DNA of 64,000 nucleotides from Chloroflexota bacterium. Its GTDB lineage: Bacteria; Chloroflexota; Dehalococcoidia; UBA2979. This document shows, in pieces, positions 1 to 64,000 of this stretch. Made by a program: the position numbers and the translations under genes. The notes below the pieces were generated by a model. That model did no database searches. It worked only from the letters and a program-made list of their open reading frames with translations, and was not told the origin of the DNA. How positions within the stretch are numbered: position 1 is the first letter of the stretch; every line of letters starts with the position of its first letter. The stretch covers positions 15,945 to 79,944 of the forward strand of contig VXMU01000044.1 in NCBI GenBank assembly GCA_009840945.1, written 5' to 3'.

Positions 1-134
1 GCGCGGCGGTAGGCCTCGATCAGGCTGATCGTGTCCAGTGGAGTTACTCCTCATGGCGCCCGCGAGATGCGGGCGATGGTCTGACTGGTGTACTGGCGGC
101 GGCTCGATGCCGCCTCACTGTGTTCATGCTCGCG

Positions 135-167
135 TCCGGCCCCGGGGCGGGGGGTCCCCGGGGCCGG
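135..167. terminator. GC-rich perfect hairpin (tccggccccgggg / ccccggggccgga) just downstream of the hsp20 stop; possible intrinsic terminator without a U-tract
   Basis: 13-bp inverted repeat read directly in the sequence, located 3' of the minus-strand hsp20 stop at 192. Confidence 0.3.
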
Positions 168-191
168 ACGGGTGCGGTGTCCGCGCGGGCG

Positions 192-629
192 CTAGCTCTC
201 GCGGATCTCGATCTGGCGGGGCTGCGGCTGCTCCTGGAGCGGCAGGCTCAGCGTGAGCACGCCGTTGGTCAGCTCCGCGTCCACCTCGGCGTCATGCACC
301 ACGCCCGGCAGGGCGATGCGGCGGCTCACCGAGTTGATGTGGCGCTCGCGCCGGTAGTACCGGCCCTCGTCGGTCTCGTCCTCGGTGGTGTGCTTCGCGT
401 TGATGGAGAGCACGCCCTCGTGGACCTCGATGCCGATGTCGTCCTTGTCAAACCCGGGCAGGGAAGCCCGCACCTGGAGCTTGCCGTCCCGCTCGTAGAC
501 GTCGACGGGGAGCGTGCCCTCGTCCCACGAGTGGGTGTGGATGGGGCGGAAGAACGACTCGTCGAAGAGCCGGTCCATCACCTGCCTCATGCCCGTGAAC
601 GGGTCGCGCCGAACAACGATGTTTGCCAT
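192..629 (-). CDS. Hsp20/alpha-crystallin family small heat shock protein
   Basis: 145-aa ORF with a typical alpha-crystallin domain (..GTLPVDVYERDGKLQVRASLPGFDKDDIGIEV..AELTNGVLTLSLP). Confidence 0.9.
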   Translation of the reverse strand: MANIVVRRDPFTGMRQVMDRLFDESFFRPIHTHSWDEGTLPVDVYERDGKLQVRASLPGFDKDDIGIEVHEGVLSINAKHTTEDETDEGRYYRRERHINSVSRRIALPGVVHDAEVDAELTNGVLTLSLPLQEQPQPRQIEIRES

Positions 630-746
630 TCCTGTCTCCTCTCTGCTCTCTGGTTGGTGGGTCCAGCGGCTGGAGGCCCGGCAGTCCGGGCCGGTTGTCC
701 TGCTGGTGAATGAATCATAGAGCGTGGGGTATGCAGTGTCAATACT

Positions 747-767
747 CTTGAGTAACTATCACTAAAG
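747..767. promoter_or_regulatory. HAIR-like HspR operator (CTTGAGT-N7-ACTAAAG) in the divergent hsp20/dnaJ promoter region
   Basis: The sequence cttgagtaactatcactaaag matches the HAIR consensus CTTGAGT-N7-ACTCAAG at 13/14 positions; it lies ~40 bp upstream of dnaJ, whose operon contains hspR. Confidence 0.55.
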
Positions 768-807
768 AAGTCTGGTACGCGAACAGTCGCTCTGCTATAT
801 TACAGCC

Positions 808-1878
808 ATGGCAAGAGACTTCTACGAGGTCCTCGGGGTGCCCCGCGGCGCCGACGACAAGGCGATACGTTCCGCGTTCCGCAAGCTCGCGCGCCAGTAC
901 CACCCCGACGTCAATCCCGGTGACGAGGCCGCCGAGGAGCGCTTCGAGGAGATCTCCGAGGCGCACGCCGTGCTCTCCAACGCCGATACACGCGCCGCCT
1001 ACGACCGCTACGGCGACCGCTGGCGCGACGCTGAGCACATCGAGGAGATGCGCAAGCGCGGCGCGGGGCCGTTCGGCGCAGGCGGGCCCTTCGGCTTTGG
1101 CGGCGGCGGCGACGCGCGCACCTTTGAGTTCAACCTCGGCGACATCGGCGGCGACGGCTCGGGCGGCTTCGGCGGCATCTTCGACGGCCTCTTCGGCCGC
1201 GGCGACGCCGCGCCACGCGCGCCGAGGCGCGGCCGCGACATCGACCATCCCGTCGAGGTCACGCTGCAGGAGGCCTACGACGGCACCACCCGCACGATCG
1301 AGATCGCCGAGGAGTCCGCGCCGTGCACCGTCTGCGGCGGCTCGGGCAGCCTCGCCGGGGCCACCTGCCACTCCTGCCGCGGCGGCGGGCGCGCCGGGAC
1401 GATGCGGCGCATCGAGGTGACGATCCCCCCCGGCATCGGCAGTGACCAACGCGTCCGCGTGCGCGGCCAGGGTGAGCGGAGCCTGCACGGCGGGCAGCCG
1501 GGAGACCTCTTCCTCATCGTCACCGTGAACCGCCACCCGCGCTTCGAGCGGCGCAATGCCGACCTGCACATCGACGTCGACGTGCCGGTGACGGTCGCCG
1601 CGCTCGGCGGCGAGGTGCGGGTGCCGACGGTCAAGGGACGCACGCTCGCGCTCACGATCCCAGCGGGGACGCGCAGCGGCCACACGTTCCGCCTGGCCGG
1701 CCAGGGCATGCCGCGCCGCGACGGCGGCGGCTTCGGCGACCTGCACGCGCGGGCGCTGCTGCAGCTCCCCGAGCACCTGGGCGCGGAGCAGCTCGAGCTC
1801 ATCGGGCGCCTGCGCGCGAGCGAGGACGGCAACCCGGGCACGCGGACAGCCGACGAGGAGGCCTCGACGCCGTCGTAA
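808..1878 (+). CDS. dnaJ: Chaperone DnaJ (J-domain protein; G/F-rich region; reduced zinc-finger region with only two CxxC pairs)
   Basis: N-terminal J domain DFYEVLGVPRGADDKAIRSAFRKLARQYHPD, a Gly/Phe-rich linker, CTVCGGSG and CHSCRGGG motifs, and a C-terminal DnaJ_C-like region. Confidence 0.9.
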   Translation: MARDFYEVLGVPRGADDKAIRSAFRKLARQYHPDVNPGDEAAEERFEEISEAHAVLSNADTRAAYDRYGDRWRDAEHIEEMRKRGAGPFGAGGPFGFGGGGDARTFEFNLGDIGGDGSGGFGGIFDGLFGRGDAAPRAPRRGRDIDHPVEVTLQEAYDGTTRTIEIAEESAPCTVCGGSGSLAGATCHSCRGGGRAGTMRRIEVTIPPGIGSDQRVRVRGQGERSLHGGQPGDLFLIVTVNRHPRFERRNADLHIDVDVPVTVAALGGEVRVPTVKGRTLALTIPAGTRSGHTFRLAGQGMPRRDGGGFGDLHARALLQLPEHLGAEQLELIGRLRASEDGNPGTRTADEEASTPS

Positions 1879-1924
1879 GGCGGGCAGGCCATCCCGTATC
1901 GAACGGAACGAATGAAGGCGAACG

Positions 1925-2266
1925 ATGACGAACATCCCGCAGGATGAGCCGGTCTTCCAGATCTCCGTCGTGGCGCGCATGGTCGGCGTCCACCAGCAGA
2001 CGCTGCGCACCTACGAGCGCATGGGACTGGTGGCGCCGGCGCGCAGCGGCGGCAACCGCCGCCTCTACTCGCAGCGCGACGTCAACCGCCTGCTGCGGCT
2101 GCGCGAGTACATGGACGACCTGGGCGTGAACCTCGCCGGCGCCGAGGTGATGCTGCGCCTCAACCGCCGCGTCGAGGACCTGCAGCGCGAGCTCGACGCG
2201 ACGCGCGCCGAGCTTGCGCGCGTGGTCGAGCTGCTCGAGCAGCGCACCGAGAGACGCGCCGAATGA
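1925..2266 (+). CDS. hspR: MerR-family heat-shock repressor HspR
   Basis: 113-aa protein with the MerR HTH (FQISVVARMVGVHQQTLRTYERMGLV..RSGGNRRLYSQRDV); positioned after dnaJ as in actinobacterial dnaK/clpB regulons. Confidence 0.85.
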   Translation: MTNIPQDEPVFQISVVARMVGVHQQTLRTYERMGLVAPARSGGNRRLYSQRDVNRLLRLREYMDDLGVNLAGAEVMLRLNRRVEDLQRELDATRAELARVVELLEQRTERRAE

Positions 2267-2957
2267 CTCCGGACGACATCAATCTCTGGTCGGTCATCGT
2301 CCCCCTTGCCGCTGCCTTTATTGGAGCCGTGGTCGTGGCGCGTTCGTCGGCGGCGCTCGAACGTCGCCGTGAGGAGCGCCGAGGCGTGGCCCTCCAGCAG
2401 GCGATTCGTGGCGACCTGGTGAGGTGGCTCCAAATCTGCGGACTTGCGGCTGAACAGGGTCGCGCAGCCGGCCACCCTGCTGGTGGGATCCGTTGGTGGG
2501 ACGTGGCTGGCGAACTCTCGCTGCACATGCCGCTTGGGCTGTACCTCCAGGCATTCTGGCTTTACGTGGAGCGAGAACAGACCGAGCACGCATATGCGCT
2601 GAGCCTCACCCCAGAAGGCGTCACTGATCCCGAAGTTGCGTATTCGATAAGGTTCGGGCTTAGAAAATGGGCCGCGATGGCTGAGCGTTACCTAGAACTT
2701 TGGGACGAGTATGAGAACCGGCCGCGGTGGAAGCGGATGTGGCACAGGTTGCGCAAGCCGTTGTTAGAGCGTGGCGGGAAAGACGCCGTGGCACTGATGG
2801 CCCTGATAAGAGACCCGGTCGTCAAGACACTTCGGTGCAAGTACGGCTACGAGGTTACGGACGACGGGGAACTTGTACCCGATATCGCCCGCTCCGAGCG
2901 TCATCAGCGCGCGCAAGAGGAGTTCCTGGCCGGATACAGCCCGACTAGTGACGGTGA

Positions 2958-2961
<4 letters not shown>
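2263..2961 (+). CDS. Hypothetical protein with an N-terminal TM helix; lower GC than its neighbours; sits between hspR and clpB
   Basis: 232-aa ORF; its ATG overlaps the hspR stop (ATGA) and its stop overlaps a possible clpB GTG start (GTGA); no family recognised. Confidence 0.5.
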
Positions 2962-5456
<2,495 letters not shown>

Positions 5457-5466
5457 CACCCCTCGG

Positions 5467-5501
5467 GGCGCCCGGCGAGGCTTGACGACCCGCCGGGCGC
5501 C
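5467..5501. terminator. Stem-loop after clpB (ggcgcccggcg ... cgccgggcgcc)
   Basis: 11-bp inverted repeat with a 13-nt loop, 10 nt after the clpB stop. Confidence 0.35.
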
Positions 5502-5547
5502 GTAGCATACTCTGATCAACCCTGCCCGCCCTGCACCAGTAGGTGCC

Positions 5548-6204
5548 GTGGCGGGCTTTTACATGACCGCTTCCGACGCTCCCACTCGAAGGAAGTCCGT
5601 CATTCGAAGGGTCACCGTCTTCTTCGACGGGCAGAATTTCTACCGCAACGCCCGTCGTGCGTTCTTCGACGACCAGTCGTCCTCATCCCGGCTCGGGCAA
5701 TTCTGGCCCCGGGCTGTCGCAGAATTGATCGTTCGCAGGTACGACGATCGCGAGCTTCGGGATGTCCGGGTGTACTACGGGCGGCCCGATCGCACCAGGG
5801 ACGTGCGAGGTCACGCCGCGAACGCCCGGCAGTCCGTTGCGTGGTCGCGTTCCGGAGTTCAGGTGCGCCCGCGAATGCTCCGCTATCCCGCTGACTGGCC
5901 GGCATCACCCGCACACGAGAAGGGCGTCGATGTGGCCCTGGCGACCGACCTTGTGTCGCTGACGCTGCGAGGTGAGTGTGATGTGGCAGTCATCGCCTCG
6001 GCCGATTCCGACATCCTCCCCGCCATCGAGGAGGTGCAGATCCGGACGGACGTGACCATCGAGGTTGCAGCCTGGCAGAGCGTGAGCCGCCGTCGCCGCC
6101 AGCGACTCTCCGTCCCTGGATCGAACGTCTGGTGTCACTGGCTCTCGCGTGCGGACTACGAACGAGTCCGTGACGACACCGACTACACCATCGGCCGCGT
6201 CTGA
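5548..6204 (+). CDS. NYN-domain (LabA-like/DUF88) putative RNase
   Basis: Motifs VFFDGQNF, GVDVALATDL and VIASADSD are typical of NYN/LabA PIN-like nucleases. Confidence 0.6.
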   Translation: MAGFYMTASDAPTRRKSVIRRVTVFFDGQNFYRNARRAFFDDQSSSSRLGQFWPRAVAELIVRRYDDRELRDVRVYYGRPDRTRDVRGHAANARQSVAWSRSGVQVRPRMLRYPADWPASPAHEKGVDVALATDLVSLTLRGECDVAVIASADSDILPAIEEVQIRTDVTIEVAAWQSVSRRRRQRLSVPGSNVWCHWLSRADYERVRDDTDYTIGRV

Positions 6205-6303
6205 CGGCTGCTGCTTGCGACGGCCCGTTGCCCGCCTCGGCCCGTGCTCCGATAATCGAGTGACACCCCGCTGTTCCCACCGCAGCACGAGCCGGAGGCC
6301 ACC

Positions 6304-7812
6304 TTGGGCAGCAACCGCCGACGCCGTCGACGCCGCCGAGGCGGCAACAGGGGGCGGCAGGAGGGCGAGCAGGCTCAGGAGCAGTCGCAGCGCCCCGATC
6401 AGTCCGACGCCGAACCGGCGCGGCCACGCCGCGGCGCGAGTTCTTCGCGTCGACGCGACCGTGGCGCCGCACCCGCGAGGTCCTCGCGGCTGCAGGGCGT
6501 CCGCGCCACCGTCGACTCGTTTGGCGGCTTCCTCACCATCGGCTCCGTCGCCATCGCCGTCGGCGCGGTGATCGTCCTGATCATCCTCAACCGGCCGGGC
6601 GGTGATGGCTCCGTCGGCGACGAGGAGTTCGTCCCACCCGCGATCGAGGCGCCCGTGGACGGCCGGCTGCTCGGCAGCCCGGACGCGCCGGTGCGCATCC
6701 TCGCGCTCGAGGACTTCAGCTGCGCCCACTGCGGGACGTTCACGCGCGACACCAAGCCGCTGCTTGAGGAGGAGTACATCAACCGCGGCCTCGTGTCGCT
6801 CGAGTACCGGCACATGGCGATCCTCGGGCCGGACTCCGAGCAAGCCGCCGCGGCATCCGCGTGCGCCGCCGACCAAAACCTGTTCTGGCCGTACCACGAC
6901 ATCCTCTACGCGCGGCAGGGCACCGCCGGCTGGGCCTCCATCGGCAACCTCAAGGACTTCGCCCGTGAGATGAACGACGCCCTCGGCAGCGGCGGGCTCG
7001 ACCTCGACGCGTTCGATGACTGCGTCGACACCGGCACCAAGGAGCTGCTGGTGCGCGCCGAGACGGACGAGGCGAGCCGGCTGGTGGTCGGCGCGGGCGG
7101 GCGGCCCTCGACGCCGACGTTCGTCATCAACGGCGCGCTCGCCTTCCAGGGCGCGCAGCCGATCGAGGTCTTCCGCGAGCGCATCGACGCGCTGCTCCCC
7201 GACGACAGCGCGGGTGAGGACGACAGCGCCGGGGCGGACGAGTCTGCCGCGCCCGACCCCGGCCCGCCGGTCGACGGGCGCCTGCTCGGCGACCCCGACG
7301 CGCCGGTGCAGCTCGTGGCCTTCGAGGACTTCAGCTGCTCGCACTGCGGCACGTTCTCCCTGCAGACGAAGCCGCTGATCGAGGCCGAGTACATCACCGA
7401 CGGCCGCGTGGCGATCGAGTTCCGGCACTTCGCCATCCTCGGCGCGGACTCCGAGCGCGCCGCCGCGGCGTCCGAATGCGCCGCGGACCAGAACCTGTTC
7501 TGGCCGTACCACGATGTCCTCTTCGCCCGGCAGGGCGGCTCCGGCTGGGCCTCGGACGACCATCTCAAGGACTTCGCCCGCTCGGTGCATGGCCTGGACC
7601 TCGACGCGTTCGACGCGTGCGTGGACTCCGGCGAGAAGCTGCAGATGGTGCGCGACTCGACCGACGCGGCGGGCCAGATGATCGTCGGCGCGGGCGGGCA
7701 GCCCTCGACGCCGACGTTCTTCATCAACGGCGAGCTCGCCGTGGAGGGTGCGCGGCCGATCGAGGTCTTCCGCGAGCGCATCGAGGCGGCGTTGGCCGCG
7801 GGCGGCGGATAG
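6304..7812 (+). CDS. Membrane-anchored tandem DsbA-like thiol:disulfide oxidoreductase (two DsbA domains, CAHC and CSHC)
   Basis: Arg-rich N-terminus plus a TM helix, then two ~190-aa repeats each with a CxHC motif and a conserved ..DQNLFWPYHD..STPTF.INGE.. pattern; start codon uncertain (TTG/GTG). Confidence 0.75.
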   Translation: MGSNRRRRRRRRGGNRGRQEGEQAQEQSQRPDQSDAEPARPRRGASSSRRRDRGAAPARSSRLQGVRATVDSFGGFLTIGSVAIAVGAVIVLIILNRPGGDGSVGDEEFVPPAIEAPVDGRLLGSPDAPVRILALEDFSCAHCGTFTRDTKPLLEEEYINRGLVSLEYRHMAILGPDSEQAAAASACAADQNLFWPYHDILYARQGTAGWASIGNLKDFAREMNDALGSGGLDLDAFDDCVDTGTKELLVRAETDEASRLVVGAGGRPSTPTFVINGALAFQGAQPIEVFRERIDALLPDDSAGEDDSAGADESAAPDPGPPVDGRLLGDPDAPVQLVAFEDFSCSHCGTFSLQTKPLIEAEYITDGRVAIEFRHFAILGADSERAAAASECAADQNLFWPYHDVLFARQGGSGWASDDHLKDFARSVHGLDLDAFDACVDSGEKLQMVRDSTDAAGQMIVGAGGQPSTPTFFINGELAVEGARPIEVFRERIEAALAAGGG

Positions 7813-7822
7813 GCGCGTTGCC

Positions 7823-8296
7823 GTGGGGGCCCTGCTCGCACGGCGACCTGACGCCCTGCTCGCCCTCGCGCTGGTGGGGACCGGCGTCGCCGCGTACCTG
7901 AGCTGGGTCGCCGTCGACAGCGAGCAGCAGCCGTTCTGCAGCGGGGTCGGCGACTGCCAGGCCGTGCAGAGCTCCGAGTTCGCCGAGATCGGCGGCATCC
8001 CCATCGCGGTGCTCGGCCTGGGCATGTACGTGACGCTGCTCGCGCTGGTCGCCGCTCGTCGCTTCTGGTCCGGCGCCGCCGAGGCGGGACTCGACCGTCC
8101 GATGGCCAGCGCGACGTTCGGGGTGGCGCTGAGTGGCGCGCTCTACTCGGGGTATCTCACCTACCTCGAGCTGTTCGAGATCGAGGCGATCTGCGCGTGG
8201 TGCGTAACGTCGGCGGTGATCGTCACGCTGATCATGGTGCTCAGCGTGGCCGACCTGCGCGTCGCGGGTGGCTCCGGGGCGCGACCGACCGTATGA
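7823..8296 (+). CDS. Vitamin K epoxide reductase (VKOR)-family membrane protein, a DsbB analogue
   Basis: CSGVGDC..(loop)..CAWC motifs in a 4-5 TM protein; GTG start immediately after the DsbA-like gene. Confidence 0.8.
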   Translation: MGALLARRPDALLALALVGTGVAAYLSWVAVDSEQQPFCSGVGDCQAVQSSEFAEIGGIPIAVLGLGMYVTLLALVAARRFWSGAAEAGLDRPMASATFGVALSGALYSGYLTYLELFEIEAICAWCVTSAVIVTLIMVLSVADLRVAGGSGARPTV

Positions 8297-8338
8297 TCCG
8301 GCGCAGCGTCGCCGCGTGAAGACCTCCGAGGGGGCTGT

Positions 8339-8641
8339 GTGTCCGAGCTAGCCGTCACATTCGATGACATGACCGTCCTCACCGAGGGCGGCGCCGACGT
8401 GTTCGTCGTCAACCTCAACGAGACGGATGAGCCACCGCCGTACTACGTCGATGTCGACGGTCGGCGGTTCAGCTTCGACGGCTCCACGTTCCTCATCTTC
8501 GGGCACAGCGCGATCATGCCCGAGTGGGTGCGCGAGCATGAGGCCGAGGGCCGCCTCGTGCTCCTCGGCGAGCGCGACGACCGTTACCTGCGCTACGTCC
8601 ACGACCCCGCCGAGGAGATGGAGGAAGACGAGGAGGAGTAG
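8339..8641 (+). CDS. Small acidic hypothetical protein
   Basis: 100-aa ORF with an acidic C-terminus (EEMEEDEEE); no recognisable family. Confidence 0.4.
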   Translation: MSELAVTFDDMTVLTEGGADVFVVNLNETDEPPPYYVDVDGRRFSFDGSTFLIFGHSAIMPEWVREHEAEGRLVLLGERDDRYLRYVHDPAEEMEEDEEE

Positions 8642-8704
8642 CTCCTCGCGCGTCCCCCGGCCGCACTGACCGAAACGCCCCGCGAGAGCGGGGCGTTGTG
8701 CTGC

Positions 8705-9367
8705 CTACCGCAGGAACACGATCCCGGAGGCGACGAAGTACGCGCCGAGGCCGAGCAGGAACACGCCGCACACCGCGAGGAGTCCTCGGTACGCCCGGCG
8801 GCCGAACCACCGCCGGCCGGAGTGGACCAGCCACGCCATGAGGGTGAGCCAGGCGAGGTCCGAGACGATGTGCCCGCCGAAGACGGCCACGGGCCCCGCG
8901 AACCCCGCGTCGAGCGAGTCGGCGGTGAGCTTCGTGCCCACGCTCGCCCACCAGATCACCCAGTAGGGGTTGCCGACCGAGACGAGGATGCCGAGCAGCA
9001 CCACGCGCCGCGCCGACGCCGTCGTCTCGCCGGGTGCGGTGACGAACGCGGGCGTGAGCTCCGCGCGCGGCAGGGTGCGGAACAGGTCCACCCCCAGGTA
9101 GACGAGGATGCCCCCGCCGACGAGCGCGATCACCGCCGTGAGCGGGCTCTCGTCGTCGAGCGCGGCGCTCAGCCCGAGCGCGAGCACCACGACGGTGACG
9201 CCCTCGGCGATCGCGTGGCCGAGGGTGGCGAGGGGGCCGGCGCGCACGCCGAACACGGTCGCCTCGCGGATCGCGAGCACGGTCAGCGGCCCCGGCGTGA
9301 GCGCGCCCGAGAGCCCGACGGTGAACGCGACGGCGGCGATGGCGGCCAGTTCGAACGCGGTGTCCAT
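8705..9367 (-). CDS. LysE/RhtB-family amino-acid exporter
   Basis: 220-aa, 6-TM protein with the LysE-type N-terminus (..ALTPGPLTVLAIREA..). Confidence 0.8.
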   Translation of the reverse strand: MDTAFELAAIAAVAFTVGLSGALTPGPLTVLAIREATVFGVRAGPLATLGHAIAEGVTVVVLALGLSAALDDESPLTAVIALVGGGILVYLGVDLFRTLPRAELTPAFVTAPGETTASARRVVLLGILVSVGNPYWVIWWASVGTKLTADSLDAGFAGPVAVFGGHIVSDLAWLTLMAWLVHSGRRWFGRRAYRGLLAVCGVFLLGLGAYFVASGIVFLR

Positions 9368-9381
9368 GCGCGCAGCGTGGG

Positions 9382-10587
9382 CTACCGGGCGGTGAGCCGC
9401 CAGATCGCGCCCGTGAAGTCGACCACCAGCACCTCGCCCGCGTCGTCGAGCCCGAACGAGACGAGCGAGCCCGCGCCCGATACGAGCACGACCGGCTCGG
9501 TGCGCCCGCTCGCGGGATCGGCGTCCTCGCCGGGTGGCCGGAGCGCGAATACGTCGCCGGTGCAGAAGTCACCGAAGAGGTAGACGCCGCGCAACGCTTC
9601 GAGGGCCTTGCCCCGGTACACGACGCCGCCAGTCACGGAGCAGCGACCGGCGTCGTGCCCGTAGGCCATCAGCGGGGGCGTCATGCCCGCGCCGTCGCAC
9701 GCGCGGCCGGGGGTCAGGCACCCGAACCCCTCGAGGACGTTCCAGCCGTGGTTCGCGCCTCGCCCGACCCGGTTGACCTCCTCGTTGTCGATGAAGCCGA
9801 CGTCGCCCAGCCACAACGCCCCGTCCTCCGGGTCGAAGGCCATGCGCCAGGGGTTGCGGAAGCCGTACGCCCAGATCTCGTCGCGTGCCCCCTCGACGCC
9901 GGCGAACGGGTTGTCCGCCGGGACCGCGTACGGTTGCGCCGCCGAGGACTCGCGCACGTCGATGCGGACGACGCTCCCGAGGAGCGTGCCGAGGTTCTGC
10001 CCGTTCTCGAACGGGTCGGTGGAGGCGCTACCATCGCCGAGGCTCAGATAAAGCATGCCGTCCGGCCCGAACCGGATCGCGCCGCCGTTCTGGTTGTAGC
10101 CGGGCTGCGGCAGCACGAGCACCTCGAGGCGCGTAGCGGGGTCGGCCGTGTCCCCGGCGACCTCGAAGCGCGCGAGCACGCTGCGCGGCGGCTCGCCGGC
10201 TGCGAAGTAGTACGCCCACAGGTAGCCGTTGTGCTCGAAGTCCGGGTCGAGCGTGACCGAGAGCAGGCCCTCCCCGAGGTCGGCGTCGATGTGGTCGCCG
10301 AGGTCGAGCAGCACGCGGCGGTCGCTCCCGTCGGCGCCCAGCACCCACACGCGGCCGTGCTGCTCGGCGACGAAGAACCGCCCGCCGGGATACGCGCCCA
10401 CCTCGAGCGGCCGGTCGAAGCGCTCGCCGCCGAGCGCCGGTTCGAGCGCCACGACGGGCAGCGGCGGCGGCTCGCCGTCCTCGCAGGCGGCGAGGAGCGC
10501 GCAAGCCATGAGCAGGACTGGGAGCGCCGCGCGTCGTGGGAGCGAGGCGAGCTGATCGGTCACGCCGCAGGCTCCTCGACTCCACAT
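9382..10587 (-). CDS. PQQ-dependent sugar dehydrogenase (SGDH/glucose-sorbosone dehydrogenase family) lipoprotein; alternative GTG start at 10563
   Basis: Lipobox LLAAC; beta-propeller motifs (GLLSVTLDPDF.., DGMLYLSLGDG.., NHGWNV..) typical of soluble quinoprotein dehydrogenases. Confidence 0.8.
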   Translation of the reverse strand: MWSRGACGVTDQLASLPRRAALPVLLMACALLAACEDGEPPPLPVVALEPALGGERFDRPLEVGAYPGGRFFVAEQHGRVWVLGADGSDRRVLLDLGDHIDADLGEGLLSVTLDPDFEHNGYLWAYYFAAGEPPRSVLARFEVAGDTADPATRLEVLVLPQPGYNQNGGAIRFGPDGMLYLSLGDGSASTDPFENGQNLGTLLGSVVRIDVRESSAAQPYAVPADNPFAGVEGARDEIWAYGFRNPWRMAFDPEDGALWLGDVGFIDNEEVNRVGRGANHGWNVLEGFGCLTPGRACDGAGMTPPLMAYGHDAGRCSVTGGVVYRGKALEALRGVYLFGDFCTGDVFALRPPGEDADPASGRTEPVVLVSGAGSLVSFGLDDAGEVLVVDFTGAIWRLTAR

Positions 10588-10658
10588 GGACGGCCGGAGC
10601 AGAAGTGTAGCGGGGCAGCCGCGCAACCGGCCTCGCGGCGCGTACGATAGCGATCGCG

Positions 10659-12068
10659 ATGGCGTTACCTCCGCAGTTCGACGAGCCGCCGTTCCGCTCC
10701 CTGGAGCGGATCGACGAGGCCATCGATCGCGGGCAGGAGCGCGCCTTCCGCGTCCTGTGGTTCTGGACGCCGCCGGGGTCGGTGGCGCGCAACACGCAGT
10801 TCCAGGCGCTGCTCGCCTCGCGTTTCCTCGCCGACATGGCCCAGCAGGCACTGCTCTTCGGGGCGCTGATCGCGATCGCGCGCGAGGGCGGCGGCGCGTT
10901 CGAGGCGGGCCTGCTCGGCTGCGCGTTCCTGCTGCCGGGCGTGGTGCTCGGGATGTACGGGGGCGCGGTGGCCGACGCGCTGCCGAAGCGCGTCGCCCTT
11001 GCCGGGGCGTACCTCGGGATGGGCGCGCTCACGCTCGCGATCCCGCTCGCGCTCGGGACCGAGTTCGGCTCGCTGCTGCTCGTGCTCTTCCTGGTGCGCG
11101 TGCTCTTCCAGGTCTCGCAGCCGAGCGAGGCCTCCACGGTGCCGCTCGTCGCGAACGACGACGAGCTCGCCGGGGCCACCTCGATGCTCGGGCTCGTCTC
11201 GTCGGCCGGTGAGCTGATCGGGAAGGCGCTGCTGGCGCCGGTGATCGTGCGTGCGTTCGGCGTGAACCCCGTGACGGTCATGGCCGGGCTGCTGTTCCTG
11301 CTCTCCGCGACCCGCGTCTTCGACCTGCGGCCGGCAGCGCGCCCCGGGGCGGCGGGCGCCGAGCCGACGGCCCCACCCTCGACGCGCGAGGCGTTGCAGT
11401 GGCTGCTGGACGAGCGCAGCGTGCTGATCATGCTCGTGCTGGCCGGGCTCGCGAGCACGGTCAACGTCGTGCTCGGGATCCTCGGCCCGCAGTACGTCAG
11501 CGAGGTGCTCAACGTCGACCCGGCGAATGCGCTCTACGTGTTTGCCCCCGCGCCGCTCGGGCTGCTGCTCGCCCTCGCGATCACGCCGCTGCTGGTGGGG
11601 CGGCTGGGCGAGCGGCCGGTCGCCGTGACCGGGTTCGCGCTGGTCTCGGTCGTAATGATGGCGCTCGGGCTGGTCGCGCCGCTCAGTGAGGCGCTGAGCT
11701 GGCTGATCCCCATCGACATCCCCGGGGTGGGGCCGAGGGTCGAGACGGCGGCCCTGCTCTCGATCTTCCTCGGCTTCGGCGTCACGCTCGCGGCCGTCGC
11801 GACGCAGACCTACGTGAGCCGCACCGTGCCGCTGCGCATCCAGGGGCGGGCGTTCGCGCTCCTCGGCGTGCTCAAGGACGGGCTCGCCATCTTCCCGTTG
11901 CTGGCCCTCGGCGCCGTCGCGAGCCGCGTCGGCGTCGACACGGTGATCACCATCTCACCGGTGTTCCTGCTCGCCATCGCCGTCGGCCTCGACCGCCTCG
12001 TCTCACGCTGGCGCACCCCGCCGCCGATCGACGGGCCGGCCGACGAAGGCGGGATGCACACGGGGTGA
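10659..12068 (+). CDS. MFS transporter
   Basis: 469-aa, 12-14 TM protein with MFS-like hydrophobic repeats. Confidence 0.8.
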   Translation: MALPPQFDEPPFRSLERIDEAIDRGQERAFRVLWFWTPPGSVARNTQFQALLASRFLADMAQQALLFGALIAIAREGGGAFEAGLLGCAFLLPGVVLGMYGGAVADALPKRVALAGAYLGMGALTLAIPLALGTEFGSLLLVLFLVRVLFQVSQPSEASTVPLVANDDELAGATSMLGLVSSAGELIGKALLAPVIVRAFGVNPVTVMAGLLFLLSATRVFDLRPAARPGAAGAEPTAPPSTREALQWLLDERSVLIMLVLAGLASTVNVVLGILGPQYVSEVLNVDPANALYVFAPAPLGLLLALAITPLLVGRLGERPVAVTGFALVSVVMMALGLVAPLSEALSWLIPIDIPGVGPRVETAALLSIFLGFGVTLAAVATQTYVSRTVPLRIQGRAFALLGVLKDGLAIFPLLALGAVASRVGVDTVITISPVFLLAIAVGLDRLVSRWRTPPPIDGPADEGGMHTG

Positions 12069-12082
12069 CGCCTTCCGTGTAT

Positions 12083-12480
12083 CAGGCGGGTGGCGCCGCC
12101 AGGGCCTCAGCGTCGGCGATGTAGTCTGCGGTCTCGCGGATGCGGCGCGTGGTCGTATCGAGGGGCTCGCACAGGCCGAGGTAGAAGCACTCGCCGTGCA
12201 GCTGGGCTTGCCGCGAGTAGAAGCGGCCCAGCAGAGTCTCGACCCCCGGATCCCGCTGGGCGAGCTCATTGAGTTGCCGGCTGGTCTCAGGCGACCGCTC
12301 CGGCTCGACGCCGGCCCGCGCGAGGATCAGCGCATCGGTGGCGCGCTTCGCAGCGCACCAGGCCTTCTCCGCTGCATCGCGGATGTCACCCGCCTCGAGT
12401 TGCTCGATGGCGGACGCGTCATCGCGCGGGCATCGTCGAACGTGGAGGTGGTGTCGGTCGGAGTCTCCGTCGCTGCTCCA
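12083..12480 (-). pseudogene. Open frame (~130 codons) encoding a helical protein with no ATG/GTG/TTG start; possible start-less pseudogene or non-canonical start
   Basis: Minus-strand frame reads ..AIEQLEAGDIRDAAEKAWCAAKRATDALILARAGVEPERSPETSRQLNELAQRDPGVETLLGRFYSRQAQLHGECFYLGLCEPLD..* ending at 12083; high coding-like periodicity but no standard initiator in frame. Confidence 0.2.
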
Positions 12481-12490
12481 GCCCCGCCGG

Positions 12491-13543
12491 CTACGGGTAG
12501 ATCGGCGTCCGTTCGAGGCCGAGCGTCTGGTCGTAGCCGAACATCAGATTGAGGTTCTGCAACGCGTTCCCGCTCTGCCCCTTGAGCAGGTTGTCGATCG
12601 ACGACATCACCACCACGCGGCTCTCGTCGGGCGAGGTGAGCAGCGAGATGTCGCAGAAGTTCGACCCCGCCGTGCCCTTGAGCGTGGGCGGCGTGTCCAG
12701 CACGCGCACGAACGGCGCGTCCGCGAAGAACTCGCGGTAGCGCTCCAGCAGCGCCTCGCGCGAGGCGGTGCGGGTGAGCGACATGTGCATCGTGCTGAGG
12801 ATGCCGCGCGTCATGCCCAGCAGGTGCGGGACGAAGTGCACGCTCGCGCCGCCGCCGGCGAGCCCGCCCAGCGTGTGTTCGGCCTCGACGACGTGCTGGT
12901 GGCTGAACACGCGGTACGGCACCACGTTGTCGTTGAGGTGCGAGAAGTGCTGGGCCGCGGCCGGCTTCTTGCCCGCGCCCGATGACCCCGTGAGCCCATC
13001 GACCGTGACCGTATTGCCCTCGACGAGCCCGTCGGCGAACAGCGGCGCGAGGCCGAGGATGATGCCGACCGCGAAGCAGCCGGGGTTCCCGACGATCGGC
13101 GACTCGGCGATGGCGTCGGTCAGCTCCGGCACGCCGTAGATCGCGCGGTCCAGGAGCGCCTCGGCGGCGTGCCCGTTGTCACCGATCGAGGGGTGCGCGG
13201 CGGCGTACTTCGCGTAGGAGGGGGCGTCGGGGAAGCGGAAGTCGCCCGAGTAGTCGAGGAAGCGCACGCCCGCGTCGGCCAGCGCCGGCGCGTAGCCCAT
13301 CGAGACGCGGTCGGGCGTGGCGAAGACGACGACATCGCAGTCGCTGCCGATCGAGGTGTCGTCGGGCGCCTGCACCACGAGGTCGGTGCGGCCGTGGAGG
13401 TGCGGGTAGACGTCGGCGATGCGCCTGCCGGCGTCGTCACGCGCGATCAGCGCGGATGCTTCGAGCTCGGGATGCTGCAGCAGCATCTCGATCATGCCGA
13501 GTCCGCCGTAGCCGGTTGCCCCCACGAGTTGCACGCGCGGCAT
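12491..13543 (-). CDS. argC: N-acetyl-gamma-glutamyl-phosphate reductase
   Basis: 350-aa protein with the ArgC N-terminus ([11 protein letters not shown]) and the catalytic-Cys region (GNPGCFAVG). Confidence 0.9.
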
Positions 13544-13618
13544 GGTGTCATCCTCCGGTCCGCATCCCGTCGAGTTGACAGCATAGGGGTGGCCCCGTCG
13601 GCGTGCTACGGTCGTGGC

Positions 13619-14155
13619 GTGACCACCGAGCGGCCCACCTGGCGCGACTTCCTGACGCTCGACGACGCCGCGTTACTCGCGCAGTGCGACTTCGACCGCT
13701 TCCGCGCGAGTGGGCCCGGCGGGCAGAAACGCAACGTCACCGACTCGGCGGTGCGGCTGCGGCACCGCCCCTCCGGCGTCAGCGCCGAGGCCAACGAGTC
13801 ACGGTCGCAGCACGAGAACCGGGCCCGCGCGCTGCGCCGCCTGCGCCGCGCCATCGCCGCGGAGCTGCGCGCCCCCGTGGACCTCGACGGTTACTCGCCG
13901 GCGCGGGAGATCGAGACGGTGCGCAACCGCGACGGGCGCATCGCCGTCGGCACGCGCGACGCGCGGTTCCTCCCGGCGCTCGCGGCGCTCTTCGACGTGC
14001 TTGAGGCGGCGGAGTGGCGCGTGAGTGACGCGGCGCGCGCCGCTGGCGTATCGACCGCCGCGCTCGGCCGGCTGCTCGCGCAGGACGCCGCCCTGTGGCG
14101 CGCAGCCAACGAGCGCCGCCGCGCGCACGGCCTGTCGGCGCTGCGGGCGAGGTAA
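13619..14155 (+). CDS. ArfB-like/class-I release-factor-domain protein (peptidyl-tRNA hydrolase domain with GGQ)
   Basis: GTG start; RF-1 domain with [19 protein letters not shown] plus an Arg-rich C-terminal tail. Confidence 0.75.
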
Positions 14156-14350
14156 GCGAGGGCCCGACGGTCCGGCCCCCTCTCCCCCTGGGAGAGGGTG
14201 GGGGTGAGGGTCCGAGGGCTCCCCAATCGCCGCCCTGCGCCCCCGGAGCCGGAACCCCCTCACCCTAGCCCTCTCCCTCAAGGGAGAGGGGATCAGAAGG
14301 TCCGGCTTCCCTTCCCTGGGAGAGGGTTGGGTTGAGGGTCCGGCTGGCCC
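14156..14350. repeat. GC-rich nested palindromic intergenic repeat element, locus 1 (cores CCCTCTCCC..GGGAGAGGG and GGGTGAGGGTCCG)
   Basis: Between convergent genes; contains ccctctccccctgggagagggtgggggtgagggtccg and ccctctccctcaagggagaggg ... ccctgggagagggttgggttgagggtccgg; the same motifs recur at ~28.85-29.17 kb and ~54.2-54.47 kb. Confidence 0.75.
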
Positions 14351-14385
14351 CGCGCCCCATGCTCGCCCTTGCCAGAGACAGGTGG

Positions 14386-15630
14386 TTAGCGCAGGTCGAA
14401 CGGGCGGGACTCGATCGGGACGATCTTGCCGCCGCGGTACTCCCAGATCTCGACGAACCCCGTCTGGAGGTCGCCCGTCGCGTTCCAGTCGAGGGGCGAC
14501 GCCGCGCCGTCGTAGTCGATCTCCTCGCCGCTGCGCACGGCTTCGAGGGCGGCCGCGACGCCCTCCGGTCCCGCGAGGACGGTGCGGCCCGGCGGCTGGA
14601 CGACGTTGCGGAGCTGGTCGCGGATCGCGGCGCTGTCCGTGGAGCCCGCCGCCTCGGCGGCCAGCGCGATGGCGATCACCGCGTCGTAGCCCTCGCGCAC
14701 GTAGGCGCGCGCCGGCTCCTCGCCGAACTGCGCGATGTACGCCCGGTTCCACGCCGCCGTCGAGGGTTCCTGGGCGCTGCTACCGGGCGCCGTGCCCTTC
14801 ATCCCCTCGAGGTGCTCGGGGCCGATCATCGCGGCGAGACTTTCGCTGCGCGTGGCGTCGGCGAAGACGAACTTCGTGAAGACCTCGTTCTCGATCGACT
14901 CGCGCAGGAACACCTCGGCCTCACCGGGGAAGGCGATCACGACGAGCAGGTCGGCCCCGCCGCTCGCCGCCTGCTGCAGCTCCGCGAGGTACGTGGGCTG
15001 GCCGAGCGCGGAGTACGAGGCCGCCGTGACGTTGCCGGGGAAGTTGTCGATGAACACCTCGGCCGACCCCTGGCCGTAGGCGTCGTCGCGGTACAGCAGG
15101 CCGACGTTGTCGAGGCCCTCCTCCTCGGCGAGCGCGGCGAGCACCACGCCCTTCGCCACGTCGGAGGGGGCGCTGCGGAACAGGAAGTCGTTGTCGTTCG
15201 AGGTCGAGAGCGCGGGCGAGGAGGCCGACGGCGTGATCATCACCACGCCGGACGGCCCGATCACGCTCTCCGTGACTGCGAGCGTCACCGTGCTGGAGAT
15301 GGCCCCGACCATCGCCTGCACGCCCTCGACGTCGACGAGCCGGCGGGCCTCCTCGACGCCCTGCGTCGGGTTGACCTTCGTGTCGCCGAACAGCAGCTCC
15401 ACGTCGCGGCCGAGGACGCCGCCGGCCTCGTTGATGTGCTGCACGGCGAGCTCGACGCCGACGCTGATTACGTCGCCAAGCTCGGCGAGCGAGCCCGAGC
15501 GGTCGGCGAGGTAGCCGATGCGCAGCGGCTCGGCGCTGTCGTCACCGCCCTCGCCGTCGTCGCACGCAACCACGAGTGCGACGGCGAGGAGCGGGAGTGC
15601 GAGCCAGCGGGCAATCACGACTATTGTCAC
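14386..15630 (-). CDS. ABC transporter substrate-binding lipoprotein, branched-chain amino acid (Liv/PBP type-1) family
   Basis: Lipobox LVVAC; periplasmic-binding-protein type-1 fold signatures. Confidence 0.8.
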   Translation of the reverse strand: MTIVVIARWLALPLLAVALVVACDDGEGGDDSAEPLRIGYLADRSGSLAELGDVISVGVELAVQHINEAGGVLGRDVELLFGDTKVNPTQGVEEARRLVDVEGVQAMVGAISSTVTLAVTESVIGPSGVVMITPSASSPALSTSNDNDFLFRSAPSDVAKGVVLAALAEEEGLDNVGLLYRDDAYGQGSAEVFIDNFPGNVTAASYSALGQPTYLAELQQAASGGADLLVVIAFPGEAEVFLRESIENEVFTKFVFADATRSESLAAMIGPEHLEGMKGTAPGSSAQEPSTAAWNRAYIAQFGEEPARAYVREGYDAVIAIALAAEAAGSTDSAAIRDQLRNVVQPPGRTVLAGPEGVAAALEAVRSGEEIDYDGAASPLDWNATGDLQTGFVEIWEYRGGKIVPIESRPFDLR

Positions 15631-15738
15631 GTCTGCAGCCTACACTGCGACGGCATATCAGACAGGTCGGGACCGACGCGGGGCGCCGAGCATCCGCGGA
15701 CGGCCGTCCGCTCATCACGTCCGGCGGTGGAGCAGTAG

Positions 15739-17505
15739 GTGACGATGCTGAACGAGCACCTCAGGTACGAGCCCGAGGAGAGCCCTCCGCACTTGCTCTC
15801 CGCGGGCCTGGGACTCCAGGCGACCGCAATCCTGCTGGCTCCGATCGTGGTGACGGTGGCCATCATCATGCGGGCGGCCGAGCAGCCCGAGAGCTACCTG
15901 ACCTGGGCCGTCTTCTGCGCGCTCGTGATCAGCGGTGGGGTCACGATGCTCCAGGCGGCGCGCATCGGACGCTTCGGGTCCGGGTACATCCTCTTCATGG
16001 GGACGTCCCCGACCTTCCTCGTCATCTGCGTCCTCGCGATCGACGCCGGGGGACCGGCCATGATGGCGACGTTGATCGTCGCCTCGTCGCTGGCGTACTT
16101 CCTGCTGGCCGCGCGGCTGGCGACGCTGCGACGGGTCATCACGCCCCTCGTGTCGGGCGTCGTGATCATGCTGCTCGCCGCGATGGCAGCGCCGATCGTG
16201 TTCGGCATGCTGGCGAACGTCCCCGACTCCACGCCCGACGTCGCCGCTCCGGTCATCGCGCTGGTGACGGTCGGCGCGGTCACGCCGCTGGCGCTGCGCG
16301 GACCGAAGACGGTGCAGCTGTGGGCGCCTCTCATCGGCGTGGGTCTCGGCTGCCTGGTGTCGTCCTTCTGGGGGCTCTACGACTATCAGAGCGTCCTCGA
16401 TGCCGGGTGGATCGGGCTGCCCGCGATCGAGTGGGCGGGGCTGAACGTGGGGCTGGGCGCCGAGTTCTGGGCGCTCCTGCTCACGTTCGTGCTCGTCTCG
16501 CTCGTGAGCGCGCTCGAGACGGTCGGCGACGGAGTGGCGGTCCAGCAGGTCTCGCGCAGGGAGCCCCGGACCACCGACTTCCGCGTCATCCAGGGGGCGC
16601 TCAACGCGGACGGGCTCGGCAATGTGCTGTCCGGCCTCACCGGCACGGTGCCCAACACGACCTACTCGTCCAGTATCCCGTTGATCGCGCTCACCGGGGT
16701 GGCGGCGCGGCGCGTGGGGGTCTACGCGGGCGCGATTCTCGCCGCCTCGGCCTTCTTCCCGAAGATCGCGGCCCTGCTGCTCGCCATCCCCGCACCCGTC
16801 GTTGGCGCGTACGTGACGGTGTTCCTCGCGCTCGTGTTCGTCGAGGGGCTCAAGACCGTTGCGCACGACGGGCTGGACCAGCAGAAGACGCTGATCCTCG
16901 GGATGGCCTTCTGGACCGGCATCGGGTTCGAGTACAAGTTCGTCTTCCCGGACCTGCTCAGCGGGTCGCTGGGGACCATCCTCGGCAACGGCATGGTCGT
17001 CGGCGGGATCGTCGCGATCGTCCTGATCCAGTTCATCGGCCTCTCACGTCGTCGCAGGCGCGCGAGGTTCGAGTTGAGCGCGTCGGTCGTGCCGCAGCTC
17101 GACGAGTTCCTCGACGCGTTCGCGTCACGGATCGGCTGGGACGAGGCTGCTACCGACCGCCTGCGCTCGGCGGGCGAGGAGACCCTCGCGAGCCTGCTGC
17201 AGGACGACGACGAGGCGAGCACCGGGAAGCAGCTGGTCGTGACCCTCGACGTGACGGACGACGTGGCGGAGATGGAGTTCTCCGCGGTGCTGGGCGACGA
17301 GAACCTCGAGGACCGGCTGGCATACCTGCCCGAGCAGCCGGAGATCGAGGACGAGCGCGAGATCTCGTTCCGGCTCCTCCGCCACTACGCCTCGTCGGTC
17401 CGCCACCAGAAGTACCACAACGCCGACATCATCACGGTGCTGGTCGACGGCAACAGGCAGCAGGACGAAGCAGGCGCCCGGCAGACAGCCCCCGCACAGG
17501 ACTGA
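15739..17505 (+). CDS. Nucleobase:cation symporter-2 (xanthine/uracil permease family) with a ~150-aa cytoplasmic C-terminal extension
   Basis: NCS2 signature region (..QGALNADGLGNVLSGLTGTVPNTTYSSSIPLIALTG..). Confidence 0.8.
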   Translation: MTMLNEHLRYEPEESPPHLLSAGLGLQATAILLAPIVVTVAIIMRAAEQPESYLTWAVFCALVISGGVTMLQAARIGRFGSGYILFMGTSPTFLVICVLAIDAGGPAMMATLIVASSLAYFLLAARLATLRRVITPLVSGVVIMLLAAMAAPIVFGMLANVPDSTPDVAAPVIALVTVGAVTPLALRGPKTVQLWAPLIGVGLGCLVSSFWGLYDYQSVLDAGWIGLPAIEWAGLNVGLGAEFWALLLTFVLVSLVSALETVGDGVAVQQVSRREPRTTDFRVIQGALNADGLGNVLSGLTGTVPNTTYSSSIPLIALTGVAARRVGVYAGAILAASAFFPKIAALLLAIPAPVVGAYVTVFLALVFVEGLKTVAHDGLDQQKTLILGMAFWTGIGFEYKFVFPDLLSGSLGTILGNGMVVGGIVAIVLIQFIGLSRRRRRARFELSASVVPQLDEFLDAFASRIGWDEAATDRLRSAGEETLASLLQDDDEASTGKQLVVTLDVTDDVAEMEFSAVLGDENLEDRLAYLPEQPEIEDEREISFRLLRHYASSVRHQKYHNADIITVLVDGNRQQDEAGARQTAPAQD

Positions 17506-17517
17506 CCGCCGCCGGTA

Positions 17518-17829
17518 TCAGGCGCGCTCGATCGTCGCGGTCAGCCCGTGGGACTCGAGGCGGTCGCGGTACAGCTCGGCGCGCTCCAGCGGGCAGGCGA
17601 TGACCTCGGCGCGGCCGCGCAGGTGCGCCTCGATCATGATCGCCATCGCGCGCTCCGTGTCGAGCTCGGGCACCGACTCGAGCAGCGCGCGCACCACGTG
17701 CCCCATCTCGTTCACGTCGTCGTTGTGCAGCACGACGACGTAGGGCGGCAGCGTCTCGTCCAGCGAGCGCTCGCCCAGCTCGGGGTCGCGCGTGGGCGTG
17801 GACGGCGTTGGGCCGGGCGGCGAGGTCAT
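17518..17829 (-). CDS. clpS: ATP-dependent Clp protease adaptor ClpS
   Basis: 103-aa protein with the ClpS core (YVVVLHNDDVNEMGHVVRALL..AMAIMIEAHLRGRAEV). Confidence 0.85.
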   Translation of the reverse strand: MTSPPGPTPSTPTRDPELGERSLDETLPPYVVVLHNDDVNEMGHVVRALLESVPELDTERAMAIMIEAHLRGRAEVIACPLERAELYRDRLESHGLTATIERA

Positions 17830-17940
17830 GGCGCGTCACTTGCCGGGCGGTACATGGCCGGCATGATGCCTGATCGCCACACCGTGCCGCACGAGGACGT
17901 GCAGCCGGCTCAATGAGGGTGGGATCGACGGGGCACGAGC

Positions 17941-19512
17941 TTACCGGAGCGCATACTCGGCAGCCCGGTCATTGCGTTCGGTTACGCCGCCGATGCGGAA
18001 GTGGAGGGTCTGTTCGGCTGGGTCGAATCTCACATTAGCGTTCAACAAGGCGTTGACGGAGTCGTCATACGGGTATCGCGTGGCGACGCGCACAGGCGGG
18101 ACGCCATCCCCCTGGGGTGGCTCGACGGTGACGTACCATTCGGGGGCCGCTATGGGGACAGTTGGCTCGCCGACCAGCTCGATCGTTATCGGTACGCGGC
18201 CGTTCATCGTGGCGGAGCCACCGACGAGCGGGAACTTCAATGAGCCGATCCAGGTCGTGACGTCGGCGCCCACATCGGTAATCCACACGCTGAACCACTC
18301 ACCATCGTCTCCCAGACCGTCGGGTGCGATCCGCGCGCGGTAATCCCCGGCACTCCAGTCATATTCCCGCCGGACTCCAATGAAGTCCCCCTCGTGTCCA
18401 GAAGACTCGGTCCATCCGTCTGTGGGTGCGGCTCTCGCATTGGCAAGGTTCCGAGTGCCCCACCTGGAGAAAATCGCCCCCTTGCCTCGATCGACCTGAC
18501 CGAGACGGTTGTCCACGTGCTGGACATCGGACTGAAGCCCGAAATAGAACGCCGCTCCGGAGATGCTGTTCTGCATGAGAATGAGGTAGTAGCTATTCTC
18601 ATCCGACCAGTCGCCTACGTCGTTCCGAATCGTGAAGTCCACGATCACTTCTCGCAGACGGTCGTGACCCCGTTCCCAGTACCATTCCGCGTACGCGGGC
18701 GCCATTGGCGGTGATATCGGCTTGTACAAGTAATCGCGTCCGGGAATCCGAGCGAGCGTGGTCACGCTGACGGACTCCGAAGCCTGTCCCTTTCCGAAGC
18801 TGTTGACCGCGTGGAGCGTGTACACATAGCCGAGGTCGTAGAGGACGTCGGTGTCGACGTAATGCGTCTCGGCACTCCAGGTCTGCACCACATGGGACCC
18901 ACCGAAGCGGTCCTCGAAGATTCTGACTAGCTCGTAGCTGGTGATCGTGTCGTCGCCCGGGTCGTCCCATTCGAGGACCACACCACGGTGGGTTGCGACG
19001 GCGGTCAGCCCGGTGGGGGCGAACGGCGGGGCGATGACTCGCACCGCCTCAGTCGCGCTCCACGGGCCGGTGCGGATCGAGTCCTCGTCTGAGCCGTCCT
19101 GGCGTCGAGCTCGTACGCGCACCTTGTACATCGTGCCCGCATCGAGACCCGTGACCACGTGCGATGCCACCGAGGGGTAAGCGTTGCCCGCATCGTCGGT
19201 CGGCGGCCGGAAGTCGTCGCTGAGCTTGGCCCAGCTCACGTGGTAGTCGGTGGGTGCGGGGTCGGCGTGGGTCCAGCTGATCCGCAGCATGCCGCGGGCG
19301 GGACTCGAGAGGCGCAGCTCCCGTACCTCGCCGACCGGCGCAGCGGTCGGGGTGGACGTCGGTGTGGGCATGGGTGGGGAGGTCGACTCCGCGGCGGGCT
19401 CGAGGGTGGCCGGTGCGGGAGGATTCCGTTCCGCCTCGCACGCGGTCGCAATGAGGAGCAGCCCGGCAATCAGGCACGCAATCCCGCAGCGGAGATTGGA
19501 TCGGCGCGGCAT
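17941..19512 (-). CDS. Secreted lipoprotein with two fibronectin type-III domains and a ~280-aa C-terminal domain of unknown function; lower GC
   Basis: Lipobox IATAC, a Pro/Thr linker, two FN3-like segments (..LRISWTHADPAPTDYHVSW..; ..VVLEWDDPGDDTITSYELVR..); composition clearly less GC-rich than flanks. Confidence 0.6.
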   Translation of the reverse strand: MPRRSNLRCGIACLIAGLLLIATACEAERNPPAPATLEPAAESTSPPMPTPTSTPTAAPVGEVRELRLSSPARGMLRISWTHADPAPTDYHVSWAKLSDDFRPPTDDAGNAYPSVASHVVTGLDAGTMYKVRVRARRQDGSDEDSIRTGPWSATEAVRVIAPPFAPTGLTAVATHRGVVLEWDDPGDDTITSYELVRIFEDRFGGSHVVQTWSAETHYVDTDVLYDLGYVYTLHAVNSFGKGQASESVSVTTLARIPGRDYLYKPISPPMAPAYAEWYWERGHDRLREVIVDFTIRNDVGDWSDENSYYLILMQNSISGAAFYFGLQSDVQHVDNRLGQVDRGKGAIFSRWGTRNLANARAAPTDGWTESSGHEGDFIGVRREYDWSAGDYRARIAPDGLGDDGEWFSVWITDVGADVTTWIGSLKFPLVGGSATMNGRVPITIELVGEPTVPIAAPEWYVTVEPPQGDGVPPVRVATRYPYDDSVNALLNANVRFDPAEQTLHFRIGGVTERNDRAAEYALR

Positions 19513-19647
19513 GGTCGGGGCGCAATCCCTCTATCCGTAGGGCGGCAACAGTCCAACGTAGCGACACAGTAGCACGACTGAGTCGAGCGCATCACGCCGG
19601 CGCTGACGGCGTCGGGGTTGGGCCGCGAGGTCGTTGCCCGTCGGGCG

Positions 19648-20082
19648 TCAGTCGTAGCGCCAGGTGATCGTGCGCTTCGGGCGCAGTCGCAGGTATGCCG
19701 CGCCGGGGCGAGCCTCGGTGGGCGCGTCGTCGTCGGCGCCGCCGCGCAGGCGGTGCGCCTCGCGCTCCAGCTCCAGCCGCGCGGCCGGGTCGCGTACGAC
19801 CTCGATGTCGCCCTGCAGCAGCGCCCCGCTGAGGTCGCCACCGGCCCGCGACCCGGTCACGGTGAGCGAGCCGCGCGGGTCGCGCTCGGCGTTGCGGATC
19901 TTCTGCGAGCCGTCCGGCGTGCCCAGCAGGATGTCGTCCCCGATGCGGAAGTAGCCGAGCGGCACCACGTGCGGGTAGCCCTCGCGGTCGAGGGTAGCGA
20001 GCAGCCCCCACTCGCTGCCGGTGCCCGCGTCCAGGTAGTCGCGGAGCTCGTCGCCTTCCATGCTGCGTGACTGCATCGTCAT
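19648..20082 (-). CDS. Pyridoxamine 5'-phosphate oxidase-family (PPOX class, F420/FMN-binding split-barrel) protein
   Basis: 144-aa protein with the PNPOx-like pattern (GLLATLDREGYPHVVPLGYF..); its ATG overlaps the upstream GNAT gene stop (ATGA). Confidence 0.7.
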   Translation of the reverse strand: MTMQSRSMEGDELRDYLDAGTGSEWGLLATLDREGYPHVVPLGYFRIGDDILLGTPDGSQKIRNAERDPRGSLTVTGSRAGGDLSGALLQGDIEVVRDPAARLELEREAHRLRGGADDDAPTEARPGAAYLRLRPKRTITWRYD

Positions 20083-21080
20083 GTCGTGCCTCCTTCGGTC
20101 TCGTCGAACTCGATGTCCATCCAGCGGTGCTCGATGCCGGCGTCGAGGAAGACCTCGCCGCGTGCGACGTAGCCGAGCTTCGCGTAGAAGCCGACCGCGT
20201 ACTCTTGCGCGGCCAGCGTGCATCCGGCGTGTCCGCGCCGTCGCGCCTCCTCGTGCAACGCCTCCATGATACCGACCCCCCAGTAGCGCCCTCGCTCCGA
20301 CTGGAGCACCGCCACGCGGCCGATGTGCGGGTACTCCCCGTGGGGCTGGTCGAGGAGCAGCCGGGCGGTGGCCACCGGCCGGCCGTCGAGGCGGCCAAGG
20401 ACGTGGACGGCGTCGGTCACCGTCGCCGGGTCGGCGTCGTAGCGGTCGATCTCCTCGTCCTCGTCGATGCGCTGCTCCTCGATGAACACCGCGCGGCGCA
20501 CGGACAGCGCGTCCGCCATCTCCTCGGGCGTCGTGACGACGGAGACGCGGAAGCCGGGCGTGACGAGCGCCTCGAACTCCTCGGGCGACTGCAGCGTGAG
20601 CTGCATCTCGACGATGTCGTGCCAGCGCCCGAACTTGTAGCCGAACTGGCGGCGCAGCGCCGTGCGCTCGAAGCCCAGCGACTCGAACAGCCCGATGCTG
20701 GCGGTGTTCTCCGAGGTGATGCGCGCGATGAGCACGTGCATCCGGCGCTCGCGAGCGCCCTCGATGACCGCTTCGACGAGCTGCCGGCCGACGCCCGTGC
20801 GGTGGTGGTCGGGGTCGATGTAGACCGTGACCTCGCGCGTGAAGCGGAAGCCGAACTTCTGCATCGGCGAGAGATACGCGAAGCCGATCACCGTCTCGTC
20901 GCCCTGGGCGACGATCACCAGCTCGTCGCGGTACGTCTCCATCCACGCCCGACGCCGCGCGTCCGTCCACGGCCACTCGTCGAGCGTCGCGACGCCCTCG
21001 AGGATCTCGCGGTTGTAGATGCGCTGGATCGCGGGCACGTCGTGCGCGCCCGCGGGTCGGACCGTGATCGGTTCTGCCAC
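20079..21080 (-). CDS. Tandem GNAT N-acetyltransferase (two GNAT domains)
   Basis: Two acetyl-CoA-binding motifs (RTGVGRQLVEAVIEGARE.. and ..GVGIMEALHEEARRRG..), each in a ~160-aa GNAT fold. Confidence 0.8.
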   Translation of the reverse strand: MAEPITVRPAGAHDVPAIQRIYNREILEGVATLDEWPWTDARRRAWMETYRDELVIVAQGDETVIGFAYLSPMQKFGFRFTREVTVYIDPDHHRTGVGRQLVEAVIEGARERRMHVLIARITSENTASIGLFESLGFERTALRRQFGYKFGRWHDIVEMQLTLQSPEEFEALVTPGFRVSVVTTPEEMADALSVRRAVFIEEQRIDEDEEIDRYDADPATVTDAVHVLGRLDGRPVATARLLLDQPHGEYPHIGRVAVLQSERGRYWGVGIMEALHEEARRRGHAGCTLAAQEYAVGFYAKLGYVARGEVFLDAGIEHRWMDIEFDETEGGTT

Positions 21081-21178
21081 GCGCTCCCTGCCTCCTTGGC
21101 CCGTCCACGCTCGGCGGGATTCTACCGGCCCGCCGCGCCGTTTCGCGTATCCTGCCGGGCGTGCGAGGGGAGGGCGAG

Positions 21179-22108
21179 ATGGCGAAGACCGACACGGTGA
21201 CGAAGGCGCAGCTCGACGGGTGGTTCGAGTCGATCTCCAACTGGGGCCGCTGGGGCGACGACGACCAGCGCGGAGCGCTCAACCTGATCACCGACGCGAA
21301 GCGTGCCGAGGCCGCCTCGCTCGTCCGCACGGGCGCGATCGTGAGTTGCGCGCAGGAGCTGCCCAAGCGGCCCGCTCCCGACAACCCCGCGCCCGTGATC
21401 CACGCGATGCAGGGCGCGGGCGACGTGACGAGGGGCGGCGCGGGCGGCGCGAGCGACATGATCGCGATCAGCTGGCACGGCTACGCGACCACGCACCTCG
21501 ACGCCCTCTGCCACATCTTCCACAACGACCAGATGTACAACGGCTACCCGGCGTCGATGGTCACGAGCATCGGGGCGCGCCTCAACAGCATCATGGCCGG
21601 GCAGGACGGCATCGTGAGCCGCGGTGTGCTGCTCGACATCCCGGCTGTGCGCGGCGTCGACTACCTCGAACCCGGCGAGCGCATCCTCGTCGCCGACCTC
21701 GAGGCCGCCGAGGAGCGCCAGGGCGTCCGCGTTACGCCGGGCGACATCCTGCTGGTATGCACCGGGCGCGACGAGCGCAACGCCGCCGAGGGCCGCTGGG
21801 ACCCGATGACGGGCGGCCTGGCGGGGCTCTCCGGTGAGACGGCGCCGTGGTTGCGCGAGCGCGACGTGGCCGTGCTCGGCGGCGACGGCGTCTCCGACGC
21901 GCTGCCGACGCTGGTGCCGGAGTGGACGATGCCGATCCACGCCCTCGCGCTCGTCGCGCTGGGTGTGCACCTCATCGACAACATGCAGCTCTCGCGCCTC
22001 GCCGCCGCGTGCGAGGACTTCGGGCGATGGGAGTTCCAGCTCACGCTCGCGCCGCTGCGGCTGGCGCAGGGCACGGGATCGCCCGTGAACCCGATCGCGC
22101 TGTTCTGA
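21179..22108 (+). CDS. Cyclase-family protein (kynurenine formamidase-like)
   Basis: Cyclase-family motifs (..HLDALCHIFHN.., ..GVLLDIP.., ..GDILLVCTGRDERN..). Confidence 0.75.
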   Translation: MAKTDTVTKAQLDGWFESISNWGRWGDDDQRGALNLITDAKRAEAASLVRTGAIVSCAQELPKRPAPDNPAPVIHAMQGAGDVTRGGAGGASDMIAISWHGYATTHLDALCHIFHNDQMYNGYPASMVTSIGARLNSIMAGQDGIVSRGVLLDIPAVRGVDYLEPGERILVADLEAAEERQGVRVTPGDILLVCTGRDERNAAEGRWDPMTGGLAGLSGETAPWLRERDVAVLGGDGVSDALPTLVPEWTMPIHALALVALGVHLIDNMQLSRLAAACEDFGRWEFQLTLAPLRLAQGTGSPVNPIALF

Positions 22109-22187
22109 GCTCGCACCGCCGGGCCGCCTCGATGCGATACGCTGCCGCATCGAGAGCATTCAGTGAGCACGAGGGGTGGAGGGCCGC

Positions 22188-22514
22188 ATGATCTACGAGC
22201 TGCGCATCTACGAGGCCGCGCCGGGCAAGATGCCCGCACTGCACGCGCGCTTCCGCGACCACACCATGCGCATCTTCGGCAACCACGGCATGGAAGTCGT
22301 CGGCTTCTGGACGTACGCCCACGGCGGCTGGAGCGACCAGCTCGTCTACATCATGCGGTTCGACAGCATGGAGGACCGCGCCGCCAAGTGGGCCGCCTTC
22401 GCCGCCGACGAGGAGTGGCGCGAGGTGGTCACCGAGTCGCAGCGCGACGGCTCGCTGACCACGCGCATCCGCTCGGACATCCTCGCCGCCACCGACTACT
22501 CGCCGATGCAGTAG
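22188..22514 (+). CDS. NIPSNAP-family protein
   Basis: MIYELRIYEAAPGKMPALHARF..WTYAHGG..YIMRFDSMEDRAAKW pattern. Confidence 0.7.
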   Translation: MIYELRIYEAAPGKMPALHARFRDHTMRIFGNHGMEVVGFWTYAHGGWSDQLVYIMRFDSMEDRAAKWAAFAADEEWREVVTESQRDGSLTTRIRSDILAATDYSPMQ

Positions 22515-22627
22515 GGCCTGCAGGCGCCTCGACCTCCTCGGCTCAGGGCGCGCGGGCCCGTCGGCTCGCGCGCCCTATCATGCCCGCGTCCAGCGATGAC
22601 GCGGACGGGATCAGACGAGGAGCCGCC

Positions 22628-22975
22628 ATGACCCAGCCACGAGACACCGGATCGCAGGCACGCAGCGTGCTCGCCGAGCTCACGCCGAGGCTCGCCGAGC
22701 TCACCACGGACCTCGTCTTCGACGAGATCTGGGAGCGCCCGCAGCTCTCGAAGCGCGACCGCAGCCTGATCGTCGTCGCCGCGCTGACCGCGCTGTACCG
22801 CACCGACCAGCTGCGGGCGCACGTCGGCCGCGCGCTCGACAACGGCGTCACGCGCGAGGAGATCTCGGAGATCATCACGCAGATGGCCTTCTACACCGGC
22901 TGGCCGTGCGCGGTGAACGCCGCCAACGTCGCGAAGCAGGTCTACGACGACCGCGACGGGGCTAGCGCGGAGTAG
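22628..22975 (+). CDS. Carboxymuconolactone decarboxylase-family protein (CMD/AhpD-like), paralog 1
   Basis: CMD core (..RDRSLIVVAALTALYRTDQLRAHVGRALDNGVTREEISEIITQMAFYTGWPCAVNA). Confidence 0.75.
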   Translation: MTQPRDTGSQARSVLAELTPRLAELTTDLVFDEIWERPQLSKRDRSLIVVAALTALYRTDQLRAHVGRALDNGVTREEISEIITQMAFYTGWPCAVNAANVAKQVYDDRDGASAE

Positions 22976-23103
22976 CCCTCGAGGCCCCACCTGGCCGGGG
23001 GTCACCGCCGGCACGCCGCGCGCCGAGGCCGTGTGCGCCCTCGGCGCGGCGCTATCATGCCCGCGCCGGGCCCGGGCGAGCCCGCGCGGCGAGGGAGGCG
23101 GCG

Positions 23104-23439
23104 ATGACGCAACCACAGGACGACCGCTCGGCGGTGCGCGAGATGATGGCGGATGTCGCGCCGCGGCTTGCCGACATCACCAACGAGGTGGTCGTCGACC
23201 AGCTCTGGGAGCACGACGACCTCTCGCCGCGCGACCGCAGCTTCATCACCGTCGCCGCGCTGACGGCGCTCTACCGCACCGACCAGCTGAGGGCGCACAT
23301 CGGCCGCGCGCTGGACAACGGCGTGACGCGCGAGGAGATCGGCGCGATCATCACCCACATGGCGGCCTACGCCGGCTGGCCCACCGCGGTGAACGCAGTG
23401 ACCGTCGCGCGCGAGGTCTACGAAGAGCGCGACGGCTAG
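23104..23439 (+). CDS. Carboxymuconolactone decarboxylase-family protein, paralog 2 (tandem duplicate)
   Basis: Roughly 70-75% identical to the upstream paralog; a shared CTATCATGCCCGCG motif ~55 nt upstream of both ATGs. Confidence 0.75.
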   Translation: MTQPQDDRSAVREMMADVAPRLADITNEVVVDQLWEHDDLSPRDRSFITVAALTALYRTDQLRAHIGRALDNGVTREEIGAIITHMAAYAGWPTAVNAVTVAREVYEERDG

Positions 23440-23521
23440 GACCGACCCCCACCCGGGGCCAGACCGGGTGCGACCGGCCCACGTGACAGGGCGCCCTCGG
23501 CGGCGCGGCGAGGAGGCGACG

Positions 23522-24481
23522 ATGCGCGCGGCATACCACGAGACCGAGGGCGGACTCGACGTCCTGCAGTACGGCGACGTGCCAGACCCTGAGCCCGGCC
23601 CGAACGACGTGCTCATCCGCGTCGAGGCCACCTCGATGGACCGCCTCGACGTCTTCACCCGCGAGGGCTCGCACGGCCAAGGCGTCGTCGGCGACCGCTA
23701 CATCGGCGGGCGCGACTTCGCCGGGACGCTCGAGGCGCTCGGCAGCGAGGTGCGCGGCTTCGAGGTGGGGCAACGGGTCGCCGGGACGGGCTCCTCGACG
23801 CACGCGGAGCTCGCCGTCGCCGCGGCGGTGGGTGCCTTCGCGATCCCCGACAACCTCTCGTTCGACGAGGCGGGGTCGGCCCCCACGGCGGGGCGCAGCG
23901 CGCACGGCGCGCTGATCGACAAGGCGCGCATCCAGCCGGGCGAGACGGTGCTCGTCATCGCCGCCGGGAGCGGCGTCGGCAGCTTCGCGCTGCAGATCTC
24001 GAAGGCGGCCGGGTGCCGCGTCATCGCCACGGCCGGGGCCGCCGACAAGTGCCAGCAGGCGCTCGACCTTGGCGCCGACGCCGCGATCAACCACTACGAG
24101 GAGGACATCGCCGCCCGCGTGCGCGAGCTGACCGGCGGGCGGGGCGTCGAGGTGGTGTGTGACTCGGTCGGCACGCCGGTGTGGCGCGCCTGCACCGACT
24201 CGCTCGCGCCCGAGGGGCGATTCGTGACGTGCGGCGTGACGGCGGGGCACCTCGCGAGCATCCACCTCGGGCGGCTGTTCACGATGGGCCATGCCTACAT
24301 GGGCATCGGCCGCCCCGGCCCGCACGAGATCCGTCGCACGCTGACCGGGCTCTTCCACATGCTCGAACAGGGCTCGATCCGCTCGATCGTGCACGCCAAG
24401 TTCCCGCTCAGCGAGATCGCGCAGGCGCACGAGCTGATGGAGGGCTCCACGTTCTTCGGCAAGATCGTCCTCAACCCGTAG
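23522..24481 (+). CDS. Zn-dependent/MDR-family alcohol dehydrogenase or quinone oxidoreductase
   Basis: MDR fold with a Rossmann motif (VLVIAAGSGVGSFALQISKAAG). Confidence 0.8.
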   Translation: MRAAYHETEGGLDVLQYGDVPDPEPGPNDVLIRVEATSMDRLDVFTREGSHGQGVVGDRYIGGRDFAGTLEALGSEVRGFEVGQRVAGTGSSTHAELAVAAAVGAFAIPDNLSFDEAGSAPTAGRSAHGALIDKARIQPGETVLVIAAGSGVGSFALQISKAAGCRVIATAGAADKCQQALDLGADAAINHYEEDIAARVRELTGGRGVEVVCDSVGTPVWRACTDSLAPEGRFVTCGVTAGHLASIHLGRLFTMGHAYMGIGRPGPHEIRRTLTGLFHMLEQGSIRSIVHAKFPLSEIAQAHELMEGSTFFGKIVLNP

Positions 24482-24501
24482 CGGACGAGGCCTGCAGGGG
24501 C

Positions 24502-24897
24502 TCAATCTTCGGCGAGCAGAGCCTCGACGTCTCGGCGTAGCCCAGGCAGACGTTCGTGAACCGCGCCCCAGAGGATCGCGTCAGGGACGTCCTTGTACTC
24601 GTAGGCGAGAACATCGCGGAAGTCGATGATCGCACTATGGTCGGCGAGCCGCGTGGCTAGGTCGGGATCACGCTGGCGAAGTCTCGTCAGTGCCTCGCCG
24701 ATGATTCCGAACTGGCGCTCGACCGCGCTGCGCAACAGCAGGTCTTGCTGGTAGAGCTCGAACGACGCGCCGGCTGTGAACTCCTCGATGCGGGAGATAG
24801 CTGTTGCGATGTCGTAGATGCGAGCCCGAGCTTCACGCTCCATGGAGCGCTCCCCGAGTTTCGCCTCGATGCTCCTCGACGATCGGGTGCACTGCAA
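24502..24897 (-). CDS. HepT-like (DUF86, HEPN) toxin-family protein, orphan and apparently degenerate (RN..H is RD..Y); alternative start at 24843
   Basis: DUF86 pattern ..IGEAL..L...D...R...HS.IIDFRDVLAYEYKDVPDAILWGAV..; no cognate MntA nucleotidyltransferase gene adjacent; lower GC. Confidence 0.55.
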   Translation of the reverse strand: MQCTRSSRSIEAKLGERSMEREARARIYDIATAISRIEEFTAGASFELYQQDLLLRSAVERQFGIIGEALTRLRQRDPDLATRLADHSAIIDFRDVLAYEYKDVPDAILWGAVHERLPGLRRDVEALLAED

Positions 24898-24988
24898 CGC
24901 CTCCCACTACACGATAGCCCGACGAGCGCTGCGCGTCGCGCGATGCGATGATGGAGCGGCGAGCCCGCACGCGACGAAAGGCCATCCC

Positions 24989-25456
24989 ATGCCAGAGGCG
25001 CCCGACCGCATCGATCCGCAGGGGCTCGGCGACTACCTCGACGTGATGAGCAAGGCCGTCTTCCAGAGCGGCATGTCCTGGAAGGTCGTCGAGGGCAAGT
25101 GGGACACCACGCGCGAGGCGTTCCACGACTTCGACGTCGAACGCATCGCCGTGATGGACGAGGCGGAGATCGACGCCCTCGCCAACGACACGCGCGTGAT
25201 CCGCAACCGGCGCAAGCTGCACGCCGTGGTCAGCAACGCCGGCCGCATGCTGGAGCTCGAGGACGAGCACGGCACCTTCCGTGACTACCTGCGCTCGCGG
25301 GGCGAGTTCTGGGACACGCTCAAGATGCTGCGCAAGGACTTCAAGTTCCTCGGCGACTTCGGGGCGTACTACTTCCTCTACGTCGTCGGTGAGGACGTGC
25401 CGCCGCACGAGGAGTTCCGGGAGCAGATCCCGGCGGCGACCGGCCGCCGACGCTAG
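24989..25456 (+). CDS. tag: DNA-3-methyladenine glycosylase I
   Basis: Tag signature (..VFQSGMSWKVVEGKW..; ..TRVIRNRRKLHAVVSNA..). Confidence 0.85.
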   Translation: MPEAPDRIDPQGLGDYLDVMSKAVFQSGMSWKVVEGKWDTTREAFHDFDVERIAVMDEAEIDALANDTRVIRNRRKLHAVVSNAGRMLELEDEHGTFRDYLRSRGEFWDTLKMLRKDFKFLGDFGAYYFLYVVGEDVPPHEEFREQIPAATGRRR

Positions 25457-26682
25457 CTCAGCCCGGCTGACTTCGCGGCCACCGCCGCGCACGCCTCGCC
25501 GAGGCGAGCAATCGCCTCGCGCAGGGTGTCGGGCGCCACCGTGGGGTAGGCGAGGCGGATGTGGCGCTCGTCCGTGCCCTCGGGTGCGTAGAGGGTGCCT
25601 GTGGTGACAGCCACGTCGCGCTCCGCCGCCGCGGCCTGCAGCGCGCTCGCGTCGATGCCCTCGGCGAGGCGGACCCACAGGTAGAAGCCGCCGCCGGGCA
25701 GCACGAACGACGCGAGCTCGCCGAACGCGGCCCGCACCGCCTCGGCGGCCACGTCGCGGCGCTCGCGGTACACGCCCTGGATGCGTTCGAGGTGCGCCGC
25801 GTGCGTGCCCCCCTCGTAGTAGGCGAGGAGCGTGCGCAGCACGAGCGGCGAGCTGCCGTTGTCGAGCCGCGTGAAGACGACGTGCCGTACGGCCTCCTCG
25901 GCGCCCACGACCCATCCCACGCGCAGTCCCGTCGCGATGGTCTTCGAGGCGGTCCCGACGTGGAGCACGCCGCGCCCGCGGGCGACCGAGAACAGCGAGT
26001 CGGGCGCGGGACCATCGAGGTCGAGCCCCGCGTACGCGTCGTCCTCGACGATGAGCACGCCGTGGCGCGCGGCGACCTCGACGATCTGCTCGCGGCGTGC
26101 GCGCGGCACGGTCGCGCCGCTCGGGTTGTCGTAGGTGGCGACGAGGTAGATGAGCTTGGCCGTCGCGCCCTGGGCGGTGATGCGATCGAGGACCTCCTCG
26201 AGCGCGTCGGCGCGCATCCCGCCCTCGTCCTGCGGGACGGCGGCGATGCGCGCGCCGCGGGCGCGGAACGAGCGGATCGCGCCCGGGTAGGCGGGCGCGC
26301 TGATCACGGCGACATCACCCGGGCCGAGGAACGTCGCGGCGATGTTGTCGATCGCGTGGGCGCTGCCCGAGCAGAGCGTGACGTTGGCGGGGCCGAGCGC
26401 GAGGCTGCTCGCCTCGGACTCCCGGTCGGCGATCCACGCCCGCAGCGGCTCGTAACCCTGCGCGCCGCCGTAGGTGAGGGCACCGCCGGGGTCGGCGCGC
26501 AGCGCGCGCTCCATCGCGTCCGCGATGGCGTCGACGGGCAGCGAGTCGCGGTCGGGCACGCCGGCGTTGAGGTCGTAGGCGAGGGGTGAGAGGGAGGTCG
26601 GCTGCGCGAGGTCGCCCACGAACGGCCCAAGCAGCCGTTCGTAGTCGGCCCCGCCGGCAAATGCAGGCTCTTCGGTACTCAC
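25453..26682 (-). CDS. PLP-dependent aminotransferase (class I/II fold)
   Basis: Aminotransferase fold with a probable Schiff-base Lys in ..VGTASKTIATGLRVGW..; start assigned at an internal GTG, no ATG available. Confidence 0.7.
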   Translation of the reverse strand: MSTEEPAFAGGADYERLLGPFVGDLAQPTSLSPLAYDLNAGVPDRDSLPVDAIADAMERALRADPGGALTYGGAQGYEPLRAWIADRESEASSLALGPANVTLCSGSAHAIDNIAATFLGPGDVAVISAPAYPGAIRSFRARGARIAAVPQDEGGMRADALEEVLDRITAQGATAKLIYLVATYDNPSGATVPRARREQIVEVAARHGVLIVEDDAYAGLDLDGPAPDSLFSVARGRGVLHVGTASKTIATGLRVGWVVGAEEAVRHVVFTRLDNGSSPLVLRTLLAYYEGGTHAAHLERIQGVYRERRDVAAEAVRAAFGELASFVLPGGGFYLWVRLAEGIDASALQAAAAERDVAVTTGTLYAPEGTDERHIRLAYPTVAPDTLREAIARLGEACAAVAAKSAGLS

Positions 26683-26840
26683 GGTCGCGCAGCCTACGTC
26701 TCCGGGCCGGAGACGACAATGCAGGCGGTACTCCGTCGCACTGTTGCCCCGTGCGGCACGCGCTACACTGGCCCGGCGGCGGCCCCGCGAGACGCCTCGC
26801 CGGCCGCTCGAACACGGCTTTCCCGGCACGAGGAGACGCG

Positions 26841-27863
26841 ATGACCACCGGACCCGGACCGCCACCGCAGCAACCACAGGTCGTCGACGCGCCCGCCCTC
26901 GACGGCGGCGAGTGGCTGCAAGGCGGCCCGATCGACGTCCGGGGCCTCGGCAAGCCGCTGCTCGTCGACTTCTGGGACTACACCTGCCTCAACTGCCTGC
27001 GCACGCTCCCGTACCTGGCCGAGTGGCACCGCCGCTACGAGGAGCACGGACTCACCGTCGTCGGGGTGCACACGCCGGAGTTCGACTTCGCCCGCAACCC
27101 GGACCGCGTGCGCGAGGCGATCGCAGACCTCGAGATCCCGTACCCGGTGGTGCTGGACGCCGAGTTCAACATCTGGCGGGCCTACGCGAACCGCTTCTGG
27201 CCCTCCAAGTACTTCGTCGACCGCGAGGGCAAGATCCGCGCGCAGCACGCGGGCGAGGGCGCCTACGGCGAGTCCGAGCAGGTGGTGCAGGCGCTACTGC
27301 GCGAGCAGGAAGGCTTCGACGCCGAGCTACCCGCCCCGATGGAGCCGCTGCGCCCCGAGGACGGGCCGGGCGCGGTCTGCTACCGCGTCACGCCGGAGCT
27401 GTACTGCGGCTACTCGCGCGGCATCATCGGCAACCTCGGCGGCCCGCAGCCGGACCGTCCGCACCGCTACTCGGACCCCGGGAAGCACGTCGAGGGGACG
27501 CTGTACCTGGACGGGCACTGGATGGTGTCCGGCGAGAACGCGGCGCGACCGTTCGGCGCGCAGGGCCCGAGCCGCATGACGCTCACCTACATGGCCGCCG
27601 ACGTGAACCTCGTGATGCACCCGCCGATCATGGGCGGGAGCGGCGAGGCGCGCGTGCTGCTGGACGGCGAGCCGCCGGCGGGCGACGCCGCAGGCGAGGA
27701 CGCCGAGGGCGGCGTGGTCACCGTCGACAAGCCGCGCATGTACCGCCTCGTACGTGGGGTCGACGTCGAGCGGCACACGCTGACGGTGGAGACGGAGTCG
27801 GACGGACTCGCCACGTTCGCGTTCACGTTCACGTCGTGCGTCGCGCCGCCGCCGGAGGCGTAG
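26841..27863 (+). CDS. Thioredoxin-fold redoxin (TlpA/AhpC-TSA-like, CxxC = CLNC) with a ~190-aa C-terminal domain
   Basis: ..LLVDFWDYTCLNCLRTLPYL..GLTVVGVHTPEF.. thioredoxin-like core; Cys-containing paralog of the Sec-candidate gene at 42.3-43.3 kb. Confidence 0.7.
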   Translation: MTTGPGPPPQQPQVVDAPALDGGEWLQGGPIDVRGLGKPLLVDFWDYTCLNCLRTLPYLAEWHRRYEEHGLTVVGVHTPEFDFARNPDRVREAIADLEIPYPVVLDAEFNIWRAYANRFWPSKYFVDREGKIRAQHAGEGAYGESEQVVQALLREQEGFDAELPAPMEPLRPEDGPGAVCYRVTPELYCGYSRGIIGNLGGPQPDRPHRYSDPGKHVEGTLYLDGHWMVSGENAARPFGAQGPSRMTLTYMAADVNLVMHPPIMGGSGEARVLLDGEPPAGDAAGEDAEGGVVTVDKPRMYRLVRGVDVERHTLTVETESDGLATFAFTFTSCVAPPPEA

Positions 27864-27982
27864 GGACGGCCGCAACCGGTACGTCATAACGACCCGCGCT
27901 GATACGCTGCACGCCGACCGGCCGTCTCGGCCGGTTCGCAACGCCCGCGGGCACGCCCGCGCGGGCGCTCCGAGGTGCGACC

Positions 27983-28417
27983 GTGGCCGAGCAGCGCCGC
28001 CTCAACGTGTTCTTCGACGTCGACTACACGCTGATCATGGCGGACGGGCGGCTACGCAATCACACCGAGGAGGTCTTCCAGCGCCTCAAGGACGCGGGCC
28101 ACTCCATCTACATCTGGTCCGGCGTCGGCATCCGCCGCTTCGACATGCGCCTGCACGGCCTCGACGGCTACGTGGACGACTACTTCGTGAAGCCGCTGTA
28201 CCGCTACCGCGAGCGGCTCGATGAGATGGACGTGCCGATCGTCCCGGACTACGTGATCGACGACCACCCCCAGGTGGTGCGCGCCTTCGACGCCGGCTAC
28301 CACATCCCCGACATCGCCCGCCGCGACGACCGCGAGCTTCTCAACGTGCTCGAGGAGATCGAGGCGCTCGCCGATGGCCGTGCTCCAGGGGGCGACGGGT
28401 CGAACAACGGCGAATAG
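27983..28417 (+). CDS. HAD-superfamily hydrolase-like protein
   Basis: N-terminal FFDVDYTL (DxDxT motif I) in a short 144-aa HAD-like fold; GTG start. Confidence 0.5.
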   Translation: MAEQRRLNVFFDVDYTLIMADGRLRNHTEEVFQRLKDAGHSIYIWSGVGIRRFDMRLHGLDGYVDDYFVKPLYRYRERLDEMDVPIVPDYVIDDHPQVVRAFDAGYHIPDIARRDDRELLNVLEEIEALADGRAPGGDGSNNGE

Positions 28418-28427
28418 GAGCCGCGAG

Positions 28428-28844
28428 ATGGAACTCACCGACGAGCAGCGCGCATACCTGGACCGCAACCTGCTGTGCATCCTCGCCACGTCCAGGCGTG
28501 ACGGGACGCCGCAGGTGTCGACGCTCCACTACTCGGTGCAGGACGACGGCATCTACATCGGTCTCGCACGCAACTCGGCGAAGTGGCACAACGTCGCGCG
28601 CCAGCCGCGCGTCGCCGTCCTCGTGAACGAGGGCCGCGCGCAGCTCGTCGTCTACGGCACGGCCGAGCAGGTCAGCGACGACCCGGAGCGCGTCGACCGC
28701 TACCGCGCGCACCGCACGCAGACCCACGGCAAGGGCGGCGAGCTCGGGCTGCCGCAGGAGGGCGACGCCTTCCGCGAGATGCTCGACGCCGGCAACCGCG
28801 CGATGCTGCGCATCACCCCGGAGCGCGTGCTCCAGAACGAGTAG
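28428..28844 (+). CDS. Pyridoxamine 5'-phosphate oxidase-family (PPOX class, probable F420-dependent) protein
   Basis: ..LLCILATSRRDGTPQVSTLHYSV..VAVLVNEGRAQLVVYGTAE.. PNPOx-like split barrel. Confidence 0.7.
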   Translation: MELTDEQRAYLDRNLLCILATSRRDGTPQVSTLHYSVQDDGIYIGLARNSAKWHNVARQPRVAVLVNEGRAQLVVYGTAEQVSDDPERVDRYRAHRTQTHGKGGELGLPQEGDAFREMLDAGNRAMLRITPERVLQNE

Positions 28845-28849
28845 CCCCT

Positions 28850-29170
28850 CGAACCCGCGCGCTCTCCCGCCCCGCAGGGATACCCCCCGGGCAGGGCAAG
28901 CGGATCCGACTCCGGCCCCCTCTCCCGCACGGCGGGGTATCCCCGCATCGAGGCGAGGCTGCGCCCTCGGGCCGCGGCTTGCGGACCCGACCATGCAGCG
29001 GGAGAGGGTTGGAGTAGGGTCCGGTGGGCTCCTCGACGCCTGCTCGCAGCACCAGAGCAGACCCCCTCACCCTCACCCTCTCTCCCCCGCTCTGCAGCCG
29101 GGTCGGAGAGCCGAGGACTGCCCTCGGCTCTCCTCGACGCGTGGATACCCCGCGGGCGGGGGCGAGGGGA
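28850..29170. repeat. GC-rich nested palindromic intergenic repeat element, locus 2
   Basis: Contains ..ccccctctcccgcacggcggggtatccccgc.., gcagcgggagagggttggagtagggtccggtgg and cccctcaccctcaccctctctccccc; between convergent genes. Confidence 0.7.
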
Positions 29171-29176
29171 TCGGAG

Positions 29177-29980
29177 CTACGCCTCCGGCGCAGGGCGCGC
29201 GCCGCCCTGGCCCGGGGCTTCCGCCGACTGGAGGTAGAGCTGCACGAGCGCGGCGATACGGCCCCGCTCGAGGCCGGCGGCGGCGCGGATCGGCGCACCG
29301 TCGGTCGTGGCCTGCGCGCCCGTCGAGAGCATGGGCAGCGCGATGTCGACGCGCGAGTCGCCGCCGAGCCGCAGCAGTGGCTCGGCAATCGTCCAGCCGG
29401 AGCACCCCGGGTGGCGCGAGGGGTCACGCCCGACGCGCGCTGCCCAGTCGAGCGCCCGCTCGCGCACGTCGTAGTGCGAGAACAGCCGGTAGTCCGGGTC
29501 CCACCACTCGCGCTCGAAGCAGGCCGGTGACCAGTCGATCGGGAGCGGGCGGTCGTCGGCCGTCAGCGGGTCGAGCGCGACGAGCCAGAGCGCGGAGGCG
29601 AGGGCGAGCGGGGTCGTGTGGTGGTGGCCGCCGCCCTCGGTGGTCCACGTCATCGCGTGCGCGGTCGCCATCGCCTGCGAGACGCGGGCGTCGACGCCGA
29701 GCCCGGCGGCCATGAGCGTCCGCGTCACCAGAATGTGGCCGATCAGCCGCGCCTCCTCGTCTGACGCGCTGGGCTCGCCGGTGGGCAGCGTCAGCGATGC
29801 CTCGGCGTCGGGCGGGAAGCACGCGAACGTGGTCGTGACGCCGCAGTCGTGACCGGGCGAGCCGGGCTGGCCGAATGCGTCGAGCAGGGCGTCGAGGTCG
29901 TCGGGGTTGTCGACGGCGCCGCTGTCCCGGGCGGCGGGCCAGAGCCTGAGCGCGGCATCGAGGATGGGAGTGTCTGACAC
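29177..29980 (-). CDS. Hypothetical protein (contains a GGGHHH motif); start assigned at an internal GTG
   Basis: Long ORF in a coding-like frame; no family recognised; the N-terminal portion of the longest ORF is antisense to the DUF192 gene and is excluded. Confidence 0.4.
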   Translation of the reverse strand: MSDTPILDAALRLWPAARDSGAVDNPDDLDALLDAFGQPGSPGHDCGVTTTFACFPPDAEASLTLPTGEPSASDEEARLIGHILVTRTLMAAGLGVDARVSQAMATAHAMTWTTEGGGHHHTTPLALASALWLVALDPLTADDRPLPIDWSPACFEREWWDPDYRLFSHYDVRERALDWAARVGRDPSRHPGCSGWTIAEPLLRLGGDSRVDIALPMLSTGAQATTDGAPIRAAAGLERGRIAALVQLYLQSAEAPGQGGARPAPEA

Positions 29981-30061
29981 GCCCGCGACGCTACGAACGC
30001 CCCTCGGCAGTGTCAACGCGGGTCCGTGGCCCGCGCGCCGGGCGCCACCTACGATCGGCGC

Positions 30062-30922
30062 ATGCGCCGTCACTCCAGGACTGCCGCGCGCCGGTTCGCG
30101 CGAGGAGCGTCTGTCGGCCTCGTCGCGCTGTGGCTGGTCGCCGCCGCGTGCCGCGGTGCGTCCGAGCCTCCCGGCGTCGTCATCGAGCCCGCCACCGCGA
30201 CGCCCTCGGTGCCGCCGACCGTCTCGGCCGCCGCCCGTACGTCCGTGGCAACGCCGACGGCCACGGCGACAGCCCCTCCGACGCGCACCGCCACGCCGAT
30301 CGCTCCTCCGACGCCCGCTCCGACCGAGTCGCCCACCGTCGAGGCAACGACGATAGCGACCGCCAGTGCCACCGCGACGGCGACACCCGCCCCCACGCCT
30401 ACGCCGACGCCGGCCGTGACCCCGGTTCCCACCTCGACGCCCTCGCCCGTGCCCGCCCCGACCCCGACACCTGTGCCGCCTCCGACGCCCACGCCGCTTC
30501 CCGTCGAGCCGACGGCGACGACCGGCGCGATCGCGGTCGAGGAGCTGCCGGTCATCGAGTTCGTGCGCGGCGACGGGTCGTCGGTGAGCCTCCGCGTGGA
30601 GGTGCCGCCGCTTTCCGAGTACAGCGTCGGGCTCTCCGGGCGGTACGAGCTGGGGGAGCGCGGCATGCTGTTCCACTACCCGGACGACTCGCGCGCGCGC
30701 CCGTTCTGGATGCGCAACACCCACATCGACCTCGATATCGCCTTCGTGGGCGCGGACTTCGTGATCATCGACATCCAGCGCATGACGGCCGACACCGACG
30801 ACCTGCACCGGCCCGACCGCGGCTACATGTATGCCGTCGAGGCGCACGCCGGGTGGTACGAGGCGAACGGGATCGCGGTCGGCGACGTGATGTGGCTGCG
30901 GTTCGAGTTGCCCGAGGAGTGA
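30062..30922 (+). CDS. DUF192-domain protein with an N-terminal signal/TM segment and a long Thr/Pro/Ala-rich linker
   Basis: C-terminal ..GMLFHYPDDSRARPFWMRNTHIDLDIAFVGADFVIIDIQRM.. matches DUF192 (COG1430). Confidence 0.65.
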   Translation: MRRHSRTAARRFARGASVGLVALWLVAAACRGASEPPGVVIEPATATPSVPPTVSAAARTSVATPTATATAPPTRTATPIAPPTPAPTESPTVEATTIATASATATATPAPTPTPTPAVTPVPTSTPSPVPAPTPTPVPPPTPTPLPVEPTATTGAIAVEELPVIEFVRGDGSSVSLRVEVPPLSEYSVGLSGRYELGERGMLFHYPDDSRARPFWMRNTHIDLDIAFVGADFVIIDIQRMTADTDDLHRPDRGYMYAVEAHAGWYEANGIAVGDVMWLRFELPEE

Positions 30923-30988
30923 GCAGCTCGTCTCGCGTTGAGTCGAGCGTCGTATACTGCCGTCCGCGCATCAGGATGAGGAGCAGCG

Positions 30989-31654
30989 ATGACCGGCGAT
31001 CTGACCTTCGACCACAACGGCCAGCACGTGGAGGGCTACCTCTCCGAGCCCGAGGGCACTCCTCGCGCCGGAGTGGTCGTGATCCAGGAGTGGTGGGGCC
31101 TCAACGATGACATCAAGGGCATCGCTGACCGCTTCGCCGCCGAGGGCTACGTGGCCTTCGCACCCGACCTCTACGACGGCGTGGTCTCCACCGAGCCCGA
31201 CGAGGCGCTGAAGCTGGCGATGGCGCTGGAGCGCGACGTCGCGAGCCAGGTGGTCGACGCAGCGCTGAACTGGCTGAAGGCCGAGCACGGCGTGTCGAAG
31301 ACCGGCTGTATCGGGTTCTGCATGGGCGGCGGCCTGACGCTGGCCGCGGCCATGCGGCCGACCTCGAACGTGGACGCGGTCCACGTCTTCTACGGCGGCG
31401 GGATGCCATCGGCGGAGGAGCTCGGGACGATCACCTGCCCGGTCATGGGCTCGTACGGTGCGACCGACGAGAGCATCCCGGCCGACCAGGTGGACATGCT
31501 GCGCAGCACCCTCGAGGGCCGCGTCCCCACGGACGTGGTGCTCTACGACGGCGCCGGGCACTCGTTCTTCAATGCCGGCGAGGCGTTCCACACAGAGGCG
31601 GCAGCCGACGCATGGGGCCGCACGCTGCAGTGGTTCGGCGACCACCTGTCGTAG
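30989..31654 (+). CDS. Dienelactone hydrolase-family protein
   Basis: ..GVVVIQEWWGLNDDIKGIADRFAAEGYVAFAPDLY..; nucleophile region CIGFCMGGG. Confidence 0.8.
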   Translation: MTGDLTFDHNGQHVEGYLSEPEGTPRAGVVVIQEWWGLNDDIKGIADRFAAEGYVAFAPDLYDGVVSTEPDEALKLAMALERDVASQVVDAALNWLKAEHGVSKTGCIGFCMGGGLTLAAAMRPTSNVDAVHVFYGGGMPSAEELGTITCPVMGSYGATDESIPADQVDMLRSTLEGRVPTDVVLYDGAGHSFFNAGEAFHTEAAADAWGRTLQWFGDHLS

Positions 31655-31708
31655 CCGACGGCTGAGTCGTGGGTGGGGCGTCGTGGGGGCGGCGTCCCGC
31701 GAGCACAA

Positions 31709-31733
31709 CCCCGCTCGATCACCGTCGAGGCGT
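31709..31733. repeat. Left copy of a 25-bp direct repeat (CCCGCTCGATCACCGTCGAGGCGTG) that duplicates the 3' end of the GAF gene; putative attL-like islet boundary
   Basis: Identical 25-mer at 31709-31733 and 32746-32770; translated on the minus strand the left copy reads ..ARHASTVIER.., identical to the GAF protein C-terminus, followed immediately by low-GC DNA. Confidence 0.7.
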
Positions 31734-31851
31734 GGCGCGCGGAGCGCGGGTCACGCACGCACGCGATATTACAAATGAGAACTTGCCATAGCATTTCCTC
31801 CGATGTACCGTCTGACACGATCGGGTGCGACACGAATCGGGGGAGGTCGCG

Positions 31852-32121
31852 ATGCACACGAAGTCAACGTTCCGCCTGAAGGGCCGGATCACGCCCAGCA
31901 CGTTCTCGCACGAGCGCCTGTTCAGCGTTGAAGGCGCCGATGGGTACACGATCTACGTGATCGTCCCCCTCAAGGACCTTGAGGAACGTGATGGCGACCT
32001 GACGGCGGAGGTGGTGGTCGTTGGGCGCTCAGGAGAGTTCTCGCTGGTGACCGTTCCGGGCGAACCGGTAGAGACCGGTCAGACCGTCTGGGTGCCTGAG
32101 CAGGATCTGATTCCTGCGTGA
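31852..32121 (+). CDS. Small hypothetical protein (89 aa) in the low-GC islet
   Basis: ATG preceded by GGGGGAGG; its stop overlaps the downstream GTG start (GTGA); no family recognised. Confidence 0.5.
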   Translation: MHTKSTFRLKGRITPSTFSHERLFSVEGADGYTIYVIVPLKDLEERDGDLTAEVVVVGRSGEFSLVTVPGEPVETGQTVWVPEQDLIPA

Positions 32122-32720
32122 TCCTCAGTAACAGCGCGCTCTACGAGGCGCTCGACGACGGCCGCCTGATCCTCGACCCCGAACCCGAGCGCTCGGTCAG
32201 GGAGGGGTCGCAATTCGGTACGTCCGCAGTCGATCTCCGTCTTGGGTCTGTGATCGCGAGGCCCAGGGAGGCACCACACGCCGTGCTTGATCTCGGACGG
32301 CCCGGCCCGATCGGTGACACGCTCGATGCCTTCACGGACGAGTTCGAGATGGGCGACGCCGGCTACGTGCTGGAACCGGGACCGCAGAACCTCATCCTTG
32401 GGCACACGCTGGAAACGATACGACTGCCGCTGTCCGAGCGCCTGGATCGGCGCGCGGACGGCAAGCCCGTCCTGGCCGCGCGCATCGAAGGTAAGAGCTC
32501 TCGTGCTCGATTCGGCCTGCTCGTCCACTTCACAGCGCCCACCATCCATGCCGGATGGTCGGGGTCCATCGCGCTGGAGATGATGTGTCTCGGGCGGTAT
32601 CCACTGCGGCTCTACCCCGGCCTCCCGATCTGCCAGCTGATAGTCGAGGAGGTCCGCGGTCGGCCGACTGCAGCCGCGAGCGAGTTCCAGGGTCAGCGTC
32701 GACCGACCGGCGGGTCGTAG
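32118..32720 (+). CDS. dCTP deaminase/dUTPase-superfamily protein (Dcd-like), islet-borne
   Basis: ..GKSSRARFGLLVHFTAPTIHAGWSGSIALEMMCLG.. aligns to the Dcd catalytic region (GRSSLARLGL.VH.TA..IDPGW.G.I.LE). Confidence 0.7.
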   Translation: MILSNSALYEALDDGRLILDPEPERSVREGSQFGTSAVDLRLGSVIARPREAPHAVLDLGRPGPIGDTLDAFTDEFEMGDAGYVLEPGPQNLILGHTLETIRLPLSERLDRRADGKPVLAARIEGKSSRARFGLLVHFTAPTIHAGWSGSIALEMMCLGRYPLRLYPGLPICQLIVEEVRGRPTAAASEFQGQRRPTGGS

Positions 32721-32733
32721 CCGCGCAAGTCCG

Positions 32734-33258
32734 CTAGTACCACTCCCGCTCGATCACCGTCGAGGCGTGCCGGGCGAGGGTGACGAGGATGCGCTCGTCC
32801 TGGTCGTCGAACGGCTTGCCGTCGTCGCGGTCGGTCACGTAGAGCGAGCCGCGCACGTGGCCCGCACTCCAGATCGGCACGCCGATCAGCGCCTCCATCT
32901 CCGGATGGTGCGGCGGGAACCCGAACGCGCGAGGCGAGTGCTGGACGTTCTCGAACCGCACCGGACGCCCGTCGGCGCGCAGCGAGCTGAGCGGGCCGTG
33001 CGCCTGCGGCGGCGTCCGCAGGCCGCGCAGGTCGTCCGCCGACAGCCCCGAGGTGACGAACCCCTGCGTCATGTCGTGCTCGTCGGTCACCGCGAGGGCG
33101 CCGTACTTCGCGTGCGTCATTTCGCGGGCGAGGTCGACGACGAGCTGTAACGACTCGTCGGGCCGGCGGCGCGCCGGGAGCCGCTTCACGCCGCGCGCGA
33201 GCGCGCGCAGCGCCCGCCGTTCGGGGTCGCGTCGCAGGAGCCGGTCGGTCAGCTTCAT
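32734..33258 (-). CDS. GAF-domain protein
   Basis: 174-aa GAF-like fold (..LAREMTHAKYGALAVTDEHDMTQGFVTSG..ALIGVPIWSAGHVRGSLYVTDRDDGKPFDDQD..). Confidence 0.65.
   Translation of the reverse strand: MKLTDRLLRRDPERRALRALARGVKRLPARRRPDESLQLVVDLAREMTHAKYGALAVTDEHDMTQGFVTSGLSADDLRGLRTPPQAHGPLSSLRADGRPVRFENVQHSPRAFGFPPHHPEMEALIGVPIWSAGHVRGSLYVTDRDDGKPFDDQDERILVTLARHASTVIEREWY
32746..32770. repeat. Right copy of the 25-bp direct repeat (lies within the genuine 3' end of the GAF gene)
   Basis: See left copy. Confidence 0.7.
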
Positions 33259-33304
33259 GGCGCTGCCGAGCGTACCGCGCGCCCGCGGGGGTGTGCCAGC
33301 GCGC

Positions 33305-34357
33305 CTATCGCCTGTAGCAGCGCAGCGTCGCGGGATCGACGGCGAGCGCGACGGGGCTCCCGGGTGCGGGCGGCTCGTCGCGCGCGTCCCACCGAACCTC
33401 GACATAACGCACAGCCGAGAGGGCCCCGATCGCGACCTCGAGCACCCGGAGCGGCCCCTCGGGCTGCGCACCGACGACGGTGCCGCGCGCGCCCGAGTCC
33501 CGCGCGTCGCCGGTGGGGACCGCCGTCATCGCCGAGGGGTGCGCCATGACCAGCACCGGCCCCTCGAGGGGCTCGGGCACGGCGACGGAGCCGACACCGG
33601 ACTCCTCGACGCGCCCGTCGCGTGCGTCCCCCTCGACCAGCCGCACCCAACCGACCATCGACGCCACCTCGGGGCTCGCCGGCTCCGCCAGCACGGTGTG
33701 CAGCGACCCCGCCTGGAGCACGCGCCCGGCGTCGAGCGCGACGAGGTCGTCGGCCAGCGCCTGCGCGTCGCGCAGGTCGTGGCTGACGAGCAGGGCGGTC
33801 GTCTCGAGGCGTTCGAGGAGTCCTCGCAGCTCGCGCCGCAGCTCGCGCTTGCGTGCCTCGTCGAGGGCGCCGAGCGGCTCATCGAGCAGCAGCACGGCCG
33901 GCTCCGGGGCGAGCGCGCGCGCCAGGCCCACGCGCTGACGCTCGCCGCCCGAGAGCGCGTCGACGCGTCTCCCGCCGAGGGCCTCGATGCCCACGAGCGC
34001 GAGCAGCTCGTCGACGCGACGCTCGCGGCGGTCGCGCGGCCACCTCGCCATGCGCAGGCCGAAGGCGACGTTGGCGCGCACGTCGAGGTGGGGGAAGAGC
34101 GCCAGCTCCTGGAACATCAGCCCCACGCCGCGCCGGTGCGGCGCGCGGCCGAGCACCGACGCGCCGTCGAGCTGCACGTCGCCGCCCTCGGGCCGTTCGA
34201 GGCCCGCGATCAGCCGCAGGATGGTGGTCTTGCCGCTCCCCGATGGCCCGAGGAGCGCCGCCACGCGCCCGTCGGCCACCTCGAAGCTCACGCCGTCGAC
34301 GACGCGGCGGGCGGCCTCGTAGCCGTGGGTCAGTTCGCGGACGGTGAGGGTCGCCAC
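33305..34357 (-). CDS. ABC transporter ATP-binding protein with a C-terminal TOBE domain (thiamine/iron(III)/polyamine importer type)
   Basis: Walker A GPSGSGKTT, signature LSGGERQR, Walker B LLLDEPLGALD, TOBE-like C-terminus. Confidence 0.85.
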   Translation of the reverse strand: MATLTVRELTHGYEAARRVVDGVSFEVADGRVAALLGPSGSGKTTILRLIAGLERPEGGDVQLDGASVLGRAPHRRGVGLMFQELALFPHLDVRANVAFGLRMARWPRDRRERRVDELLALVGIEALGGRRVDALSGGERQRVGLARALAPEPAVLLLDEPLGALDEARKRELRRELRGLLERLETTALLVSHDLRDAQALADDLVALDAGRVLQAGSLHTVLAEPASPEVASMVGWVRLVEGDARDGRVEESGVGSVAVPEPLEGPVLVMAHPSAMTAVPTGDARDSGARGTVVGAQPEGPLRVLEVAIGALSAVRYVEVRWDARDEPPAPGSPVALAVDPATLRCYRR

Positions 34358-34360
34358 GGG

Positions 34361-36073
34361 TCAGAACTCGCCGATGTCGCGGTAGCGCACGCGCTCGATG
34401 AGCAGCAGCGCGGCGGCCGTGACGGTCATGAGGATGGTGGCCATCGCCAGCGCCTGCCCGAGGTTGGCGAGACCCGGCCGGCCGAGTGAGGTGTAGATGG
34501 CGACCGGCAGCGTGGCGAACTCGCGGCGCTGCAGCACCGCGGTCGCGCCGAACTCGCCGAGCGAGACCACGAAGGCGAACCCCGCGCCGACGAGGAGCGC
34601 GCGCCACGCCAGGGGCAACTCGACGTAACGCCACGCGGCGAGCGGCGAAGCGCCGAGTACGCGCGCTGCCTCGGGCAGCCGCGGGTCGAGCGTGCGCAGC
34701 ACGGCGAGCGCGGCGCGCAGCACGAAGGGGTACGCGATGAGCGCGTGCGCGATCACGATCAGCCACGGCGAGCCTCGGAGGTCCGTGACGCCGCTGTTGA
34801 ACGTGATCAGGAACCCGAAGCCCAGCACGACCGCAGGCACCGCGAGGGGCGCCATCAGCAGCCCGTCGGCGAGCGCCGCGAGGCGTCCTCGCGAGCGCGC
34901 GATGGCGGTCGCGGCGAGCGTGCCCAGCACGACCGCGATCAGCGCTGCCCCGCCGGCGAAGGTCACGCTCCAGCGCATGGCGTTGAGCGGCTCGACGAAC
35001 GAGAGCCGCCCGGGGTCCTCGAACGCGCGCGTGAAGTTCGCCGCGGTGACGCCGCCCGATGCGCCGATGGTGAACGCGCCGTGCACGAGCGCAGCGAGCG
35101 GCGCGACGATCAGCAGCGCGAGCACGACCGCCACGCCGAGCGCGAGCCCACGCTCGGCCCACGAGGTGTCACGGAGGGCTCGGGAGCGCTCGCTGCGCTG
35201 CGTGAGCGGGCGCGCGGTGCGGCGCTGGAGCAGCGAGTAGGCGCCCAGCACCGCGACGGTCGTCGCGATCTGCACGGTTGACAGCACTGCCGCCGCGGGC
35301 AGCTCGACCAGCCGGATCGCGAGGCGATAGATGACCACCTCGAGCGTGTCGAGGCCCGGCCCCCCGAGCACGAGCACGACGCCGAACGAGGTGAACGAGA
35401 AGACGAAGACGAGCGCCGCCGCCGACGCGATCGCGGGGGCGAGCGCCGGCAGCGTCACCTCGCGCAGCGTCGCCCAGCGGCCCGCGCCGAGCAGGCGCGC
35501 GGCCTCCTCGGTGCGCGGGTCGAGGTTCGCCCACACGCCCGCGACGAGGCGGATCACGATCGAGACGTTGTAGAAGACGTGCGCGGCAAGGATCGCCCAG
35601 ATCGTGCCGACCACCTCGACGCGCCCGAGGCCGAACCACGCGAGGGCGCTATTAAGCAGGCCGTCTGGGCCCGCGAGCTGCTGGAACGCGAGCGCGACGA
35701 CGAGGGTCGGCAGCACGAACGGCACGGTGACGAGCGCCCTCGCCACCGCGCGGCCGGGGAAGCGGATGTGCGCGAAGACGTACGCCGACGGGAGCCCCAC
35801 GAGCAGCGCGACGGCCGTCGAGGCGGCGGCCTGCGCCGTGGTGAAGACGAGCCGGTCCCAGTAGTAGCCGTCGCCGAGCACGTCCGCAATCGCGGCGGCA
35901 TCCGGGACCCCCTCGGGCGCGAGGCCTCGCCACAGGATCGTGGCAAGGGGCCACAACAACAGCGGGAGCAGCACCACGAGCACCGGCAGCGCCCACGGCC
36001 CGGCCCTCGGCGCGCCGGCCGCTCGTCCCACGGGCGTCGGCGGAGACGGGGTGACCCCGCCGGCTCCGATCAT
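34361..36073 (-). CDS. Fused double-domain ABC transporter permease (ThiP/FbpB-like)
   Basis: Two tandem permease modules with EAA-like loops (..EEAARLLGAGRWATLREVTLP.. and ..PEAARVLGASPLAAWRYVELP..); its ATG overlaps the upstream gene stop. Confidence 0.8.
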   Translation of the reverse strand: MIGAGGVTPSPPTPVGRAAGAPRAGPWALPVLVVLLPLLLWPLATILWRGLAPEGVPDAAAIADVLGDGYYWDRLVFTTAQAAASTAVALLVGLPSAYVFAHIRFPGRAVARALVTVPFVLPTLVVALAFQQLAGPDGLLNSALAWFGLGRVEVVGTIWAILAAHVFYNVSIVIRLVAGVWANLDPRTEEAARLLGAGRWATLREVTLPALAPAIASAAALVFVFSFTSFGVVLVLGGPGLDTLEVVIYRLAIRLVELPAAAVLSTVQIATTVAVLGAYSLLQRRTARPLTQRSERSRALRDTSWAERGLALGVAVVLALLIVAPLAALVHGAFTIGASGGVTAANFTRAFEDPGRLSFVEPLNAMRWSVTFAGGAALIAVVLGTLAATAIARSRGRLAALADGLLMAPLAVPAVVLGFGFLITFNSGVTDLRGSPWLIVIAHALIAYPFVLRAALAVLRTLDPRLPEAARVLGASPLAAWRYVELPLAWRALLVGAGFAFVVSLGEFGATAVLQRREFATLPVAIYTSLGRPGLANLGQALAMATILMTVTAAALLLIERVRYRDIGEF

Positions 36074-37149
36074 CGACGCATGATCTCCGTCCACTCGCGG
36101 ATCCAGCGGTCGACATCCTCGGCAGTGAACTCGATCGAGGCTGTCTCGACGTCGACCTCGGCCCAGCTCCACCACTCGGGGAGGTCGAGGCCCGGGATCA
36201 CGGGGTAGACGAACATCGTCTCCGGGATCTGGGCCTGGAACGCGTCGCTCAGCATGAAGTCGATGAACTTGCCGGCGAGGTCAGGGTGCTCGCTGCCCTC
36301 GAGGACCGCGGCCGCCTCGACCTGGCGGAAGAGCGGGCTGGGAATCACGTTGCGGGTGGGCGGCTCGGTGAGCGGCTCCTCGGAGAAGAAGAACTCCGCG
36401 GCCGGGCTCGACGTGTACGAGACCACGAGCGGGCGGTCGCCACCGTACACGCTGAAGTGCGTGTAGTAGGCGTCGCTCCACCCGAGCTCAACGCGCACCT
36501 CGTTCTCATGCAGGTCGTGCCAGAACTGCTGCCAGCGCCCCTCGCCGAAGTACGCGATCGTCGTGGCGAGGAACTGCAGGCCGGGTGACGAGGTCGCCGG
36601 GTCCTCGACCACGAGCTTGCCACGCCACTGCCGCTCGGTGAGCTCCTCGAGCGTGGACGGCGGCTCACCGGCCGCGGGGTCGAAGTTGAGGTTCACGTAG
36701 CCGTAGTCGATGGGCGTGAGCAGCAGCGAGTCGCCGAACTGCGCGCGGACGTCGGCGGGGATGTCGCTGCGGCGGGCCGACTCGTACTCCCGGAACACGC
36801 CGGCCCTGACCGCGCGCTGGAAGCTGAGGTTGTCGACGCCGAACAGCACGTCGCCTTCGGGGTTGCCGGCGTTGAGGATGGCGCGGTTCACTACCTCGTT
36901 CGCGTCGCCCCCGGCGATCAGCTCGACTTTCGCGTTGTGCTCCTGCTCGAACTGCTCGATGAGCCCGTCGCTCACGTCGAACGAGTCGTGCGTGATGACG
37001 GTGAGCGTCGTCGGGTCCGCGGGTGCGGGCGGCTCGGGCGGCTCCTCGGGCGTCTCGGCCTCGTCGCCGCAGGCGACGGCGAGGGCAGCGAGCAGCGCGG
37101 CGGCGAGCAGCGCGAGGCTGCGGGTCAGGGTCGGGCGTCGAGCAGGCAT
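36070..37149 (-). CDS. ABC transporter substrate-binding lipoprotein (thiamine/iron-type, SBP family 1)
   Basis: Lipobox LAVAC; SBP-1 fold; first gene downstream of a TPP riboswitch. Confidence 0.8.
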   Translation of the reverse strand: MPARRPTLTRSLALLAAALLAALAVACGDEAETPEEPPEPPAPADPTTLTVITHDSFDVSDGLIEQFEQEHNAKVELIAGGDANEVVNRAILNAGNPEGDVLFGVDNLSFQRAVRAGVFREYESARRSDIPADVRAQFGDSLLLTPIDYGYVNLNFDPAAGEPPSTLEELTERQWRGKLVVEDPATSSPGLQFLATTIAYFGEGRWQQFWHDLHENEVRVELGWSDAYYTHFSVYGGDRPLVVSYTSSPAAEFFFSEEPLTEPPTRNVIPSPLFRQVEAAAVLEGSEHPDLAGKFIDFMLSDAFQAQIPETMFVYPVIPGLDLPEWWSWAEVDVETASIEFTAEDVDRWIREWTEIMRR

Positions 37150-37204
37150 CGGGAACCTCCCATGCTGGGGAGACCGCTGCCTGAGTCCGTGAAGGTAAGT
37201 ACTG

Positions 37205-37315
37205 GCAACTGAACCGCATCCCTACGCACGCATGAACGTGATCAGGTTCCAGGGGTTGGCGCGCTGCACGCCTCTCAGCCCGACGGGGCACCCCCAGCGG
37301 CCTCACTGGTTGCCG
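37205..37315 (-). promoter_or_regulatory. TPP (THI-box) riboswitch in the leader of the ABC importer operon
   Basis: Minus-strand sequence GGGGUGCCCcgucggGCUGAGAggcgugcagcgcgccAACCCcugGAACCUGAUCacguucAUGCGUGCGUAGGGAUG carries the hallmark CUGAGA, ACCUGAUC and GCGUAGGGA elements. Confidence 0.8.
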
Positions 37316-37432
37316 TGAGACTCGCACCGGGGCGGCGACGGGTCAAGGGCGCAGGTTGGCGGGACGACGTAGCGAGGATGTGCGAAGAGCTGAGTTGAGG
37401 GGCGGCGTCAGCCGCGGGCGGAACAGGAACGT

Positions 37433-37672
37433 CTAGTCGAGCTCGGGCGGGGGTGGAGGCTCGCGACCCTCTTCCCTCGCCAGCTGACTCTCTCGTGCCC
37501 AGGCCTCCCAGCGATGCTGCTGCTCACGACGACCCACCGCTACGCCCTCTGTGCGTCCCTCGTCCTTCAGTAGCTGGCGATACCTGGCTGCCAACACGAT
37601 GATCTCTCCCGCTTCCAGCGCAACGTACACCGCCGCCGCGCCGACGACGACCCACGATTCCAACCCGATCAC
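37433..37672 (-). CDS. Small hypothetical protein (79 aa, N-terminal hydrophobic segment)
   Basis: Short ORF between the riboswitch region and the kinase gene; no homology recognised. Confidence 0.25.
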   Translation of the reverse strand: MIGLESWVVVGAAAVYVALEAGEIIVLAARYRQLLKDEGRTEGVAVGRREQQHRWEAWARESQLAREEGREPPPPPELD

Positions 37673-37720
37673 TGTCCTGTTCAGTCCCGAGTCCGAATGC
37701 AGAGGCTACCCGGATCCGGC

Positions 37721-39352
37721 CTATCCCATCCCCGCCAGCGACTCCGCCACCTCACGCGCGAGCGCGCCCGGCGACCTCGACGAATCGAGGGTGACCGATG
37801 GCCCCTCGTCGCCGCCGACGGGCTCGAAGCGCTCGCGCTGCAACGCGTACACGTCCTCCGTCGCGTCCGAGGTGCGCAGCGGGTCGTCGTCGCGTCCCAC
37901 GATGCGCGCTCGCGCCGCAGCCTCGTCCAGCCGCAGCTCGACGAAGAGGCAGGGGACGCCATGCTCGGCGGCCAGCGCCCGCGCGGCGGCGCGCTCCGAG
38001 GCGCGCCCGTGCATCGCGTCGATGACCACCGCGCGGCCGGCGTCGAGGTGCTCGCGGACCCGGCGGCGCAGCTCGGCGTAGGTGCGCTCCGTCATCTCCG
38101 GGGAGTAGAGCCCCGCTCGGAACGCCTCGCCGACGCGCTCGCGCAGGTCGATGCCCGCGATCTGCTTGCGCACGATGTCCGAGGAGACGTACGCCGCGCC
38201 GACGCGCCCCGCGAGCGTCCCCGCCACGGTCGACTTGCCGCTCGCGGGCAGCCCGCACATCACGACCACCGCCGGCTCCGCGCGCCGCTCCCCGTAGCTT
38301 GCGGCGAGGCGGAAGAAGCGCGCCGCCGACTCGGCGAGCTCGGCGCGCTGCTCCTCGCTCACCTCGGTGGCGTGCGCGCCGATCGACTCGACCTTGCCGC
38401 GCACGAACGCGCGGAACGTGCGGTGCAGCGGCTGCAGCACCCCCATCGTCTCGTCGCCCGAGGCGGCGATGTAGCGCCCGACGATCTCGTCGCCCAGCTC
38501 CGCGTGGCCGAGTGCCTCAAGGTCCATCGCGAGGAACGCCACGTCGTACCCGGCGTCGAGATAGCGGAAGTGGTACCACTCGCTGAACTCGATGCAGTCC
38601 ACAATCGCGAGGTCCTCGCCGGTCTCGTCCAGCACGTAGACGTGGTCGGCCCGCAGGTCGCCGTGGCCCTCGATCACGCGCCCGGCCGCGAGCCGTGCGT
38701 CGAACAGCGCCCACTCGCGCTCGATCTCCGAGGCAACGAAGTCGCGCGTGGCGGCCGCGTCCCCGGGCGCCCAGGTCGCGCCGATGAAGCCCTCGGTCTC
38801 GCCGTACTCGCGCTCCCACCACGCGGCGTCACCGGCCGCGCCGGCGAAGGCGGGGTCGTTCTCCACGACCTCGGCAGCCTCGTGGAAGGCGATGAGGCGT
38901 CGCACCACGTGCTCCGCCGCGCGCGGTGGGGCCGCGCCGGCGGGGAGCAGCTCACGCAGGGTGCGGTCGTCCGGGAGGCGCCGCATCTGCACGCACCACT
39001 CGACGACTTCGGCGCCCGCGGACGGGGGCTCGCCGGCCGGGAGCACGGCGATGCGGCCGTCAGGGTGGCGGACGATGGGCCCGACGCCGAGGTACACGTC
39101 CGGCGCGAGCCGCCGGTTGAGGCGCACCTCGGCGTGGCAGAACGCCTCACGGCGCTCGGGCGCGACCTGGTCGATGAACCCGAAGTCGACCGGCTTCTTG
39201 GTCTTGTAGACCACGTCGCCCGCGAGGAAGACGTACGAGACGTGCGTCTGGCGCAGCTCCACGTCCGGCGGCGGCGAGGGGTAGGCGTCGGGCCGCAGCA
39301 GCGCGCGGACGTACTCGGGGAGCACCTCGTCCGGCGCGGCGTCCTCGGTCAC
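37721..39352 (-). CDS. Bifunctional aminoglycoside-phosphotransferase-like kinase / P-loop ATPase (AAA_33-like) protein
   Basis: N-terminal APH/protein-kinase-like fold (..VIEGHGDLRADHVYV..IVDCIEF..) fused to a C-terminal P-loop domain (VVVMCGLPASGKSTVAG). Confidence 0.75.
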   Translation of the reverse strand: MTEDAAPDEVLPEYVRALLRPDAYPSPPPDVELRQTHVSYVFLAGDVVYKTKKPVDFGFIDQVAPERREAFCHAEVRLNRRLAPDVYLGVGPIVRHPDGRIAVLPAGEPPSAGAEVVEWCVQMRRLPDDRTLRELLPAGAAPPRAAEHVVRRLIAFHEAAEVVENDPAFAGAAGDAAWWEREYGETEGFIGATWAPGDAAATRDFVASEIEREWALFDARLAAGRVIEGHGDLRADHVYVLDETGEDLAIVDCIEFSEWYHFRYLDAGYDVAFLAMDLEALGHAELGDEIVGRYIAASGDETMGVLQPLHRTFRAFVRGKVESIGAHATEVSEEQRAELAESAARFFRLAASYGERRAEPAVVVMCGLPASGKSTVAGTLAGRVGAAYVSSDIVRKQIAGIDLRERVGEAFRAGLYSPEMTERTYAELRRRVREHLDAGRAVVIDAMHGRASERAAARALAAEHGVPCLFVELRLDEAAARARIVGRDDDPLRTSDATEDVYALQRERFEPVGGDEGPSVTLDSSRSPGALAREVAESLAGMG

Positions 39353-39355
39353 CGG

Positions 39356-41233
39356 TCAGGCGTAGATGTCGAGGCGGTCGCGCGTCAGCCGCTCGCCGAA
39401 GGTCTCGCACAGCACGTCGAAGCGGTCGATGTCGACCTCGCTGACGAAGGAGATCGCTTTGCCCTCGCGGCCCGCACGGCCGGTCCGGCCGGTGCGGTGC
39501 ACATACTCCTCGGCGTTGTCGGCGGCGTCGAAGTTCACCACGTGGGTGATCTCCGGGATGTCGATGCCGCGCGCGGCGACGTTGGTGGCGATGAGCAGGT
39601 CGAGCTGGCCGTCGCGGAAGCTCCGCACCACGCGGTCACGCTTGCGCTGGTCCATGTCGCCGTGCAGCGCCCCCACCTGCACGCCGAGGCCCTGCAGGCG
39701 GTCGGCGAGGCGGTCGACGCCGCGCCGGGTGCGGGAGAACACCAGCGTGCGCCCGCGCAGCTCCCGGTCGATCAACTCGCGTAGCCCGCGCACCTTGTCA
39801 CGCTCGGCCACCTCGAAGTAGACGTGTTCGACGGACTCGACGGTCTCGAGCTCAGAGGCGACGGCGATGGTCTCCGGGCGGTCCATGTAGCGCCGGACGA
39901 GGCGCATGACGTTCTGGGGCATGGTCGCGGAGAAGAGCGCCGTCTGGCGGCGGCGCGGCGTGCGGCCGAGGATGTGCGTGATGTCGGGCAGGAACCCGAT
40001 GTCGAGCATCTGGTCGGCCTCATCGAGCACCGCGTAGCGGATGTTGCTGAGCGAGAGCGTGCGGCGGCGCAGGTGGTCCTTGATGCGCCCCGGCGTGCCG
40101 ACGACGACGTGCGGGTTGGCCTCGAGCGCGCGGAAATCGCCCTGCAGCGCGTGCCCGCCGAGGAGCCCGACGGTGCGCAGCCCGAACGGCCGCCCGATGT
40201 GGGTGAGCACGGAGAGCACCTGCTGCGCCAGCTCGCGCGTCGGCACGAGCACGAGCGCCTGCGCCTCGGCACGTTCGGGGTCGAGCCGCTCTGCCATCGG
40301 CAGGCCGAAGGCGAGCGTCTTGCCGGTGCCGGTCTGCGCGATGCCGACGACGTCGTGGCCGGTGAGCAGGACGGGGATCGACCGCGCCTGCACCGGGGTG
40401 GGCTCGGTGAAGCCCATCTCCATCACCGCGGCGAGCGAGCGATCAGAGACGCCGAGCGCTCGGAACGCCTCCGGCGCCTCGGCAACGTCGATGTCGATCT
40501 CGGGTGGGTCGTCCTCGACAGCCTCGTCGGCCGCCTCGTCCGTCGCCGCGGGTGCGGAGCCGTTGCCGTTCGATGAGCGGTTGCGCCCGCGCCCGCCGCG
40601 GCGTCCGCGACGCCTTCGCTTCGCGGGCGAGGCTTCCGATGTCACCTCGGTGTCATCCGGGCCGTCGGTGGTGGTGGCCGGCGTGGGCGGCGCCGTGTCG
40701 GCGGGCGGCTGCTCGTCGGTGGGGGAATCGGCAGTGGGGTCGGCGTCGCCGTTGCCGAGGACGGGCAGGTTGCGCAGGCCGCCGACCCACACGCGCGGCG
40801 TGGTGCGGGGGCCCGGCGGCGGGCGGCGGCGGCCCGGCAGGATGGTGTCGTCGCCGCCCTCGGCGGCCGGGCGGAACGCGACATCCTCGGGGAGCGGCGC
40901 GTCGAGGTTGCCGCGAGACCTGCGACGCCGGTCTCCGCGACGCTGGTCGTCGCGCCGGTCGGAGCGACGCTCGCCGCGTCGCTCGGATCCGCGGCGGCCG
41001 CCGCGGTCGCGTCGCTCGGTGGTGTTCTGCTGGCTGGATCGGGGTCGGGATTCGGTCTGGGTCTGCGGGATACTCGTTCCTTCGTGCTGGTTGGCGTCGC
41101 TGCGCCGTCCTCGGCCGCGTCCGCCGCGCTTGCCGCGGCGACGCTTCCGGCCGGACCGGGAGGAGGCGGCCGAACTCTCGGCCGCGCTACGGGGTGGTGC
41201 AAGCAAGTCTCGGATGCGGCCGAACAGGCTCAC
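39356..41233 (-). CDS. DEAD-box ATP-dependent RNA helicase with a ~250-aa Arg/Gly-rich, low-complexity N-terminal extension
   Basis: Q-motif (FTEPTPVQARSIP), motif I (AQTGTGKT), motif II (VLDEADQMLDIGF), motif III (SAT), HRTGRTGRAG. Confidence 0.9.
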   Translation of the reverse strand: MSLFGRIRDLLAPPRSAAESSAASSRSGRKRRRGKRGGRGRGRRSDANQHEGTSIPQTQTESRPRSSQQNTTERRDRGGRRGSERRGERRSDRRDDQRRGDRRRRSRGNLDAPLPEDVAFRPAAEGGDDTILPGRRRPPPGPRTTPRVWVGGLRNLPVLGNGDADPTADSPTDEQPPADTAPPTPATTTDGPDDTEVTSEASPAKRRRRGRRGGRGRNRSSNGNGSAPAATDEAADEAVEDDPPEIDIDVAEAPEAFRALGVSDRSLAAVMEMGFTEPTPVQARSIPVLLTGHDVVGIAQTGTGKTLAFGLPMAERLDPERAEAQALVLVPTRELAQQVLSVLTHIGRPFGLRTVGLLGGHALQGDFRALEANPHVVVGTPGRIKDHLRRRTLSLSNIRYAVLDEADQMLDIGFLPDITHILGRTPRRRQTALFSATMPQNVMRLVRRYMDRPETIAVASELETVESVEHVYFEVAERDKVRGLRELIDRELRGRTLVFSRTRRGVDRLADRLQGLGVQVGALHGDMDQRKRDRVVRSFRDGQLDLLIATNVAARGIDIPEITHVVNFDAADNAEEYVHRTGRTGRAGREGKAISFVSEVDIDRFDVLCETFGERLTRDRLDIYA

Positions 41234-41427
41234 CGGCGCTCCTCAAACGCACGGGGATACGAGGGCGCAAGCGCGCTCGCCGGAACGGAGCCCGGTTGTC
41301 GAACCCTGTGCGGTGTCTGGACAGTGCGGTACCCGGCGCTCAGGGGGCCGGGCGACGCCGTGTGCTGCGTCATCGAGCCTCAGTATAACAAGTCTTGCGC
41401 TCCGGGATAGCCGCCCGCCCCACCGGC

Positions 41428-42327
<900 letters not shown>

Positions 42328-42338
42328 CTCATCGCCGC

Positions 42339-43319
42339 TCAATCGCGCTCCGGCCGCAGGTGGCCGCCGAGCGGGGCGTTGAGCGTCAGGCGCTCCTCGG
42401 CCGGCAGGAAGCACACCAGCTCGTCGCAGGCCTGGTAGCGGACCTCGATGCCGATCGGGACGGTGTCGCCGCCGTCCGGCGCCTCGGCCGCCCGGTACGA
42501 GATGGGCACGCGGATGTGGATGTCGCCCTCGAAGACCTGCAGCTCCTCGCCCACGCCCTCGACGAAGAGGGGGCGCGTCGACGGCATCACGGGCGCCTCG
42601 GCCCGCAGTTCCTCGGGACCGGTCACGGCGACGCTGGTTGCCACGAGGCCCTCCGGCACGGGCTCGCCGTACGCGTGCTGACCATCCGGGAGGTCGATGC
42701 GGACCAGCACCTCGACGCGGCTGAAGGGCTTGAGCTCGCGGCTGCCGAGCGAGGCGCTGACCACGGCGCCGCCGCTGGCCGCGGGGTAGCCCTCGGGGTC
42801 ATACCACTCGCCGAGGTCGCCGCGGATGACCATCTCCGCGCTCTCGCGCACCCGGTAGTTGGTGTTGAAGTGCTTCTGCGTGATGCGCCCGTCGGCGTCG
42901 ACGAGGTACGCACCGGGGAAGGGCATGCCGTACAGCCGATGGTCCTCGGGCACCTCGGTGTTGAGGATGCCGTACTCGTTGATCACCACCGAGCCCGCGT
43001 CCGACAGCACCGGGAAGCTGACGCCGTGGCGCTCCGTGAACGCCGCGATGACCTCGACCGGCTCGGGCGTGACGGCGATGACGCGAACCCCTGCGTCGGC
43101 GAAGGCATCCAGGTGTTCCTGCAGCTCCACGAGCTGCGTGCGGCAGTACGGTCACCAGCTGGTGCCGCGCACGAAGACGAGGAAGGCGCGGCCGCCCTCG
43201 CGAGCCTCGTGCACGTCGACCGGGTTGCCGTGCTGGTCGGGGAGCGTGAAGCCCGGCAGTGTCTCGCCGACCTCCGGCCCGGTAGCGAACGGCCTCGATG
43301 CAGACTGCGAAGTGGTCAT
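42339..43319 (-). CDS. Candidate selenoprotein: thioredoxin-fold redoxin (TlpA/AhpC-TSA-like) with an in-frame TGA (plus coordinates 43152-43154) at the first position of the CxxC motif (W-U-P-Y-C), plus a C-terminal domain containing CDELVC
   Basis: The two ORFs 43152..43340 and 42339..43130 share one frame, separated only by a TGA. Upstream of the TGA is ..GRAFLVFVRGTSW; downstream is PYCRTQLVELQEHLDAFADAGVRVIAVTPE.., which completes the redoxin fold. Confidence 0.55.
43121..43137 (-). promoter_or_regulatory. Possible bacterial SECIS-like hairpin (GCAGCUC-GUG-GAGCUGC) 14 nt downstream of the in-frame UGA
   Basis: Perfect 7-bp stem with a GUG apical loop, read directly in the mRNA sense; spacing roughly comparable to bacterial SECIS elements. 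Confidence 0.3.
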
Positions 43320-43420
43320 GGCGCCGATCCTCACGCGCACGCTCGCGCTGTGTCTAGCATGATGCTATCAGCGCCGCGACACGGCGGCTGCACGCGCGTC
43401 ACAATCCGGCGGGGAGCGCG

Positions 43421-43834
43421 ATGACAGCTCGATTCCTGACGCCGTTCGAGCGCCTCGGCGGCCGCGAGGTCCTCCACCGCATCATCGACGACTTCTACGC
43501 CCGCATCGACGCCGACGCGGAGCTGCGCCTGGTCTTCCCCGACGACCTCGTGCCGGGCCGGGAGAAGCAGAAGCTGTTCCTGGAGCAGTGGCTGGGCGGT
43601 GAGCCGCTGTACGAGCGCGCCCACGGCGCGCCGATGATGCGCCGCCGCCACCTGCCCTTCGCCATCACCGTGCCGGCCGCCGAGCGCTGGCTCGCGCACT
43701 TCGAGGGCGCCCTCGTCGCGGACGGGATCGACGAGGCGCTGGCGACGGAGATCATGACGGCGCTGCGGCCCGTGGCGATGCGGATGGTGAACACCCGCGA
43801 GGTCGAGGGCACCGAGGACGGGGGCAGCACCTAG
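43421..43834 (+). CDS. glbO: Group-II truncated haemoglobin (trHbO/GlbO)
   Basis: ..LHRIIDDFYARIDADAELRLVFPDDL..QKLFLEQWLGGEPLY..PMMRRRHLPFAIT..ERWLAHF.. Confidence 0.8.
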   Translation: MTARFLTPFERLGGREVLHRIIDDFYARIDADAELRLVFPDDLVPGREKQKLFLEQWLGGEPLYERAHGAPMMRRRHLPFAITVPAAERWLAHFEGALVADGIDEALATEIMTALRPVAMRMVNTREVEGTEDGGST

Positions 43835-43851
43835 GGGGGCGCTCTGACGTA

Positions 43852-43935
43852 CCAGTTTCCTACTAAGGGAGCTAGGACTAGTATTTGGCCGCGCAGTGTG
43901 TTCTACTAATCCCAACGACGCTAGTAGGAAACTGG
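43852..43935. promoter_or_regulatory. 14-bp inverted repeat (CCAGTTTCCTACTA ... TAGTAGGAAACTGG) enclosing four CTACTA/TAGTAG motif copies; putative operator/promoter of the fic gene
   Basis: Perfect inverted arms at 43852-43865 and 43922-43935; AT-richer DNA. Confidence 0.5.
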
Positions 43936-43940
43936 AAGTT

Positions 43941-45287
43941 GTGAGAATCCCCGAGTCGCCACCACCGCATTCCGAACTGTTCGTGGAGCTGACTGCTAAG
44001 CAGCCAGAGCTCTCACTCCAACTGCTCGCTGATGGTCGGCCTGTCGACCCGAGGGGTCGCTATCTCCACTGGGATCAGCTGCGGAGGCGGACTCCCCCGA
44101 ACGACTGGACGAGCAAGCAATGGTGGCTCGCGACTGCCATTGCTCGGCAGGCACTGGCCCGCCCTCTGCCACTTGTGGCTGTGGATGGGCAACCGTTCCG
44201 CTACAGCAACATTGACCGGGTTCAAGAACTCGTCCATCGCATCGATCAGCAAGCGAGTGGACACATCCTTGCCGATCAGAGCGTGACGAACCCGCGTGTC
44301 CGAGATCGGTTTGTCATCAGCTCGTTGATCGAGGAGGCGATCACATCGAGCCAGTTAGAAGGAGCGAGCACCACGCGGCCGGCCGCTAGGGAGATGCTCC
44401 AGAGTGGCCGCCTCCCGCAAGATCGCAGCGAGCGCATGATCCTGAACAACTACGAGGCCATACGCGCCGTGGAAGAACTTGCGTCAGGCGCTGAGCCCCT
44501 AACGCCGAGCCACGTGCTCGAACTACATCGCATTGTCACGCGCGACACGCTCGATGACGAACGCGATGCCGGACGACTGCAGATGCCCGGGGACGAGCGC
44601 ATAGTGGTGGGCGGTTACGACGGACAGGTGGTCTACCAACCTCCGCCAGCCGAGGAGCTTCCGGACCGGCTGGAGAGGCTTTGTGACTTCGCAAACGGCA
44701 GCGGGGCTGACGGGTTCATCCATCCGGTGGTGCGGGCCATCGTTCTACATTTCGTGCTGGCCTACGACCACCCCTTCGCGGATGGGAACGGGCGGACTGC
44801 ACGCGCACTCTTCTACTGGTCGATGCTGCGCTCGGGCTACTGGCTAGCGCAGTTTCTATCGATATCGAGCATCCTGCGCCGCGATCGGCGGGAGTACGCC
44901 GAGTCGTATCTCCATGTCGAGACCGATAACAACGATGTCACCTACTTCGTGATTCACCAACTGGAGGTGATCGTCCGGGCTCTGAAGAGTCTCGATGAGT
45001 ACCTCGCCCGAAAGATGAAGGAGCAGCGCGACGCCGAGCTACTCCTGCGTGGCCGCGCGGACCTGAACCATCGCCAACACGTTCTCATTAGTGACGCGCT
45101 TCGGGATCCGGGAGCCACCTTTACCATTCAAGCGCAGGCCAATCGACACGGAGTCACCTATGAGACTGCTCGTACCGACCTGCTCCGACTTGAGAAACTT
45201 GGGCTGTTCAGCAAGACGCGTGTGGGCAAGAAGTTCATCTTCGTTCCACTCCCGACATTGACCGGTCAGCTCGCAGCTGACAACTGA
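43941..45287 (+). CDS. Fic-family protein (class-II-like: internal inhibitory SSQLEG motif, Fic motif HPFADGNGRTAR, C-terminal wHTH-like region); the longest ORF starts at 43896 inside the inverted repeat
   Basis: Canonical HxFx(D/E)GNGRxxR motif; (S/T)xxxE(G/N) motif ~130 residues upstream; markedly lower GC than its surroundings. Confidence 0.8.
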   Translation: MRIPESPPPHSELFVELTAKQPELSLQLLADGRPVDPRGRYLHWDQLRRRTPPNDWTSKQWWLATAIARQALARPLPLVAVDGQPFRYSNIDRVQELVHRIDQQASGHILADQSVTNPRVRDRFVISSLIEEAITSSQLEGASTTRPAAREMLQSGRLPQDRSERMILNNYEAIRAVEELASGAEPLTPSHVLELHRIVTRDTLDDERDAGRLQMPGDERIVVGGYDGQVVYQPPPAEELPDRLERLCDFANGSGADGFIHPVVRAIVLHFVLAYDHPFADGNGRTARALFYWSMLRSGYWLAQFLSISSILRRDRREYAESYLHVETDNNDVTYFVIHQLEVIVRALKSLDEYLARKMKEQRDAELLLRGRADLNHRQHVLISDALRDPGATFTIQAQANRHGVTYETARTDLLRLEKLGLFSKTRVGKKFIFVPLPTLTGQLAADN

Positions 45288-45396
45288 CCGGCCATCGCGC
45301 CCAGCGGGCTACGCAGCGCCTCGCCGTGCAAGGCGGGCGCGAGGCTTCTATCGTACGGGCGCGCGGCAGGGGCAGCCGCGCGAGGGGGGCCTCGAT

Positions 45397-47913
45397 ATGA
45401 CCGGGCTGATGCCGCTCGACGACGTACGCGTGATCGACCTCACCCACACCAGCGCGGGGCCGTTCTGCACCCGCATCCTCGCCGACTACGGCGCCGACGT
45501 GATCAAGATTGAGCGGCCCGGCGGCGACCCGGCGCGGCAGCTTCCACCGTTCCCCAACGACGAGCCGCATTCGGAGCGCTCCGGCACCTTCCTGTTCCTC
45601 AACACCAACAAGCGCAGCGTCGTGCTCGACCTCAAGACCGACGGGGGGCGCGAGACGCTGCTCCGCCTCGTCGCCGGCGCCGACGTGGTCGTCGAGAACT
45701 TCAAGCCCGGCACGCTCGACCGCCTCGGCATCGGCTACGACGTGCTGCGCGAGGTGAACCCGACGATCGTGCTCACCTCGATCTCCAACTTCGGGCAGGA
45801 CGGCCCGTACCGCGACTACGAGGCGACCGACCTCACGCTGTTCGGCATGGGCGGGGCGATGTACGCGCAGGGCGACGTCGACCACGAGCCGCTCAAGACG
45901 GCCGGCCGCATTACCAGCTACCACGGGGGCTACGTCGGCGCGCTCGCGACGGCCGTCGCGCTGCGCGCCACCGCCGACCGCGGCGAGGGCGAGCACCTGG
46001 ACATCAGCATCTACGAGACGGCGAACCACTCGATCGACCTGCGGCTCGGGCGCCTGCTCGGGTTCCAGTACTCGGGGCGCGTCGCCCCGCGCGCGGGGCG
46101 CGTCTCGCAGGTCGGCACGGGCGTCTTCCCGTGCTCCGACGGTTTCTTCCTCATGACCGGCGGGCCGGCCTACATGCCGCGCATCCTGCCCATGGTGGGA
46201 CGCGCCGACCTCCTCGATCACCCCGACTGGTCGACGCCCGCGGCGCTCTCCGCGCCCGAGCGCATCGAGGAGTTCATCCCGATCATCCTGCCGTGGATGA
46301 TCGAGCGGACCCGCGCGCAGGTCCGTGACGCCTGTCAGGAGTTCGGCGTGCTCGGCGGCCCGCTCAACACCATCGCCGACACGTTCGAGGACCCCAACTT
46401 CACGCACCGCAACTTCTACCAGACCATCGACCACCCCGAGACCGGCCCGCTGACCTACCCCGGCTTCCACGCGCACTTCCGCCGCGAGGAGGGGCCGATG
46501 CCGGAGCGGCGTCGCGCGCCGCTCCTCGGTGAGCACACCGAGGAGGTGCTGGCCGAGCTGGAGGCGTCGTCACCCGCGCCCGCGGCCTCGCCGCCGCCCC
46601 GCGTCTCCTCCTCGAAGCAACTGCCGCTCGAGGGGCTGCGCATCCTCGACTTCACGGTGGTGTGGGCCGGGCCCTACTCGACCATGCAGCTCGCCGACTG
46701 GGGCGCCGAGGTGATCCGGGTCGAGTCCGTCATGCACCTCGCGCCCGCGACGCGCGGGCAGCTCGCGCGGCCGCCACGGGACGCGGTGATCGCGCAGGGC
46801 AACAGCGGCATGGGCTTCCCCGACGACGACGCCGGGCCGCGCCCGTGGAACATGGCCGCCTCCTTCAACTGCCACGCCCGCAACAAGCTCTCGATGACCG
46901 TCGACCTCACCCGGCCGGAGGGCCAGGACGTGCTCGACCGCCTGCTCGCCGTCTCGGACGGGGTGATCGAGAACAACCTCCCGCCCAACATCGAGAAGCA
47001 GGGCGTCACCTGGGAGCGGCTGTCGAGGGTCAACCCGAACCTCGTCATGGTGCGGATCCCGGGCTTCGGCATCGACGGCCCGTACCGCAGCTACCGGACG
47101 ATGGGTCACCACATGGAGGCGCTGGCCGGGCACCCTGCCATCCGCAGCTACCCGGGCCTGAGCCTCGAGTACGCCCCCACCGCCGTGCCGTCCGACGCCG
47201 CCTCCGGCATCGGCGCGGCGCTCGCGTTCCTCCTCGGCATCCGCTACCGCGAACGCACCGGGCGAGGGCTCATGATCGAGCAGGCGACGGCGGAGAACTT
47301 CATGCCGATGGTCGGCGAGTTCATCCTCGACTACTCAATGAACGGCCGCCTCTGGGACCGCATGGGCAACGACCACTGGTGGCTGGCCCCGCACAACGTC
47401 TACCGCACGTACGGCGAGGACGCCTGGGTCACCATCGCCGTCCGCAACGAGGAGGAGTGGCGGCGGCTCTGCGACGTGATGCGCCGCCACGACCTCATCG
47501 ACGACCCGCGCTTCGCCGACATGGCGAGCCGCTACGCGAACCGCCGCGAGCTGGACGCCGAGATCGCGGCCTGGACGGAGGGCATTGACGCGTCCTGGAT
47601 CCAGCAGCGGCTCCAGCAGGTGGGCGTGCCCGCGGGCGTGGTGATGGACGAGGCGATCGCCTTCGAGGACCGCCAGCACGCGGCGCGCGGCTTCTTCCAG
47701 GAGATCGCGCACCCGGACGCGGGGACGCACCTCAACGTGGGCCGGGCGTGGCGCGCGAGCGGCACGCCGATGACGCCCGCCCGGCACGCCCCGCTGCTGG
47801 GCCAGCACAACGAGTACGTGTACCGCGAGCTGCTCGGCTTCTCCGAGGAGGAGTACGCGCGCTACGAGGAGCTGAACCACATCGGGACGGCCTACCACCC
47901 CTCTATCCCCTGA
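45397..47913 (+). CDS. Fusion of two CoA-transferase family III (CaiB/BaiF) domains
   Basis: Two N-terminal-type motifs (..VRVIDLTHTSAGPFCTRILADYGADVIKIE.. and ..LRILDFTVVWAGPYSTMQLADWGAEVIRVE..), each followed by a full CaiB fold. Confidence 0.8.
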   Translation: MTGLMPLDDVRVIDLTHTSAGPFCTRILADYGADVIKIERPGGDPARQLPPFPNDEPHSERSGTFLFLNTNKRSVVLDLKTDGGRETLLRLVAGADVVVENFKPGTLDRLGIGYDVLREVNPTIVLTSISNFGQDGPYRDYEATDLTLFGMGGAMYAQGDVDHEPLKTAGRITSYHGGYVGALATAVALRATADRGEGEHLDISIYETANHSIDLRLGRLLGFQYSGRVAPRAGRVSQVGTGVFPCSDGFFLMTGGPAYMPRILPMVGRADLLDHPDWSTPAALSAPERIEEFIPIILPWMIERTRAQVRDACQEFGVLGGPLNTIADTFEDPNFTHRNFYQTIDHPETGPLTYPGFHAHFRREEGPMPERRRAPLLGEHTEEVLAELEASSPAPAASPPPRVSSSKQLPLEGLRILDFTVVWAGPYSTMQLADWGAEVIRVESVMHLAPATRGQLARPPRDAVIAQGNSGMGFPDDDAGPRPWNMAASFNCHARNKLSMTVDLTRPEGQDVLDRLLAVSDGVIENNLPPNIEKQGVTWERLSRVNPNLVMVRIPGFGIDGPYRSYRTMGHHMEALAGHPAIRSYPGLSLEYAPTAVPSDAASGIGAALAFLLGIRYRERTGRGLMIEQATAENFMPMVGEFILDYSMNGRLWDRMGNDHWWLAPHNVYRTYGEDAWVTIAVRNEEEWRRLCDVMRRHDLIDDPRFADMASRYANRRELDAEIAAWTEGIDASWIQQRLQQVGVPAGVVMDEAIAFEDRQHAARGFFQEIAHPDAGTHLNVGRAWRASGTPMTPARHAPLLGQHNEYVYRELLGFSEEEYARYEELNHIGTAYHPSIP

Positions 47914-47990
47914 GCGGCCTCTGCCACCGCTGGGGTGCGGCGCATCCCTCGTGCGTGCCGTAGAGTGGCGGCGCGCGCGAGAGGAGCGAG

Positions 47991-48677
47991 ATGGTCCAGC
48001 AGCCACAGCGATTCATCGAGTCGTGCTACCACCCCGAGGACCTCCAGACCGCGACGCAGGGTCGGCGGCTCGTCGGCTACGTGCTGGACTCGCTGATCGT
48101 CGTGCTCACGTTCGGCATCGGGTGGCTCGTGTGGTTGCTCCTCGCCGCGCCGCGGGGCCAGTCACCCGGCAAGCAGCTGCTCGGGATGTACATCATCCGC
48201 TCGGACGGCACCCGCGCCGGTGGCGCCTACACGTGGGTGCGCGAGCTGATCATCAAGGTCCTGCTCTTCGGTGGGCTCTTCGCCGTCCTCGGTGCGATGA
48301 CGGGCGGCCTCGGTCAGCTGCTCTGGGTGGTCCCGGCGCTGTGGTGCGTGTGGGACGCGGAGCGGCAGTGCCTCTGGGACAAGGTCGGTTCGACGTACAT
48401 CGCGCACTCGCCGCAGGGCTACCGCCCGCCGACGGCCGACGAGATGGCGGCGCGCGGCGAGCAGCCGCCCGCCGCCGGCGGCATCCCGTCCGGCCGCGTC
48501 GATCCCCCCGCGCCGCCCTCGCCGTCCGGCTTGATGGACTACCCCCGCGAGGCCGCCTCGATGCGCGAGGAGTCGAACGCCGAGCGCCTGCGCGAGCTCC
48601 AGCGCCTCCACAGCGAGGGCCAGATCACGGACGAGGAGTACGAGGAACAGCGCGCCCGCATCATGGATGACGTATAG
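47991..48677 (+). CDS. RDD-family membrane protein with a C-terminal SHOCT domain
   Basis: RDD TM region plus C-terminal ..ERLRELQRLHSEGQITDEEYEEQRARIM. Confidence 0.65.
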   Translation: MVQQPQRFIESCYHPEDLQTATQGRRLVGYVLDSLIVVLTFGIGWLVWLLLAAPRGQSPGKQLLGMYIIRSDGTRAGGAYTWVRELIIKVLLFGGLFAVLGAMTGGLGQLLWVVPALWCVWDAERQCLWDKVGSTYIAHSPQGYRPPTADEMAARGEQPPAAGGIPSGRVDPPAPPSPSGLMDYPREAASMREESNAERLRELQRLHSEGQITDEEYEEQRARIMDDV

Positions 48678-48731
48678 TCCCCGCGCGCAAGCTTTGCGGC
48701 ACGCACGCAACGAGCCAGGGGGCGAGGCGCG

Positions 48732-49286
48732 TTGGAACCGGACACGGGCGAGCACGGTACAGGTAGCGGACGTCCCACCTCCGACCGTTTGCGCGAGCTG
48801 CAGCAGCTCCGCGACGAAGGCCTGATCACTGATGAGGAGTTCGACGAGCGCCGGAGGGTGGTGCTTGATCAGGCGTTCGGCTCGGAGGCACCGGCAACCG
48901 CAGCGCCTGAGCCTGAGGAGGGCGCCGAGCCGCCAACCGACCCACCGAGGGCAACACGGGCAGACCAGCGCAGACAGCAGAGCGCTGCAGCACGGTCAGG
49001 GTCCAGCGCTCGTCCGGCTCGGCCGCTGCCACGACGCTGGTCTCCCGGACACCGCGCCACGTCCCCTGCGCCTGCCGAGAGACAGGGCGGTAGGTCCGGG
49101 ATTCATCGTGGGTGGTTGATTGCGGCTGCGGTCGCCTTCGCCCTGTTTGTCGCGTACTCCTGCGGGCCAGAGGCCATCTGCCTCGGCCAAGGCGGCGATC
49201 TGGCACAGAATGCCTTCGGAATGGAATGGTGCGACCTGGATCGCGACGGCACGCTATCTGAGGGTGACTTCAGGCTCGCGTGGTAA
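48732..49286 (+). CDS. SHOCT-domain protein (N-terminal SHOCT, disordered linker, TM helix, Cys-containing C-terminus); start uncertain (TTG)
   Basis: ..DRLRELQQLRDEGLITDEEFDERRRVVL.. SHOCT motif; lower GC. Confidence 0.45.
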   Translation: MEPDTGEHGTGSGRPTSDRLRELQQLRDEGLITDEEFDERRRVVLDQAFGSEAPATAAPEPEEGAEPPTDPPRATRADQRRQQSAAARSGSSARPARPLPRRWSPGHRATSPAPAERQGGRSGIHRGWLIAAAVAFALFVAYSCGPEAICLGQGGDLAQNAFGMEWCDLDRDGTLSEGDFRLAW

Positions 49287-49361
49287 GACCATCGTGAGGC
49301 CGTAGGAGGCTATCGAAGGGACTCCGCAGTCGTCCGGGAACTGTGGAGGTGGTGGACTGCC

Positions 49362-49646
49362 ATGACTGAGACCTTCCCCTACATCGAATCGGACGCCCCC
49401 GTCTCGCACCCCGGCGGGATGCTGGCCGAGGAACTCGAGGTGCGCGGCGTGTCGCAGCGTGAGCTCGCGAGGCGCATCGGACGGCCGTTCCAGGTCATCA
49501 ACGAGATCGTGCGAGGGCTCAGGGCGATTACGCCGGAGATCGCGCGGCAGCTTGAGGGCGAGTTCGGGACACCCGCGTACCTCTGGCTCGGTCTGCAGGC
49601 CAAGTACGACGACGATGCCGCCCGCCGCAAGAGCCCCGGATCGTAG
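49362..49646 (+). CDS. HigA-family antitoxin-like HTH (XRE) protein, orphan
   Basis: ..GGMLAEELEVRGVSQRELARRIGRPFQVINEIVRGLRAITPEIARQLEGEFG..; no higB-like ORF upstream. Confidence 0.7.
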   Translation: MTETFPYIESDAPVSHPGGMLAEELEVRGVSQRELARRIGRPFQVINEIVRGLRAITPEIARQLEGEFGTPAYLWLGLQAKYDDDAARRKSPGS

Positions 49647-49719
49647 CGGCCACTCCCCACTCCCCCGCCGCGTGCCGTAGCCTGCGCACGGGCGCAGTGG
49701 CGCCGCGCGAGGGGAGTGC

Positions 49720-50460
49720 GTGATGGGCAGGCTCGAAGGCAAGGTGGCGCTGATCAGCGGCGGCGCGCGCGGACAGGGCGCCGACGAGGCCCGGCTGTTC
49801 GCCGCCGAGGGCGCCGAGGTCGTCCTCACCGACGTCCTCGACGACGAGGGCGAGCAGGTCGCGGCCGAGGTGGGCGGCGCGTACCTCCACCACGACGTCA
49901 CCAGCGAGGACGAGTGGGCCGCCGCAGTGGCGCGGACGGTCGAGCTGTATGGCGGCCTCGACGTGCTCATCAACAACGCCGGCATCTACGTCAGCACGCC
50001 GCTCATCGGCGGGAACCTGGACGACTACAAGCGCGTGATCGACGTCAACCAGGTCGGCGTGTTCCTAGGGATGCGCGAGGCGGCGCCGGCGATGATCGAG
50101 CGCGGCGGCGGCTCGATCGTGAACATCTCCTCGGTCGCCGGGCTGCGCGGCGGGGGCGGCGCGTTCGGCTACACGGCCAGCAAGTGGGCCGTGCGAGGCA
50201 TGACGAAGGCTGCGGCGGTGGCGCTCGGCCCGCACAACATCCGGGTCAACTCGATCCACCCGGGACTCATCGACACCGCGATGCTGCACCAGCTCCCGAA
50301 CGTCGAGGCGGGCAACCTGGACCAGATGGTGCGCCGCATCCCGCTGGGCCGCATCGCCGAGGCGATGGAGGTCGCGAAGCTCGCGCTCTACCTCGCCTCC
50401 GACGACAGCGAGTACAGCACCGGCTCCGAGTTCATCATCGACGGCGGCCTCACGGCCTGA
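49720..50460 (+). CDS. SDR-family oxidoreductase
   Basis: TGxxxGxG (ISGGARGQG), NNAG, and catalytic YxxxK (YTASK). Confidence 0.85.
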   Translation: MMGRLEGKVALISGGARGQGADEARLFAAEGAEVVLTDVLDDEGEQVAAEVGGAYLHHDVTSEDEWAAAVARTVELYGGLDVLINNAGIYVSTPLIGGNLDDYKRVIDVNQVGVFLGMREAAPAMIERGGGSIVNISSVAGLRGGGGAFGYTASKWAVRGMTKAAAVALGPHNIRVNSIHPGLIDTAMLHQLPNVEAGNLDQMVRRIPLGRIAEAMEVAKLALYLASDDSEYSTGSEFIIDGGLTA

Positions 50461-50479
50461 CGCGCGAGGAGGTCGAGCG

Positions 50480-51331
50480 ATGGCCGAGTACCAGTCCACC
50501 GTGCTGCTCGACGGCCTGCGCTTCGGCGAGGGGCCACGGTGGCGCGACGGCAAGCTGTGGTTCTCCGACATGCAGCGCTACCAGGTCATGACCGTCGACC
50601 CCGACGGCAACGCCGAGGTCGTCGTCCACGTCCCCGAGCGCCCGTCCGGCCTCGGCTGGCGGCCCGACGGGACGCTGCTCATCGTCTCGATGGAAGACCG
50701 CAAGCTGATGCGCCACGTCCCGCCCGACGGCCTCGAGGAGGTCGCGGACCTTTCGTCGGTGGCGACGTGGCACTGCAACGACATGGTCGTCGACGCCCGG
50801 GGGCGCGCCTACGTCGGCAACTTCGGCTCGGACACCCTATCCGGCGACGAGGTGAGCCCCGCCGCGATTGCGCTGGTCACCGAAGACAACGAGGTGCGCA
50901 TGGCGGCGGACAACCTCGAGTTCCCCAACGGGACGGTCATCAGCCCGGACGGACGCACGCTGATCGTCGCGGAGAGCCGCGGAGGGCGGCTGACCGCGTT
51001 CGATGTCGCCGACGACGGCGGGCTTTCGGGGCGGCGCGTCTTCGCCGACTTCGACGAGGTATCGCCCGACGGGATCTGCCTGGACGCCGAGGGCGGGGTG
51101 TGGGTCAGCAACCCGCTCGCGCCGGAGTGCATCCGCGTCCTCGAGGGCGGCGAGGTCACGGACCGCGTCTCCACCGAGCACAACACCTACGCCTGCATGC
51201 TCGGCGGCGACGGCGGGACGACGCTCTACATCTGCTCGGCGGACGCCAACGAAGCGGACTGGTCCGCCAATCAGGCATCCGGGTTCATCGAGGTGGTCGA
51301 GGTGGCGGTCCCGCACGCGGGGCTGCCGTAG
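50480..51331 (+). CDS. SMP-30/gluconolactonase/LRE-like beta-propeller protein
   Basis: ..LLDGLRFGEGPRWRDGKLWFSDMQ..; repeated ..G.DG..Y.. propeller segments. Confidence 0.75.
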   Translation: MAEYQSTVLLDGLRFGEGPRWRDGKLWFSDMQRYQVMTVDPDGNAEVVVHVPERPSGLGWRPDGTLLIVSMEDRKLMRHVPPDGLEEVADLSSVATWHCNDMVVDARGRAYVGNFGSDTLSGDEVSPAAIALVTEDNEVRMAADNLEFPNGTVISPDGRTLIVAESRGGRLTAFDVADDGGLSGRRVFADFDEVSPDGICLDAEGGVWVSNPLAPECIRVLEGGEVTDRVSTEHNTYACMLGGDGGTTLYICSADANEADWSANQASGFIEVVEVAVPHAGLP

Positions 51332-51394
51332 GGGTGACGCGCAGGAGGGCGGCCGAAGCCGCCCTCCCGCATCGGCGAGCCGAGGCGCGGGGCG

Positions 51395-53200
51395 CTACTC
51401 GTACCAGCCGGAACCGAAGAGCAGGCCGTCGTAGCGCACGGCCCACGTGTGCTTCGTCTGGATCTGCCCGGCCTCGGGGTTGAGGAACCGGTAGGTGATC
51501 CACCGGCCCTGCTCCGAGGCGTCGGCCACGACCGGGCCGTAGAAGAAGCCCGTGATGTCCGTGCGTGTCGCCGGGTCGCGGAGGTAGCCGCCGCGACGCT
51601 CGGGCACGGGCGCGTGCGCGATCACGATGTCGCTCTCGTCCGCGATGAACACGTACCACTGCCCGTCGATGCTGGCGGGCGAGTTGTAGAACGCGACCGT
51701 GGCCTCGCGGCCATTGTCGATGTAGAACTGGACCGCCTGGTCCACGAAGTGCTTCGTGAAGATGTCCGGCTGTGACTTGGTGGGGATCGGGGCGCTCACG
51801 TCCGTTACCTCGTACCAGCCGGAGCCGAACAGCAGGCCGTGGCGTCGGACCACCCAGGTGTGCTTGGTCTCTTCCTGCCCGGTGGCCGGGTTGAGGTAGA
51901 CGTAGCTCACCCAGCGGCCGTTCTCCCCGGCCGCGGCCATGACGGGCCCGAACGCGTAGCCGGTGCTGTCGATGCCGAGGTCCTCGATGAGCGAGAGCCC
52001 CACGTTCTGGGGGAGGGTCGCGTGCGAGATCATGATGTTGTCCTCATCGGTGATGAAGACGTACCACTCGCCGTCGACGCTCTCCTCGGTGTTGTAGTAC
52101 GCGATGGTCGCCTCGCGCCCCTGGATGTCGTGGCGGTTGAGGGCCTGCTGCACGACGTACTTCGTGTACGCGTCCACATCCTCGCGGTCGGGCGCCAGCG
52201 TCTCGGGCACCTCGGGCGTCTCGTAGTAGCCGGAGACGAAGATCAACCCGTCGTGCCGCACGGCCCAGAGGTGCTTGATCTGATCGAGGCCGGTCACCGG
52301 GTTGGGCAACGTTGCGGTCACCCACCGCCCCTGGCCGGTGGCGGCCGCGACGATCTCGCCGAAGAAGTAACCGGCGGAGTCCGAGGACTCCTCGGGGTCG
52401 AGCAGGTTGTCGCCGACCTCCTCGGGTCGCGCCGGATGGACCACCAGGTTGTTGAACTCGTCGGCGACGACGACGTACCACTCTCCATCGACGGTGTCGG
52501 CGCGGTTGAAGTACCCGAGCGTGGCCTGGCGGCCCTCGGCGTCGTAGTAGTTGATGGCCTGCTGCACGATGTACTTGGCGTAGGCGTCGCCGTCCTCCTG
52601 CGAGGGGGCTGCATCCTCGGCGGTCTCGTCAGCCTCGGGGTCCTCCTCGGGAAGCGGGAGGACCGGGCTGGACTCGGCCTCATCGTCGTACCAGCTGGAG
52701 CCGAAGATCTGGCCCTTGTGGCGCACGACCCACGAGTTCGTCGTCTGCTCGCGCAGGCTCCTCGTCGGGTTCTTGCTCGTGTACGTGACCCATCGGCCGG
52801 ATTCGGAAGCGGAAGCGATCACCGGGCCGTAGGGATATCCGTTCTTGTCGACCAGTCCGCGCACGTCGGTGCCGATCAGGTCCTGGCGGCTCGGGTGGAT
52901 GGCGCGGATCGTGTAGTCCTCGCCGACGATGAAGATGAACCACTGACCCTCGACGCTCTCCCGGGTGTTGAAGTAGCGCAGCGCCGAGGCCTGGCCCTGT
53001 TCGTCGTAGCGCGCGATGGCCTGCTCGACCACGTGCTTGGTGTAGGCGTCGGGGTCTTCCGTCGAGGGCGCGCCGTCTCCGAGCCCCTCGCAACCGATGG
53101 CCGCAACGAGCGCGAGCATTGCCGCGATGAGCACCATGCCCCGGGCGATCGGCCTGACTGGTGCGGGCACGCGGCCCACCGAAAACGCACTCAACATCAC
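51395..53200 (-). CDS. Lipoprotein composed of four tandem ~140-aa sCache_2-like extracellular sensor repeats, with no transmembrane or output domain
   Basis: Four repeats of the pattern YxK..V.QA...YD..G......YFN...SVDG.WY.F......N.......P...G.......D..G.......V..A...G.WV.Y...NP......K..W.V.....F.SGWY; lipobox AAIGC; lower GC. Confidence 0.6.
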   Translation of the reverse strand: MMLSAFSVGRVPAPVRPIARGMVLIAAMLALVAAIGCEGLGDGAPSTEDPDAYTKHVVEQAIARYDEQGQASALRYFNTRESVEGQWFIFIVGEDYTIRAIHPSRQDLIGTDVRGLVDKNGYPYGPVIASASESGRWVTYTSKNPTRSLREQTTNSWVVRHKGQIFGSSWYDDEAESSPVLPLPEEDPEADETAEDAAPSQEDGDAYAKYIVQQAINYYDAEGRQATLGYFNRADTVDGEWYVVVADEFNNLVVHPARPEEVGDNLLDPEESSDSAGYFFGEIVAAATGQGRWVTATLPNPVTGLDQIKHLWAVRHDGLIFVSGYYETPEVPETLAPDREDVDAYTKYVVQQALNRHDIQGREATIAYYNTEESVDGEWYVFITDEDNIMISHATLPQNVGLSLIEDLGIDSTGYAFGPVMAAAGENGRWVSYVYLNPATGQEETKHTWVVRRHGLLFGSGWYEVTDVSAPIPTKSQPDIFTKHFVDQAVQFYIDNGREATVAFYNSPASIDGQWYVFIADESDIVIAHAPVPERRGGYLRDPATRTDITGFFYGPVVADASEQGRWITYRFLNPEAGQIQTKHTWAVRYDGLLFGSGWYE

Positions 53201-53377
53201 GCCGTCCCTTTCGACCCCTCGTACTCTGCCCGCGCCCGGCGTCGTCCCGCGTCGGAGGGAGCGCTACCGCGGCGCAGCGCGCACCGAAGGCAATGTTCGA
53301 CCGCCGGGCGAGTATACTCCCGCCGACGTTGAGCGCCCCGCGCGCATGGCGGGGAACGGTAGAACGGCGGATCCGTC

Positions 53378-54196
53378 ATGACGGCAACCATCAACCCCGG
53401 CGGGCTCCTCGCGGGCAAGACCGCCATCGTGACCGGCGCCTCGCGCGGCATCGGCGAGGCGATCGCGATTCGCTACGCCATGGAGGGCGCGCGCGTGGCC
53501 GTGGCCGCGCGCACGGTCAACGAGGGCGACCACCGGCTGCTCGCCGGCAGCATCACGGGCGTCGCCGGCCGCATCAACGACGCCGGCGGCGCCGCGCTCG
53601 CGGTCCAGTGCAACCTCGCGGACGCCGAGGACCGCGCGAACCTCGTCGCGACGACCGAGCGCGAGCTCGGCCCGGTCGACATCCTGGTGAACAACGGGGC
53701 GGTGACCTACTACATCTCCGTCGACGAGTTCCCGGAGAGCCGCTTCAAGATCATGATGGAGGTGCAGGTCTACGCGGCCATGCACCTCTGCCAGCTCGTG
53801 CTGCCGGGGATGCGGGAGCGCAAGTCCGGGTGGATCGTGAACATGTCGTCCGGGGCGGCCATCCTTCCGGACCTCGACGGGACCATCAACAACGGCACCA
53901 TCTACGGGATGTGCAAGGCCGCGCTGGAGCGCTTCAGCTCCGGCCTCGCGACCGAGACGCGCGACGACGGGATTGCCGTCAACGCGATCCGGCCGGGCCT
54001 CGTCGCCACCCCGGGGGTCGAGTACTTCGGCATGATCACCGACGCGAACCGCGACATGGTCACGCCCGTCGAGGACGTCGCCGAGGCCTCGCTGCAGCTC
54101 GCGCACGGCGACCCCTCGAGCCTCTCAGGCCGCGTCGTCACCGCCTCCGGCATGCTCGAGGAGTTCGACCTGACGGCCCCCGATCTCGACCTGTAG
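53378..54196 (+). CDS. SDR-family oxidoreductase
   Basis: TGASRGIGEA, NNGA, YGMCK. Confidence 0.85.
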   Translation: MTATINPGGLLAGKTAIVTGASRGIGEAIAIRYAMEGARVAVAARTVNEGDHRLLAGSITGVAGRINDAGGAALAVQCNLADAEDRANLVATTERELGPVDILVNNGAVTYYISVDEFPESRFKIMMEVQVYAAMHLCQLVLPGMRERKSGWIVNMSSGAAILPDLDGTINNGTIYGMCKAALERFSSGLATETRDDGIAVNAIRPGLVATPGVEYFGMITDANRDMVTPVEDVAEASLQLAHGDPSSLSGRVVTASGMLEEFDLTAPDLDL

Positions 54197-54199
54197 CAG

Positions 54200-54467
54200 G
54201 CTCTCGCTCTGCCCTCCGATCCCCTCTCCCCCCCGCGGGGGACAGGGCTGGGGGGTCTGGTCTGGGCAGGGTGCGAGCAGCTATCCCGAAGCTCGCCGGA
54301 CCCTCACACCAGCCGTCTGATCCCCTCGCCCCCGTCTGCGGGGGAGAGGGTTAGGGTGAGGGGGCCTGATCCGCGAGCGAGCAGCCGTCGAGGCGCCCGC
54401 AGACCCTCACCCCCCGCCCTCTCCCGCAGTGCGGGAGAGGGGGCCAGACAAGGGAGAGGGAGCCGGA
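54200..54467. repeat. GC-rich nested palindromic intergenic repeat element, locus 3
   Basis: ..cccctctcccccccgcggggga.., cccgtctgcgggggagagggttagggtgagggggcc, gaccctcaccccccgccctctcccgcagtgcgggagagggggcc; between convergent genes. Confidence 0.7.
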
Positions 54468-55751
54468 CTAGACCACGGCGCCGGAGGCACGGTAGTCCGC
54501 GATCTCGGTGTCGTTGAGGCCCAGCTCGTGCAGCACCTCGTCGGTGTGGTGGCCCAGCGGCGGGCTGGCGAGGACGTTGTCGCTGGGTGTGCCGCCCATC
54601 GTCACGGCCGGACCCACCATCAGCTCCGGCCCGGTCGTCGCGTGCTCGACTTCCATCATGTAGCCCATCGCCTGCACCTGCGGGTCCTCCGCCATCATGT
54701 CCGGGATGTTCACCTTCGAGACGGGCGCGCCCTCGGCGTCGAAGCGCTCGATCCACTCGTCCATCGTGCGAGTGCGCATGATGGCGCGGATGCGCTCGTA
54801 GACCTCGTCGACCCGCGCGTTGGCGTCGGGTGCGAAGGCGTCGAAGTTCTCATCGGCCGTCGGGTCGTCGTCGATGCCGATCGCGCGCCGCATCTGGTCG
54901 CGGTTCGCCGGGGTGAGCGCGCCGAGGACGATCCCGCCGTCCTGCACCACGTAGCCGCCGTAGTACAGCCGCCCCGCGCTGTAGCCGAGCGCCGAGAACA
55001 TGTCGCCGCGGGCGTTCAGGATCTCGTCGTAGGAGCCGCCCGCCTCCTGTACGTCCTCGATGCGCTGCCGCACCTGGTCCCCGACCATCGCCTCGTAGAC
55101 CGGGACGCGGCTGACCACGTAGTTCTGCACCGCGAGCCCGACCTGTAGCAGCGAGCTCTCCAGGTACTGACCCTCACCGGTGCGCTCGCGGTGGAAGAGC
55201 GCGGCGCAGATGCCCATCGCGCCCGCCATGCCGGCGGTGAAGTCCGCGGGGGCGGTGGCCGAGATCGGCTGCGGCGCGCCGAACTCGTCCGTCTTCGCGT
55301 CGCCGGCCATGAGCCCGGAGTACGCCTGCGCGACAATGTCGGAGCCCGAGCGCTGCGCGCTGGGCCCGGAGCGGCCGAAGCCGCTGTTCTCGAAGTACAC
55401 GAGGTCCGGGCGGTGCTGCCTCAGCGTCTCGTAGTCGACCCCGAGCCGCTCCGGCACGCCGGGGCGCGAGTTGATGACGAAAACGTCGAATGACGGGATG
55501 ATGCGATACACCAGCTCACGCCCACGGTCGTGCGCCAGGTCGATGACCAGGCTGCGCTTGCCGCGGTTGAGCGCGTGGAAGAACTTGCTCTCGCCCGGCG
55601 CGAACGCAGCGGAGACGCGCGTGCCGTCGCCCGAGGGCGGTTCCACCTTGATCACGTCGGCGCCCAGGTCGGCGAGATTCAGCCCACAGAAGGGCCCGGC
55701 GAGAATCTGCGTGACCTCGAATACCTTGATGCCGTCGAGCGTCCCGGCCAT
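54468..55751 (-). CDS. CoA-transferase family III (CaiB/BaiF; formyl-CoA-transferase-like) protein
   Basis: ..IKVFEVTQILAGPFCGLNLADLGADVIKVEPP.. N-terminus and a full CaiB fold. Confidence 0.85.
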   Translation of the reverse strand: MAGTLDGIKVFEVTQILAGPFCGLNLADLGADVIKVEPPSGDGTRVSAAFAPGESKFFHALNRGKRSLVIDLAHDRGRELVYRIIPSFDVFVINSRPGVPERLGVDYETLRQHRPDLVYFENSGFGRSGPSAQRSGSDIVAQAYSGLMAGDAKTDEFGAPQPISATAPADFTAGMAGAMGICAALFHRERTGEGQYLESSLLQVGLAVQNYVVSRVPVYEAMVGDQVRQRIEDVQEAGGSYDEILNARGDMFSALGYSAGRLYYGGYVVQDGGIVLGALTPANRDQMRRAIGIDDDPTADENFDAFAPDANARVDEVYERIRAIMRTRTMDEWIERFDAEGAPVSKVNIPDMMAEDPQVQAMGYMMEVEHATTGPELMVGPAVTMGGTPSDNVLASPPLGHHTDEVLHELGLNDTEIADYRASGAVV

Positions 55752-55820
55752 GGTTGCTCACCCCCAGCGTGCGGCGCGCGGTGTCCCGCGCCCGGTGCAG
55801 CGCGAGCCTAACGGACAGGG

Positions 55821-57062
55821 ATGAGCGTGCGCATCCACCAGGGCGTGGTCATCGCGTTCGTCGTTTTCCTGTCGTTCACGCTCACGGTCGGCATCACCCA
55901 GTACTCGTTCGGCGTCTTCGTCACGGATCTCGAGGGCGACCTCGGGTGGAGCCGCGCGGAGATCACCGCGGCGGTGTCGTTCTTCGCGCTCGTCGGGATC
56001 TTCTCGCTGCCGGCCGGGTGGCTGCTGGACCGCTACGGCGCGCGGCCGGTGATGGCGGCCTCGCTCACCGCGCTGGCAGTGAGCTACCTGCTGCGCCCGT
56101 TGATGACCGAGGTCTGGCAGTTCTACGCGCTGAACGCGATCCAGTTCGCGGCCATGCCCGGCGCGGTCATCATCACCGCCGGCCGGGTCGTCGGTGAGTG
56201 GTTCGAGGCGAGCCGCGGGCGAGCGATGGGCCTGACCGCGATGGGCGCGAACTTCGGCGGCATCATCTTCTCCTCGCTCACCGCGACGCTCATCACGACC
56301 ATCGGCTGGCGCTCCTCGTACTTCGTCTACGGGCTGCTCTTCGCCGCGCTGGTGCCCGTCGTGATCCTCGTGGTGCGCGACCGGCGGAGCGCCGTCGACG
56401 AGGGGGGCGAGGAGGCAGGTGACCACGACCCGGCCCTGGGCGGCGCCACCGTTGCCCAGGCGCTCCGCAGCCGCCCGTTCTGGCTCGTCACGCTCGCGCT
56501 CGTGCTGGCGACCATGACCTACGGCTCGGTTTTGCCGCAGGTGGTGCCGCACCTGGAGAACGAGGGCGTCTCGAAGACCTCGGCGGCCGCGGCGCTCAGC
56601 CTGTTCGCGCTGTTCGGGATGTGCGGCAAGGTCTCGTTCGGGTGGATGACGGAGCGGCTGCCCTCGCGCTACGTGATGGCGGCGAGCATCGCCTGCCAGG
56701 TGACGGGCCTCTGGGTGCTCCTCGCCGCGGGGTCGGCGTCATGGTTCTGGGCAGCGGTGCCGGTGTTCGGGCTGGGCTTCGGCGCGCTGGGCGCACTGAT
56801 GCCGCTGCTGGTGCAGGAGACGTTCGGGCTGCGCGCCTTCGGCACCATCTTCGGGCTCATCAACTTCGCGACGCTCGGCTCGGCCCTCGCGGGACCGCTG
56901 TGGGTCGGCGCATCGTTCGAGGAGACCGGCTCGTACCGCTTCGCGTTCATGGCGCTCTCGGTCGCGTTCGTCGTCGCGGCCGCCACGGTCGCCTTCGCGC
57001 GCCCGTACACCGGCCCCTCGGCGCGCCCCACCGCCGCGCCCGCCACCGCCGACGCCTCGTAG
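55821..57062 (+). CDS. MFS transporter, oxalate:formate antiporter (OFA)-like subfamily
   Basis: 413-aa, 12-TM protein; N-terminus typical of OFA-type MFS. Confidence 0.7.
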   Translation: MSVRIHQGVVIAFVVFLSFTLTVGITQYSFGVFVTDLEGDLGWSRAEITAAVSFFALVGIFSLPAGWLLDRYGARPVMAASLTALAVSYLLRPLMTEVWQFYALNAIQFAAMPGAVIITAGRVVGEWFEASRGRAMGLTAMGANFGGIIFSSLTATLITTIGWRSSYFVYGLLFAALVPVVILVVRDRRSAVDEGGEEAGDHDPALGGATVAQALRSRPFWLVTLALVLATMTYGSVLPQVVPHLENEGVSKTSAAAALSLFALFGMCGKVSFGWMTERLPSRYVMAASIACQVTGLWVLLAAGSASWFWAAVPVFGLGFGALGALMPLLVQETFGLRAFGTIFGLINFATLGSALAGPLWVGASFEETGSYRFAFMALSVAFVVAAATVAFARPYTGPSARPTAAPATADAS

Positions 57063-57149
57063 CGCCCGGGGCGGCGCGGCGCACCGGGCATGCGAAGGGG
57101 CGGCGCCTCGCGACGCCGCCCCTCGTGATACCGGCCCGAGGGCTCCCCG

Positions 57150-59048
57150 CTACTTGTCGATCCAGGCGTTGAACGCCTCGTACCCCGTGTCGAGGTAGAA
57201 GTGCCCGCTGCCGATCGGGCGGATGTAGCGCACCGCGCGCAGCCATGGCTGCTGGAGGTACGCGGCGTATCCGCTCGGCTTCTCGATGCGGTAGACCTGG
57301 TCCAGCACCTTGTTCCAGACGTTGCGGGCCAGCTCGGTCCGCGCGTCCGGGTCGAGCTCGACCTGGTGCTGCTCGGCCCAGGCGTCGATCTCGGGGTCGT
57401 TGATGCGGTTGCGGTTCCCGCCCGAACCCGAGTGGTTGAGCCCGAAGACGTAGTGGTCGGCCGTCGGGCTGAACGACGCCCAGCCGTCGAAGGACTCGGA
57501 CTCGCCGGAGCGCGTCGTCCACTGCGAGTTGTACTCGGTGTAGTCGACGGCGTTGGCGTTGAGCTTCATGCCCACGCGCCGGAACTGGTCGATCAGCACC
57601 TCGTTCTGGAGGCTGTTCGAGGTGTTGCTGTAGTTGTAGTAGACGAGGTCGAACTCGAGCTCTTCCGCGCCCGCCGCGGCGAGCAGCTTCTTCGACTCCT
57701 CCGGAGCATGGCGCCACCAGTTGCCGAGCGTGCCGTTCTCCACGGACGGCTCGTCCTCCCAGAAGAAGCGCCAGTCCATCTGCGGCAGCACGATGCCCGC
57801 GCCGGAGTAGATCACGTCGAGGATCTCCTCGCGGTCGTAGGCCAGCGAGATGCCGCGGCGGATGCGCTCGTCCTCCCACTTCGGCAGGTCCAGGTTGAAG
57901 TTGAGCGCGAACGTCGAGGCGAAAATCGGGGCCGAGAAGTACTGCGTCTCCGGGTTCGTCTCGAGGATGTTCTCAAGCTCGTCGGACGTGGCCGCGGACA
58001 TCCCGAAGTCGTGGTTGCCGACGCGGAACTGCGCCCAGCCGGCAGCCGCGTCGCGCACCAGCGGGAGCTCCCAGCGGTCGATCTTGACCGGCCCGCGGAA
58101 GTAATCCGGGTTCTTGTCGAACGCGCCGCCGACGCCGCCGGTCCAGTGGTCCAGGATCATCGGGCCGGTCCCGATGGCGTTCGAGGTGATCTCGCCGCTG
58201 TCCGCCAGCTCCGGGCCGTGCACCGTGGTGTAGGCCGTGGCGAGCGGGTAGATGAAGTCCGGGGTCGGCTGGTTGAGCGTCACGGCCACCGTCTGGTCGT
58301 CGACCACGTCGATCGAGGCGACCTGCAGGAAGTACGAGCGGTGCGGACTGCCCACGTCCTTGTAGCGGTCCCAGGAGAACTTCACGTCGTGGGCCGTGAG
58401 CGTGCGGCCGTTGACGGGCGGGATGTTGTGGAACTTGACGTCGCCGCGCATGTTGAACGTGTACGTCAGCCCGTCCTCGGAGATCTCCCAGGACTCCGCC
58501 AGCTCGGGGACCAGGTCGTTGCGGGCGTAGGGGTCGGAGTCCCAGCCGCTGTACACGCCCAGTACGCGGTTGTACATGATGTTGACCGCGGTCATGGTGC
58601 CGCCCGCGGCGGCGATGGCCGGGTCCAGCGGGCCGGGGTCGAACGTGAAGCGCTGGGTCATCGTCCCGCCGAACTTCACGGGCTTGTCCGGCTCCGGGAT
58701 CTGGAACGGGACGAAGCGGCCGGCCTCGGTGGTGAAGCCCTCCGCCCGCTTGATCGTGGCGACGGTGTCCTCGTCCTCGACGTCCTCGTCGGTCACCGCG
58801 ACCTGCGCGCCGCCCTCGTCCTCGTCGTCGTCGTCCTGCTGCGCGGCAGCCTGCGCTGTCGCGGCCGCCTGGGCGGTCGCCTGGGCGGCGGGCGCCTGCT
58901 CGTCATCGTCGTCGTCATCGCCGCCGCAGCCGATCAGCGCGGCGGCCGCAAGCCCGACGCCGCCGAGGAGCCCACCGCGCAGCAGCGTGCGGCGGGTCAC
59001 GGTATAGGCGAACGGTGCGTCAAGCCTCTCGTCTGTGTGCTCTGGCAT
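57150..59048 (-). CDS. ABC transporter substrate-binding protein, family 5 (peptide/nickel/opine type), with an acidic low-complexity N-terminal linker
   Basis: Tat/lipoprotein-like signal (RRTLLRGGLLGGVGLAAAALIGC), then an SBP-5 fold; no cognate permease genes adjacent. Confidence 0.8.
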   Translation of the reverse strand: MPEHTDERLDAPFAYTVTRRTLLRGGLLGGVGLAAAALIGCGGDDDDDDEQAPAAQATAQAAATAQAAAQQDDDDEDEGGAQVAVTDEDVEDEDTVATIKRAEGFTTEAGRFVPFQIPEPDKPVKFGGTMTQRFTFDPGPLDPAIAAAGGTMTAVNIMYNRVLGVYSGWDSDPYARNDLVPELAESWEISEDGLTYTFNMRGDVKFHNIPPVNGRTLTAHDVKFSWDRYKDVGSPHRSYFLQVASIDVVDDQTVAVTLNQPTPDFIYPLATAYTTVHGPELADSGEITSNAIGTGPMILDHWTGGVGGAFDKNPDYFRGPVKIDRWELPLVRDAAAGWAQFRVGNHDFGMSAATSDELENILETNPETQYFSAPIFASTFALNFNLDLPKWEDERIRRGISLAYDREEILDVIYSGAGIVLPQMDWRFFWEDEPSVENGTLGNWWRHAPEESKKLLAAAGAEELEFDLVYYNYSNTSNSLQNEVLIDQFRRVGMKLNANAVDYTEYNSQWTTRSGESESFDGWASFSPTADHYVFGLNHSGSGGNRNRINDPEIDAWAEQHQVELDPDARTELARNVWNKVLDQVYRIEKPSGYAAYLQQPWLRAVRYIRPIGSGHFYLDTGYEAFNAWIDK

Positions 59049-59254
59049 GTCATTCTCCTCCCGGCGAGGGATACGCAACGCCCTCACCCGGTCTACACAG
59101 GCGATACGTCCCCGGCTGCCCGCAGGTTTTCTCCCGCAGCGCACGCGAGGACGGCACCGCCGTTCGCGGCATCATAGCAGCGTACGTAAAGGTCCATGCG
59201 TAGGCGCTGTGGGGGATGTGCGCGGCGCCTTCCGCCACGCGCCTCGGTGGCGAG

Positions 59255-60046
59255 CTACGAGACGAACGCTCGCACGAGCGCGGCCAGCTCCCTGGGCCGC
59301 TCGACCTCCACCATGTGCCCGGCGCCCTCGACGACCTCCAGGCGGGCGTTGGGCAGGGCGTCGCGGTACTGCCGCCCCACGCTGCGCGGGACCACGCCGT
59401 CCTCGCCGCCCCAGACGAGCAGCGTCGGCGTCTCGACCTCCGCGAGGAGGTAGGGGAGGCGCCAGTCCCACATATAGGGCTTCCAGGTCAGGCGCGCGGT
59501 CATCTCGCGGCTGAAGTCCCACAGCTCGCGCGTGGCGGCGTCTGGCTGCTCGCCGAACTCCGCCTCGAACGCTGCCTGGTCGGCGAAGCAGGCCCGCACG
59601 TAGACCTCGTAGGCCAGCATCATCTGGTCGAGGATCTCGCCCTCGTCGGGCCGGATCCCGGGCGTGCCGACCAGCACCAGCCGCTCGAAGCGCTGCTGCT
59701 GGAGCACGGCCATCTCGGCAGCGACCCAGCCCCCGAAGCCGAGGCCGACGACCGAGACGCGGTCGAGGCCGATCCGGTCGAGCGCCCGATGGAGCAGGAT
59801 CGCGAGGTCACGCGGCTCGCGCGCCCAGTCGGGGCGCTCGGACTGCCCGTAGCCCGGCAGGTCCGGGACCATGGTGCGCGCCGCGCCGCTCAGCTCCTCG
59901 TGGAACGGCAGCCAGCCCGGGTTGCCCGTCGAGCGATGCAGGACCAGCAGGGGCGTGCCCGCGCCGGCGCCTGCCTCCAGGTACTGCACGCGCAGCCCCG
60001 CCACCTGCACGGCGGCCTCGGTCCATGCGGCGTTCGAGGTCGTCAT
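59255..60046 (-). CDS. Alpha/beta-hydrolase-fold protein
   Basis: ..PLLVLHRSTGN..; nucleophile elbow GLGFGG. Confidence 0.8.
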   Translation of the reverse strand: MTTSNAAWTEAAVQVAGLRVQYLEAGAGAGTPLLVLHRSTGNPGWLPFHEELSGAARTMVPDLPGYGQSERPDWAREPRDLAILLHRALDRIGLDRVSVVGLGFGGWVAAEMAVLQQQRFERLVLVGTPGIRPDEGEILDQMMLAYEVYVRACFADQAAFEAEFGEQPDAATRELWDFSREMTARLTWKPYMWDWRLPYLLAEVETPTLLVWGGEDGVVPRSVGRQYRDALPNARLEVVEGAGHMVEVERPRELAALVRAFVS

Positions 60047-60064
60047 CGCCGTGTCGCGTCCGCG

Positions 60065-61390
60065 CTAGCCGACGCTGCCGAGCGGCGGGTCGAAGTCGTA
60101 CGGGCCCGGCAGGTTGAGGTCGTCGCCGATCTGCCGCATCGCCGGGAGGACGTGCTTGCCCATGAGGGTGAGGCTGCTCATCGCGTCCTCGTGCGACATG
60201 GCGCCGTCGCCGTCCCAGAGGAAGACCGTGCCGAGCTCCAGCGTCTCGACGACGTGGTGCATGCGCTCGATCACCGTCTCCGGCGAGCCCACGACGATGT
60301 TGAAGCGCTCGATCTGCTTGTCGTAGCTGCCCGAGAAGTCGCGCTCATGGTCCGGCACGCGCGGCGCCTTCGGCTGCGGCGGCGCCTCGGCGGTGTCGAC
60401 GCCGCGCGCCTTCGCCTGCGCGCGGTCGCGCTTCATCGGCAGCATCTCACCCTTGCGCGGGCTCAGCCCGGGCAGGCTCTGGAGGTGCTGTCGCACCTCC
60501 CCCTGGTTGCCCTCGATAAACGGGTTCGAGGGCCCCTGCAGGTACTTGCGGCCGACCTCGTAGGCGTGCTCGTCGCTCTCCTCGACGTGGACCTTGATGA
60601 CGTAACCGAAGTTCTCCGGCCCCGCCTCGTAGCCCACGTTCGAGGCGCACTCGCGGTAGTAGTCGAAGGACTCGCGCACGGCCTCGAGCTCACCGCCGAG
60701 CATGATGTACGGGTAGCGGTGCTCGGCGGCCCAGCGCAGCGTGTTCTTGCTGAGGGTGCCGGGGATCCAGATCGGCGGGTGCGGCTGCTGCATCGGCCGT
60801 GACCACGGGTTCACGTAGCGGTACTGGAAGTGCTTGCCCTCCCAGCGGAACGGGCCGTCGGTGGTCCACGTCTTGATGACGAAGTCGTGCGCCTCCTGGA
60901 AGCGCTCCCAGTTGAAGGGCGACTGCGCGTTGTGGGCCACGCTCTCGCGGCCCGTCCCGCGCACCCAGCCCGGCACGAGGCGACCGCCGGAGATCAGGTC
61001 GATCTCCGCGAGCTCCTCGGCCAGCCACATCGGGTCGTCCCAGATCGGGAGCACGTTGCCGAGCAGCACGATCTTCGCCTTCTTCGTGATGCGGGCGAGG
61101 ATGGCGGCCTCGACGTTGATGGCGCCGCCCATGCAGAAGAGGCTGGCGTGGTGCTCGTTGAGCATCAGGCCGTCGAAGCCCATCTCCTCGGCGTAGACCT
61201 TCTCGTCCAGGTAGCGGTTGTAGAGCTGGTGCGCGACGCGCGGGTTGTAGAGCCCGTTGCTCGTCCCCAGGTCGATGGCGCCGGGCGCGTCGCCGGGGGC
61301 GAAGAGCTGGCCACCCTCGGTGAGGAAGGCGCCGGAGATGCCAGCCTCGGGGTCCTGGTAGGGGCGTTCGGTGAAGTAGCCAAGGAACAC
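60065..61390 (-). CDS. LLM-class (luciferase-like) flavin/F420-dependent oxidoreductase
   Basis: ..AEEMGFDGLMLNEHH.. TIM-barrel LLM signature. Confidence 0.8.
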   Translation of the reverse strand: MFLGYFTERPYQDPEAGISGAFLTEGGQLFAPGDAPGAIDLGTSNGLYNPRVAHQLYNRYLDEKVYAEEMGFDGLMLNEHHASLFCMGGAINVEAAILARITKKAKIVLLGNVLPIWDDPMWLAEELAEIDLISGGRLVPGWVRGTGRESVAHNAQSPFNWERFQEAHDFVIKTWTTDGPFRWEGKHFQYRYVNPWSRPMQQPHPPIWIPGTLSKNTLRWAAEHRYPYIMLGGELEAVRESFDYYRECASNVGYEAGPENFGYVIKVHVEESDEHAYEVGRKYLQGPSNPFIEGNQGEVRQHLQSLPGLSPRKGEMLPMKRDRAQAKARGVDTAEAPPQPKAPRVPDHERDFSGSYDKQIERFNIVVGSPETVIERMHHVVETLELGTVFLWDGDGAMSHEDAMSSLTLMGKHVLPAMRQIGDDLNLPGPYDFDPPLGSVG

Positions 61391-61429
61391 GGTGGCCTCC
61401 TCGGTGGCTGGGTGCGCGATGCGCGGAGT

Positions 61430-61651
61430 CTACTCCAGCGGGGCGATCCTGCCGATCGGCTCAGCTCGGCGGGCGCGTCCCCACGCTGTCCGAAGCTCGG
61501 CCTGATGAAGCGATGCCCACTCCATCACGAGCCCGCGCGCGCGGGGCGGCAGCCGCCCGGAGAGCACGTCCAAGCTCTCGATCTCGACGGTGGCCTCGTA
61601 CTCGCCATAGCGGGCGTGGGGGTGAGGAGGAGCGTGATCGTTGAAGTACAT
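61430..61651 (-). CDS. DUF4160-domain protein
   Basis: N-terminal MYFNDHAPPHPHARYGEYEA is the DUF4160 signature. Confidence 0.7.
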   Translation of the reverse strand: MYFNDHAPPHPHARYGEYEATVEIESLDVLSGRLPPRARGLVMEWASLHQAELRTAWGRARRAEPIGRIAPLE

Positions 61652-61681
61652 CCGGACGACGATGCCGTAGAACGGCAGAGT

Positions 61682-61972
61682 TCACGCATCGTCCACCGGG
61701 CGGCGGAGGCCCGGCATGATCTGGTCGGGAGTCTTCCCCGTGAGCTGGAGGTAGAGCGCGTCGGGGCAGAGTTCGATGTCTTCACCCCAGGCGATCCCGC
61801 CATGCGGCTCGATGCGGACTGCTTCGAAGAACGCCCGGTCAGCCCATGCCCGGAACACGCCCGTGTCGGCGAGGTCTGACAGGTCGACCTCGCCCTCGGC
61901 CCCGTCCTCGTAGGACAGCCAGATTCGGCATCCGCGACGAGGCTCGACGGCGGTTGGGGCTACTACTGGCAT
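61682..61972 (-). CDS. DUF2442-domain protein (usual partner of DUF4160)
   Basis: ..IWLSYEDGAEGEVDLSDL..FFEAVRIEPHGGIAWGEDIELCPDALY matches DUF2442. Confidence 0.65.
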   Translation of the reverse strand: MPVVAPTAVEPRRGCRIWLSYEDGAEGEVDLSDLADTGVFRAWADRAFFEAVRIEPHGGIAWGEDIELCPDALYLQLTGKTPDQIMPGLRRPVDDA

Positions 61973-62019
61973 GCGCTCGCTACTCCTGCACCGAGTCAGT
62001 TGAGGGCCCGCTGTGCCTG

Positions 62020-63057
62020 CTACTGGACCGGCAGCGGCGGCTGCCACCACCACGGCCGCGCGCTGACCTCGATCGCCACCACCCACTTCACCCAGTGGTA
62101 GCCGCGCCGGCCCGGCACGACGAGGCGTGCGGGGAAGCCGTGCCCGGCGCTCAGCCGCTCACCGCCGACGTGCGTCGCGAGCAGCAGCTCGCGCGCCTCG
62201 CCCAGCGGGAAGCGCCGCGAGTACCCCGTCGCGGAGCGCACGACGACGCTCGCGGCGTCGTCGCCCACGCGGGCGCGGTCGAGGAGCGCGCCGAGGCGTA
62301 CCCCCGTCCAGTCCTGCGTCGTGTACCAGCCGCCGGTGCAGTCGAGCGTCGCGCGGACCTCCGTCGAGTCGAGCGCCTCGACGTCCTCGTAGCCCAGCTC
62401 AAGCTCCCGGCCTACCTCGCCGCCGACGTGGAGCCGCCAGCTCGCGCGGTTGAGGTGCTGTCGCTGGTCGCCCAGCCACTGCGTCACGGGGTGGGCGTTG
62501 CCGGTGAAGCTGCCCTCCTCGCGCGAGCCCGTGAACCGCCGGTCGGCGGCCGTGACCGTCGAGACGGCGTCGAGGCCGCGCCACAGCACGAAGCCCGCGC
62601 CGCCGAGCGCGATGGTGCGCAGCGCCGCGCGCCGGCTCGCCATGTCGGCGGGCTTGAAGCGCGGCCAGTGCGCGGCGGTGTGCGTGGCGAACGGGATCAC
62701 GAGCAGCACGGCGAGGACGGCGTGCAGGACCATCGGGCGCATCGAGCCGTAACCCGGGATCGGAGCCTCGGGCGCCCAGCCGAGCACCCACAGCAGCCCG
62801 ACGACGAGCGTGGCGAGGAAGAGCAGCCCGAGGAGCGCCGATGGCACGGCCCACAGCCCCGCGCCCTGCCGGATGAGCGAGCGCATGACGATGCGCCACT
62901 TCCACACGAGGAGCACGATCAGCGTCATCCCGCCGATGCCGTGTACCCACAGCACCCAGGCCCCATCGGGGCTCCCGGTGAGGTAGCTGCCGACGCCCGA
63001 GGCCAGCTCGAGTAGCAGCAGGGCGAAGATCGAGAGGTTCGTCGCGCGTGCGCTCAC
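62020..63057 (-). CDS. Membrane-anchored sulfite-oxidase-family molybdopterin oxidoreductase (N-terminal 4-TM domain fused to a Mo-binding domain; MsrQ/MsrP-like fusion)
   Basis: N-terminal TM helices with His residues; C-terminal ..HLNRASWRLHVGGEV..LDCTGGWYTTQDWTGV.. Oxidored_molyb signature. Confidence 0.7.
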   Translation of the reverse strand: MSARATNLSIFALLLLELASGVGSYLTGSPDGAWVLWVHGIGGMTLIVLLVWKWRIVMRSLIRQGAGLWAVPSALLGLLFLATLVVGLLWVLGWAPEAPIPGYGSMRPMVLHAVLAVLLVIPFATHTAAHWPRFKPADMASRRAALRTIALGGAGFVLWRGLDAVSTVTAADRRFTGSREEGSFTGNAHPVTQWLGDQRQHLNRASWRLHVGGEVGRELELGYEDVEALDSTEVRATLDCTGGWYTTQDWTGVRLGALLDRARVGDDAASVVVRSATGYSRRFPLGEARELLLATHVGGERLSAGHGFPARLVVPGRRGYHWVKWVVAIEVSARPWWWQPPLPVQ

Positions 63058-63188
63058 GGGCAGGCCTCCGCGCGCTGGGTACGTTGGCTTCCAGCCTACA
63101 CGGGGCGCGGGGGGCGGACGGCGCCGCGCGCTATCATCGCCGCGCCTCGCACCGTGGCGGGGCGAGGGCGATGCGAGGGGGTCGAGGC

Positions 63189-64000
63189 ATGACGGAGTCG
63201 CTGGTAGGCCGAGTGGCCGTCGTTACCGGGGCGGGTCGCGGCATCGGCGCGGCCACAGCCCGGCAGCTTGCGATCATGGGTGCGCGCGTCGTGGTCAACG
63301 ACCCGGGCGTGAACCGCGCGGGCGAGGGCGGCGACCGCGGCCCCGCCGACGGCGTCGTACGCGCCATCGCCGAGGCCGGCGGCACGGCCGTCGCGAACTA
63401 CGATTCGGTGGCCGACTTCGAGTCGGCCGGCCGCATCATCGAGACGGCGCGGCGCGAGTTCGGCGGTATCGACATCCTCGTGAACAACGCCGGGGTCTCG
63501 GCGGGGGCGCCCATCCAGCAGCTTGAGCCGGAGCTCTTCAACACCGTCGTCGGCATCCACCTCCACGGCACCTACAACTGCACGCGCCACGCCGTCCCCG
63601 ACATGGTCGAGGCGGGGTGGGGCCGCATCGTGAACCTCGTCTCGCGGGCCGGGCTGATCGGCTCCGCGGGCGCGGCAGCCTACGCGGCGGGGAAGGGCGG
63701 CATCTACGGCTTCACGAACGCCGTCGCGCGCGACCTCGAACCGCTTGGCGTGACGGTGAACGCGGTCAACCCGGCCGCGACGGTCACGCGCATGGTCACC
63801 GAGGCGATGGAGGAGGCGCGCGAGCGCGGGCTCGACGAGGAGTCGAGGGAGCGGATGCTCGCCATCGCGCAGCAGCCCGACGAGCTTGCGACGGTGATCG
63901 CGTTCCTGTGCACGGAGGAAGCGGGCGGGATCAGCGGCCAGACGTTCTTCGTGCAGAACGGCGCCGTCGGCCTGTTCGCCCCGCTCCAGGTCACGCAGAC
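63189..64000 (+). CDS. SDR-family oxidoreductase (3' end truncated by the window edge)
   Basis: TGAGRGIGAA, NNAG, YAAGK. Confidence 0.8.
   Translation, partial: MTESLVGRVAVVTGAGRGIGAATARQLAIMGARVVVNDPGVNRAGEGGDRGPADGVVRAIAEAGGTAVANYDSVADFESAGRIIETARREFGGIDILVNNAGVSAGAPIQQLEPELFNTVVGIHLHGTYNCTRHAVPDMVEAGWGRIVNLVSRAGLIGSAGAAAYAAGKGGIYGFTNAVARDLEPLGVTVNAVNPAATVTRMVTEAMEEARERGLDEESRERMLAIAQQPDELATVIAFLCTEEAGGISGQTFFVQNGAVGLFAPLQVTQ

Follow-up and report, generated by a model that had tools for sequence, protein, structure and literature searches.

A two-gene insertion pairing a small beta protein with a dCTP deaminase-family enzyme in a clade of Dehalococcoidia

Introduction

dCTP deaminase (Dcd) is regarded as a stand-alone, dTTP-regulated enzyme, and we know of no small upstream partner for any of the characterised dcd genes. 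Control by a companion is familiar from AvcID, in which an inhibitor encoded alongside the deaminase restrains it. The defensive dCTP deaminase described by Tal et al (bioRxiv 10.1101/2021.04.26.441389) is a protein of 576 aa that combines a zinc-dependent cytosine deaminase with an N-terminal kinase-like domain. A precedent for a protein inhibitor of the dUTPase-like fold is provided by the staphylococcal Stl repressor, which binds trimeric dUTPases (PMC5794464). Our search of the literature for a partner, inhibitor or toxin connected with Dcd returned nothing relevant.

Here, we analyse a 64-kb stretch of Chloroflexota DNA (the window) that contains a short islet with two genes, one of which belongs to the Dcd family. 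A preliminary description had read this islet as the remnant of a mobile element that might act in antiphage defence. We compare the islet with the same site in related genomes and with the gene pair in other genomic contexts.

Results

A ~1-kb insertion at the 3' end of a GAF-domain gene

The islet lies between a dienelactone hydrolase (DLH) gene and a GAF-domain gene and comprises an insert of ~1.04 kb bounded on either side by the remains of a ~50-nt segment that was duplicated from the end of the GAF gene (Table 1). The exact 25-mer CCCGCTCGATCACCGTCGAGGCGTG occurs twice only, and allowing mismatches lengthens the match to 32 nt (94% identity); the pair of 25-mers in the preliminary description is therefore real, but its positions there (31709-31733 and 32746-32770) were one base off at each end. 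The GAF gene ends with ARHASTVIEREWY followed by the stop codon, and the right copy is its true 3' end. The left copy encodes ARHASTVIER and is divergent thereafter, its outer part (the stop-codon region) having decayed in the window. Only two coding ORFs are present between the repeats, one for an 89-aa protein and one for a 200-aa Dcd-family protein; the genes are co-directional and overlap by GTGA at 32118-32121. No recombinase or integrase ORF was found within the islet, whose flanks are the DLH and GAF genes. In all these respects, the reading of the two copies, the missing recombinase and the overlapping genes with an intact catalytic motif, the ORFs, the Pfam matches and the alignment to 1XS1 agree with what had been described.

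Table 1. Features of the islet and its flanking genes, in window coordinates.
Feature	Position	Strand	Evidence or remark
DLH (dienelactone hydrolase) gene	30989..31654	+	Left flank of insertion site; PF01738, 1.6e-51
Conserved 13-bp hairpin	31672..31701	+	Between DLH stop and left repeat; RNAalifold, 9 loci
Displaced left copy of GAF 3' end (pseudo-3' end)	31693..31741	+	Repeat comparison; exact 25-mer 31710-31734
Second conserved hairpin	31732..31754	+	Inner end of left copy and first insert bases; RNAalifold
AT-rich conserved leader	31766..31807	+	ATATTACAAATGAGAACTTGCCATAGC...CCGATGTA; near-invariant across 9 loci
Gene of 89-aa small all-beta protein	31852..32121	+	ATG preceded by GGGGGAGG
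Gene of 200-aa dUTPase-fold Dcd paralogue	32118..32720	+	GTG start; PF22769
Right copy of duplicated segment	32728..32776	+	Functional GAF 3' end and few bases past stop; exact 25-mer 32745-32769
GAF-domain gene	32734..33258	-	PF13185 and PF01590; last 41 nt are the insertion target

The GC content between the repeats is 65.0%, with values of 60.7% for the leader, 62.2% for the small gene and 67.0% for dcd; the 5-kb flanks have 72-73% and the window as a whole has 70.7%. The islet thus does lie below the background, although the drop is smaller than the ~58% versus ~70% given initially. The contrast is clearest in GC3, which is 0.78-0.79 in the islet genes and 0.90-0.95 in the neighbours.

The insertion is ancient and vertically inherited

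At four loci (L023, L028, L029 and L031) the GAF and DLH genes stand stop-to-stop, representing the empty site that the preliminary description had proposed to look for. A second copy of the GAF tail is present only at loci with the ~1-kb insert. The empty sites and the restriction of the duplicate to insert-bearing loci together demonstrate a real insertion, at a gene 3' end and with target duplication, as had been suspected. The idea of a recent, strain-level mobile islet, by contrast, has to be given up: the same insert occupies the same site in nine other genomes (seven species-level, two metagenome contigs), among which Dcd identity falls to 77%. The GAF gene is 90-98% identical in these relatives. 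All nine relatives with the DLH-GAF arrangement at a GAF identity of at least 90% carry the insert, while empty sites occur only at 67-72% GAF identity, in more distant Dehalococcoidia. The observation that had been named in advance as speaking against the preliminary reading, cassette and repeat at the same place in every relative, was thus made in part: the nine close relatives share the insert, and the distant ones with empty sites do not.

Five of the insert-bearing loci (L001, L002 and L010-L012) share the gene order DLH, small gene, Dcd, GAF and ABC, and their left copies measure 41-52 nt, match the right copy at 92-100% identity and have not lost the stop codon; in L001 and L002 the spacing of the repeats is 1035-1036 nt. 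The rank order of Dcd identity is the rank order of GAF identity. The insertion is ancient and common to a whole Dehalococcoidia clade, and the insert is inherited vertically and is not an active mobile element. Neither a mechanism nor a recombinase behind the 50-nt duplication was identified, and where the pair occurs elsewhere (L004-L006) no repeats were found on its flanks.

Concerted evolution of the repeats was considered and rejected. Both copies in the window read GAGGCGTG where most relatives read GACGCGTG, and the same synonymous site flips independently, with G in the left and C in the right copy of L011 and the reverse in L012. Given these independent changes, the base shared by the two window copies is no evidence for gene conversion or for ongoing excision and integration.

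A Dcd paralogue and an all-beta small protein

The 200-aa protein matches the DCD family PF22769 (5.5e-26, 91.9 bits, cutoff 27) with residues 2-178 aligned to model positions 1-152 of 153, and has no other domain except a weak dUTPase match. On TIGR02274 it scores 86.7 bits, below the equivalog cutoff of 92.8, whereas its clade relatives score 86-119 bits, on either side of the cutoff, and a canonical paralogue 148.8 bits. The protein contains EGKSSRARFGLLVHFTAPTIHAGWSGSIALE, and in its alignment to E. coli Dcd (1XS1) GKSSRARFG lines up with GRSSLARLG, and ALEM with VLEF. Both the GxSSxxRxG loop and the catalytic Glu, which is E138 of the E. coli enzyme, are retained and are invariant in 14 clade members; the mutant chain 2V9X differs precisely at this Glu. 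Further marks of the clade are the signature motifs LAAR[IV]EG[KR]SS and HFTAPT[IV]H and, in many members, an insertion of ~9 residues before the catalytic loop. Judged by these residues, the active site appears to be intact and the protein is predicted to have dCTP deaminase activity.

A second dcd or dut was not found within the 64-kb window. Elsewhere the pair coexists with a canonical dcd (L094 and L096), and in one lineage the canonical gene, the one scoring 148.8 bits, lies immediately upstream of the pair, which is thus not simply "the" dcd of that lineage.

For the 89-aa protein, no match was obtained in Pfam, NCBIfam, PHROG or PADLOC. Its AF2 model (pLDDT 88) consists of nine strands and matches nothing in PDB and BFVD, with no PDB entry below E=0.3, and neither Pfam and NCBIfam nor the model reveals a recognisable DNA-binding or antitoxin domain. 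The profile searches suggested earlier therefore came back without a Pfam or NCBIfam model, but did uncover a wide, undescribed family of 1,068 clusters (E<=1e-3), itself without a Pfam model. What had been described as a protein of unknown family is a member of a broad one that accompanies this Dcd clade almost everywhere.

The pair in other genomic contexts

Homologues of the small protein immediately precede Dcd in 72 of 80 metagenome loci, with one further locus in which the small homologue is in divergent orientation; counted over 76 related Dcd genes, the share with such a homologue directly upstream is ~93%. Five other contexts likewise have small-protein homologues upstream of Dcd, at 24-48% identity, and the GTGA overlap or a short gap between the two genes recurs in relatives. 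The pairing extends almost universally, and apparently in single copy, over more than 1,000 clusters. With dN/dS values of 0.07-0.26 for the small gene and 0.07-0.15 for dcd, both genes are under purifying selection. These data point to a widespread, previously undescribed two-gene unit, found mostly in uncultured Chloroflexota and other environmental lineages.

The immediate surroundings of the pair appear to be inconspicuous. In an all-against-all comparison of 181 neighbour ORFs no family recurred in more than three loci, and the immediate neighbours are ordinary metabolic and replication genes, one locus having the order ssb-rplI-dnaB-small-Dcd. Among 105 immediate neighbours (one gene on each side), the defence-type matches were generic helicase-like proteins and a single dGTPase, and no PADLOC family matched either protein of the pair at E<=1.

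Close relatives were absent from 72,556 plasmids and 50,697 phage genomes, where the matches were canonical dcd genes only (28-40% identical). In viral contigs we found neither a close Dcd relative nor an attP-like copy of the att-like 26-mer, and a pattern scan of IMG/VR for the small protein was also empty; a profile scan of IMG/VR retrieved three contigs with the pair, in ORFan-rich contexts. A phage or plasmid origin of the pair was rejected on the negative plasmid and phage searches, three IMG/VR contigs being too few. As a separate observation, a tandem small-domain protein is encoded on one phage-like contig where no Dcd accompanies it; this protein could be an anti-defence decoy.

Replacement and loss of the cargo

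The cargo has not been retained everywhere in the clade. Three loci (L007-L009) carry a PIN/VapC-type and AbrB-like pair in place of the small gene and dcd, but the leader, the left copy and the 3'-terminal ~48 nt of dcd survive in them. Retention of these parts gives the direction of the exchange: the PIN pair overwrote the Dcd cargo. In L011, dcd is a multi-lesion pseudogene while the small gene is intact. Altogether, Dcd was lost in two events among ~10 related genomes, and the pair has been lost or replaced in four of them.

Both pair genes have a GC3 of 0.71-0.84 across contexts, compared with 0.76-0.98 in their neighbours (0.89-0.98 in seven of eight contexts). The low GC3 of the small gene and dcd resembles that of the PIN pair that took their place. 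At synonymous sites the cassette usually diverges 2-10 times as much as the four flanking genes, the exception being dcd in the comparison of the window with L010 (~1 times the flanks). Several features are more in keeping with an accessory or conditionally harmful module than with an ordinary housekeeping enzyme: low GC3, the usually raised synonymous divergence, repeated loss of Dcd, replacement by a toxin-antitoxin pair, coexistence with canonical dcd and the score of the window protein below the TIGR02274 cutoff.

Candidate readings: a two-component dCTP deaminase or a toxin-antitoxin-like module

On balance, we lean towards reading the locus as a two-component dCTP deaminase, an enzyme with a translationally coupled regulatory partner, residing on an old, vertically inherited insertion. 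According to this model, a segment of ~1.04 kb would have entered the last 41 nt of a GAF gene, which then stood tail-to-tail with the DLH gene, in the common ancestor of a Dehalococcoidia (Chloroflexota) clade. Some 50 nt would have been duplicated in the process (41 coding nt and the stop codon, plus ~9 nt that follow it), leaving a right copy that still completes GAF and a left copy that would be a slowly decaying relic, of which 25 nt remain exact here. The cargo would be a self-contained operon of AT-rich leader, 89-aa all-beta protein and 200-aa Dcd. Dcd would turn dCTP into dUTP and feed the dUMP/dTTP branch, translational coupling would set the small protein in fixed proportion to the enzyme, and the small protein would bind Dcd as a regulatory subunit, probably a restraining one. 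In this model we infer the enzymatic activity, the physical binding and the direction of regulation; the comparisons above show the anatomy of the islet, the insertion and how old it is, the linkage of the two genes and the purifying selection on both.

The best-surviving alternative, to which we assign a clearly lower probability, is a toxin-antitoxin-like or abortive-infection module in which Dcd would deplete dCTP and flood the cell with dUTP, and the small protein would restrain it until lost or titrated, for example during phage infection; this takes up the idea of the preliminary description. Such a module would be a protein-based, dUTPase-fold analogue of AvcD/AvcI and of the kinase-deaminase systems that deplete dCTP. 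The arrangement of the genes, small gene first with a 4-nt overlap, is that of type II toxin-antitoxin pairs, and in the closest relatives a PIN and AbrB-like pair fills the same slot under the same leader. Decay of the enzyme gene next to an intact small gene in L011 is also in keeping with a toxin, but is weak evidence, since a 270-nt gene escaping when dcd has collected five lesions in 600 nt has P ~0.1. The low GC3 in every context, synonymous divergence usually above that of the flanks, the coexistence with canonical dcd in two loci and the Dcd-less tandem protein of the phage-like contig, if it is a decoy, would all suit this alternative. Against it stand the lack of a PADLOC match for either protein, immediate neighbours that do not appear to be defence or mobile genes, the negative plasmid and phage genome searches, strong purifying selection on both genes and a pairing that is near-universal and apparently single-copy. 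Moreover, the small protein is modelled as a compact, well-folded beta protein without recognisable DNA-binding antitoxin domain, and the published defensive dCTP deaminases are of unrelated fold.

A bolder version appears slightly less probable still. On this view the two proteins would form a toxin-antitoxin or abortive-infection system of a new, protein-protein type, in which a dUTPase-fold deaminase, once freed from a beta-barrel inhibitor, would collapse dCTP and raise dUTP. The system would constitute a third, independently invented dCTP-depletion immunity, and tandem copies of the inhibitor domain in phages would serve as counter-defence.

Leader, hairpins and the left copy

Between DLH and the small gene, elements of both sequence and structure are conserved. 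The 13-bp hairpin keeps its pairs in 9/9 loci, with compensatory changes at two pairs; it is terminator-like but has no U-tract, and the outer end of the duplicated ~50 nt makes up its 3' arm. The second hairpin comprises 10 pairs, two of them changed on both sides, and is kept in Dcd-type and VapBC-type loci. The near-invariance of the leader extends to three loci with PIN-pair cargo, and its sequence is unique in the window. The leader is presumably the promoter region of the cassette but does not match the sigma-70 consensus; scans of 31500-33000 for sigma-70 promoters and intrinsic terminators found nothing. A LexA/SOS box (GAAC-N4-GTTC) upstream of the pair was not adopted: L035 and L069 have perfect boxes, and L004, L006 and L034 have near-boxes, but the enrichment is weak (nine boxes upstream, six in the coding control, shuffle mean 4.3).

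The conservation of this region raises the question whether the left GAF-tail copy has been retained as a functional regulatory element, either as part of a terminator or insulator separating DLH from the cassette or, if transcribed on the plus strand, as an antisense RNA to the 3' end of the GAF mRNA. In nine loci the copy is far better conserved than the adjoining intergenic DNA, and its two ends participate in the two hairpins with their compensatory changes. Its decay differs by lineage, however, affecting the outer part in the window and the inner part in L007-L009, and the missing U-tract, the empty terminator scan and the independent C/G polymorphism of the two copies all argue the other way. 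Regulation by the left copy, which would leave the origin of the repeat unexplained and is compatible with a two-component deaminase, seems improbable to us. A chance or purely compositional origin of the repeat, with the two genes as native neighbours, can safely be dismissed, as beyond the high GC of the region nothing speaks for it, whereas 100 dinucleotide shuffles yielded no match even with three mismatches allowed, the repeat is longer in relatives with a spacing always of 1035-1036 nt, and the duplicate is missing wherever the insert is absent, at sites that exist in empty form.

Discussion

A large clade of Dcd proteins is nearly always encoded together with a translationally coupled small protein that is absent from database descriptions. 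If the partner regulates or restrains Dcd, as in the two-component deaminase that we favour, the dCTP/dTTP balance, and with it the mutation rate and the uracil content of DNA, would be subject to an unrecognised layer of control. Should the partner be an antitoxin, the pair would be a new nucleotide-depletion module, and a toxin-antitoxin or abortive-infection system of this kind would extend across more than 1,000 protein clusters, in phyla that are largely uncultured. Independent of its function, the locus clearly documents how small cassettes turn over in genomes for which metagenomes are the only source: insertion of a 1-kb operon at a gene 3' end, with a 50-nt duplication, was followed by replacement of the operon in situ by a PIN pair, under the leader that was already there.

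Compared with housekeeping Dcd (E. coli 1XS1, the bifunctional M. tuberculosis Dcd-Dut 2QXX, PF22769, TIGR02274), the islet enzyme is of the same fold family, aligns over its full length and shares the loop and the Glu, and is presumed from these similarities to catalyse the same reaction from dCTP to dUTP. It nevertheless belongs to a distinct clade, ~30-35% identical to the characterised enzymes.

With the defensive dCTP deaminases (those of Tal et al, and AvcD/DcdV with its AvcI/DifV RNA) the islet enzyme shares the nominal chemistry, the deamination of deoxycytidine nucleotides. It differs in its 200 aa, its dUTPase-like fold and the lack of a zinc deaminase or kinase domain and of an apparent defence-island context among immediate neighbours. 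The analogy to nucleotide-depleting dCTP deaminases that was drawn in the preliminary description consequently rests on a different protein, the published one of 576 aa being unrelated in fold and PADLOC giving no match.

Like type II toxin-antitoxin systems such as VapBC, the islet pair begins with its small gene, has reading frames that overlap by 4 nt, spans ~0.9 kb in total and is low in GC3, but its enzyme is not of a known toxin family, and the pair is near-universal in its clade and located among housekeeping genes. Stl, for its part, is a helical phage-island repressor and not co-operonic with its target, whereas the small protein of the islet is an unrelated beta protein and a candidate partner only.

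Finally, the islet resembles integrative elements that occupy gene 3' ends between attL and attR in its target-duplicating direct repeats, the intact frame of the target and the existence of empty sites. It differs from them in having no integrase, a length of ~1 kb and two cargo genes, and in being fixed clade-wide instead of varying between strains.

A small-protein family coupled to a distinct dCTP deaminase clade

The main interest of the islet, which goes beyond the preliminary description, is a broad unannotated family of small proteins tightly linked to a distinct clade of dCTP deaminases (Dcd). The 89-aa and 200-aa ORFs share a GTGA overlap and both lie between the repeat copies (Table). 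The 89-aa protein had been described as of unknown family, and a word-indexed search returned just 17 close relatives. More distant Dcd homologues (50-69% identity) occur in other neighbourhoods (MOSC/PAC2, sucCD, asd/dapB and a Planctomycete-like PSCyt/DUF1501 region), each directly preceded by a small ORF, usually with a 4-nt overlap, whose product is 24-48% identical to the 89-aa protein. Searched against 1.84 billion representative proteins, a 38-member profile matched 1,068 clusters at E<=1e-3, of which 221 reach E<=1e-10. Among 80 metagenome loci retrieved by Dcd alignment, 72 carry a small-protein homologue directly upstream on the same strand, so the protein is not an orphan; of the others, one has the divergent orientation, two lack upstream sequence and four distinct loci are truly without a homologue. 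None of 57 diverse family members contains a Pfam domain, and the AlphaFold model of the 89-aa protein (pLDDT 88; all-beta, nine strands) has no significant structural match in PDB or BFVD. Neither the searchable literature nor Pfam, NCBIfam, PHROGs or PADLOC yielded a description of the pairing.

The window Dcd aligns over its full length to E. coli Dcd, keeps the GxSSxxRxG loop and the motif quoted in the preliminary description and, by alignment, retains the Glu mutated in entry 2V9X. Its clade is marked by the motifs LAAR[IV]EG[KR]SS and HFTAPT[IV]H and straddles the cutoff of the NCBI equivalog TIGR02274 (window Dcd 86.7 bits, clade 86-119, cutoff 92.8). In two loci, L094 and L096, a canonical dcd (148.8 bits) stands directly upstream of the pair, so the presence of a standard dCTP deaminase does not preclude the pair.

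Three predicted viral (IMG/VR) contigs also carry the pair (L115, L117 and L133), among neighbours that are mostly ORFans without Pfam matches plus one IrrE/ImmA-like peptidase. A protein with two small-protein domains is encoded on the phage-like contig L114, where short ORFans on the same strand and a gene for an HNH endonuclease (phrog_99) surround it and no Dcd is nearby.

Features of the window and of other loci (positions without a handle refer to the window).
Feature	Position	Strand	Details
DUF192 protein gene	30026-30922	+	N-terminal ~150 residues rich in Thr, Pro, Ala (PTPTPAPT repeats)
Two conserved hairpins	31672-31701, 31732-31754		bracket left GAF-tail copy; nine loci
25-mer copies	31710-31734, 32745-32769		left, right
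89-aa ORF	31852-32121	+	ATG start, preceded by GGGGGAGG
200-aa ORF	32118-32720	+	GTG start; PF22769 "dCTP deaminase-like", 5.5e-26
GAF gene	32734-33258	-	PF13185 and PF01590; right 25-mer copy is its end, ...ARHASTVIEREWY*
ABC operon	about 33305-37150	-	binding protein/permease/ATPase
TPP riboswitch	37202-37305	-	RF00059, 73.5 bits
Replacement pair	L007 5601-6280; also L008, L009	-	137-aa PIN-domain protein and 89-aa AbrB-like protein
dcd pseudogene	L011 5536-6147	-	in-frame TAA near codon 19; indels +1, -4, -2, +14 nt
Canonical dcd, small-protein homologue, partnered-clade Dcd (119 bits)	L094 490-1923; also L096	+	one strand, consecutive
180-aa protein, two tandem small-protein domains	L114 3001-3543	+	phage-like contig
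Pair in predicted viral contigs	L115 3681-4606; L117 3726-4567; L133

An old insertion into the 3' end of the GAF gene

The 64-kb window contains exactly two copies of the 25-mer CCCGCTCGATCACCGTCGAGGCGTG, and 100 dinucleotide-preserving shuffles yielded no match even with up to three mismatches permitted. The left copy encodes ...ARHASTVIER and the sequence differs beyond it. The repeat and two-gene islet described earlier are thus confirmed, with coordinates shifted by one base; the islet is also lower in GC, as claimed, although the measured values are 65.0% between the repeats and 72-73% in the flanks rather than 58% and 70%. The islet contains no recombinase gene.

Related loci were gathered from contigs encoding close Dcd homologues and from a scan of GTDB species genomes by GAF protein alignment, and locus states were assigned from a tblastn map. 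All 27 loci (L001, L002, L007-L031) come from Dehalococcoidia or "Chloroflexi" MAGs or metagenome contigs. The ~1-kb insert separates the dienelactone hydrolase gene (DLH) from GAF in the window, L001, L002 and L007-L012 (GAF 90-98% identical), whereas DLH and GAF lie stop-to-stop in the empty sites of L023, L028, L029 and L031 (GAF 67-72% identical). GAF adjoins the DUF192 gene in L014-L022 and L024-L027, where DLH is absent; DLH is thus variably present between GAF and DUF192, and the stretch downstream of GAF is one where genes are repeatedly gained and lost.

A second GAF-tail copy is found only in insert-carrying loci. The duplication spans 41-52 nt at 92-100% identity in L001, L002 and L010-L012, takes in the GAF stop codon and ~9 nt past it, and has its copies 1035-1036 nt apart in L001 and L002. 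The window 25-mer is a remnant of it, the left copy having decayed in its outer part. Because the duplicate accompanies only the insert and relatives have empty sites, the cassette entered once, into the GAF 3' end, and the gene was restored by the duplicated tail; the insertion logic of the preliminary description was correct. Dcd identities (90, 82, 78 and 77%) follow the same rank order as GAF identities, and the insert has been inherited through several species-level splits: it is old, not a recent mobile islet, and probably not a defence islet. Cassette and repeat at the same place in all relatives had been named as what would refute the preliminary description, and in part this is what we found, as both are shared across these splits. 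The ~50-nt duplication could have arisen by integrase-mediated integration with later loss of the integrase or, alternatively, by a Campbell-type single crossover of a circular intermediate.

The hairpins bracketing the left copy show compensatory changes at some pairs and no U-tracts, and may explain why this relic is better conserved than adjacent DNA. The AT-rich leader is unique to insert-type loci and contains no match to the sigma-70 consensus. LexA-box-like palindromes of Gram-positive type (GAAC-N4-GTTC) precede the small gene in L035 (GAACAGGTGTTC) and L069 (GAACATGCGTTC), with near-matches in L004, L006 and L034; overall enrichment is weak.

Elsewhere in the window, the ABC operon, immediately upstream of GAF, is probably a thiamine transporter, since it is headed by a TPP riboswitch. 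The DUF192 gene is overlapped by a long antisense ORF; its N-terminal stretch looks like a low-complexity linker, and the protein is possibly secreted or anchored.

Replacement and decay of dcd

L007-L009, the three genomes whose GAF is most similar to that of the window (98%), carry different cargo: a PIN-domain gene (1e-16) and an AbrB-like gene (a weak match, 1.6e-4) that likewise overlap by GTGA. Alignments show that the final ~48 nt of the dcd frame survive in these loci, together with the AT-rich leader (TATTACAAATGMGAACTWGCCATA...CCGATGTAG) and the left copy of the GAF tail, so the VapBC-type pair overwrote the small gene and dcd in situ, and not vice versa. In L011, dcd is a pseudogene with four frameshifting indels, the +14-nt lesion being a tandem duplication; the small gene upstream is intact and among the best-scoring against the family profile. 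At least two sublineages can therefore do without Dcd.

Role of the pair

We lean slightly towards a dCTP deaminase of two components, with the coupled small protein as a putative stoichiometric regulator, probably a restraining one; enzymatic activity, binding and direction of regulation are inferences. We count for a metabolic role that the pair's neighbours elsewhere are ordinary genes with no recurring partner family (one order is ssb-rplI-dnaB-small-Dcd), and that dN/dS of 0.07-0.26 indicates strong purifying selection on both genes. Plasmid and phage genome collections contain no close relatives, which we count on the same side.

The main rival, a toxin-antitoxin or defence module, appears rather unlikely to us. 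It draws on the architecture, which resembles a type II toxin-antitoxin pair, on the two losses of Dcd, with such a pair in its place in L007-L009, and on the coexistence with canonical dcd. Base composition also points to an accessory or conditionally harmful role: cassette GC3 is below that of the neighbours in all eight contexts (window 31852-32720, L001, L002, L004-L006, L032, L033), by 0.1-0.25 in seven of them (0.71-0.84 in both genes versus 0.89-0.98), the gap being smaller in L032 (neighbours 0.76-0.83), and GC3 of the replacing PIN pair resembles that of the cassette genes. Despite the low dN/dS, synonymous (4-fold-site) divergence of the cassette within the clade is usually 2-10 times that of four flanking genes (L001 versus L002 dS: dcd 1.41, GAF 0.11, DLH 0.13), with window-L010 dcd as an exception at about flank level; extreme GC3 constraint on the flanks may account for part of this excess. 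Relaxed GC-biased conversion, allele exchange and selection are candidate causes of the pattern.

The analogy with antiphage defence drawn in the preliminary description is not borne out, and two further observations speak for a metabolic role. PADLOC gives no match for the pair and generic matches only for its neighbours, and the defensive dCTP deaminases (bioRxiv 10.1101/2021.04.26.441389) are represented by a 576-aa zinc deaminase-kinase whose fold is unrelated to that of the window Dcd.
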